Origin: an uncultured Rhodospirillaceae bacterium | GTDB lineage: Bacteria; Pseudomonadota; Alphaproteobacteria; UBA9219 | Assembly: GCA_964559415.1 (NCBI GenBank) | Contig: CAZLIG010000002.1 | Coordinates: 1 to 35,853 of the forward strand | Reading direction: 5' to 3' | DNA: 35,853 nt | Shown here: positions 1-35,853 of the stretch, in pieces | Position numbering within the stretch: position 1 is the first letter of the stretch | How the letters are laid out: each line of letters begins with the position of its first letter | The notes under the pieces: generated by a model | What the model was told of the DNA's origin: nothing | Seen by the model: the letters and a program-made list of their open reading frames with translations, nothing else | Databases searched by the model: none | Translations under genes and position numbers: made by a program

Positions 1-619
1 GACGCACGCCATCGGCAGCACGCTGTCCGGCGAAATCCGCAACATCACGGAATTCGGCCTGTTCATCGGCCTCGATGGCGACATCGACGGCATGTTGCAT
101 ATGTCGGATCTGTCATGGAACGAAGCTGGCGAAGAAGCCATCAAGGCGTATACGAAGGGCCAGACCGTCGAAGTCAAGGTTCTCGACATCGACAGCGAGA
201 AGGAACGCATCAGCCTGGGCATCAAGCAGCTCACGCAGGATCCGTTCGAAAGCGTCCAGGTCAACTTCAAGAAGGGCGACATCGTCACCGGCACCGTCAG
301 CGCCGTTCAGGAGAATGGCATCGAAGTGACGCTCGGCGATGCGGCTGGTGGCTTCACCGGCTTTATCCGCCGTGGCGACTTGGCCCGCGACCGCTCCGAG
401 CAGCGCGCGGACCGCTTTGCAGTCGGCGAAAAGGTCGACGCGAAGATCACGAGCATCGAAAAGGGCAGCCGCCGCGTTGGCCTTTCGATCAAGGCTCGCG
501 AAGTCGAGGAAGAGAAGCAAGCCATGGCCGAGTACGGTTCGTCCGACTCAGGCGCAAGCTTGGGCGACATCCTCGGCGCCGCCATCAAGAAGGCTCAGAA
601 GAAGGAAGAAAAGGCCTAA
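1..619 (+). CDS. rpsA: 30S ribosomal protein S1, C-terminal part (5' end lies outside the window)
   Basis: The frame is open from the window edge to the stop at 617-619. It contains repeated S1 OB-fold motifs (ITEFGLFIGL, GMLHMSDLSW, ERISLGIKQL, GFIRRGDLARDR). ihfB follows, as in the classic rpsA-ihfB arrangement. Confidence 0.9.
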   Translation, partial: THAIGSTLSGEIRNITEFGLFIGLDGDIDGMLHMSDLSWNEAGEEAIKAYTKGQTVEVKVLDIDSEKERISLGIKQLTQDPFESVQVNFKKGDIVTGTVSAVQENGIEVTLGDAAGGFTGFIRRGDLARDRSEQRADRFAVGEKVDAKITSIEKGSRRVGLSIKAREVEEEKQAMAEYGSSDSGASLGDILGAAIKKAQKKEEKA

Positions 620-645
620 AGCCTCTTTCCCTTCGGATAAAAAAA

Positions 646-677
646 GCCGCCGGAACGAAAAGTTCCGGCGGTTTTTT
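646..677 (+). terminator. Rho-independent terminator after rpsA
   Basis: Perfect hairpin GCCGCCGGAAC-gaaaa-GTTCCGGCGG followed by a TTTTTT run, about 27 nt after the rpsA stop. Confidence 0.75.
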
Positions 678-750
678 ATGACAAATCGCTCACCACACCG
701 AACAGCTTCAAAACAGCTTTTTATAAGCCCCGCCCCTTCTCTCGCACCCC

Positions 751-790
751 CGTCATCTCCGCGAAGGCGGAGATCCCATTTGATTTTATG
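751..790 (+). repeat. Palindromic intergenic repeat, copy A
   Basis: CGTCATCTCCGCGAAGGCGGAGATCCCATTTGATTTT. The stem-loop plus GATCCCATTTG tail is shared with copies at about 15073 and 17720. Confidence 0.8.
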
Positions 791-1156
791 GATCAAAAAA
801 CCTCGGGATGCCGTGCCAAATCAGCGCGGTTTCATTTTTTTTCTCCGCCATATATCTTCTCCATCGGAGTCCAAAAATAAAAAAACGCCATCAAACACCT
901 GTTCTAGTTGCGACCGGGATAAGCCCTGCCCGTAACCCGTATAAATACTTAATAAATCAACTTGTTGCCTCCTCGCCCTCGAAAGCTTTCCGCTTATGCA
1001 ACGATCCTGAGGACTGGCCGATTTTTGGGTCGATAAAGAAAAGCCATAAGCGCCAATAGGTTATGCAAAGCAAGCCCTTGACTTAGATCACCGACTTTGG
1101 CACCTTTTGGATGCGACTCGCGTTTTCTCGTCCCGGTGTTGAAGGGGTTTTTCCAA

Positions 1157-1492
1157 ATGACAAAGTCCGATCTGATTTTGCAGTTAGCAGAAAAGTATCC
1201 GCATCTTCTTCAACGCGACATTGAGCGCATCGTTAATACGGTTTTTGATGAAATCTCCAATGCCTTAGCGCGAAACAGCCGGGTTGAACTGCGCGGTTTT
1301 GGAGCCTTTTCGGTGAAGCAGCGCGAAGCGCGTCAAGGCCGCAACCCGCGCACCGGCGAGACGGTTTCGGTGTCCGAGAAATTCGTGCCCTTCTTCAAGA
1401 CGGGCAAACAGCTCCGCGACCGCTTGAATGGCGACGAAGGAGACGGAGTCGACTTCCAACCAGAAGAAGCTAGCACCGGCACCGACGAATAA
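1157..1492 (+). CDS. ihfB: Integration host factor beta subunit, with an acidic C-terminal tail
   Basis: MTKSDLI...[31 protein letters not shown]...[12 protein letters not shown] is the IHF-beta/HU fold signature. Start reset to the ATG at 1157 (residue 21 of track ORF 1097..1492). It lies downstream of rpsA. Confidence 0.9.
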
Positions 1493-1636
1493 CAGCTTGA
1501 AACCATCAGCTAAGGCGTGTTGAATTTTTAACAAGCTTAAGGCGAAAATCGGTAACCAACGCAGCGCCGCGCCGAAAGCGCAAAAAAATGCGCGCAAACA
1601 GTCCGAATCGCTAAACTCATCCTGAAGGAGCACGCC

Positions 1637-2023
1637 ATGTCTCTGGTATCCTGCCGCGAATGCGGCCAGCAAGTCAGTGACAGAGCAAGAACATGCCCTC
1701 ACTGCGGCATAGACTCCCCGGCAGCCAAAGCATCCAAAACGCCCTCTCTACGAGCAACGGACAGCAAATCCCTCGTCGGGATGCTCGCGCTTCTGTTCAT
1801 CGCTGCGCTGGCGGGCAAGCTGCTGGGCGGCATCTTCTTTGTAGTTGGCGGAATTGCGCTGCTGGTTTTCAGCATCGGCATCTACTTCCTGCCGTCGTTC
1901 ATCGCCATCGACCGCGACCACCCAAACACCATCTCGATCATCGTCATAAACCTGCTCTTCGGCTGGACCCTGATCGGCTGGCTAATCTGCCTCGTCTGGG
2001 CATTTTCCAGCCCCCGCAGATAA
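1637..2023 (+). CDS. Zinc-ribbon / superinfection-immunity (Imm_superinfect) family small membrane protein
   Basis: N-terminal CxxC...CxxC zinc ribbon (CRECG...CPHCG), a TM segment, then YFLPSFIAIDRDHPNTISIIVINLLFGWTLIGWLICLVWA, typical of the T4 Imm-like family. AGGAG lies 7 nt upstream of the ATG. Confidence 0.7.
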   Translation: MSLVSCRECGQQVSDRARTCPHCGIDSPAAKASKTPSLRATDSKSLVGMLALLFIAALAGKLLGGIFFVVGGIALLVFSIGIYFLPSFIAIDRDHPNTISIIVINLLFGWTLIGWLICLVWAFSSPRR

Positions 2024-2055
2024 TCCGTATCCGCTTCTGGAACCCTGTCAACATT

Positions 2056-2101
2056 CGTCATTCCGGCGAAAGCCGGAATCCAGCGCCGCGCGTCCGCGCG
2101 G
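2056..2101 (+). repeat. Palindromic intergenic repeat, copy B, plus a GC hairpin between convergent genes
   Basis: CGTCATTCCGGCGAAAGCCGGAATCCAGCGCCGCG, followed by the hairpin GCCGCGCG-tc-CGCGCGGC. It lies between the 3' ends of 1637..2023(+) and 2146..2841(-). Confidence 0.7.
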
Positions 2102-2145
2102 CAAAAGACTCGAAACGGCAAATGATAAAAAACTCGGACGATAGG

Positions 2146-2841
2146 CTAATGAAGCTTTTCCTGCATAAACGTCTTAACTTGTTCTGGACGCAAACCCGTC
2201 CTTTGGCGCCGCCAGTATTCAAGGCACAGTACCGCCAGAAAAGCCAAGAACGCACCCGCCACGATGGAATTGCCCACATAAGGGCTGCGTAACTCATCGA
2301 AGCTCGGATAAATCAAAAAGCCACCGATCAAAACCCAGAACTTCTTGGAAAATGGGAGATCCCCAAGTTTGTTCTTGTTTGTCAAAAACGACGGCTTCAA
2401 AACCTCGGCCTTAGACCGTGGTCTCTGCTCGACAAAAGAGCAAAACTTCAGAAATTCTCTTACTGCTCTGTCCTTAATCACGCGCCTGACGACAACGATC
2501 AGAACCAAAAAGACCAACAACACCGCACGCAGTCCCAGTCCGAGCGACAAAGTGTGATGGGTTAGCCGCAAAAACCATTCTTGAAGCGCCTCGCTCCGAT
2601 AAAAGCTCTTGGGGAAAAATAAGGCAAACGCGAGCGGAACCGCAAAAACCAGATCGCTCTTCTCAATCCGCGCCTTAATCACGCAGATCAGGTCCGCAAC
2701 CTCCGGAGTCAACGAATAAGCCGTTGGCCTGCTATCCGGCCAAAACAGAATACGGCCGGTTCGCTCCACAAAAAATCCGTCCTCTTGCCTGCCTCCACGC
2801 TCGGTAGTGTACCAAAGGTATTGATCTTCCTGCTGAAACAT
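2146..2841 (-). CDS. Hypothetical 4-TM membrane protein (orphan) appended to the rlmH operon
   Basis: Track ORF 2146..2913 trimmed to the ATG at 2841 (MFQQEDQ...), so it begins 13 nt after the rlmH stop. About 70 aa of soluble N-terminus precede four hydrophobic segments. I recognise no family motif. Confidence 0.5.
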   Translation of the reverse strand: MFQQEDQYLWYTTERGGRQEDGFFVERTGRILFWPDSRPTAYSLTPEVADLICVIKARIEKSDLVFAVPLAFALFFPKSFYRSEALQEWFLRLTHHTLSLGLGLRAVLLVFLVLIVVVRRVIKDRAVREFLKFCSFVEQRPRSKAEVLKPSFLTNKNKLGDLPFSKKFWVLIGGFLIYPSFDELRSPYVGNSIVAGAFLAFLAVLCLEYWRRQRTGLRPEQVKTFMQEKLH

Positions 2842-2854
2842 TTCCACCCCAAGG

Positions 2855-3310
2855 TCAGTCCCTATGATACGGATGCCCCGCGAGTATCTGCCTCGCTCTA
2901 TAAATCTGCTCAAGCAGCATCACGCGCACCAATCTATGCGGCCACGTCAAGCGCCCGAATCCCAAAGTGAAATCGGCCCGCTTTCGAACGTCGTCGGTAA
3001 CCCCATCCGCCCCGCCAATGATAAACACGAGGTCCCCGACCCCGCGATCCTGCCACTCCGACACCTTCCCGGCAAGCTCGCGGCTCGTCATGTCTTTGCC
3101 GCGCTCGTCCAGCAGAACGACAAAACTTTTCACCGGAATGTTTTTAATAAGGAGCTGCGCCTCGGCCTTCTGAGCCTCCGCCGGAGGCAACGACTTCGAC
3201 ACGGCGAATTCCTTCACCGAGACCGAATCGCCCAGCCGTTTCTGATATTCCGCGCCCCACTCGGCCTCGACGCCGCGCGCCTTGCCGATGGCGAGGATGG
3301 TGATTTTCAT
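2855..3310 (-). CDS. rlmH: 23S rRNA (pseudouridine1915-N3)-methyltransferase RlmH
   Basis: SPOUT-family motifs (VVLLDERGK, LVFIIGGADG, LSFGRLTWPH-like 'GFGRLTWPHRLVRVMLLEQIYRA'). It sits in the conserved nadD-rsfS-rlmH order. Confidence 0.92.
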   Translation of the reverse strand: MKITILAIGKARGVEAEWGAEYQKRLGDSVSVKEFAVSKSLPPAEAQKAEAQLLIKNIPVKSFVVLLDERGKDMTSRELAGKVSEWQDRGVGDLVFIIGGADGVTDDVRKRADFTLGFGRLTWPHRLVRVMLLEQIYRARQILAGHPYHRD

Positions 3311-3789
3311 TTCCGCGAAGGCTTCTTGGCCCAGAGCGAATCAAGATCGTAGTACTTCCGCACCTCGGGCCTGAAAAGATGAACGATCACATCGCCCGCA
3401 TCGACGAGCACCCAGTTCCCCTCTTCCTTCCCCTCGACGGTCACACGGCGAACGCCAAGCTTATGGAAAGCCTCGGCCAAATGGTCCGCCAACGCCGCGA
3501 CCTGCCGGGATGCCTTGCCCGAGGCAATGATCATGTAATCCGCAATGCTGCTGCGCCCGGTAAGCTCGATGGCAACGATATCTTGAGCCTGGCGGTCATC
3601 GAGAACCTTAAGCGCCGCATCAAGCATCTGCTCAGGAATGCCATTCGCCTTGGGCTTAGAAACCGCAGCCTTCTTTTTGGGCGCGGGTTTCTTGAGAACC
3701 TTTTTCGGAGCCGCTTTTTTCGAAACCGGCTTTTTCGCGGCGGGCTTGGAAGCCTTCTTCGGTGCCGGTTTTTTCTTCAGGAGTGCCAC
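3307..3789 (-). CDS. rsfS: Ribosomal silencing factor RsfS with a ~50-aa Lys/Ala/Pro-rich N-terminal extension
   Basis: The core DIVAIELTGRSSIADYMIIASGKASRQVAALADHL...WVLVDAGDVIVHLF is the RsfS/iojap signature. It overlaps rlmH by 4 nt and nadD by 13 nt. Confidence 0.85.
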   Translation of the reverse strand: MALLKKKPAPKKASKPAAKKPVSKKAAPKKVLKKPAPKKKAAVSKPKANGIPEQMLDAALKVLDDRQAQDIVAIELTGRSSIADYMIIASGKASRQVAALADHLAEAFHKLGVRRVTVEGKEEGNWVLVDAGDVIVHLFRPEVRKYYDLDSLWAKKPSRK

Positions 3790-4403
3790 GAGGGGTTGTC
3801 CTTCCTAAGTCTTGTTGATGAAGTATAGTTGAGCTTATTGTCCAAAATCGTCCATATTGGCAAGGCATTCCCGTTATTTTCGCCCAATTTTCGGGCTTTT
3901 TCGGGCTGCACCCACGCCTCGTCATACTTTATCGCGGCTTTTCCAAGCCCCCGCCCCGCCGGATACCCCGGCCTGCGGAACACCGCCACCGGAACAAGGT
4001 TAAAAATCTCCCGCCACTTCTGCCAGCGCGGAATTTGCTTAAGATTATCCGCCCCCATAAGCCAAATAAACCGCACGTTTGGAAACCGCTTTTTCAAAAC
4101 ACGAAGCGTATCCGCCGTGTAGCGCGTCCCAAACTCGCGCTCGATGTCCGTCACGACAAACCGGGGATGCCGTGCAAGCCGCCGTGCGCTCTCAACCCTG
4201 TCTTTCAAGTCTGCCGTATCGACGGGCGTCTTAAGAGGGTTTTGAGGACTCACCAGCCACCACACCATATCGAGCTTCATCTGCTTGAGCGCGAACAGGC
4301 TCATCTCTAGATGCCCGTCATGCGCCGGGTTGAATGATCCTCCCAAAAGGCCGATCGTCATTCCCGAAAAGGCCTTCCCGCTTCTCTTGTGGGGCTTCAT
4401 CAT
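3777..4403 (-). CDS. nadD: Nicotinate-nucleotide adenylyltransferase
   Basis: GLLGGSFNPAHDGHL (the HxGH nucleotidyltransferase motif), then the ISSTxxR-like 'YTSSTRLR' near the C-terminus. The start overlaps the xerD stop (ATGA). Confidence 0.9.
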   Translation of the reverse strand: MMKPHKRSGKAFSGMTIGLLGGSFNPAHDGHLEMSLFALKQMKLDMVWWLVSPQNPLKTPVDTADLKDRVESARRLARHPRFVVTDIEREFGTRYTADTLRVLKKRFPNVRFIWLMGADNLKQIPRWQKWREIFNLVPVAVFRRPGYPAGRGLGKAAIKYDEAWVQPEKARKLGENNGNALPIWTILDNKLNYTSSTRLRKDNPSWHS

Positions 4404-5341
4404 CGAGACGCCCTTTTCGCAAGAGGATGATGCTCGGCCACCATCTTTGCGAGATGGTCGTTGGCCATGTGCGTATAAATCTGGGTCGTCGCGATGTCGG
4501 CATGACCCAACATGCTTTGCACGCTTCTCAAATCGGCGCCGTGCTCGATCAAATGCGTCGCAAACGCATGGCGCACGACGTGCGGGCTGAGGCGCTTCGG
4601 ATCAAGCCCGGCAAACACGGCCAATTGCTTAAGCAACTGAAACAGCCTCTGCCGCGTCATCGGCGCGATCTTCCCGCGCGCATGGGAGGGAAACAGATAA
4701 GGCGATGCCGCCTTCCCAAGCATCTTCTTCCGAACGCCAAGCCACTCCTGAAGCGCCTTGAGCGCCGGATCGCCGAGCGGCACAACGCGTTCCTTCCCGC
4801 CCTTGCCGCGCACCAAAACAACGCACCGGTCGAACTGAATGCCCGAAACCGGAAGCGTAACAAGCTCCGTCACGCGAAGCCCTGCGGCATAAAGAAGCTC
4901 AAGCATCGCGCGCAACCGCACGCCCTCGTCCTCGGGAAAATCCCCAATCGCTTTCAAAAGCCGCCGCACTTCCGGCTCCGTCAGGCATTTTGGCAAAGGC
5001 CTGCCAAGCTTAGGCGCATCGATGCTGCGCGTTGGATCTTCCTTGCGAATGTTTTCCGAGCAAAGAAACCGAAAGAACTGCCGAAACGCCGAAAGCCTCC
5101 GGGCCTGCGTGCGCGGCGAGCTTTTCGCAAGCGACCGCAGATACCCCCGCAAATCCTCCTCGTTCGCCTCGACAAGATCGACCTTCTTGCGCAAAAGATA
5201 ATTCGCCGCATCCCCGAGATCGCGCGCATAAGCCGCGCGCGTATTCGCCGACGCATTGCGCTCCGCAAGCATCATGTCGAGAAAGGCATTAATCATTCCG
5301 TGAAAGCGATATTCCGGAACTGGCTGAGAGGAAGCGGTCAT
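4400..5341 (-). CDS. xerD: Site-specific tyrosine recombinase XerD (XerC not excluded)
   Basis: N-terminal 'ERNASANTRAAYARDL' SAM-like domain. C-terminal R..HxxR..Y catalytic set (LRVTEL, HVVRHAFATHLIEHGADLRSVQSMLGHADIATTQIYTH). Confidence 0.8.
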   Translation of the reverse strand: MTASSQPVPEYRFHGMINAFLDMMLAERNASANTRAAYARDLGDAANYLLRKKVDLVEANEEDLRGYLRSLAKSSPRTQARRLSAFRQFFRFLCSENIRKEDPTRSIDAPKLGRPLPKCLTEPEVRRLLKAIGDFPEDEGVRLRAMLELLYAAGLRVTELVTLPVSGIQFDRCVVLVRGKGGKERVVPLGDPALKALQEWLGVRKKMLGKAASPYLFPSHARGKIAPMTRQRLFQLLKQLAVFAGLDPKRLSPHVVRHAFATHLIEHGADLRSVQSMLGHADIATTQIYTHMANDHLAKMVAEHHPLAKRASR

Positions 5342-5347
5342 TCGCGC

Positions 5348-7102
5348 CTATTTTTCCCGGGCCAGCATGGCAACCGTCTGACGCGCATACGTGGAAGCTT
5401 CTTTATCGAGACCGACCTCACGCAACGAGGAAATAATCCCCAGCGCCTCCGTCAAGGACGGCTCCCCACTCCCGGCCACAATAGCGGCCATCAAAACCGT
5501 TTCCGCACGCTTCCCATTAGCAGCAGCCGCAAGCATCCGCTCAAAAAGCAGGGGCGAGATGGACATCTTTTTCTCGCTCGGCCCCATAAGAACCTTGTCC
5601 CAAGCCGAGTCGGGAACCTTCAACCCCGCCGCATCGAACACCAAAAGCGTTGGCGCAATGACATCGCGCAAGGTCCCCTCGTCGGCAGTTTTCAGAGCCG
5701 CATTGAACCACTTGGCAAACGCCCCGGCGTACTCTTTCTCAGGCTCCAGCCCCGCAAGCACAAACTGCGGCCATAGCGCCTGCATCTCGGCCTCCCCCAG
5801 CGGGCTGCTCGCCTTCGCCAGATCGAACCACTCCATCGCGTCCGAATTGTCGGCAAGCATATAAATGCGCGCAAGCGCGGCGGCATTCTTGGCAAAGGCC
5901 GAACTGACTTCCATCTCGCCGAGCATAAACGGAACCACGCCCCCCGCCCCATTGAGGAACGAAGGCGGCGCGGACTGAACGAACTTCAAGGCCAACGCAA
6001 CCTTGGCCGCCGGATCGGTTTGCGCGTCCGCCGCCTTGAAAAGCAGAGCCCTTAAGCGCTCGCCCGACTCATTGGACCCCAAAGCGGAAGCCATCGCTTC
6101 AGCCGAAAAGGTCGATGCCCGATAAACCTCGGCCAACTCCGCCGCCGACAGAAGCCCGCGCTCCGCCGCCCCTTCGGCAACGACAAGCCGTGTCGCGTCT
6201 TTTTGCGCAGGAATGCGCAACAAAGCTCTCGTGCTTGCATCGTTGCGTGCAAAAACCGCATCGGGTACAGGCAGCTTGGCGAGTTGCAAAAGCCCCAGCG
6301 ACTCAAGCGAAAGCGGAGAAAGCGGCGAAGGCAACGTCTTGCTACCGCCCAAGATATTCCTGTCGGCGATGTGCACGAAAACGTTATCGTGATTGTCCTC
6401 GCTGCGAACGATATCGAGCGCAACCTGCGCGGCTTTGTGATCGTTGGCGCGCAACCGGCAAACAATCGAGAAATCCTCCCAATCCCCCCCGGGATGGTTT
6501 TTCGGATACTCGGAAATCTGGCTGCAAATGCCCTCGTCGCCGTTGAGATAAGCCTTAGCCGCCGCAATCTGAAAAGCCCCTCCGCCCACAAATTTCGACT
6601 CAACCTGACGCGCCAATTGCCAGGCCGCGTTCGCATCTCCGAACAGAGCAATCTTTTCGATCCGCTCCGACGTAAGTTTCGAGGACGAATCGCCCTCCGG
6701 CGGAACAGCCCCTGTTTTCAACAACCTCAGCACAAGCGAGTTGAGCGCGGCGGACCCCGAAGGCGAAGCCATCGACAGCAGCCGCTCGGCCACCGTCCGG
6801 CTGGTGCCCTTCCACATATCAGCGCCAAGGTCTTCGACATCTTTGTCTTTAAGCCCGATGGTCTCAGGGCTGATTCGGGGAAGCGACGCGCTCGAAACCG
6901 GATCGATGACGACCGGAGGGAGTTTAGCGGCCTGAGTATGCACGTGAGGGCGCTGAACGGCTTCTGCCCTTCGCGTTGCAGGGGCGGGCACGAAATACGC
7001 GCCACGCAGATTTGATTCGGTCGTTGTTTGCGCAAAAGCCTGTGAAACCGATCCCGCAAGAATCAGTGACGAATAAATTATCCTAGCGAGGAAGCCTTTC
7101 AT
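5348..7102 (-). CDS. Secreted or periplasmic alpha-helical protein of unknown function
   Basis: Trimmed to the ATG at 7102, giving the signal peptide MKGFLARIIYSSLILAGSVSQAFA|Q. The protein is long, Ala/Leu-rich and helical. The stop lies 6 nt before the xerD start. Confidence 0.6.
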   Translation of the reverse strand: MKGFLARIIYSSLILAGSVSQAFAQTTTESNLRGAYFVPAPATRRAEAVQRPHVHTQAAKLPPVVIDPVSSASLPRISPETIGLKDKDVEDLGADMWKGTSRTVAERLLSMASPSGSAALNSLVLRLLKTGAVPPEGDSSSKLTSERIEKIALFGDANAAWQLARQVESKFVGGGAFQIAAAKAYLNGDEGICSQISEYPKNHPGGDWEDFSIVCRLRANDHKAAQVALDIVRSEDNHDNVFVHIADRNILGGSKTLPSPLSPLSLESLGLLQLAKLPVPDAVFARNDASTRALLRIPAQKDATRLVVAEGAAERGLLSAAELAEVYRASTFSAEAMASALGSNESGERLRALLFKAADAQTDPAAKVALALKFVQSAPPSFLNGAGGVVPFMLGEMEVSSAFAKNAAALARIYMLADNSDAMEWFDLAKASSPLGEAEMQALWPQFVLAGLEPEKEYAGAFAKWFNAALKTADEGTLRDVIAPTLLVFDAAGLKVPDSAWDKVLMGPSEKKMSISPLLFERMLAAAANGKRAETVLMAAIVAGSGEPSLTEALGIISSLREVGLDKEASTYARQTVAMLAREK

Positions 7103-7293
7103 CAGGCACAACCAATTCCATTTTTTGCGTCGGCGGCATGATTTGGGCGTTCGAAAGCCACAAAGCGCCACCGGCTATAACTAATAGCAAACAACCCGCG
7201 ACTACGGCAACAATGGATTGCGATTTCACTATTCGACTCCCGGTTTTTTCTTGATATGTTCGATGAATGAGGATTTTCGCATCGAATTATGGC

Positions 7294-7824
7294 ATGAGCG
7301 CGTCAAAGTTGGAAAAATTTTCTGTAAAAAAACCGATTGTTCTTCTGGGCATGATGGGGGCCGGGAAAACAAGCGTGGGAAAAACCTTGGCCGATCTGGT
7401 TTCCATCCCATTCTACGATTCGGATGCCGAGATCGAATCGGCGACAGGTCTTGGCATCCCTCAAATCTTCGCGGAGCGCGGAGAACCCGCCTTTCGCAGC
7501 CTCGAGCGAGAAACGGTCATGCGCCTCCTTAATGAGTGCACTTGTGTGCTTTCCCTCGGCGGCGGTGCGTTCATCAACGCGGAAACCCGTGCGGAGATAA
7601 AGAAAAAAGCAGTCTCTGTCTGGCTCAAAGTGGACCGCAGCGTATTGCTACGCCGCGTAAGCCATCAAGGAAACCGCCCTCTCCTTCAAGGTAACGCAAA
7701 GGAAAATCTGGAGCGCCTCCTGTCGGAACGCGAGCCGATCTACGCGCAAGCCGATGTAACGGTCGTTTGCGACGACTCCCCCATCCTCGAAAACGCCCGC
7801 CGCATCCTGGCCGCCCTTTCTTAA
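7294..7824 (+). CDS. aroK: Shikimate kinase
   Basis: Walker A GMMGAGKTSVGK, then DSDAEIE and FRSLE motifs. Start reset to the ATG at 7294. Confidence 0.9.
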   Translation: MSASKLEKFSVKKPIVLLGMMGAGKTSVGKTLADLVSIPFYDSDAEIESATGLGIPQIFAERGEPAFRSLERETVMRLLNECTCVLSLGGGAFINAETRAEIKKKAVSVWLKVDRSVLLRRVSHQGNRPLLQGNAKENLERLLSEREPIYAQADVTVVCDDSPILENARRILAALS

Positions 7825-7890
7825 GCCCGCTGTGCAAAAAATGTTTTCCATGCTAAAATAGCTCATTATTTACTTCATTATGAGGACTGC

Positions 7891-9291
7891 ATGGGCAACG
7901 TTTTAAAGGTTTTTGAGAATTTGTCTTCGGGAACGGAAGGCGAAGCGATCCGGCATTTTATCGACGCTTGCCGCGACGCCTTATATAAAGACCCTCAAAA
8001 TGAAACCCTTCTGGATGACACATGGAACATCCTCACGCGCTCAATAGGCTTTGGAGGACGCTGGGCACCCGGCGAAAAAGCACAGAAATACATGGAAGAA
8101 ATGATTTTTCACTTTGGCCCCGAACGCCCGGAGCTTACAAAAACATATGAGAATCTGCTCGTGGAAGCTGCCGAAAGGCGTGCGACGCGAGAGGCGGAAC
8201 ACGAAAAATCTGCAGCCCGCCACGAAAGGATCATAGGCCGCGAAGGCGTCTTGGTAGTGGAACGATCCGAAAGTAAATACCAGGAAATCTTGGAGAGAAT
8301 CGAAAGTAAAACAAAAACTACTCTGCAAAAAGCGACTGAAACCGCCAAAGAAGAAGCTTCCGAAAAAAAGATCGTCGCCTCTTACCTCCGCGATTACCTT
8401 TGGAACGGCTCAAAAGCTGTAAACAAGATAATTGACAGCACTTTTTCAGACCTGGACGCTGCCACAAGAAGCACCTCAGGCACCGACGATCTGGTTGAAA
8501 CGACGCTTTTCAAACGTGTCGCCCAGCAAAAGATGGCGGCAATGCTCGTCATCGGTACAATGGCCGAAGCATCCGGACCTCAAGAAAGAGTCTGGGCATG
8601 CTCGATATCGAGATTAATAGCCCATACCTCAAAGGACTATTTAATCTCCGGTATAACCCCCAAAATCATCGAAAATATGAGCTCTCTTGTGGTAGAGGAT
8701 TGGCCCGGAGCACCCGACTATATTCTTGACACACTTTTTACCCGTGCCCCGGAATTGAAGCATCTGATGGCCTCGGAAGAAAAAGCCCTCGAGCAAGCCG
8801 GAAAAAGCGCAAGAAGGCGGTTTGCCTCGAAAAATGGCGCAGCCGCTGATTATTCAAAAAAAATAGAATTCCCGCCAAGGATTAAGCTTCAGCGCCCTGA
8901 TCCTCCGTTACACCTATCATCGACCGCCCGTGCCAGCACCTCGAACTGTTCAACCGACAAATTTTCCGCCCTCTCCGTCGGCTCAATCCCTGCACGTATT
9001 AACAAAGCCTCGCCACCCAGCGCCTTAAGGCTCGACCGCAGCATCTTGCGCCGCTGCCCGAATGCCGCCGCCGTAACCTTTTCAAGCACGGAAAGAGGAA
9101 TATCCGCAGGACGGCCCGCCCGTGGCACGAACCTCACAACCGCACTATCAACCTTGGGCGGCGGCGTAAACACTGACGCCGGAACCTCAAGCACGCGCTC
9201 CGCATCGCTGCAAAACTGCGAGATAACGGAAAGCCGCCCATACGCCTTGCTCCCCGGCGCTGCGCAAATGCGGTCGACGACTTCGGCCTGA
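7891..9291 (+). CDS. Orphan hypothetical protein. It is A/T-richer than its flanks, and the frame stays open about 400 nt antisense into rsmA.
   Basis: ATG at 7891 with no in-frame stop until 9289-9291. Residues 1 to about 330 look protein-like (charged and helical, e.g. EAAERRATREAEHEKSAARHERI). The last ~135 aa are Ser/Thr/Ala/Arg-rich, like antisense read-through of rsmA. Confidence 0.45.
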   Translation: MGNVLKVFENLSSGTEGEAIRHFIDACRDALYKDPQNETLLDDTWNILTRSIGFGGRWAPGEKAQKYMEEMIFHFGPERPELTKTYENLLVEAAERRATREAEHEKSAARHERIIGREGVLVVERSESKYQEILERIESKTKTTLQKATETAKEEASEKKIVASYLRDYLWNGSKAVNKIIDSTFSDLDAATRSTSGTDDLVETTLFKRVAQQKMAAMLVIGTMAEASGPQERVWACSISRLIAHTSKDYLISGITPKIIENMSSLVVEDWPGAPDYILDTLFTRAPELKHLMASEEKALEQAGKSARRRFASKNGAAADYSKKIEFPPRIKLQRPDPPLHLSSTARASTSNCSTDKFSALSVGSIPARINKASPPSALRLDRSILRRCPNAAAVTFSSTERGISAGRPARGTNLTTALSTLGGGVNTDAGTSSTRSASLQNCEITESRPYALLPGAAQMRSTTSA

Positions 9292-9737
9292 AACATAAGC
9301 GTAAGGCTTCTAAAGTGCTCGATCTGCCGAAGCCACCCAAGAAGCAGCTCCGTCCCGATGTTGTAGGGAAGATTCGAAACCACAGCCCTCGGCGAAGGCG
9401 CAAGCGCAACAAGATCTGTTTTCAGCGCATCCCCTTCCAAAAGCTCAACCTTGCCGCCCGAGGCAGAAACAACCTCCTGAAGCGCCGGAACGAATCTCGA
9501 ATCTTTTTCCAAAGCGATAATCTTCGCCGCCCCGGTCTCCGCCAGCGCGCGCGTCAATCCCCCCGGCCCCGGCCCGATCTCAAAAACCGTACACCCGGAA
9601 AGATCGCCCGCCGCCTCCGCAATACGGCGCGTCAGGTTCAAATCGCATAGAAAATGCTGCCCCAAAGCCTTCCTGGCGCGCAAGTCGTACCGCGCAATAA
9701 CCTCGCGCAAGGGGGGAAGAAGGTTTAATGTCATCAT
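8889..9737 (-). CDS. rsmA: 16S rRNA (adenine1518/1519-N6)-dimethyltransferase
   Basis: LGQHFL, VFEIGPGPGGLT (SAM motif I), VVSNLPYNIGT, and RRKMLRSSL near the C-terminus. Confidence 0.92.
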   Translation of the reverse strand: MMTLNLLPPLREVIARYDLRARKALGQHFLCDLNLTRRIAEAAGDLSGCTVFEIGPGPGGLTRALAETGAAKIIALEKDSRFVPALQEVVSASGGKVELLEGDALKTDLVALAPSPRAVVSNLPYNIGTELLLGWLRQIEHFRSLTLMFQAEVVDRICAAPGSKAYGRLSVISQFCSDAERVLEVPASVFTPPPKVDSAVVRFVPRAGRPADIPLSVLEKVTAAAFGQRRKMLRSSLKALGGEALLIRAGIEPTERAENLSVEQFEVLARAVDDRCNGGSGR

Positions 9738-9757
9738 AGCCTAAAGACCAATACCTC

Positions 9758-9786
9758 TTGATTTGAGGGGCATAGTATCGTGTAAT
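9758..9786 (+). promoter_or_regulatory. Candidate sigma70-type promoter for the 9816 ORF
   Basis: TTGATT, a 17-nt spacer, then TGTAAT, about 30 nt upstream of the ATG at 9816, in the 78-nt divergent spacer shared with rsmA. Confidence 0.3.
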
Positions 9787-9815
9787 TTCGCAAACGTAAT
9801 CGCCTTTTTCGAGCC

Positions 9816-10274
9816 ATGCCCCTCACAAGCAACCGATCCGCGTCCCATTTCTGGATCATTCTCCCCGTCGTGCTGATCATTCTGGGGGCCGTGACGATGG
9901 CGGCCACGTCCGTCAAAGAGAATATGCGCTTCTCCGAAGCCACCTCGCAAATCTTGACGATGGATAGAACCGTGCAGGTTCAAATCACCAGAACCAATCC
10001 TTGGGGCCACACGGTCTCGGGCACGCCGGGCCAAACTGGGGTGTTTCGGATCGAAAGCGTATTTCCCGCGCACGTCTGCCGCCGCATCGCCCTCTATGTG
10101 ATGGAGACCAATCCCAATGAGACCGGGCTTATAAGCATCGAGGCCCTGCCCGACAGTGCGCCGGCATGGAACAGGGTCTATCCCCCGCCCTCGCCTGAAA
10201 TCGAAGAACTCGTTCATAGCGCGTGTGGCGATATGCCGCTCGCGCGCTTGGGCGTTACTTTCCGCGTCCGGTGA
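9816..10274 (+). CDS. Small N-terminally membrane-anchored hypothetical protein with two Cys
   Basis: One TM segment (HFWIILPVVLIILGAVTMAATS), then about 115 aa with Cys in AHVCRR and HSACGD. The competing minus-strand ORF 9741..10217 is Arg/Gly-rich shadow. The 3' end overlaps the dsbD 3' end by 61 nt. Confidence 0.4.
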   Translation: MPLTSNRSASHFWIILPVVLIILGAVTMAATSVKENMRFSEATSQILTMDRTVQVQITRTNPWGHTVSGTPGQTGVFRIESVFPAHVCRRIALYVMETNPNETGLISIEALPDSAPAWNRVYPPPSPEIEELVHSACGDMPLARLGVTFRVR

Positions 10275-12382
10275 CCGCTGTTCCTCGGCTTTGAAGCCTT
10301 GGTGATGGCCTCCATCACCGTCGAAGGCGCAAGAAGCTCAGGCAACACGATGCCGTCCGGCGCGCCCGGCCCATAGACCACATCGAACGGAATGCCGTAG
10401 CGCCCATATTTCTGAAGCAGCTCCGTGACAACCGGATCGGGATTTGTCCAGTTGGCCTGCATCGCCACGACATCGCTGTGAAAAAGCCGCTGAACGACTT
10501 CGTCGTTACGCATAATAACGAGCTTGTTAGCCTTGCAGGTCAGGCACCAGTCGGCGGTCACGTCAAGAAAAACCGTCTTCCCCTCGTCAATATCGGCCCG
10601 AAGCGTGGCCGGATTATAAGCAACCCACCGATGATCGGTCTCCGCCGCCTGCGCCAAAGGCGTCCTGTCCATCAGAACAACCGCAGCCGCGCCGCCGCAG
10701 ATAAGAACGATTCCGGCACCAGCTACCACCGAAGGAATTCTCTTGTGGATCGCAAGAAAAAGCGTCAACGCGCCCATCATCGCCATGAAGATAAGCGCCT
10801 GCTGGTCGCCAAGCTGCGCCGACATGATCCACACAAGCCATCCGGCCGTCAGCGCAAGCACAAATCCGAGAAGCTGGCGCAAACGGACCATCCACGGCCC
10901 CGGCTTGGGCAACGCAGTTGCAGCACCCGGATAAGCGGCGACAAGCAGATAAGGAATCGCCATCCCCACTCCAAGCGCAGTAAACGTCCCGAAAATCTCC
11001 GTCGACCCTGCAGCAAGCGCAAACCCCACCGCCGTCCCAAGAAACGGCGCAGAGCATGGCGTCGCCAAAAGCGTCGCGAAAGCCCCTGTAGCAAAGTCCC
11101 CCGCAAGCCTCGACTTGGGCGTGGAGGTCATCTTGTCCGCCACAAACCCCGGAAGCGAAATCTCGAAAAATCCCCAAAGGTTCGACGCGAAGAAAACAAG
11201 AAGCACCACAAGAACCATAAGAAACTCCGGCTGCTGGAACTGCACCCCCCAGCCAAGCCTCATCTCAAGCCTCTTGAGCACAACCATGACCGACGCAAGA
11301 ACAAGGAACGAAAAAACAATTCCTGCGGCAGTCACAAAAAAGCTCTTTCGTACAGCCGGTTTATCCCCGCCCCCATGACGAAGAACGCCGACGATCTTGA
11401 GCGACAGAACAGGCAAAACGCACGGCATCAGATTGAGAATGAATCCCCCAAGCAACGCCAAAAGAAGCACCGTCGTGAACGACGGCTTCACGGGCATAAA
11501 CCCCTGCGGCGGCGCGATAATGGAATTCCCCGATGTGCTGATCTCGGTCGCCTTGTCGCCGTTGATAATGGTCAGCCGAAGCGGAAGCGTGGAAAGCGTA
11601 ACGCCCTCCGGAATAACATCGACAGGCTTGACCTTCAGCTCCGCCGAAAACCCATCGCTCTCGACCTTGACCTCGGGCGCGCTAAAACCGACGTTATTGT
11701 CGGACTCGATAAAAATGTCCGGATGCTGAATCCGATCGCGCGCCTCGATAAGAAACCGCAAGCTTTGCTCATCGGTAGAAACGTTCTTCAGAAGAATTCC
11801 AGATTCATTCGGATCGGTCGGCAACTGCTCGCGCGCGGAACGCAGCAAAAGCGCCTCGCCTCCCTCAACCGAAGGCCCCTCTGGAACGGAAAGCGAAAGA
11901 TCGAAATGCGCCGGAAGGCAAACCGACAGGCAAAGCAGAAGATCGGCGCTGACGTTGGCATTCAGCAGCTTGCCCTTCCGCCGAACAACCGCATCGACGG
12001 GAAAAACAACGCTGTCGCTATAGCCTACGGTCTCAAGCCCATAAACGGTGCTCCTGCGCGGCGCCGGATAATGCAGATTAGCCGCGCTCAGGTTGTTCGC
12101 ATCGGTCAGGCTGCCGCTCCAATCCAGCTGAGGCGGCAATCCTGCCTGCCCCGGCGAACGCCAATAGGTGTGCCAGCCCTTGGCAAGCTTGATTTCGAGC
12201 CCGAGCGGGATGATCTCCTCCTCGCCCACGCCCTCGACCCCGGAGATAAGGCGAGCAGAAGCGGCCTTGTCTTCCTTCCAATCCCCTGCAAGCGCAAAGG
12301 CTTTTGCCGGAAGAAAGAGAAGGGTTAAAAGGAAGATTATTCGGATGATTGACCTTTGGGAAAAGGTGCAGCGCAAAATCAT
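10214..12382 (-). CDS. dsbD: Thiol:disulfide interchange protein of the DsbD/ScsB type
   Basis: Signal peptide, then an N-terminal domain with LLCLSVCLP. The TM core carries NLMPCVLPV and LLATPCSAPFLG. The C-terminal thioredoxin domain has DWCLTCK. Confidence 0.85.
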   Translation of the reverse strand: MILRCTFSQRSIIRIIFLLTLLFLPAKAFALAGDWKEDKAASARLISGVEGVGEEEIIPLGLEIKLAKGWHTYWRSPGQAGLPPQLDWSGSLTDANNLSAANLHYPAPRRSTVYGLETVGYSDSVVFPVDAVVRRKGKLLNANVSADLLLCLSVCLPAHFDLSLSVPEGPSVEGGEALLLRSAREQLPTDPNESGILLKNVSTDEQSLRFLIEARDRIQHPDIFIESDNNVGFSAPEVKVESDGFSAELKVKPVDVIPEGVTLSTLPLRLTIINGDKATEISTSGNSIIAPPQGFMPVKPSFTTVLLLALLGGFILNLMPCVLPVLSLKIVGVLRHGGGDKPAVRKSFFVTAAGIVFSFLVLASVMVVLKRLEMRLGWGVQFQQPEFLMVLVVLLVFFASNLWGFFEISLPGFVADKMTSTPKSRLAGDFATGAFATLLATPCSAPFLGTAVGFALAAGSTEIFGTFTALGVGMAIPYLLVAAYPGAATALPKPGPWMVRLRQLLGFVLALTAGWLVWIMSAQLGDQQALIFMAMMGALTLFLAIHKRIPSVVAGAGIVLICGGAAAVVLMDRTPLAQAAETDHRWVAYNPATLRADIDEGKTVFLDVTADWCLTCKANKLVIMRNDEVVQRLFHSDVVAMQANWTNPDPVVTELLQKYGRYGIPFDVVYGPGAPDGIVLPELLAPSTVMEAITKASKPRNSGHRTRKVTPKRASGISPHAL

Positions 12383-12475
12383 GTCTTTTCCTTAGCTCGT
12401 GAGACAGTAAATTTAGCTACCAAAGAATCGCAAGTTAGAGGACAATACGCAAGTGCGGAACTCACCGAAGGCGCC

Positions 12476-13099
12476 ATGAAGCAACTCTTTTCGAATATGC
12501 CGAAAATCGGCAAGCAAGGCCAGAAAGCGACGCCGCCTGTATCGCCGGGCTGGCTAACGGGAAAAATGCTGGTCGCAATGCCGGGAATGCCCGACCCGCG
12601 CTTTGCGCGCTCGGTGATCTACGTCTGTTCGCACAGCCCAAGCGGAGCGATGGGGCTGGTCATCAACCGCATCTTTGGCGATGCCGATTTTCCGATGCTC
12701 CTCGAACAGCTTAACATCCCGACTTCTTTCTATACGCCTGAAATCGCGGTGCAATACGGCGGCCCCGTCGAAATGGGCAGAGGCTTTGTTCTGCACACGA
12801 GCGAATACCTGCGCGAAGAAACCACCCGCATCGACGACACGGTAGCGATCACCGCCACGGTCCAGATCATTGAAGACATCGCCAGCGGCAAAGGCCCCGC
12901 CCGCGCCATGATGGTGCTGGGCTACGCAGGCTGGAGCGAAGGCCAACTCGAAGAAGAGCTAAAGAACAACGGCTGGCTGACCACCGATCTCGACGAGGAC
13001 ATCCTTTTCGATTCAAACCTCGACTCGAAGTGGGACCGCGCCATGGCCAAAATCGGCGTCATCCCCGCCATGCTCTCCAACACTCAGGGCAGCGCCTAA
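12476..13099 (+). CDS. yqgE: YqgE/AlgH family (UPF0301) protein
   Basis: GKMLVAMPGMPDPRFARSVIYVCSHSPSGAMGLVINR and GYAGWSEGQLEEELKNNGWL motifs. Start reset to the ATG at 12476. Confidence 0.88.
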   Translation: MKQLFSNMPKIGKQGQKATPPVSPGWLTGKMLVAMPGMPDPRFARSVIYVCSHSPSGAMGLVINRIFGDADFPMLLEQLNIPTSFYTPEIAVQYGGPVEMGRGFVLHTSEYLREETTRIDDTVAITATVQIIEDIASGKGPARAMMVLGYAGWSEGQLEEELKNNGWLTTDLDEDILFDSNLDSKWDRAMAKIGVIPAMLSNTQGSA

Positions 13100-13314
13100 A
13101 GACTACCGCCCACAAGTCTAAAAAAGTTTTCACTCACTTCATCGCCAAAACATCAGCCATATGTTTTTTGCGCAAGCGATTAAATCTCATCGTTTCGGCA
13201 AGATCGCGATAGGCTATCAACAAACAAGTGAGTGAGCCTCCGCCAAATCTGGGCTTTTTAACCCTGTTTTTTGTGCTAGAGTATTAACCCTACTTTCCAC
13301 CGCCTAGCCGAACC

Positions 13315-14259
13315 ATGAACGCAGCAACCGCCCTCAAAGCGCGACGCACCTTCGCCGTCATCCGTCAGCACATCGTTGGCATCGCCAAGGATTTCTGGAA
13401 GGACGGAGACTGGAAGCCCTTCCAAGCGAGCAATGAGCGAAGACCCGGCCTTGCGGAAAACGCCCCCGGCCCCCTTGAAAACCAAAGCTTTTCTCCAAGC
13501 GCCCCGTTGTACTGGCACGCCGCTCCCGGCGAGATTTCCGAAAAGATGTGGGGCGAAGAGGCGGTAACCCCCGCCGACAAGGAAGTCGGCGACCTGCTCA
13601 TCAAGCCCTTAAATCTCGCCAAGGACATGAGCGTCTTGGATCTCGCCGCCGGCCTTGGCGCACGGATGCGCCGCACCACAGACCAGTTCGGTGTTTACAT
13701 CACGGGCCGCGAGCCGGACCCCGAAATAGCAGCGCGCGGCATGGCCTTATCCGTTGCAGTGGGAAAAGGCAAAAAAGACATCATCACCGCTTACGACCCG
13801 ATGAACTTCGTCGAAATGCACAAATACGACTGCATCATCGCGCGCGAGACGTTTTACCGCGTTGCCGACAAGAAAAAGTTCATCGCCTCGATTGTCGGCT
13901 GCTGCAAATCCGGCGCGCAGGTATCGTTCACCGATTATATCGTAAACCAGGAAGTCAAAGACCAACCCGCAATCCTGGCATGGCAAGCCTTCGAAGAAGG
14001 TTCCGAACCCACAAGCCTCGTGGAAATGGCCGAACTCTGGGCCAAAAATGGAATTAGCCTCCGCGTTCATGACGACCAGACCGATATGTACATGAAAGCG
14101 GTCAAGGAAGGCCTCATCCGCTTCACGAAATTCCTCACGACCGTCAAGCCTGACGCGCAAACAAAGAAGGCGATTGAGAAGCGCATCAAAACATGGGCGC
14201 ACCGCATGGCCGCGATGGAACAAGGCATGAGATTTTACCGTTTCTACGGGCAAAAGTAA
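13315..14259 (+). CDS. Class I SAM-dependent methyltransferase (substrate unknown)
   Basis: Motif I is VLDLAAGLG, followed by an acidic residue after beta-2 (ITGREPD). The start is uncertain; in-frame alternatives lie downstream. Confidence 0.65.
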   Translation: MNAATALKARRTFAVIRQHIVGIAKDFWKDGDWKPFQASNERRPGLAENAPGPLENQSFSPSAPLYWHAAPGEISEKMWGEEAVTPADKEVGDLLIKPLNLAKDMSVLDLAAGLGARMRRTTDQFGVYITGREPDPEIAARGMALSVAVGKGKKDIITAYDPMNFVEMHKYDCIIARETFYRVADKKKFIASIVGCCKSGAQVSFTDYIVNQEVKDQPAILAWQAFEEGSEPTSLVEMAELWAKNGISLRVHDDQTDMYMKAVKEGLIRFTKFLTTVKPDAQTKKAIEKRIKTWAHRMAAMEQGMRFYRFYGQK

Positions 14260-14404
14260 CATCCGCAAAACACCGCCACGTGTTCTCGCGGCGCAATAAT
14301 AGCCCGCCGCTAAATAAGTTTTTCAAGCACAATTCTTTGTACAAATCCCCGCGCGAATCCTATCGTTTTTGGTACGGGTCACCCTTAACAAAAGGAGGCT
14401 TTCC

Positions 14405-14965
14405 ATGATTAGCGTCGGTCAGACTTTTCCGCCCTTCGAGCTAAAAGCCACCGTTTCCCTCGACATAGAAGAAGCCTTCAACGACATCTCTCGCGACACC
14501 TACGAAGGCGAATGGCTTGTCGTCTTCTCATGGCCCAAGGATTTCACGTTTGTCTGCCCCACCGAAATCGCCGAGTTCGGCAAAATGAGCGGCGAATTCG
14601 AAAAGCGCGGCACGAAAATCATTGGCTTCAGCACCGACAGCGAATTCGTTCACCTCGCATGGCGTCAGCACAATCCGTTGCTCAAAAACCTTCCATTCCC
14701 GATGATGTCCGACATCAAGCGCGAGCTGAGCACCGCCCTAGGCATCCTCGATCCGCAGGAAGGCGTAGCGCAGCGAGCCACGTTCATCGTCGACCCAACC
14801 AACGTCGTCCGCTTCGTCATGGTGACGGACCTCAACGTAGGTCGAAACGTCAAGGAAGTCCTGCGTGTCCTCGACGCCCTCCAAACGGACGAACTCACCC
14901 CCTGCGAATGGCAGCCCGGAGAGGCCACGATAGACCTAAAAAAAGCCGTGCAGCCCGAAGGCTAG
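14405..14965 (+). CDS. ahpC: Typical 2-Cys peroxiredoxin (AhpC/Prx1 type)
   Basis: WLVVFSWPKDFTFVCPTEI, with a resolving Cys in LTPCEW. An AAGGAGG RBS precedes the ATG at 14405. Confidence 0.88.
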   Translation: MISVGQTFPPFELKATVSLDIEEAFNDISRDTYEGEWLVVFSWPKDFTFVCPTEIAEFGKMSGEFEKRGTKIIGFSTDSEFVHLAWRQHNPLLKNLPFPMMSDIKRELSTALGILDPQEGVAQRATFIVDPTNVVRFVMVTDLNVGRNVKEVLRVLDALQTDELTPCEWQPGEATIDLKKAVQPEG

Positions 14966-14983
14966 GCAACAAATCGTCCTCGA

Positions 14984-15008
14984 CCTTCTCCCCCACCGGG
15001 GGAGAAGG
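14984..15008 (+). terminator. Perfect GC-rich hairpin after the peroxiredoxin gene (probable terminator or REP-like element)
   Basis: CCTTCTCCCCC-acc-GGGGGAGAAGG about 19 nt after the stop, followed by TTAGGACTTTT. Confidence 0.5.
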
Positions 15009-15072
15009 TTAGGACTTTTCCCAGTAAGCGATAAGCGCCCAACGACAGAATGATCCGCTCAAATGGAATAAT

Positions 15073-15115
15073 CGTCATCCCCGCGACGGCGGGGATCCCA
15101 TTTGTTTCTTAACAA
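15073..15115 (+). repeat. Palindromic intergenic repeat, copy C
   Basis: CGTCATCCCCGCGACGGCGGGGATCCCATTTGTTTCTTAACAA. Confidence 0.85.
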
Positions 15116-15268
15116 AGAAAGCCGTTAGTTCCGCTGAGCCACGATTTGGCCCTAACCGGATTTGCTTTAATGCACATCGACTATTTACCGCTCCCCAATG
15201 CATTGTTTGCACCCATCGTCAAAAAAGCTTATAGCTAGCCCCTTTCTGATCAATATAGGCTCTGGAAT

Positions 15269-16948
15269 ATGAAGGTAATGCATAATCCCGTGCATCGTCC
15301 CCCCGACGATGCGTTATGGTTTCTGCCCCTCGGCGGCGCGGGCGAAATCGGCATGAATTTTGGCCTTTACGGCACGTGCGGAAAATGGCTGATCGTCGAT
15401 TGCGGCATCACGTTCGGGGACGAAACCACCCCCGGCATCGAACTCATCACGCCCGATATCTCCTTCATCGCCGAACGCCAAAAAGACCTGCTCGGCATCG
15501 TCATCACGCACGGCCACGAAGACCACATCGGCGCAATAGGATATCTGTGGCCCCAATTGCAGTGCCCCATCTTCGCAACGAAATTCACTGCCGGATTGAT
15601 CCGCAACAAGCTTGCCTATGCCGAGCTGGAATACACCGCAAAAATCCACGAAATCCCCCCCGGGGGTCTTTTCGAGATCGGCCCTTTCAAAGGGGAATTT
15701 GTCCCCATCACGCACTCGATCCCCGAATCCCAAATGCTCGCCCTGCACACGAAGCACGGCTCGATCCTGCACACGGGCGACTGGAAACTCGATCCCGACC
15801 CGATCATCGGCTCTCTAAGCAACGCCGAACGCCTGAAGCAAATCGGCGACGAAGGCCTGCTCGCCCTCATCGGAGACTCCACAAACGCGCTTGTGCCGGG
15901 CCATTCCGGCTCTGAACGCGAAGTCCAAAACGAATTCAACCGCCTGTTTCCGACAATCAAGAAACGCATCATCGTCACCTGTTTCGCAAGCAACGTCTCG
16001 CGCCTCAAATCCATCGCAGAAGCCGCGAAACGCAGCGGACGATATGTCACGCTGGTGGGCCGGTCGCTCTGGCGCACGGCGGAAGTCGCGAACGAATGCG
16101 GCTATCTGCCAGAATTCGACGAGTTTCTGAGCGAGAACGAAGCAATGCTGTCGCCGCGCGACAAGATCGTGATCGTATCCACCGGTTGTCAGGGCGAAGC
16201 GCGTGCCGCCCTCTGCCGCATCGCGGTCGACGACCACCCCGAAATCGAGATCGAAGCCGGAGACACGGTGATTTTCTCCTCCCGGGACATCCCCGGAAAC
16301 GAAAAAGATATCGCGCGCGTCCAAAACAACCTGATCGCCAAAGGCCTGAACGTCATCACGCCCAAGGAGCGCCCGGTCCACGTCTCTGGCCACTCAGCAC
16401 AGGACGAATTGGCTCTGCTCTACGCATGGACGAAACCGAAACTCTCCATTCCCGTTCATGGCGAAACGCGCCACCAAACCGAGCACGCGCGCCTCGCAAA
16501 GGAAAGCGGCGTCCCGCAAGTCCTGATTCCGACAAACGGCCAGATCGTGCGCCTCGGCCCCGGAGTCCACGAAGTCGTGGCCGAAGTTCCCGCAGGCCGC
16601 TGGGGCCTTGACGGAAAAGTCCTGCGCCGCCTCGATGCGGGCATCTCAAAAGACCGCAAAAAGATGAGCATGAACGGCGCCGCTGTTGTCACGCTCGTCA
16701 TGGACGCCAAAGGAAAGATGAAGCAAGACCCTCGAGTAACGCTCATCGGCCTCATCGCCGACGAAACCGACACCACGCTTCAGGAGAACCTTGCGGCATT
16801 GATTTTAGACACCGTCGAAGAAATGCCGAAATCCACCCGCATCGACGACGCCGCCGTCAGCCACGCCGTCAAACTGGCCGTCCGCCGCCGCGTCAACGAA
16901 ATCCACGGCAAAAAACCGGTCACGGATGTCCATGTGGTAAGGATTTAA
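15269..16948 (+). CDS. rnj: Ribonuclease J
   Basis: Metallo-beta-lactamase HxHxDH motif (ITHGHEDHIGA), a beta-CASP region (GDWKLD, GDSTNA) and the VHVSGH motif. The length of 559 aa is typical. Confidence 0.9.
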   Translation: MKVMHNPVHRPPDDALWFLPLGGAGEIGMNFGLYGTCGKWLIVDCGITFGDETTPGIELITPDISFIAERQKDLLGIVITHGHEDHIGAIGYLWPQLQCPIFATKFTAGLIRNKLAYAELEYTAKIHEIPPGGLFEIGPFKGEFVPITHSIPESQMLALHTKHGSILHTGDWKLDPDPIIGSLSNAERLKQIGDEGLLALIGDSTNALVPGHSGSEREVQNEFNRLFPTIKKRIIVTCFASNVSRLKSIAEAAKRSGRYVTLVGRSLWRTAEVANECGYLPEFDEFLSENEAMLSPRDKIVIVSTGCQGEARAALCRIAVDDHPEIEIEAGDTVIFSSRDIPGNEKDIARVQNNLIAKGLNVITPKERPVHVSGHSAQDELALLYAWTKPKLSIPVHGETRHQTEHARLAKESGVPQVLIPTNGQIVRLGPGVHEVVAEVPAGRWGLDGKVLRRLDAGISKDRKKMSMNGAAVVTLVMDAKGKMKQDPRVTLIGLIADETDTTLQENLAALILDTVEEMPKSTRIDDAAVSHAVKLAVRRRVNEIHGKKPVTDVHVVRI

Positions 16949-16962
16949 GACTCGCGTAAACC

Positions 16963-17044
16963 TTAGATGCCATTAGCAAAGGAGAAGATTGCGGCGAAAA
17001 GCATGATTTGCAGCCCAATAAACCCCTTTGCTAACGGCATCTAA
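16963..17044. repeat. 20-bp inverted repeat (1 mismatch) enclosing a 42-nt loop
   Basis: TTAGATGCCATTAGCAAAGG at 16963-16982 pairs with CCTTTGCTAACGGCATCTAA at 17025-17044. It lies directly after the rnj stop. Confidence 0.6.
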
Positions 17045-17051
17045 ACAGAAA

Positions 17052-17087
17052 GGCCGACGCCCGGGAAGGGCTTCCCCGGCATCGGCC
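17052..17087. terminator. GC-rich hairpin between convergent rnj and sciP (possible bidirectional terminator)
   Basis: GGCCGACGCCCGGGAAG-gg-CTTCCCCGGCATCGGCC, a 17-bp stem with 2 mismatches. Confidence 0.45.
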
Positions 17088-17119
17088 CTGCTGCTAACCC
17101 TATCCTTTTCCAACGATGC

Positions 17120-17446
17120 TTAGTGTTCTCCCACTGCCTCCTGCTGATGGCGATCGGCAACGGGGCGATATTCCTGCATACGCGTCGCCCTGAGGCCCCG
17201 AACGCCGTGAGAGTCGAGCAAGTTCATCCACGAACGAAGCTCTTCCTCGGAAAGGTTGTAGCGTCCGCAAGCATCTTCGAACGAAATCAGTCCGCCACGG
17301 ATAGCCGCGACCACTTGGGCCTTGCGGCGAACGACCCAACGCTGGGTGTCGGGAGGCGGAAGATGGCTGAGATCCTTCTCGCGCGAAATTCTGACGATCT
17401 TGACTTGCTCGCCGTCGGTAGAAAAGGAGGGTTGTTTCTGGCTCAT
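17120..17446 (-). CDS. sciP: DUF1153 helix-turn-helix protein, SciP-like CtrA inhibitor
   Basis: LPPPDTQRWVVRRKAQVVAAIRGGLISFEDACGRYNLSEEELRSWMNLLDSHGVRGLRATRMQEYR matches the SciP/DUF1153 pattern I remember. The size (108 aa) fits. Confidence 0.75.
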   Translation of the reverse strand: MSQKQPSFSTDGEQVKIVRISREKDLSHLPPPDTQRWVVRRKAQVVAAIRGGLISFEDACGRYNLSEEELRSWMNLLDSHGVRGLRATRMQEYRPVADRHQQEAVGEH

Positions 17447-17510
17447 AATAAAGCTCCATCCATAAAAAAATAGAATTCCTCAATACGGGGTTGAGCTTAT
17501 ACCCGATCAT

Positions 17511-17526
17511 TTAAAATATGGCTAAC
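17511..17526 (+). promoter_or_regulatory. Near-consensus CtrA box upstream of sciP
   Basis: TTAA-aatatgg-CTAAC against the consensus TTAA-N7-TTAAC (1 mismatch), 65-80 nt upstream of the sciP start in an A/T-rich spacer of about 270 nt. A weaker second site, TTAA-N7-CAAC, lies at about 17535-17549. Confidence 0.4.
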
Positions 17527-17719
17527 CAGTAAGGTTAATTTATGGCAACAACCGTAAAAAAGGGTGAAGAAATAGAAGGTGTTGCCCTTGATTTACCATG
17601 AATTTTTGGCACGCCAAGACACTCCCCTCGCCCCCGAATAAATATGCATATTGTCCTGAAGCCAATGTTTGATGAGTCAACTGGCGCAGATCGACGCACC
17701 CCATTCAGATAAACCAACC

Positions 17720-17760
17720 CGTCTTCCCCGCGAAGGCGGGGATCCCATTTGTTTTCTTAA
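17720..17760 (+). repeat. Palindromic intergenic repeat, copy D
   Basis: CGTCTTCCCCGCGAAGGCGGGGATCCCATTTGTTTTCTTAA. Confidence 0.85.
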
Positions 17761-17804
17761 TACAGCAGCCAATGCTCCTACTGCCCCACCCGGATTTTAG
17801 AAAT

Positions 17805-19079
17805 CTAAGGACAGGGATGATGCCTATGCCGTTCCGCACGCGCCTTGCCCAAACCGTCCCGCCTGGCCTCCAGCACCTTCGCGATAAAGATGTTCCTGCC
17901 GACGCCATCGTTGCGATAGATCGTGTTCACAGGCTTCGCCAAAAACTCTTCGGGAGCCATTCCCTGTTCTTCCGCAAGGCTTTTTACGCGCGCATGAGAT
18001 TGAGCAAGCGCATCCAAATCCAATTGTTTCACCATGCCTCTGGCCGTAAAAAAGTTTCCTTCGCCGATAGCGGTAATGGTCTCCGGCCTTACTCCCGCCA
18101 AAGCCGCTGTCTGTTGCACCAAGGCTTCAATGTCGATAACGCATTTTTTCGCATCGGAAGGATGCGATTTGAAAATGGGCCTGCCCGGATTTTCACTCGC
18201 GGCAAGAGCGACAAGATCTCGGTACTCTTGATCCGTTTCAAAATTTTCGCGCTTCAGTTCGGCGGCGTCGAAAAACCTGAGAGGCTTGCCAAAATAAGGC
18301 GACTGAGCATCAAGACTCGCCACCACATATTTCTTGGCCAAATCCATCCCCACTTCATAAGAAGTGCTGCTGTATCTGCCTTCATCAGCATCATAGCCGC
18401 CAATGGAGTCCGGCCCCAAACCCGGCCCGATATCGATCTGAACCGTCTTTACATCGATTTCATAAGTATCAACCATCGCCTCAATGGCCTTCTCCATCAC
18501 GCCGTATTGCAACAGCCCTTGATGAGACCCGACGACTAGGCACACCACAGGTTTCCCGTCCGATTTTGTGGCCTTGATCGCAATAGGATGCGCATCCGCA
18601 CCCACAATGGCGATAGGAGTGTCGGGATCATCCGTCATAATAACGTCCCCGGCCCTTTTCCTGATCTTTACTTCCTCTGCATCCGAAGTTTCAGGCGCGA
18701 CAAGCTCATCGAATTTATTCTCGTCCAGCACCCTTTTATTCACCATATGCGGCCCATCGCCTTTGCCGTAGCGCGACTCGAGCACGGTGAGCTGTTTCAG
18801 ATGCGTGCCAATGTAATCGGCCGCCTTGCAGATATTCTCCGCGACGGCCCGCATATATGTAAGCTGTTCAGATGATCCTTCAGGAAAAGCTCTTTTCCCC
18901 ACCGTAAAGACATTAAGACCGGCATAAATACCAACCAGTCTCTCGCCCATGCGGCGATCTTCGCTTACGCCGCCGTCGCGCTCAAAAAACACGACATCGA
19001 CGCCTGCGTAATCACGCCCTTCCTTAACTTTGATCCCCGGATGCGCTGACGCTTTCCGGACCCTATCGACAAACCGCAC
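17805..19079 (-). CDS. Hypothetical protein, possibly an expanded and divergent YfiH/PgeF (DUF152) homologue
   Basis: 424-aa ORF. Motifs in DUF152 order: ERDGGVS, VGADAHPIAI (cf. TADCLPV), CLVVGSHQGL (cf. HAGWRGL), IGPGLGP (cf. GPxIGP), NFFTARG (cf. FFSYRR). This is recognition by eye only. Confidence 0.45.
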   Translation of the reverse strand: MRFVDRVRKASAHPGIKVKEGRDYAGVDVVFFERDGGVSEDRRMGERLVGIYAGLNVFTVGKRAFPEGSSEQLTYMRAVAENICKAADYIGTHLKQLTVLESRYGKGDGPHMVNKRVLDENKFDELVAPETSDAEEVKIRKRAGDVIMTDDPDTPIAIVGADAHPIAIKATKSDGKPVVCLVVGSHQGLLQYGVMEKAIEAMVDTYEIDVKTVQIDIGPGLGPDSIGGYDADEGRYSSTSYEVGMDLAKKYVVASLDAQSPYFGKPLRFFDAAELKRENFETDQEYRDLVALAASENPGRPIFKSHPSDAKKCVIDIEALVQQTAALAGVRPETITAIGEGNFFTARGMVKQLDLDALAQSHARVKSLAEEQGMAPEEFLAKPVNTIYRNDGVGRNIFIAKVLEARRDGLGKARAERHRHHPCP

Positions 19080-19139
19080 AAAAGTTCCTTCAAATAAAAT
19101 AAATTTGAATAAGCATTTATAAATGCAGCCCTATTACTT

Positions 19140-19925
19140 TCAAAGCCTGTCGCATAAACGCTTCGAATCCGCCGACATTTTCAAAACCTCGGTGATTTTT
19201 TTAGCCGCCCTGCGCCGCGCCTCCCAAAGAACAAGGCTGACCCACAAAGGCGTGTCCGGCATACGCGAGAAAGGCTGCCCCGCATCGAAATCATACGGAT
19301 GCGCATAAGTCCACAAAACCTCATCCGGCAGCGCCTTAGAAAGAAAATGCCGAACTGCAACCATCGGCATCTCATAAAGATAAATCCCGCCCAAATACGG
19401 AATCCGCATTTTCCCGACCGCCGCCACAGGCTGCGGAAACTCGACCATTCCATTGGCCCACGTGAACGGCGTGCGCTTCACCCCCGGAAATCCGTAAAGC
19501 GAAACAGGCGTCGGCATGATGCTCGATGAATACTTAAATCCAAGCTCCGCCAAAACATCGAGTGCCCATATGCTTCCCGGCGTCAATGAAAAACGCGGTG
19601 CTCGAAATCCAATAACACGCGTTCCCGAAAGTTGCTCAAGCCGATCCTTATCGTCCTTGCTCTCGATAAAAAACCGCGCCCGTTCTTCCTCAGTCAGCGA
19701 CACATGGTTGTGCGAGTGATACCCAATCTCGTGTCCCCGCAACGCGATGTCCTTGATAAGCTGCGGGCAAGCCTGAGCCGCCCGCCCGACAGTAAAAAAC
19801 GTCGCCTTCCGCCCGCCAAGAGACTCGCAAAGCTCAAGAATGCGGTACGTCATAGGCACATATCGTCCACCTGCGGCATAGGCGCCGGTAGGGTCTTCAA
19901 GGTCTACCGTAAACGATATCTCCAT
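19140..19925 (-). CDS. Polysaccharide deacetylase (NodB homology, DUF3473/PEP-CTERM-locus-like subfamily)
   Basis: N-terminal FTVDLED motif, HEIGYHSHNH metal-binding motif, and GFRAPRFSL. The ATG shares one nucleotide with the mutS stop (TGATG). Confidence 0.8.
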   Translation of the reverse strand: MEISFTVDLEDPTGAYAAGGRYVPMTYRILELCESLGGRKATFFTVGRAAQACPQLIKDIALRGHEIGYHSHNHVSLTEEERARFFIESKDDKDRLEQLSGTRVIGFRAPRFSLTPGSIWALDVLAELGFKYSSSIMPTPVSLYGFPGVKRTPFTWANGMVEFPQPVAAVGKMRIPYLGGIYLYEMPMVAVRHFLSKALPDEVLWTYAHPYDFDAGQPFSRMPDTPLWVSLVLWEARRRAAKKITEVLKMSADSKRLCDRL

Positions 19926-22588
19926 CAGCCGCGCACCATCCCTTTAATCTGGTAAAGCATATCAAGCGCCTGTCTCGGATTCAGCGCATCCGGATCAAGC
20001 GCCGTCAAAATCGCCTCCAGCTCGTTGCTAAGCTTTTTGGCCGGAGCCTCTACCTTGGCCGTGGCATCGAACGCCGGCAGGTTTTCCGCCAACTCCGCCT
20101 GCCCGCTCTTTTGCTTCTGGCTTTCAAGCTGCGCCAACACCTGCGAAGCCCGCATAATCGCCGAGGCCGGAAGCCCCGCCATCTGCGCCACGTGAATGCC
20201 ATAAGAGCGATCAGCCACGCCGTCGATCACCTCATGAAGAAAAACAATCTTGTTTTCCCACTCCCTGATCCGCATGGTCGCGCAATGCAACGCGGCCAGC
20301 TTCCCATCGAGCGCCGTCAATTCATGATAATGCGTCGCGAACAGCGCCCGGCACTTGTTGATTTCATGCAAATGCTCAAGCACGGCCCAGGCAATCGAAA
20401 GCCCGTCATAAGTCGCCGTCCCGCGCCCGATTTCGTCGAGAATGACAAGCGCCCTTTCGCCCGCCTGATGAAGAATCGCCGCCGTCTCCACCATCTCGAC
20501 CATAAACGTCGAGCGTCCTGCCGCCAGATCGTCGGCAGCCCCCACGCGACTGAACAGCCTGTCAACAACCCCGATATGCGCCGCCGCCGCAGGCACGAAC
20601 GCCCCCATCTGAGCCATAAGCGCGATCAGCGCATTCTGCCTCAAAAATGTTGATTTACCCGCCATGTTCGGCCCGGTCAGCAACCACAAATGCCGCCCTG
20701 CCGTCAAATCGCAATCGTTGGAAATAAACTTGGCCCCGCCTCCATTCCTGCCAAGCGCCTGCTCGACAACCGGATGCCTCCCGCCTTTGATCTGAAACTC
20801 CATCGACGTATCGACCACGGGCCTTGAATAGCTCTGCTCAACCGCCAGCTCCGCGAGCGCCGCCGCCACATCGAGCGCGGCAAGCGCCTGAGCCGTCTGC
20901 CGCATCTCGGGCAACCGGACGACAACCTCCTGCACAAGCTCGGCAAAAAGCTGCATCTCGACCGCAAGCGCGCGATCCGCCGCCTCGGTAATTTTCCGTT
21001 CCAACTCCGAAAGCTCAACCGTGGTAAACCGCGCCGAAGACGCCAGCGTCTGCCGATGGATAAACGTATCCTTATCCGCAAAAAGCTTATCCGCCTGCGA
21101 CGCCGTCACCTCAATGTGATACCCGATAACCTGATTGTGCTTGATCTTAAGGGTCGCCACATGACTCAGCGCCGCATATTTCTGCTGAAGCCCCGCAATA
21201 AGCCGCTTTCCGTCGTCGCGCAGCATCACAAGCTCATCGAGCTGAAGCGCAAACCCTTTGGCGATAAAATTACCGTCGCGCGCAAGCATCGGCAACTCTT
21301 CCGCAAGCGCCCGCTCAAGCTTGTCCACGATTAAGTCATGGCCCCCAAGCTGTTCGACCTCAACCCTCAAACACTCCGGTGCCCCAACAAGAACGGACCT
21401 TATCTCCCCCGCCCTGCGCACCGCCTCCCGCACGCTCGCCAAATCGCGCGGCCCTCCGCGCCCGAGCGCCAGCCGCGCCAGTGCGCGCTCCAAATCAGGC
21501 GTCCTCCGCAAAAACCCGCGCACTTTTGCCCGCGCATCCGCCGACATCACAAAATATTCAACAGCGTCAAGCCGCGCCTGAATAACCCGAACGTCAGTCA
21601 GCGGTGCCGTCAACCGCGACGCAAGCAACCGCGCTCCGGCCCCCGTCTCAGTGCGGTCGATCGCCGAAAGCAAACTCCCCTGCCTCTCCCCCGAAAGCGT
21701 CCGCGTCAGCTCCAAATTCCGCCGCGTCGAGGCGTCAATGGCCACCTGCATCGTCCCCGCCTTCTGAGGCGGCGAGAAATGCTTGAGATCGGTCTTTTGC
21801 GTAAGCTCGATGTAATCAAGCAAAGCCCCCAGCGCCGCAATCTCGGCCCGCCCGAAATCCCCAAACGCTGCCAAGTCCCCCACACCGTAAATATCCAAAA
21901 TACGCCGCCGCGCATTGTCGCTGTCGAACCGCGAATTCGGCTGAGGCGCAAGTTGCGTCCTCCAAGGGGCAAGCGCCTCGAACAGCTCCGGTGTCTCCAC
22001 CGCCCTTTGTGAAATCAATATTTCGCTCGGATCGATGCTCGCCAAAGCTCCCGCCAAATCGAGCGCCTCAAGCCCCTGAACATAAACCCGCCCCGTCACG
22101 ATATCGCACCACGCAAGCGCCAGCTCATTTCCGATGCTTGTGACGCAGGCAAGAAAGTTCGCAGCCCGCGCATCGAGCAAGCTGTCCTCGGTAAGCGTCC
22201 CCGGCGTAATGATGCGAATGACATCGCGCGTCACAATGGATTTGTTCCCGCGCTTCTTGGCCTCCGCAGGAGACTCCTGCTGCTCGCAAATCGCAACCCT
22301 GAACCCCGCGCGAATGAGCTTGGCCACATACCCCTCGTAGGAATGCGCAGGCACGCCGCACATAGGCACGTCCTGCCCCTTATGCTGCCCGCGCTTCGTC
22401 AGCGCGATATCGAGCGCCTTCGACGCCGTAAGCGCATCCTCGAAAAAAAGTTCATAGAAATCGCCAAGCCTGAAAAAAAGCAGGCAGTCCTGATGTTGCC
22501 TTTTAACAGCAAAGTATTGCGCAAGCAGCGGAGTCGCCGCCTCGGGCGTCTGAAGGTCTGAGAGAAAGGAAGCCTGAACTGGGGGCAT
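19925..22588 (-). CDS. mutS: DNA mismatch repair protein MutS
   Basis: TPLLAQYFAVKRQHQDCLLFFRLGDFYELFFEDA at the N-terminus, Walker A GPNMAGKSTFLRQ, and the DEIGRGTATYDG motif. Start moved to residue 31 of the track ORF (MPPVQ...), about 22588, because MutS normally begins just before the TP(L/M)MxQY motif. Confidence 0.92.
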   Translation of the reverse strand: MPPVQASFLSDLQTPEAATPLLAQYFAVKRQHQDCLLFFRLGDFYELFFEDALTASKALDIALTKRGQHKGQDVPMCGVPAHSYEGYVAKLIRAGFRVAICEQQESPAEAKKRGNKSIVTRDVIRIITPGTLTEDSLLDARAANFLACVTSIGNELALAWCDIVTGRVYVQGLEALDLAGALASIDPSEILISQRAVETPELFEALAPWRTQLAPQPNSRFDSDNARRRILDIYGVGDLAAFGDFGRAEIAALGALLDYIELTQKTDLKHFSPPQKAGTMQVAIDASTRRNLELTRTLSGERQGSLLSAIDRTETGAGARLLASRLTAPLTDVRVIQARLDAVEYFVMSADARAKVRGFLRRTPDLERALARLALGRGGPRDLASVREAVRRAGEIRSVLVGAPECLRVEVEQLGGHDLIVDKLERALAEELPMLARDGNFIAKGFALQLDELVMLRDDGKRLIAGLQQKYAALSHVATLKIKHNQVIGYHIEVTASQADKLFADKDTFIHRQTLASSARFTTVELSELERKITEAADRALAVEMQLFAELVQEVVVRLPEMRQTAQALAALDVAAALAELAVEQSYSRPVVDTSMEFQIKGGRHPVVEQALGRNGGGAKFISNDCDLTAGRHLWLLTGPNMAGKSTFLRQNALIALMAQMGAFVPAAAAHIGVVDRLFSRVGAADDLAAGRSTFMVEMVETAAILHQAGERALVILDEIGRGTATYDGLSIAWAVLEHLHEINKCRALFATHYHELTALDGKLAALHCATMRIREWENKIVFLHEVIDGVADRSYGIHVAQMAGLPASAIMRASQVLAQLESQKQKSGQAELAENLPAFDATAKVEAPAKKLSNELEAILTALDPDALNPRQALDMLYQIKGMVRG

Positions 22589-22751
22589 CTGGTACCAAAA
22601 AAAGCTGAACAAACAAGAAATGACAATGCCAAAACCGAAGCCAAGCATCAATGTTGGCGTCATAGCACTGCCCTTCAAAAGTATTAACCAAAAAGAAGGT
22701 AATTTATTTTGGATTTTCCATGCTATGCTCTGTCCATGGAGGATTTAGCAA

Positions 22752-23471
22752 ATGCTTTTAGTCCTGCCTTCCCGAGCGCCGTGGGCCTCGAATCGCCCAA
22801 GTGATTACTACGCTCCGCTGAGACTCATGACCGAGAGTCTCGCACACAAAGCCAAACGCTACATTGGCCTGACAAAAGTTTACGAACAATCCTCCTGGCG
22901 TCCCCCGCGTGAAATCCTTCTAGGCCCACCCAAAGATGGCGCCTCCGAAAAGAAAGTCGGGGAGGCCTCTAAGTTGGTGCAGGGCGCAACAGCGGCCATG
23001 GAGACGGCATTACCCGGAAACAAAGGCCCCGGCGCATCGAAAGGGCAAAGCGCTGCTGGCCGTGTGACGCTCCAAACCAACCCCATCGCAAACCCCAAAA
23101 TTCTTCCCTCGGATGATGACGAGGAAGAAGGCGGCGGCATCCCTGTCAGGGGAGGCCAAGCCCCGACAAAATATGAGACAAGGCGAAGCTACTCCCCTGC
23201 CTCCCTTCTCAAACTGCCCAATTTCCGCCCCGGAAACACATGGTTCCCCGCCAACGAAGGCGGCTACAGAACGGCGGCTATCGCAGCAACCGCTACTCTG
23301 GATGAAGGCGGAAAAGAAAAAACGTCACCCTCGGCAAGCGAGAAAAGTTCCTTTGCGACCATCGTCCAGTCCGTAGTCGCGAGCCTGTTCGCACCATCGC
23401 CCGGTCCCTCGTTGCCGTCCCCCATCTGGGTCGCAAGCGGCCACCGCGATCCCAAAAAGCCCGAACCATAA
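22752..23471 (+). CDS. Low-complexity, probably disordered hypothetical protein
   Basis: It is the only long ORF with C/G-ending codon bias in the ~950-nt gap between mutS and acpS. It is rich in G/P/S/A/K and I recognise no motif. An alternative start is the M at about 22827. Confidence 0.35.
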   Translation: MLLVLPSRAPWASNRPSDYYAPLRLMTESLAHKAKRYIGLTKVYEQSSWRPPREILLGPPKDGASEKKVGEASKLVQGATAAMETALPGNKGPGASKGQSAAGRVTLQTNPIANPKILPSDDDEEEGGGIPVRGGQAPTKYETRRSYSPASLLKLPNFRPGNTWFPANEGGYRTAAIAATATLDEGGKEKTSPSASEKSSFATIVQSVVASLFAPSPGPSLPSPIWVASGHRDPKKPEP

Positions 23472-23543
23472 GTCACGTCATGGTTAACGGAGGGTGCGAC
23501 TCGCAAGCTTCTTTTGCGCCAAGCTCATGCTATAAACCCACCC

Positions 23544-23936
23544 ATGATCATCGGCATCGGCAGCGACCTCGCAAACATCGACCGCATCGAAACCTTGCTC
23601 GTCAAGTACGGCGACCGTTTTATCGACCACCTCTTTACGTCTGCCGAACGCGCGCAGGCAAACGCAAAAACAAACAAGGCCGCTCACTATGCCAAACGCT
23701 TCGCCGCAAAAGAGGCCTGCGCCAAAGCCCTCGGAACCGGCTTCCAAAATGGAATCTACTTCAAGGACATGAGCATCACGAACCGTCCCTCAGGCCAACC
23801 CGAGCTAACGTTATCCGGCGAAGCCCTAAAGCGCCTCCAAGCGCTTACCCCGCAAGGCGCAACCGCCAAAATTCACCTAAGCCTCACCGACGACCCCCCC
23901 TTCGCCCAAGCCTTCGTCATCATCGAAGCCCTCTAG
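23544..23936 (+). CDS. acpS: Holo-[acyl-carrier-protein] synthase
   Basis: MIIGIGSDLANIDRIE..., FAAKEACAKALGTG and SLTDD motifs. Start reset to the ATG at 23544. Confidence 0.9.
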   Translation: MIIGIGSDLANIDRIETLLVKYGDRFIDHLFTSAERAQANAKTNKAAHYAKRFAAKEACAKALGTGFQNGIYFKDMSITNRPSGQPELTLSGEALKRLQALTPQGATAKIHLSLTDDPPFAQAFVIIEAL

Positions 23937-23950
23937 CATATCCCCGTTGG

Positions 23951-24045
23951 TCGTCATCCCGGCGAAAGCACCGCGACCGCTATCCCCTTTACCGTCATCC
24001 TCGGCGCCGCGCAGCGGCGACCGGGGATCCAGCTTTGTTTCTTAG
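23951..24045 (+). repeat. Two adjacent degenerate copies (E1, E2) of the palindromic repeat between convergent acpS and rppH
   Basis: E1 is TCGTCATCCCGGCGAAAGC.... E2 is CCGTCATCCTCGGCGCCGCGCAGCGGCGACCGGGGATCCAGCTTTGTTTCTTAG. Confidence 0.65.
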
Positions 24046-24067
24046 AGCGGCACAACAGCACAAACGC

Positions 24068-24616
24068 TCAAATGCCCGGAAGCATCTCCCCCCGCGCAAT
24101 CGCGTCGCTGATGGGCAGAAACGCCTCCACCACGCGATCATAAGCAGGCTTCTTGAACGACACGATCATCGCGGGCACCGCCCTGAGCGGAGCCCACCGC
24201 CACGCGACAAACTCTGGAGCCTCCGGTTCGTCCTTGCCGGACAAATCAATCTCGCGATCTTCCCCAAGAAACTGAAGCGCAAACCACTCCTGCTCCTGCC
24301 CGCGATACTTGCCGTGAAAAACAAGCCCATTGCCGTCATTGCTGATGCGCCTGTTCTGAAGCCAGTCGGGGAACTCGTACCGCAGCACTTCCGGCACCCG
24401 CCCGATGATCCGCGCATGATCGGTCCCGATCTCTTCCTTCATCTCGCGCAAAACAGCCCTTAGCGGATCTTCGCCCTTCTGAACGCCGCCCTGAGGCATT
24501 TGCCAAGCGCCCGCCTTGTCCCGCCGCTCGGCGACCAAAACGAGCCCCTCTTTATTAAAAAGCGCAATACCAACACCATGACGATACGGTAATTTGTGTA
24601 AATCAATGACAGTCAT
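24068..24616 (-). CDS. rppH: RNA pyrophosphohydrolase (Nudix)
   Basis: YRHGVGIALFN, and the Nudix box GGVQKGEDPLRAVLREMKEEIG. Start reset to the ATG at 24616, 1 nt after the upstream gene's stop. Confidence 0.9.
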   Translation of the reverse strand: MTVIDLHKLPYRHGVGIALFNKEGLVLVAERRDKAGAWQMPQGGVQKGEDPLRAVLREMKEEIGTDHARIIGRVPEVLRYEFPDWLQNRRISNDGNGLVFHGKYRGQEQEWFALQFLGEDREIDLSGKDEPEAPEFVAWRWAPLRAVPAMIVSFKKPAYDRVVEAFLPISDAIARGEMLPGI

Positions 24617-24617
24617 T

Positions 24618-25700
24618 TTATTGAACCATAGCACTAAGCGGCGCGAGCGCGATGCCGCGTTCGGGCAGCGATTTGGCCCACGCCTGAATCTGATTAAGCA
24701 TAAGCGGCGTAGCCGCAGTAATCCCCACGGCCCTGCCGTTCTGACGCGCCGTTTTTTCCAAATTGTCGAGGGCGGCCGCAACGGCCTCTGGAGAGAGATC
24801 GACATCGAGCCGTTGCGTCATCTCCGCCACCGGCACCCCTGCGCTACGCGCCGAGTCCATAACCGCTGTACGCGGCACGACGCGCGAATCGAGCACCATA
24901 AGCCCCCTATCCTGCAAGGCCTTAAGGATCAAACTGAACCTCGCCGGATCGGAGGTCATGCGCGAGGCATAAGTTGTCGTAACCCCGACATACCCCGAAG
25001 CGCGGCGGAGGGTCTTCAAAAGCCGCGTTAAATTTTCGCTGTTCGACAAGTTGGAAAGCAGCGTATCCGGCCCCGGATCGCTGTGCGGATAGTCGAACGG
25101 CTCAACCGGGATTTGAATCAAAATCTCATGCCCATCCTGCCGCGCGCGACTCCCCCAAGCGCCAACCGCCGGAGCCTGCGAGTCGAACGAAAGCGTGATG
25201 GTCGGGGGCGTCTGGGCAATCGCCTGATCTGTAATCGTGCGCGACATCCCGAGATCGGTAATCACAATCGCGATGCGCGGCCTCCTGTCGGCCAGATTGA
25301 ATGGCCGCGCATAAACCTGCCACGGAGCAAAGCCCCCCTCGCTGATGCGCGGCAAAGGCCCTTCCAGCGTGTCCTCGGTAACCCTCACATCCGGCGCAGA
25401 AAGAAGCTTGACGCTCCGGTCGTTGTGATCGTTAAGGGCAGGCGCATGAATGTCTGTTTCGATCCTGCGCGCGCTCGGCGTCCACTTTTCCGCCGAACCG
25501 GAAATCCACGCCTCGCTAAAATCGCCTTCCATCTTTTGGAGATGGCGCTTCTTGCCGTGAATGAACGCGGGAGGGAGAACGAGCAGCGCAAAAAGAACAA
25601 CAGTGACGCTGAGTTTCCAATTGCGAGGGTACCGCGCGAGAAAAGTCTCGCGCCGGGGCGGCAACACGAAATCATCGTTGACGTTCTCGGACATACCCAC
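24618..25700 (-). CDS. Divergent polysaccharide deacetylase family protein (YibQ-like)
   Basis: N-terminal TM anchor, then RIAIVITDLGMS, TLSF, HEILIQIPVEPFDYP and GVTTTYASRMT motifs typical of the YibQ family. It is adjacent to rppH, as in many alphaproteobacteria. Confidence 0.8.
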   Translation of the reverse strand: MGMSENVNDDFVLPPRRETFLARYPRNWKLSVTVVLFALLVLPPAFIHGKKRHLQKMEGDFSEAWISGSAEKWTPSARRIETDIHAPALNDHNDRSVKLLSAPDVRVTEDTLEGPLPRISEGGFAPWQVYARPFNLADRRPRIAIVITDLGMSRTITDQAIAQTPPTITLSFDSQAPAVGAWGSRARQDGHEILIQIPVEPFDYPHSDPGPDTLLSNLSNSENLTRLLKTLRRASGYVGVTTTYASRMTSDPARFSLILKALQDRGLMVLDSRVVPRTAVMDSARSAGVPVAEMTQRLDVDLSPEAVAAALDNLEKTARQNGRAVGITAATPLMLNQIQAWAKSLPERGIALAPLSAMVQ

Positions 25701-25801
25701 GAATCCAGTTAACCAATCCCGGACTTTATAGCCATTTCAAGCGTGCGCAAACCTCTTTTTGGGGAAAAAAGAACGCGCAATTCCCCCCAACTCCGCTCTT
25801 T

Positions 25802-27160
25802 CTAATTCGTCAAGCTTCTAAGCGGAGCCGGAATCCTCCCGCCTCGCGCAATAAACGCGTCGGCCTTGAACGGATTGACGGCCATAATCGGCGCATGGCC
25901 CAAAAGCCCCCCGAACTCTACATTATCGCCGACCTTCTTCCCCGGAACCGGGATAAGCCGCGCAGCGGTGGTCTTGTTATTGATCATCCCGATAGCCGCC
26001 TCGTCCGCAATAATCGCTGAAATCGTCTCTGCCGAAGTGTCCCCCGGAACCGCGATCATGTCGAGCCCCACCGAGCAGACGGACGTCATCGCCTCAAGCT
26101 TTTCAAGAGAAAGGCTGCCCCTCTCCGCCGCCGCGATCATTCCCGCGTCCTCGCTCACGGGAATAAACGCCCCGCTAAGCCCGCCGACGTTCTGCGCCGC
26201 CATAAGCCCGCCTTTCTTCACGGAATCGTTGAGAAGCGCAAGCGCCGCTGTCGTCCCCGGCGCGCCGCAACTCTCCAGCCCCATCTCTTCGAGAATATAG
26301 GCGACGCTGTCGCCGACCGCAGGAGTCGGAGCCAACGAAAGATCGACGATCCCCATGCTGACGCCGAGCCTCTTCGCGGCTTCCTGCGCCACAAGCTGCC
26401 CGACTCGCGTGATTTTGAACGCCGTGCGCTTGATCGTCTCCGCGACCTTGTCAAACGGCTCCCCCCGCACCTTTTCAAGCGCGCGCTTGACGACGCCCGG
26501 CCCGCTGACGCCGACATTAATAGCCCCATCGCCCTCGCCGACGCCATGAAACGCACCGGCCATAAACGGATTGTCCTCAACCGCATTGCAGAAAACGACA
26601 AGCTTGGCGCACCCGATAGCATCCTGAGCCGCCGTCAGCTCCGCCGTGCGCTTAACGACCTGCCCCATCTGCCGAACGGCATCCATATTGATGCCCGTCT
26701 TAGTTGTGCCGATGTTCACGGATGCGCAAACGCGTTGTGTCCGCGCCAACGCCTCGGGAATGGATGTGATCAGCAACATATCTCCCGGCGTCTCGCGCTT
26801 GTCGACCAACGCCGAAAACCCGCCGATAAAGTTGATCCCCAGCTCTTGCGCCGCCTTGTCCATCGCCTCGGCCACGGGAACATACGTATCCGTCCTGCAA
26901 GCCTCCGCAACGATGGCGATCGGCGTAACCGAAACGCGCTTGTTAATGATGGGAACGCCGAACTCCACCTCGATATCCTCGCCGACGCGCACAAGGTCCT
27001 TCGCGGTCAGCGTGATCTTGTCATAGATGTTGCGGCAAAAAACCTTGATGTCCGGATGAGCGCACTCGCGCAGCGAAATGCCCATCGTAATGGTGCGTAC
27101 GTCGAGCTTGTTCTTCTCGATCATACTGTTGGTTTCAATGATTTCGTTAAGAAGCAGCAT
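25802..27160 (-). CDS. UPF0210 (DUF711, PFL-like) family protein
   Basis: [12 protein letters not shown] at the N-terminus. The 452-aa length and the pairing with an upstream ACT protein are typical of this family. Confidence 0.85.
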
Positions 27161-27162
27161 GA

Positions 27163-27432
27163 TTATATACGATGCATAACGTTGAAAATATCCTCATGCT
27201 GCATCTTGATCTCGACGCCGATGGCCTGCCCGACCCCGGCCATCTTCTGCTGCAGGTCTTTAAGCGAACTCGTCGCCTTGGCCATGTCCGCAATCATGAC
27301 CATGTTAAAAAACCCGTTCATGATATTCTGATTGATATCGAGAACGTTCACGTTCTCCTCGGCAAGAGCAGTACTAACCTTGGCCACGATCCCAATGCGA
27401 TCCTGCCCGATAATAGTAACAACGACTTTCAT
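27163..27432 (-). CDS. ACT domain protein (UPF0237 family)
   Basis: [35 protein letters not shown].... It is 89 aa, and its stop is 2 nt before the UPF0210 start. Confidence 0.85.
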
Positions 27433-27525
27433 GACGTTCCTTCAATGAAACAAGCAAGCAACACCCGCCGGAAACCTAACATAGAACTCCGTGCAGAGCC
27501 ACGCCTCGAATTTTAGGAAACACCC

Positions 27526-27570
27526 TCTCCGCCACGAAGTGGGGGAGCGGCCGGGATCCAGCGCCGCGTG
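27526..27570 (+). repeat. Hairpin plus GGGATCCAGCGCCGCG tail (repeat copy F, a hybrid form)
   Basis: CTCCGCCAC-gaa-GTGGGGGAG, followed by CGGCCGGGATCCAGCGCCGCG. The tail is identical to that of copy B, and the stem resembles the 14984 hairpin. Confidence 0.55.
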
Positions 27571-27616
27571 TACACGCTGCATAAAACCAAAATCCCCTAA
27601 CCGACAGAACAGGAGC

Positions 27617-28234
27617 TCACGCCTCCGTATCCACGTGCGCCTTGTTGTTGGGAGACTCTCCACCCTTTGCAACGGCCACCAGCGCCTCGCGCAGCAACCG
27701 CCCATGAATAGTGTACCCAGTCTGCAAAACCTGAACCACCGTTCCCGCAGGTTTTCCCTCTCCGTCAACCTCCATCATGACCCGATGAAAATTCGGATCG
27801 AACGCCTGCCCGATCGGAGTAATCTTTTTGATCCCAAACCGCTCAAGCGTCGCCTGAAGCTGCCGCTCCGTCGCCTCAACCCCCGCAACCAGATTCTTAA
27901 CGGTAGGATCGGCGCTTTCGCAAGGAGCCGCTTCCAAAGCGCGCTGAAAGTTATCGGAAATCCCGAGCATCTCCTTCGCAAACTCCGAAATCGCATATTT
28001 CCGGGTATCCTCCCGGTCCTTTTGCGCCCGGCGGCGCGTGTTTTCCGCGTCAGCCATCTCCCGCAACGCGCGGTCCTTCATCTCGGCGAGTTGCTTTTCC
28101 AACTCCGCAATGCGTTCCTCGGGAGAAAGGGCCTTCTCTTGCCCCTCGGCAGGCGCTTCCTCCGCCGTCGTTGCGTCGGAGGTGTCCTTCTTCTTGATGT
28201 CTTCAGGTTTATCGGAGTGCGGATCAGTCATCAT
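27617..28234 (-). CDS. grpE: Nucleotide exchange factor GrpE
   Basis: Acidic N-terminus, a coiled coil (IAELEKQLAEMKDRALREMADAENTRRRAQKD), then FDPNFHRVM and GYTIHGRLLREALV. Confidence 0.92.
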   Translation of the reverse strand: MMTDPHSDKPEDIKKKDTSDATTAEEAPAEGQEKALSPEERIAELEKQLAEMKDRALREMADAENTRRRAQKDREDTRKYAISEFAKEMLGISDNFQRALEAAPCESADPTVKNLVAGVEATERQLQATLERFGIKKITPIGQAFDPNFHRVMMEVDGEGKPAGTVVQVLQTGYTIHGRLLREALVAVAKGGESPNNKAHVDTEA

Positions 28235-28263
28235 AGTCCCTTTTATTCAATGCAGCTCTCGCA

Positions 28264-28291
28264 ACATCGGGATTTTTGCCAAAATTTCAAG
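28264..28291 (-). promoter_or_regulatory. Candidate sigma32 (RpoH) heat-shock promoter of grpE
   Basis: The minus strand reads CTTGAAA, 13 nt, then CCCGATGT (cf. CTTGAAA-N13/14-CCCCATnT), ending about 30 nt upstream of the grpE ATG. Confidence 0.45.
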
Positions 28292-28373
28292 AGTCTTGTT
28301 AGATTTTGAAAATTATAGCTCTTTTTGGCATCATAGCCTAGAAACAGATTTTACCGATTTCACAACCAAGACC

Positions 28374-29699
28374 ATGATGCCCATGCCTCAAAAATTGTGT
28401 TCTAAGCGGTGTTCCGCCCTGCGCGGCGATATATCCCCGCCCGGCGACAAAAGCATATCCCACCGCAGTATCATGTTCGGCGGCTTGGCGGAAGGCACAA
28501 CCACCATCCACGGCCTCCTCGAAGGCGAAGATGTTCTGTGCACCGTCGCAGCCCTGCGGGCCATGGGCGCCGATATCCGCAAAGATGACAAAGGCGTCTG
28601 GCACGTGACAGGCGTCGGCGCAAAAGGCCTCAGCGCCCCCCAGACCACGCTTGATGTCGGCAACAGCGGCACCTCCGCGCGCCTCCTGATCGGCCTGTGC
28701 GCCGGAAACCCCTTCACCGCCCGCTTCACCGGAGACGCCTCCCTCTGCAAACGCCCGATGGGCCGCGTCATCGAACCTCTTTCCCTCATGGGCGCGACCT
28801 TTGAAAGCGCCAACGGCAAGCTCCCCCTCGCCGTGACAGGCGCAGCAAAACCCACCCCCATCGCCTACGCCCTGCCCGTCCCGTCGGCCCAGGTTAAATC
28901 CGCAATACTCCTCGCCGGCCTTGGCGCGGAGGGCATCACAACCGTCATCGAAAAGGTGCCCACCCGCGACCATTCCGAAAATATGCTGCGGGGCTTCGGC
29001 GCAAAAATTTCAGTCGAAAAACGCGACGGAGCCGAGGCCATTTCGATCACCGGCAAACCAAGGCTCAAAGCGCAAAACATCAACGTCCCCGCCGACCCAA
29101 GCTCCGCAGCATTTCCTCTTGTTGCAGCGTTGCTGTGCCCCGGCTCCGCCCTGACCTTGCGCAACGTCGGCCTGAACCCCCGCCGCGCCGGACTCATCGA
29201 CGTGTTGAGACAAATGGGCGCAAAAATCACAACGTTGAATCTGCGCTCCGAAGGCGGCGAACCCGTCGCCGACCTGATTGTTTCGCATTCCGACTTAAAA
29301 GGCATCGACGTCCCTCCTGACCACGCCCCCAGCATGATTGACGAGTACCCCATTTTAGCCGTCGCCGCCGCCTTCGCAGAAGGAGCCACGCGCATGAGCG
29401 GCCTGCAAGAGCTCCGCGTTAAAGAAAGCGACCGCCTCGCCCTGATGGCCCAAGGCCTGACCCGCTGCGGCGTTAAAGTTGAAATCAAAGGCGATGACCT
29501 GATCGTACACGGCACCGGCCACCCCCCCGAAGGCGGCGCAAGCATCGAGACGGCGATGGACCACCGCATCGCCATGAGCTTCCTCGTTCTTGGAACCCAA
29601 TCAACCTCGCCCGTCAGCATCGACGACGGAAGCTTCATCGCAACAAGCTTCCCCGGCTTCGTAACCATGATGAACGGCCTGGGAGCAAAGATTGCGTAA
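28374..29699 (+). CDS. aroA: 3-phosphoshikimate 1-carboxyvinyltransferase (EPSP synthase)
   Basis: PGDKSISHRSIMFGGLAEG, LDVGNSGTSARLL, and the LRVKESDRL motif. Start reset to the ATG at 28374, because the track ORF's first 112 aa are antisense to grpE. Confidence 0.92.
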   Translation: MMPMPQKLCSKRCSALRGDISPPGDKSISHRSIMFGGLAEGTTTIHGLLEGEDVLCTVAALRAMGADIRKDDKGVWHVTGVGAKGLSAPQTTLDVGNSGTSARLLIGLCAGNPFTARFTGDASLCKRPMGRVIEPLSLMGATFESANGKLPLAVTGAAKPTPIAYALPVPSAQVKSAILLAGLGAEGITTVIEKVPTRDHSENMLRGFGAKISVEKRDGAEAISITGKPRLKAQNINVPADPSSAAFPLVAALLCPGSALTLRNVGLNPRRAGLIDVLRQMGAKITTLNLRSEGGEPVADLIVSHSDLKGIDVPPDHAPSMIDEYPILAVAAAFAEGATRMSGLQELRVKESDRLALMAQGLTRCGVKVEIKGDDLIVHGTGHPPEGGASIETAMDHRIAMSFLVLGTQSTSPVSIDDGSFIATSFPGFVTMMNGLGAKIA

Positions 29700-29780
29700 G
29701 TTCATGCAATTGGGAACGAAGAGGGCGTTGGATACGCTCCCTCTTGACCTAAGCAAGCGACCGTCTCATGGTAAACAGGC

Positions 29781-30797
29781 ATGACAGAGACGCAGCCAGA
29801 AATACCCCCGCAACCCAGTCAACCGCGCCCAACGTGGGGCCGCGTCGCAAATGTCATTTATGGCTTTATTCTCGCCGGAATTGCGGTCCCAGCGGTCTGC
29901 CTAAGCCTCGTTTTCGCCCCCGGCCCACTCGAAGCGACGAAAAACATCGTCATTGCCCACGGCACAAAGACAACGGATATCGGGACCAAGCTTTTCGAGG
30001 AGAAAGCTGTCCGCGCCTCCTTCCTCTTCCGCATCGCCGCGCTGATCGCAGGCCCCCTGAAGGCAGGCGAATACGAGATCCCCGCCCAAGCAAAACCCAT
30101 CGAAATCGCCCGAATCATGCATCAGGGCGTAAGCGTCGTCCGCGCGTTTACGGCCCCGGAAGGTCTGACCTCCGCCGAGATCATCCGTCTCCTGAGCGCC
30201 GATCCCGCGCTCTCCGGCACCGTTCCGGCGGTCCCGCCCGAAGGCTCGCTGCTGCCTGAAACTTACTACTACACCCTTAACGACACCCGCGCAGGCATCG
30301 TCACGCGAATGCAAAAATCCATGCGCGAAAAGCTTGGCGAGCTTTGGCAAAACCGCGACGATGGCCTTCCTCTAAAATCCATGGACGAAGCTCTCGCCTT
30401 AGCCTCAATCGTTGAAAAGGAAACCGGGAAGGCAGCAGAGCGCCCCCGGATCGCGGGCGTCTTCTACAACCGCCTGCGCCTGAAAATGCGCCTCCAGTCC
30501 GATCCAACAGTCATTTACGCGCTGACGAACGGCAGAGCGTCCCTCGACCGAGCACTGACGCACGCCGACCTAACCTATCCGTCGCGGATCAACACGTACA
30601 CCTCCGACGGCATCCCGCCGCAGCCCATCTGCAACCCCGGCAATGCCGCGCTCCACGCCGTATTGCACCCCGAGCGTAACACCTATCTGTATTTCGTGGC
30701 CGACGGCACCGGCGGCCACGTCTTCTCAAGCGACCTCGTGACCCACAATAAAAACGTAAGCTCATGGCGAAAGGTAGAAAACGCGGCACACCCATGA
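29781..30797 (+). CDS. mltG: Endolytic murein transglycosylase MltG (YceG-like)
   Basis: N-terminal TM segment, then LASIVEKETG, AGVFYNRLRLKMRLQSDPTVIY and YNTYxxxGLPP-like 'INTYTSDGIPPQPICNPG'. Confidence 0.9.
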   Translation: MTETQPEIPPQPSQPRPTWGRVANVIYGFILAGIAVPAVCLSLVFAPGPLEATKNIVIAHGTKTTDIGTKLFEEKAVRASFLFRIAALIAGPLKAGEYEIPAQAKPIEIARIMHQGVSVVRAFTAPEGLTSAEIIRLLSADPALSGTVPAVPPEGSLLPETYYYTLNDTRAGIVTRMQKSMREKLGELWQNRDDGLPLKSMDEALALASIVEKETGKAAERPRIAGVFYNRLRLKMRLQSDPTVIYALTNGRASLDRALTHADLTYPSRINTYTSDGIPPQPICNPGNAALHAVLHPERNTYLYFVADGTGGHVFSSDLVTHNKNVSSWRKVENAAHP

Positions 30798-31540
30798 CCA
30801 TAGAATTCCCGGTAGACATCGCCTCAAATCTTGAAAACGTCCGAACCAACATCAAAAAAGCTCAAACGGACAAAGAGGTAAAATTAATCGCTGTCAGCAA
30901 ATTTCACGCAGCGGATGAAATACGGGTAGCGCTTGAGTCTGGCCAGCGCGTTTTCGGCGAAAATTACGTTCCCGAAGCCGCTGAAAAATTCACCAGCCTG
31001 AGCCAGAATTACCCCGACATCGAACTGCACCTGATCGGACACCTGCAATCAAACAAAGTAAAGCAGGCCATTAGGACTTTTCGGTATATCCAAACCCTCG
31101 ACAGCGAAAACCTCGCGCGAAAACTGAAAAAAGCGATTGATGCCGCCAAAGAGGAGGACCCGAAGTTCGAGCCGCCCTCCTTCTATATCCAGCTCAAATT
31201 CGACCCCAAAGAGCAAAAAACGGGTATCGACCCGACCGCAGAAGCAGTTGGAAAGCTTCTTAAATACAGCACCGAGGACTGCGGCTTAAAGGTCGTGGGC
31301 CTCATGTGCATCCCCCCGGAGAACCCGCCAGAAGGCATATCCGTAGGTGACTACTTTAAAAAACTTAACGAACTCGCAGACAGATTCAACCTCGAACGCC
31401 GCAGCATGGGCATGAGCGCAGACTACGAAGAAGCCATCGCCAGAGGCGCAACCGACGTTCGGGTAGGCTCAGACATTTTCGGGCCCCGCCCCCCAGACCC
31501 GAAATCGGCCACGCACAGCTTCCCTGTCAATGTTCTATAA
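30794..31540 (+). CDS. yggS: YggS family pyridoxal-phosphate homeostasis protein
   Basis: LIAVSKFH (PLP lysine), FGENYVPEA, HLIGHLQSNKV and MGMSADYEEAI. The ATG overlaps the mltG stop (ATGA). Confidence 0.88.
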   Translation: MTIEFPVDIASNLENVRTNIKKAQTDKEVKLIAVSKFHAADEIRVALESGQRVFGENYVPEAAEKFTSLSQNYPDIELHLIGHLQSNKVKQAIRTFRYIQTLDSENLARKLKKAIDAAKEEDPKFEPPSFYIQLKFDPKEQKTGIDPTAEAVGKLLKYSTEDCGLKVVGLMCIPPENPPEGISVGDYFKKLNELADRFNLERRSMGMSADYEEAIARGATDVRVGSDIFGPRPPDPKSATHSFPVNVL

Positions 31541-31551
31541 ACGCATTGTGC

Positions 31552-32646
31552 CTAGAACCTGCCGCCGCCCTTCGACAACTCTCCCACAACGCTGAAAATC
31601 GAAAGCATGGTCCAGGCGATAACGCCGCCTACAAGCGCCATGCCCGCGTTACGAATAAGCACGGCCTGCGCCTTCATGGCATCCACCTGATCGCGCATCC
31701 AGTCTTCCGTCACCATTTCGATGACCGCGCCGACGTCGGCGCGTTCGGACAGAATTTCAAGATCAATGGCAATTTCCGGAGCCGGGAAATTCATCCCGCT
31801 GAGCCTCAAAGCCTCACCGAGATTATGCCCTCGCAAGACCCTCTGCCGCGCGGCGCCAATGCGTTCGCGAATCCACGGATTGCCCTGCTCTTCAAGAATT
31901 TCGAGCGACCTCTTGAGAGGCACCTGCGACCCCAAGAGCGCCGAGAGTCCCATAAGAAAACCGGACCCCTGCATGACGCGATACCACGACCAGGGTGGAT
32001 ACATATCGAACTTGGTTCGCGTTGGCCCTCTCCAATAAGGCAAGGTCGACGCGATAACAGCGACGGTGACAAGAAGGATTGCGATAACCCACAAACCATA
32101 CGACGAAACGAAATCCGAAAACGGAACGACCGCGCCCATGGAATCGACAACGTTCTTCGGAGCGTTCGCCCGCATATTGGCGATGAGGTTGACGCTGAAC
32201 GTCCAGATAACGAACCCGACCAAAAGGGTGATGAATGCAGGATACCCGATGGCATAGCTGACGGCCTCGCGCATCTGGCGGCCGCGCTCGCCCATCAACT
32301 GAATAAAGGCCAAGGTTCTCGCCAAAGCGCCCGACTCTTCGCCCGCGCGAATCAGGTAAAGCTCGCTCGTGGGAACCCATCCCTCCATGGCTTTTGAAAG
32401 CGAAATACCGGCGCGATCCTTGAGAAACCATTCGCGCAGCGCGACGGCCGCAGGCCGCTTGGGATATTTGCCGACTTCGGTCACGTTTTGGTAAAGGCGG
32501 TCGAGCGAGCGGGAGAGGGCCTCGTTACCGCGCAACATGCCTTCCAGCTTGCGATAGATGCGGTAACGCGTTTTGCGATTCCACTTAAACTGCGCGCGCG
32601 TCAGTTTTGTTTCGAGAGCCGCCAGTTTTTCTTCGAGTTCACTCAT
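31552..32646 (-). CDS. GspF/PilC-family inner-membrane platform protein (cf. R64 PilR, BfpE, TcpE)
   Basis: 364 aa with two T2SSF-like repeats: a cytoplasmic helical domain followed by TM segments (SLSKAMEGW...LIRAGEESG and SLEILEEQGNP...LGEALRLSG). The start overlaps the ATPase stop (ATGA). Confidence 0.8.
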   Translation of the reverse strand: MSELEEKLAALETKLTRAQFKWNRKTRYRIYRKLEGMLRGNEALSRSLDRLYQNVTEVGKYPKRPAAVALREWFLKDRAGISLSKAMEGWVPTSELYLIRAGEESGALARTLAFIQLMGERGRQMREAVSYAIGYPAFITLLVGFVIWTFSVNLIANMRANAPKNVVDSMGAVVPFSDFVSSYGLWVIAILLVTVAVIASTLPYWRGPTRTKFDMYPPWSWYRVMQGSGFLMGLSALLGSQVPLKRSLEILEEQGNPWIRERIGAARQRVLRGHNLGEALRLSGMNFPAPEIAIDLEILSERADVGAVIEMVTEDWMRDQVDAMKAQAVLIRNAGMALVGGVIAWTMLSIFSVVGELSKGGGRF

Positions 32647-34697
32647 TTTATCGACCCAAGTTTTTGTTCGACTTCAAGAAGCTCGCGGGGACGCGAGAAA
32701 ATGCCGAGTTCAAACTCGGCATCGTCAGGAGAAACCTCGCCGCCTCGAACTTTTTCGAGTCCGCGCTGCAGCATATTGATCCCGTTGAGTCCGGCAGGCG
32801 AGAGCCAGTAACGCTCGGCCTCGTCTTCGCGGTTGTCGGAAAGCAAAGACATAAGCTTCGCGTCGGTTTCGATAATCTCCGCGCATACCGTGCGTCCCGC
32901 GCGGCCTTTATAGCATTGCGGGCAGCCTTCGGGATTCGCAAGAAAGACTTTGCTCAGATCGGGTTCCTGCAAGCAGTCTATAATGGGCCGCCCGACATTA
33001 GCCTTGTTGCGGCTTGCCTCCATGACCGCCAGCCCCGCGCGGACGCGCCGCTTCAACTCACGCATCGAAGGCCCGAGGTCTTGGCAGGCTTGTTCGAGCG
33101 GAATGCGGCAATGCGGGCACAAGCTCCGCAAAAGCCTTTGGCACGCCATGCCGCGCACAAGATTGTGGTCATAAACGATGTAAGGCTCGACGCCGATATC
33201 CCGAAGCCTTTTCGGAGTCGCTAACGCAGAATAAACGTGGCCCGTTGTGTAGACTTGGCGGCCCGTCAGCGCGAGCCGGAAAGCGAATTGTGCCGTCTGA
33301 AGATCGCGAACCTCGCCAAGCATCACGATGTCGGGATCGAGACGCAAAGCGCAGCGCATGATTTCGACGAACGTTTTTTCGCGCTGCTCGTCCTTGACGG
33401 ATGCCGAAACGCCGATCTGCCGCGAACCCACAACGCCGCCTTCCGGAGGATCTTCAATCAAAAGGCAGTTAAGCCTCATCTCGGTCTCGACCATGCGCCG
33501 GTTAAGCACGACGCGCAACGTGGTGGTTTTGCCTTGGTTGACCGGCCCCGAGAAAATGCGCAATCCGCCCGGCGACGCGCGCAGGCTTTGCACGACCTTT
33601 AATTGCTCTTGTGAAAAGCCGAGGGAGTCGACATCGGCCATCACGAAATTCTCGCCCCACAAGTGGGCGGAATCGTAAGAAAGGCGCATATCGAGGTAAG
33701 CGCCGCCATTGGAAAGAGGAACCCACTGGCATCGAACGCTGATGACGCCTTTGGGCAAAGTTATAACTTCCTTGCCGCGCGCGTCGGAAGTCAACATGGC
33801 CGCCTGCGGCTCCTGAAAGTTCGATGTCGCGCCCGACTGGCCTATCGAGTGCGAATAGACTGCCGCAAGGAACTGATCGCCTTCAACCTGCGTCCACACG
33901 TCCTGTCGGCGCAGCGACCCGTCGATGCGGAATTGCACGACGCAGCGTCCGTTGACCGATTCGACGTGTATGTCGTTTGCGCCCATCTGAACCGCTTGTT
34001 CCAGCGTGGCGACGATACGGCGGCGAGCCGTATTCTCGTCGTAGTGCATCGCGTTCGCGCTACGGTCGGCATAAAGATAGGCCTGAAGAATGATGTTCGG
34101 AGTGACGTACTTCGGATCGTCAACCTTGTACCCCTGCCGCTTGGCGGCCTGAGCCACTGATGTAACCAAAGGCGAGCGCCTGTGCGACGCGCTGACCAGC
34201 CACAACCCGCTGTCAAATAAAGCGCAAAGATTGCGCGCTTCTTCAGGAATTTTTAGCGCTCCGTTGGCGGCCGTCAACACCGTACCGGTGAAAAGAAGCG
34301 GCAAGGTGCGCTCGTCTTCGACCTTGATGTCTTCGGCAGGAGCTGGAGGAATCGGAATCGCAGGACCGTGCGGAGGCGACGCACTCTCTTTGGGAGCCGC
34401 CGCATTTTCAGCTTGCTGAGCATGGCCGGCTGCGGGAGCCGACGCGCCGCGCCCCTCTTCGGGATGCACGGGCTTCTTGGGAAGAACCGGCTTTTTTTTC
34501 TGTTCAGGCGCAAGAAAGGCGGGCCTGCTTAAAGCCTTTAGCTTCTTCTCCACAAGATTGGCCAAGTTGAGCACGCAAAATCCCTTTAGAGCACTTGGGA
34601 CGACGTTCACCGAAAGCGTTGCCCTTTGAACGAGTTCGGGGCGAGAACCGTGATTTTCGAGAACCGGCGCGCAACGTGCGTCTGAGCACGTGAGCAC
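32643..34697 (-). CDS. GspE/PilB-family secretion ATPase with an N-terminal extension (cf. R64 PilQ)
   Basis: Walker A SGPVNQGKTTT, Asp box LLIEDPPEGG, Walker B DPDIVMLGEVRD, His box TGRQVYTTGHV, and the tetracysteine CPHC...CPQCYKGRAGR. Confidence 0.85.
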   Translation of the reverse strand: MLTCSDARCAPVLENHGSRPELVQRATLSVNVVPSALKGFCVLNLANLVEKKLKALSRPAFLAPEQKKKPVLPKKPVHPEEGRGASAPAAGHAQQAENAAAPKESASPPHGPAIPIPPAPAEDIKVEDERTLPLLFTGTVLTAANGALKIPEEARNLCALFDSGLWLVSASHRRSPLVTSVAQAAKRQGYKVDDPKYVTPNIILQAYLYADRSANAMHYDENTARRRIVATLEQAVQMGANDIHVESVNGRCVVQFRIDGSLRRQDVWTQVEGDQFLAAVYSHSIGQSGATSNFQEPQAAMLTSDARGKEVITLPKGVISVRCQWVPLSNGGAYLDMRLSYDSAHLWGENFVMADVDSLGFSQEQLKVVQSLRASPGGLRIFSGPVNQGKTTTLRVVLNRRMVETEMRLNCLLIEDPPEGGVVGSRQIGVSASVKDEQREKTFVEIMRCALRLDPDIVMLGEVRDLQTAQFAFRLALTGRQVYTTGHVYSALATPKRLRDIGVEPYIVYDHNLVRGMACQRLLRSLCPHCRIPLEQACQDLGPSMRELKRRVRAGLAVMEASRNKANVGRPIIDCLQEPDLSKVFLANPEGCPQCYKGRAGRTVCAEIIETDAKLMSLLSDNREDEAERYWLSPAGLNGINMLQRGLEKVRGGEVSPDDAEFELGIFSRPRELLEVEQKLGSIK

Positions 34698-34789
34698 CGG
34701 AAGCGGAAAACGCGGTTTACAGCCCCAGCTCGTTCAAAGGCCAACGCTCCCGGCAAGTATCCTCCCCCGGCGGTCGTCACACCTCCCAC

Positions 34790-35572
34790 TTAGCGCACGA
34801 TGGAATGAACCATCTCAACGTTCTTGATGTGCAATGTGTAGGAAGATCCCTTTCCGCCAATCTCGACAGAAGAAGACGTTATCGACCGAACAAATTCGCC
34901 ATCGGAAATCTTGTCCCCAACCCTTACGGACTTGGTTTCGTCGCTCACCTTGAGAACGGCGGAATACTTGCCACCGGCACCGGTGATCCGCTGCAAAGTC
35001 GGACGGCGCGTCTGCGGTGGGTTGTTGATAATCCGCGAGTCCCTGATCTGTCGGGCCCCGCCACCAGCGAAGCCTTGTCCTGCTGGAAAAGCTAAAGCGC
35101 TGGCAGGAATAGCCTCGGCCAGATTGGCAGGCAGTCCCGGAATAGCGGCCACGCTACCCGTTTTATTGCGGTCACTGCGAAGCTTTTCGAGTTCGTTAAG
35201 TCTCCTCTCGACATCGATCATAGCCTCGATGCGCGAAATGGTCTGACGCACGCGATTGAGTTCCGAAAGCGTTGTCTCATCGGGCACGTTGTCTAGTTTC
35301 TTGACTTCGGCCTTGGCGCTTTCGATGAGCTTGTCCTCAACCTTGGTCATGCTCTTTTCAATGGTTTCCTTCACGGGCGTTGCGGAAGCGGCGGGAGCTC
35401 CGGCGGTCGCCGCAGGTTGGGCTGTCGCCGCTGGGGCAACAGGCGCCACGACGGCAGCAGCCTGCTGCGCGTTTACAGGTGCGGCCAAGCAAGAACCGAA
35501 CACGCACAGGAAAGCCGCCACGAAGCCCGTTAAAGGCTGTCCCGGCAAATGGAAGCTACTTGCGATTCTCAT
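34790..35572 (-). CDS. Secreted PilP-like pilus or secretion assembly protein (tentative)
   Basis: Signal peptide (...CLAAPVNA|QQ), an Ala/Pro-rich linker, a coiled coil (LSELNRVRQTISRIEAMIDVERRLNELEKL), then a C-terminal beta-rich domain (YSAVLKVSDETKSVRVGDKISDGEFVRSITSSSVEI) resembling PilP/GspC HR domains. It sits immediately upstream of the ATPase. Confidence 0.45.
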   Translation of the reverse strand: MRIASSFHLPGQPLTGFVAAFLCVFGSCLAAPVNAQQAAAVVAPVAPAATAQPAATAGAPAASATPVKETIEKSMTKVEDKLIESAKAEVKKLDNVPDETTLSELNRVRQTISRIEAMIDVERRLNELEKLRSDRNKTGSVAAIPGLPANLAEAIPASALAFPAGQGFAGGGARQIRDSRIINNPPQTRRPTLQRITGAGGKYSAVLKVSDETKSVRVGDKISDGEFVRSITSSSVEIGGKGSSYTLHIKNVEMVHSIVR

Positions 35573-35853
35573 AAATCACCCCTTCAACGCGCCAAGCGCC
35601 AACAGCGCCAGCTCCTGGCTGGTAAAACATATTGCTCACAATGGCTCCGGGCAGATCACCGATATATCCCGGCAGGCCTCCAGGTAGTTCTGCCACATTA
35701 AGCGTAAAAGAACGCTTAACCCAAGGAGCAGGGGGAGGATTCCACTCGCCTTTATATTCTGGGGGTGGAGGCGGAGGAGGATCGTCAGGCGCGCGGGATA
35801 TGTTTCCCCAGTATCCGCCCATTGTGAGGGCAGCCAGCTTGTCGGGAGCCACT
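35556..35853 (-). CDS. C-terminal fragment of a proline-rich protein (5' end outside the window). By position it is equivalent to R64 PilO.
   Basis: The frame is open to the window edge and contains DDPPPPPPPEYKGEWNPPPAPW. Its stop overlaps the start of the PilP-like gene by 17 nt. The family assignment rests on gene order only. Confidence 0.35.
   Translation of the reverse strand, partial: VAPDKLAALTMGGYWGNISRAPDDPPPPPPPEYKGEWNPPPAPWVKRSFTLNVAELPGGLPGYIGDLPGAIVSNMFYQPGAGAVGAWRVEGVIYENRK

Follow-up and report, generated by a model that had tools for sequence, protein, structure and literature searches.

The window, by which we mean the whole 35,853-nucleotide stretch of DNA that was analyzed, ends in four co-directional minus-strand genes that encode, in the direction of transcription, the C-terminal end of a PilO2 protein, a PilP-family protein, a PilQ-type ATPase, and a PilR-type platform protein (Table 1). 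By direct reading of the sequence, pilO2 and pilP overlap by 17 nt (35556-35572), the ATPase and platform genes share a 4 nt ATGA overlap (32643-32646), and 11 nt (31541-31551) separate the yggS stop from the platform stop. The minus-strand O-P-Q-R array described in the first-pass annotation is therefore as claimed, with the exception of the 93 nt gap given between pilP and pilQ, which measures 92 nt for the longest ATPase ORF and 215 nt when the conserved GTG start at 34574 is taken. This start is shared with L001, a close relative, and has AAGGGA 5′ of it, while the gene call in an 89%-identical relative corresponds to an ATPase of 628 aa. A scan of the pilP/pilQ spacer and the region for promoters and terminators performed no better than the shuffled expectation. 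We rejected a conserved plus-strand ORF (31546-32397) as a gene since it is the antisense shadow of the platform gene.

The composition of the cluster is like that of its neighbors, as had been judged by eye: the GC content of the locus genes is 0.56-0.59 compared to 0.52-0.62 in the rest of the window, and the GC3 of the three complete pil genes is 0.62-0.69 compared to 0.60-0.73 in neighboring genes. No tRNA was found in the window and no integrase or relaxase gene adjoins the cluster.

Table 1. Coordinates of the cluster, its boundary genes, and the divergent pilin-like gene within the window
Feature	Position	Strand	Remarks
pilR-type platform, GspF/PilC family	31552..32646	(-)	364 aa, inner membrane
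pilQ-type ATPase, GspE/PilB family	32643..34574	(-)	643 aa from conserved GTG at 34574
ATPase, longest ORF	32643-34697	(-)	upstream GTG at 34697
pilP/pilQ spacer	34575..34789	(-)	215 nt; 92 nt with GTG at 34697
pilP-family gene	34790..35572	(-)	260 aa
pilO2 3′ end	35556..35853	(-)	last ~98 codons; open at window edge
yggS, PLP-binding protein	30764..31540	(+)	PF01168; convergent boundary gene
mltG	29781-30797		PF02618; beyond yggS
aroA	28377-29699		PF00275; beyond yggS and mltG
Divergent pilin-like gene	9816..10274	(+)	152 aa, between rsmA and dsbD

Assembly proteins and the upstream half of the operon

In profile searches, the platform protein matched PF00482 (T2SSF) in two stretches at 9e-24, and the ATPase matched PF00437 (T2SSE) at 4.6e-53. 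Their counterparts in the R64 thin pilus are PilR (27% identity, 9e-37) and PilQ (30% identity, 1e-46), respectively. The translated ATPase carries the Walker A motif GPVNQGKT, LDPDIVMLGEVRD, and two CxxC pairs, and the GspE-family pilQ lies directly 5′ of the GspF-family pilR, as in R64/PAPI-1-type type IVb pilus clusters.

The two proteins encoded upstream had been read as a proline-rich fragment and a secreted PilP-like protein, and both appear to be pilus related. The 98-aa fragment gave no Pfam match by itself; it aligns to residues 339-422 of L001 PilO2 at 82% identity, and that protein in full length matches PF06864 at 3.6e-20, a family also present in L118, L028, and L030. The 17 nt pilO2/pilP overlap is kept in L001 if the conserved MRIAN start is used. 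The second protein matched the PilP model TIGR03021 at 2e-6 with 28.8 bits, below the cut-off of 34.65; 14 of 16 PilP-family homologs match this model (best 3.3e-11), and hhalign to R64 PilP gave a probability of 79.7% and an E-value of 1.5e-5. It consists of a signal peptide, an Ala/Pro-rich linker, a long coiled coil, and a C-terminal HR-type beta domain predicted to bind the secretin. The single-sequence AF2 model is usable in the C-terminal domain only (pLDDT 71-83), for which the best PDB matches by Foldseek were the GspC HR domain (3oss_C, TM 0.77, rmsd 2.1) and PilP of P. aeruginosa and Neisseria.

To see what precedes pilO2, we relied on relatives, as the secretin and tcpQ genes lie outside the window. 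The platform proteins of L001, L118, and P0029 are 88-89% identical to that of the window, and both L001 and L118 carry a complete tcpQ/pilL-pilN-pilO2-pilP-pilQ-pilR operon collinear with it, flanked by mscS/ctrA on one side and yggS-mltG-aroA-...-mutS on the other. L001 PilN matched TIGR02520 at 5e-81 with 272.8 bits, just below the cut-off of 287.65, and carries the lipobox LGAC, and L001 TcpQ matched PF10671 at 5.4e-14; L118 likewise has both a PilN-family secretin and TcpQ. Hence, the neighborhood comparison proposed in the first-pass annotation identified the missing upstream half as an ordinary tcpQ/pilL-pilN-pilO2 set.

Chromosomal setting and pilin genes

We found this six-gene operon on well over 100 alphaproteobacterial contigs from the environment. 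The yggS junction is the same in L001-L005, L007, L008, L011, L012, and L117/L118, the core-gene junctions (mscS/ctrA and yggS-mltG-aroA) are held across many species-level genomes, and the identities of the cluster proteins vary in step with those of the housekeeping genes beside them. Relative to L001, dN/dS was 0.05-0.13 for the pil genes (0.05 for the platform and 0.06 for the ATPase), and the dN of pilQ and pilR was lower than that of aroA. The cluster ORFs are intact in 17 genomes. Strong purifying selection acts on the assembly genes. The earlier impression of a module abutting core genes is borne out by the conserved synteny and the host-like GC and GC3, and nothing points to a plasmid or ICE. 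Separately, we observed dotC/dotB/icmT genes next to the operon of L006, L011-L013, and L015, so that several relatives have the operon beside Dot/Icm-like type IVB secretion genes, like the thin pilus on IncI plasmids. In L010, a separate Tad-like locus with a clearly different gene set lies beside the cluster.

Upon comparison with sister lineages, we found three to seven PilS-type pilins directly after pilR (L017-L020, L022, L028, L030, and ~19 metagenome loci), which match PF08805 and carry the class III signal G|FTLIE. This arrangement holds for most lineages. A divergent pilin-like gene that lacks the Gly-1/Glu+5 motif often comes after the pilins, along with a PilV-like gene; PilV-like proteins were found only in L040, L048, and L057. 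No PilS-type pilin follows pilR in L001-L016 or in the window. An HMM of related pilins, run over the 31.5 kb downstream of the platform, found none except the divergent ORF at 9816-10274. Neither a canonical pilin nor a prepilin peptidase, a PilT-type transglycosylase, or PilV turned up in the 35.8 kb of the window, and the shufflon-type PilV, PilU, and PilT set of R64-type clusters is absent from the locus; similarly, the 10 kb around the cluster in 17 relatives yielded no canonical pilin, A24 peptidase, or PilV. Apart from a transglycosylase in L006, tblastn searches with R64 PilT, PilU, PilV, and PilM and the E. coli A24 peptidase were negative both for the window and for the surroundings of the clusters. 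The pilS/T/U/V block is, as noted earlier, missing downstream of the platform. In a neighbor-joining tree of the platform, all 17 pilin-less clusters, including that of the window, fall into one clade nested within pilin-bearing clusters, which places the origin of the pilin-less state in a single event in the ancestor shared by the window and L001-L016.

A word-indexed protein search with the pilin profile returned only 27 close relatives, both at E<=1e-3 and at E<=10. Because an exhaustive HMM search gave 5515 matches, and the family is hence large, the word index must have missed most of it. This bears on the contigs with pilin-less clusters, on which the word-indexed search, missing most of the family as it did, found no pilin. 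Among the best 80 of 114 matches of the metagenome scan, none lay on the closest relative's 585-kb contig, which is only part of a genome. The query of the metagenome pilin scan was a six-sequence alignment.

The one pilin-like gene seen in the window lies ∼21 kb from pilR and encodes a protein with an N-terminal transmembrane helix, two Cys residues, and no Gly-1/Glu+5 motif. Its GC3 (0.73) is in keeping with a true gene. By blastp it matched, at 2e-17 to 1e-13, ORFs located directly after PilS-type pilins in L075, L078, L097, L090, and L033, and it belongs to a pilin-like family that follows pilins in 11 loci. While neither this protein nor its relatives belong to a Pfam family, the profile of the family aligned to the PilS-pilin profile by hhalign over 182 columns with a probability of 98.5% and an E-value of 1.6e-15. 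Its single-sequence AF2 model was unusable (pLDDT 50). We rejected its assignment as R64 PilM (hhalign 0.6%). By these matches, the gene is a relocated, divergent member of the pilin block that has persisted in the window. Solitary major-pilin genes of the PilS family are common in metagenomes and are also found there in housekeeping contexts, and those of the L028_p5 type adjoin homologs (58-68% identical) of genes that flank the pilin-less L001, L009, and L014. These solitary pilins can be assigned to the pilin-less clade only tentatively.

Interpretation of the locus

We conclude that the region is probably the distal part of a chromosomal type IVb assembly operon of the R64/PAPI-1/Tfp7 type, which encodes a working machine whose filament genes are unlinked. 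Judging by homologs, pilins of the PilS type would be polymerized from the inner membrane by the PilQ ATPase together with the PilR platform. PilO2, with its actin-like cytoplasmic domain and membrane anchor, and PilP would connect this platform with the lipoprotein secretin PilN, which PilP would contact through its HR domain, and the TcpQ/STN protein would assist the secretin. The pilin block left the operon once, in the ancestor of the window and L001-L016, and filament genes are therefore expected to act in trans from other loci, the divergent pilin-like gene at 9816-10274 being one of them. The major pilin and prepilin peptidase would then be encoded elsewhere in the same genome, and the pilus likely serves in adhesion or cell-cell contact. 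An ordinary R64/PAPI-1-type operon whose pilins moved out once represents known machinery, its genes dispersed, and therefore not a new secretion system. Across the whole clade, motor, platform, alignment proteins, and secretin stay in one operon and the subunits would be encoded elsewhere; type IVb clusters, which are usually described as self-contained operons of mobile elements, can thus be both chromosomally fixed and split.

The first-pass annotation had put forward two possibilities, that the filament subunits are encoded elsewhere or that motor and platform were recruited to an undescribed function, and had ranked the locus as its best candidate for a novel system. The first possibility is clearly favored, short of proof. 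The recognition of an R64-type O-P-Q-R part with no downstream block was sound, but a novel system is not supported, given the ordinary upstream set in relatives, the pilins in sister lineages, the single loss, and the retained pilin-like gene. A machine that is truly pilin-less could have been recruited to protein secretion, to act as a periplasmic piston or short pseudopilus built only of the Glu5-less pilin-like protein, or as a contact or secretion accessory of a chromosomal Dot/Icm-like type IVB system, in which case a type IV filament machine would have given up its filament. This reading agrees with the lack of a PilS-type pilin over 31.5 kb of the window and over 10 kb around the cluster in the 17 relatives, with a pilin-less state that is old and stable in a diversified clade whose assembly genes are still under selection, with the adjoining dotC/dotB/icmT genes, and with the missing Gly-1/Glu+5 processing motif in the sole pilin-like gene seen in the window. 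However, to our knowledge, every characterized type IV filament machine, including the type II secretion system, requires pilin-like subunits. Close relatives also keep the full pilus-extruding set (secretin, TcpQ, and PilP) with no additions, solitary major pilins of the PilS family are frequent in metagenomes, and scattered pil genes are usual for type IVa systems and have been reported in Micavibrio (PMC3189940). We consider a truly pilin-less machine unlikely. The frequent adjacency of dotC/dotB/icmT is a hint that a thin pilus may be coupled to type IVB secretion in uncultured Alphaproteobacteria of free-living or predatory habit, and such pairing alone makes no new machine type.

It is far less probable still that the genes are an incomplete type II secretion system, as public annotation of the homologs has it (JGI "PulF," NCBI "type II secretion system F family protein"). 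The two systems have homologous ATPases, platforms, and secretins, along with a secretin-binding HR-domain protein, and the GspE/GspF family matches and the likeness of the PilP C-terminal domain to the GspC HR domain are in favor of this reading. However, scores against the GspE and GspF equivalog models are far under the cut-offs (174.7 versus 630 and 71.7 versus 424), and the partner proteins are specific to type IVb pili (PilO2, PF06864; the IVB secretin PilN, TIGR02520, 5e-81; TcpQ). GspC, GspL, GspM, and the pseudopilins GspG-K were found in none of the loci examined, and the sister clusters have PilS pilins. The genes publicly annotated as "PulF" and "type II secretion F family" belong to a type IVb pilus.

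Equally improbable is a recently acquired split half of a conjugative pilus cluster borne on a plasmid or ICE. R64-type clusters are mostly found on IncI plasmids and ICEs, and T4BSS genes lie near the operon in some relatives, but constant core-gene junctions across many species-level genomes, GC and GC3 like those of neighboring genes, the lack of a tRNA in the window and of an adjoining integrase or relaxase, and cluster identities that parallel those of flanking housekeeping genes all argue against it. Carriage on a conjugative plasmid or ICE, which synteny and composition speak against here, is no strict requirement of the family, as B. pseudomallei Tfp7 is chromosomal (PMC3984277). Lastly, a decaying remnant without function, as the loss of the downstream block might suggest, is hardly credible given ORFs intact in 17 genomes, dN/dS of 0.05-0.13, and intact ATPase motifs.

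Comparison with known systems

The Tad/Flp pilus (TadA/CpaF ATPase, TadB/TadC, RcpA/CpaC secretin with BON domain, and Flp pilin) was considered and rejected, as the window ATPase matched the TadA model at 1e-4 only. Micavibrio aeruginosavorus was likewise discarded as a cultured proxy; its genome paper has dispersed pil genes and no type IV secretion (PMC3189940).

R64-type clusters with parts supplied in trans are known, as both PAPI-1 and B. pseudomallei Tfp7 lack pilU and obtain the peptidase in trans, and the latter is a chromosomal and reorganized cluster in which TcpQ replaces PilL (PMC3984277). These clusters resemble the window clade in that parts may be lacking from the cluster, whereas they keep pilS2 (and pilV2/pilM2) in place and the pilin block of the window clade is unlinked.

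With the R64 (IncI1) thin pilus, the window clade shares the order L-N-O-P-Q-R, a putative IVB-family lipoprotein secretin (PilN), a PF06864 PilO2, a putative PilP, a GspE-type PilQ, and a GspF-type PilR. Its sister lineages have PilS-type pilins (PF08805), and traI/traJ-like T4BSS genes lie near the operon in some relatives, as they do on R64. In addition to the platform and ATPase identities given above, PilN is 28%, PilO 24%, and the PilL C-terminus 23% identical to the R64 proteins. In contrast to R64, the locus of the window clade has no pilM, pilT, pilU, pilV, shufflon, or pilS, and the window cluster is chromosomal and vertically inherited. The proteins differ as well: at 260 aa and with its coiled coil, the window PilP is longer than that of R64 (150 aa), the ATPase has a ∼200-aa N-terminal extension, and the PilL equivalent is a TcpQ+STN protein of 377-486 aa. 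The nearest annotated relative that we found is on plasmid pANAM02 of Bosea sp. ANAM02 (NZ_AP022849.1; ATPase 32%, platform 30%, PilN 29%, and PilO2 27% identity). It has the same order, TcpQ-PilN-PilO2-hypothetical (PilP)-ATPase-platform, but is plasmid-borne, and the genes after it encode a second, PilT-like ATPase and a pilin resembling PilV.

Gene products of the pil operon

The first-pass annotation had placed four minus-strand ORFs at the end of the window, and these agree with the window sequence. The sequence also directly shows the two overlaps that it described, one of 17 nt and one at ATGA, and the 11 nt separating the array from the yggS stop. Its 93-nt pilP-pilQ gap needs correction. 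The ATPase start common to the closest relatives is a GTG at 34574 with AAGGGA ahead of it, which makes this spacer 215 nt instead of ~92 nt.

Profile searches identified the platform as a two-domain T2SSF protein (9e-24) and the ATPase as a T2SSE protein (4.6e-53). The proline-rich fragment is the final ~98 residues of a PilO2 protein, with 82% identity to the C-terminus of its orthologue in L001 (relatives' loci are numbered L001-L118), which PF06864 spans over its full length. The 260-aa protein scored 2e-6 against the R64-type PilP model TIGR03021, under the cut-off; 14 of 16 homologues matched this model (best 3.3e-11), and the family profile aligned to R64 PilP with 79.7% probability. 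In a single-sequence AF2 model, its C-terminal beta domain was the sole confident part (pLDDT 71-83). The best PDB match of this domain was 3oss_C, the HR domain of GspC in complex with GspD (TM 0.77, rmsd 2.1 Å), with PilP of Pseudomonas and Neisseria also among the best, in a Foldseek search whose E-values were weak (at least 0.01) and whose top specific matches were concordant.

A 283-aa ORF at 31546-32397 (+) with strong tblastn matches in many loci proved to reflect no more than the conserved platform gene read in antisense. The true end of the 466-aa ORF is uncertain because its 3′ end overlaps rsmA on the opposite strand.

Features of the window and of related loci
Locus	Position	Strand	Feature	Remark
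Window	4400-5341		XerC/D-type recombinase	
Window	5348-7171	-	607-aa ORF	No Pfam match; beside the recombinase
Window	7891-9291	+	466-aa ORF	No Pfam match
Window	9816-10274	+	Divergent PilS-like pilin paralogue	152 aa, membrane-anchored; between rsmA and dsbD
Window	30764-31540		yggS	Convergent to platform gene; neighbours yggS, mltG, aroA identified by Pfam
Window	31552-32646	-	Platform ORF	Read from window sequence
Window	32643-34697	-	ATPase, longest ORF	Read from window sequence
Window	34790-35572	-	Secreted 260-aa protein	Read from window sequence
Window	35556-35853	-	ORF open at window edge	Read from window sequence
L018	1507-4044		Dot/Icm-like type IVB secretion genes	Beside pil operon
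L022	1-1235		Dot/Icm-like genes	Beside pil operon
L006	2178-4710		Dot/Icm-like genes	Beside pil operon
L011	1410-4455		Dot/Icm-like genes	Beside pil operon
L012	194-1696		Dot/Icm-like genes	Beside pil operon
L013	1833-4755		Dot/Icm-like genes	Beside pil operon
L015	8792-9724		Dot/Icm-like genes	Beside pil operon; inverted
L010	13253-20302	-	Tad/Cpa pilus locus	Convergent to pilR
L005	479-2409		PilT-like ATPases	Two, tandem
L008	254-799		PilT-like ATPase	One
L023	144-3675		Platform gene and pilins	Directly after glyQ
L040	10752-12284		PilV-like protein	
L057	10738-12258		PilV-like protein	
L048	~10764-12251		PilV-like protein	

The operon and its neighbours in relatives

A scan of species-representative genomes yielded 20 loci in uncultured Alphaproteobacteria, some deposited as Rhodospirillaceae or as 'Bdellovibrionales', the NCBI order containing Micavibrio. 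At E<1e-20, the platform family comprises at least 356 members. Identity is 66-100% for the best 120, and wherever the sources name an organism it is an uncultured MAG. L001 on contig JAQVZU010000004.1, whose platform is 88% identical to the window's, has the complete operon: a TcpQ+STN protein, a PilN-family IVB secretin (TIGR02520 at 5e-81, lipobox present), PilO2, PilP, ATPase and platform. The same gene order was found in L118, the 585-kb JGI contig Ga0455843_0000003 (platform 89% identical). The operon of these relatives is bordered by mscS/ctrA at one end and by yggS-mltG-aroA at the other; beyond aroA, L118 continues via grpE to mutS in the same order as the window.

In several relatives, Dot/Icm-like type IVB secretion genes adjoin the pil operon, as on IncI plasmids; across these loci they comprise traI/dotC (PF16932), a traJ/dotB-like ATPase and icmT. 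The window's closest relatives have mscS and ctrA at that position. The pilin-less relative L010 carries a separate Tad/Cpa locus, where TadB/C and a CpaF-type ATPase are accompanied by a BON-domain CpaC secretin. Past ctrA, ~8-9 kb upstream of the pilin-less clusters L005 and L008, lie PilT-like ATPases that share 35-39% identity with the second ATPase encoded in the Bosea cluster; these could be retraction motors.

Pilins within and outside the operon

The O-P-Q-R order noted initially was borne out; the normally downstream genes are indeed absent from the window, but pilins follow pilR in more distant members. In L017-L020, L022 and L023, the three genes straight after pilR match PF08805 (PilS) and encode a class III signal (G|FTLIE) along with two C-terminal cysteines. 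An exhaustive HMM search returned 5515 matches to this pilin family and led to two more clusters, L028 and L030. Five pilins follow pilR in L028, whose platform shares 69% identity with that of the window, and three in L030, on a 1.83-Mb contig; among the matches listed, a metagenome scan added about 19 clusters with 1-7. On the short metagenome contig L023, no ATPase gene lies between glyQ and the platform gene, reflecting either a distinct gene order or an assembly artefact. PilV-like proteins of ~510 aa end the pilin block in L040, L057 and L048. The two scanned (L040 and L057) carry a prepilin N-methylation motif together with Peptidase_S74, the domain that serves phage tail-spike endosialidases as intramolecular chaperone; this PilV-like protein may be an unusually built tip adhesin.

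In a distance (NJ) tree of the platform, the window and L001-L016, all the clusters without adjacent pilins, form one clade nested among pilin-bearing clades. On these sequences, this indicates that the pilin block would have left the operon once, the six assembly genes being kept through extensive diversification.

The pilin profile's sole non-trivial match in the window was the ORF at 9816-10274, whose codon-position GC is typical of the window's real genes. By blastp (2e-17 to 1e-13), it is homologous to ORFs directly after PilS-type pilins in L033, L075, L078, L090 and L097, and more weakly to counterparts in L040, L048, L059, L076, L091 and L103. This homology implies that at least one ancestral pilin-block component now lies ~21 kb from pilR. 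The family profile aligned with the PilS-pilin profile over its full length (hhalign 98.5%, E 1.6e-15, 182 columns). The Gly-1/Glu+5 processing motif is missing from this family, which matched none in Pfam. Profile comparison rejected an assignment to R64 PilM. This unannotated, Glu5-less pilin-like family and the T4BSS genes adjacent in several relatives are the most interesting by-products of our analysis.

Metagenomes also contain, in housekeeping contexts, major pilins of the L028_p5 type that stand alone (N-terminus KRGFTLTEIAIVLGIIGLILGAIWVAA). For three of them, genes homologous (58-68% identical) to those flanking the pilin-less clusters L001, L009 and L014 are found 1.6-2.2 kb away; that such pilins belong to the pilin-less clade is not certain. 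In L113/L114, a solitary PilS-type pilin (P0245) sits amid resolvase, DNA methyltransferase, AbiEii, VirB8/CagX/TrbI and integrase genes, a context like that of a mobile element.

Predicted function and known systems

Our analysis best supports a working type IVb pilus machine with subunits and peptidase encoded in trans. Extrusion of PilS-type pilins would fall to PilR and PilQ, with PilO2 and PilP linking the platform to the PilN secretin and TcpQ assisting the secretin. At unlinked loci, at least one PilS-type pilin with an N-terminus of about KRGFTLTEIAIVLGIIGL would be expected, along with an A24 peptidase. That the machine is truly pilin-less and repurposed, we consider improbable. A T2SS, to which the T2SSE and T2SSF matches might point, is a weaker explanation: the ATPase and platform score far under both GspE/GspF equivalog cut-offs, and the accessory gene set contradicts it. 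Recent acquisition on a mobile element, likewise weaker, conflicts with the conserved core-gene synteny and with a host-like composition, already seen by eye in the first-pass annotation (pil GC 0.56-0.59 and GC3 0.62-0.69 for the three complete genes, matching the neighbouring housekeeping genes). A decaying remnant, weaker too, is contradicted by the selection signal: dN/dS against L001, rough because dS is near saturation, was 0.05 for the platform, 0.06 for the ATPase and 0.13 for PilP, and ATPase and platform dN were lower than that of aroA.

Among known systems, R64 PilL/N/O/Q/R share 23-30% identity with their counterparts here, and the closest annotated relative is the Bosea plasmid pANAM02 (30-32% identity), with the same order and the annotations TcpQ, PilN family IVB and PilO2. 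PAPI-1 and the chromosomal, reorganised Tfp7 of B. pseudomallei, without pilU and with a borrowed peptidase, and the dispersed pil genes of Micavibrio are precedents for parts supplied in trans; Tfp7 also has TcpQ in place of PilL (PMC3984277; PMC3189940 for Micavibrio). The cluster lacks a pilin and its own peptidase, transglycosylase and adhesin. Since these differences are organisational and not mechanistic, the locus, first put forward as a candidate novel system, is by five of six core genes a member of the R64/PAPI-1/Tfp7 type IVb pilus family, alike in predicted function and unusual in its split organisation.
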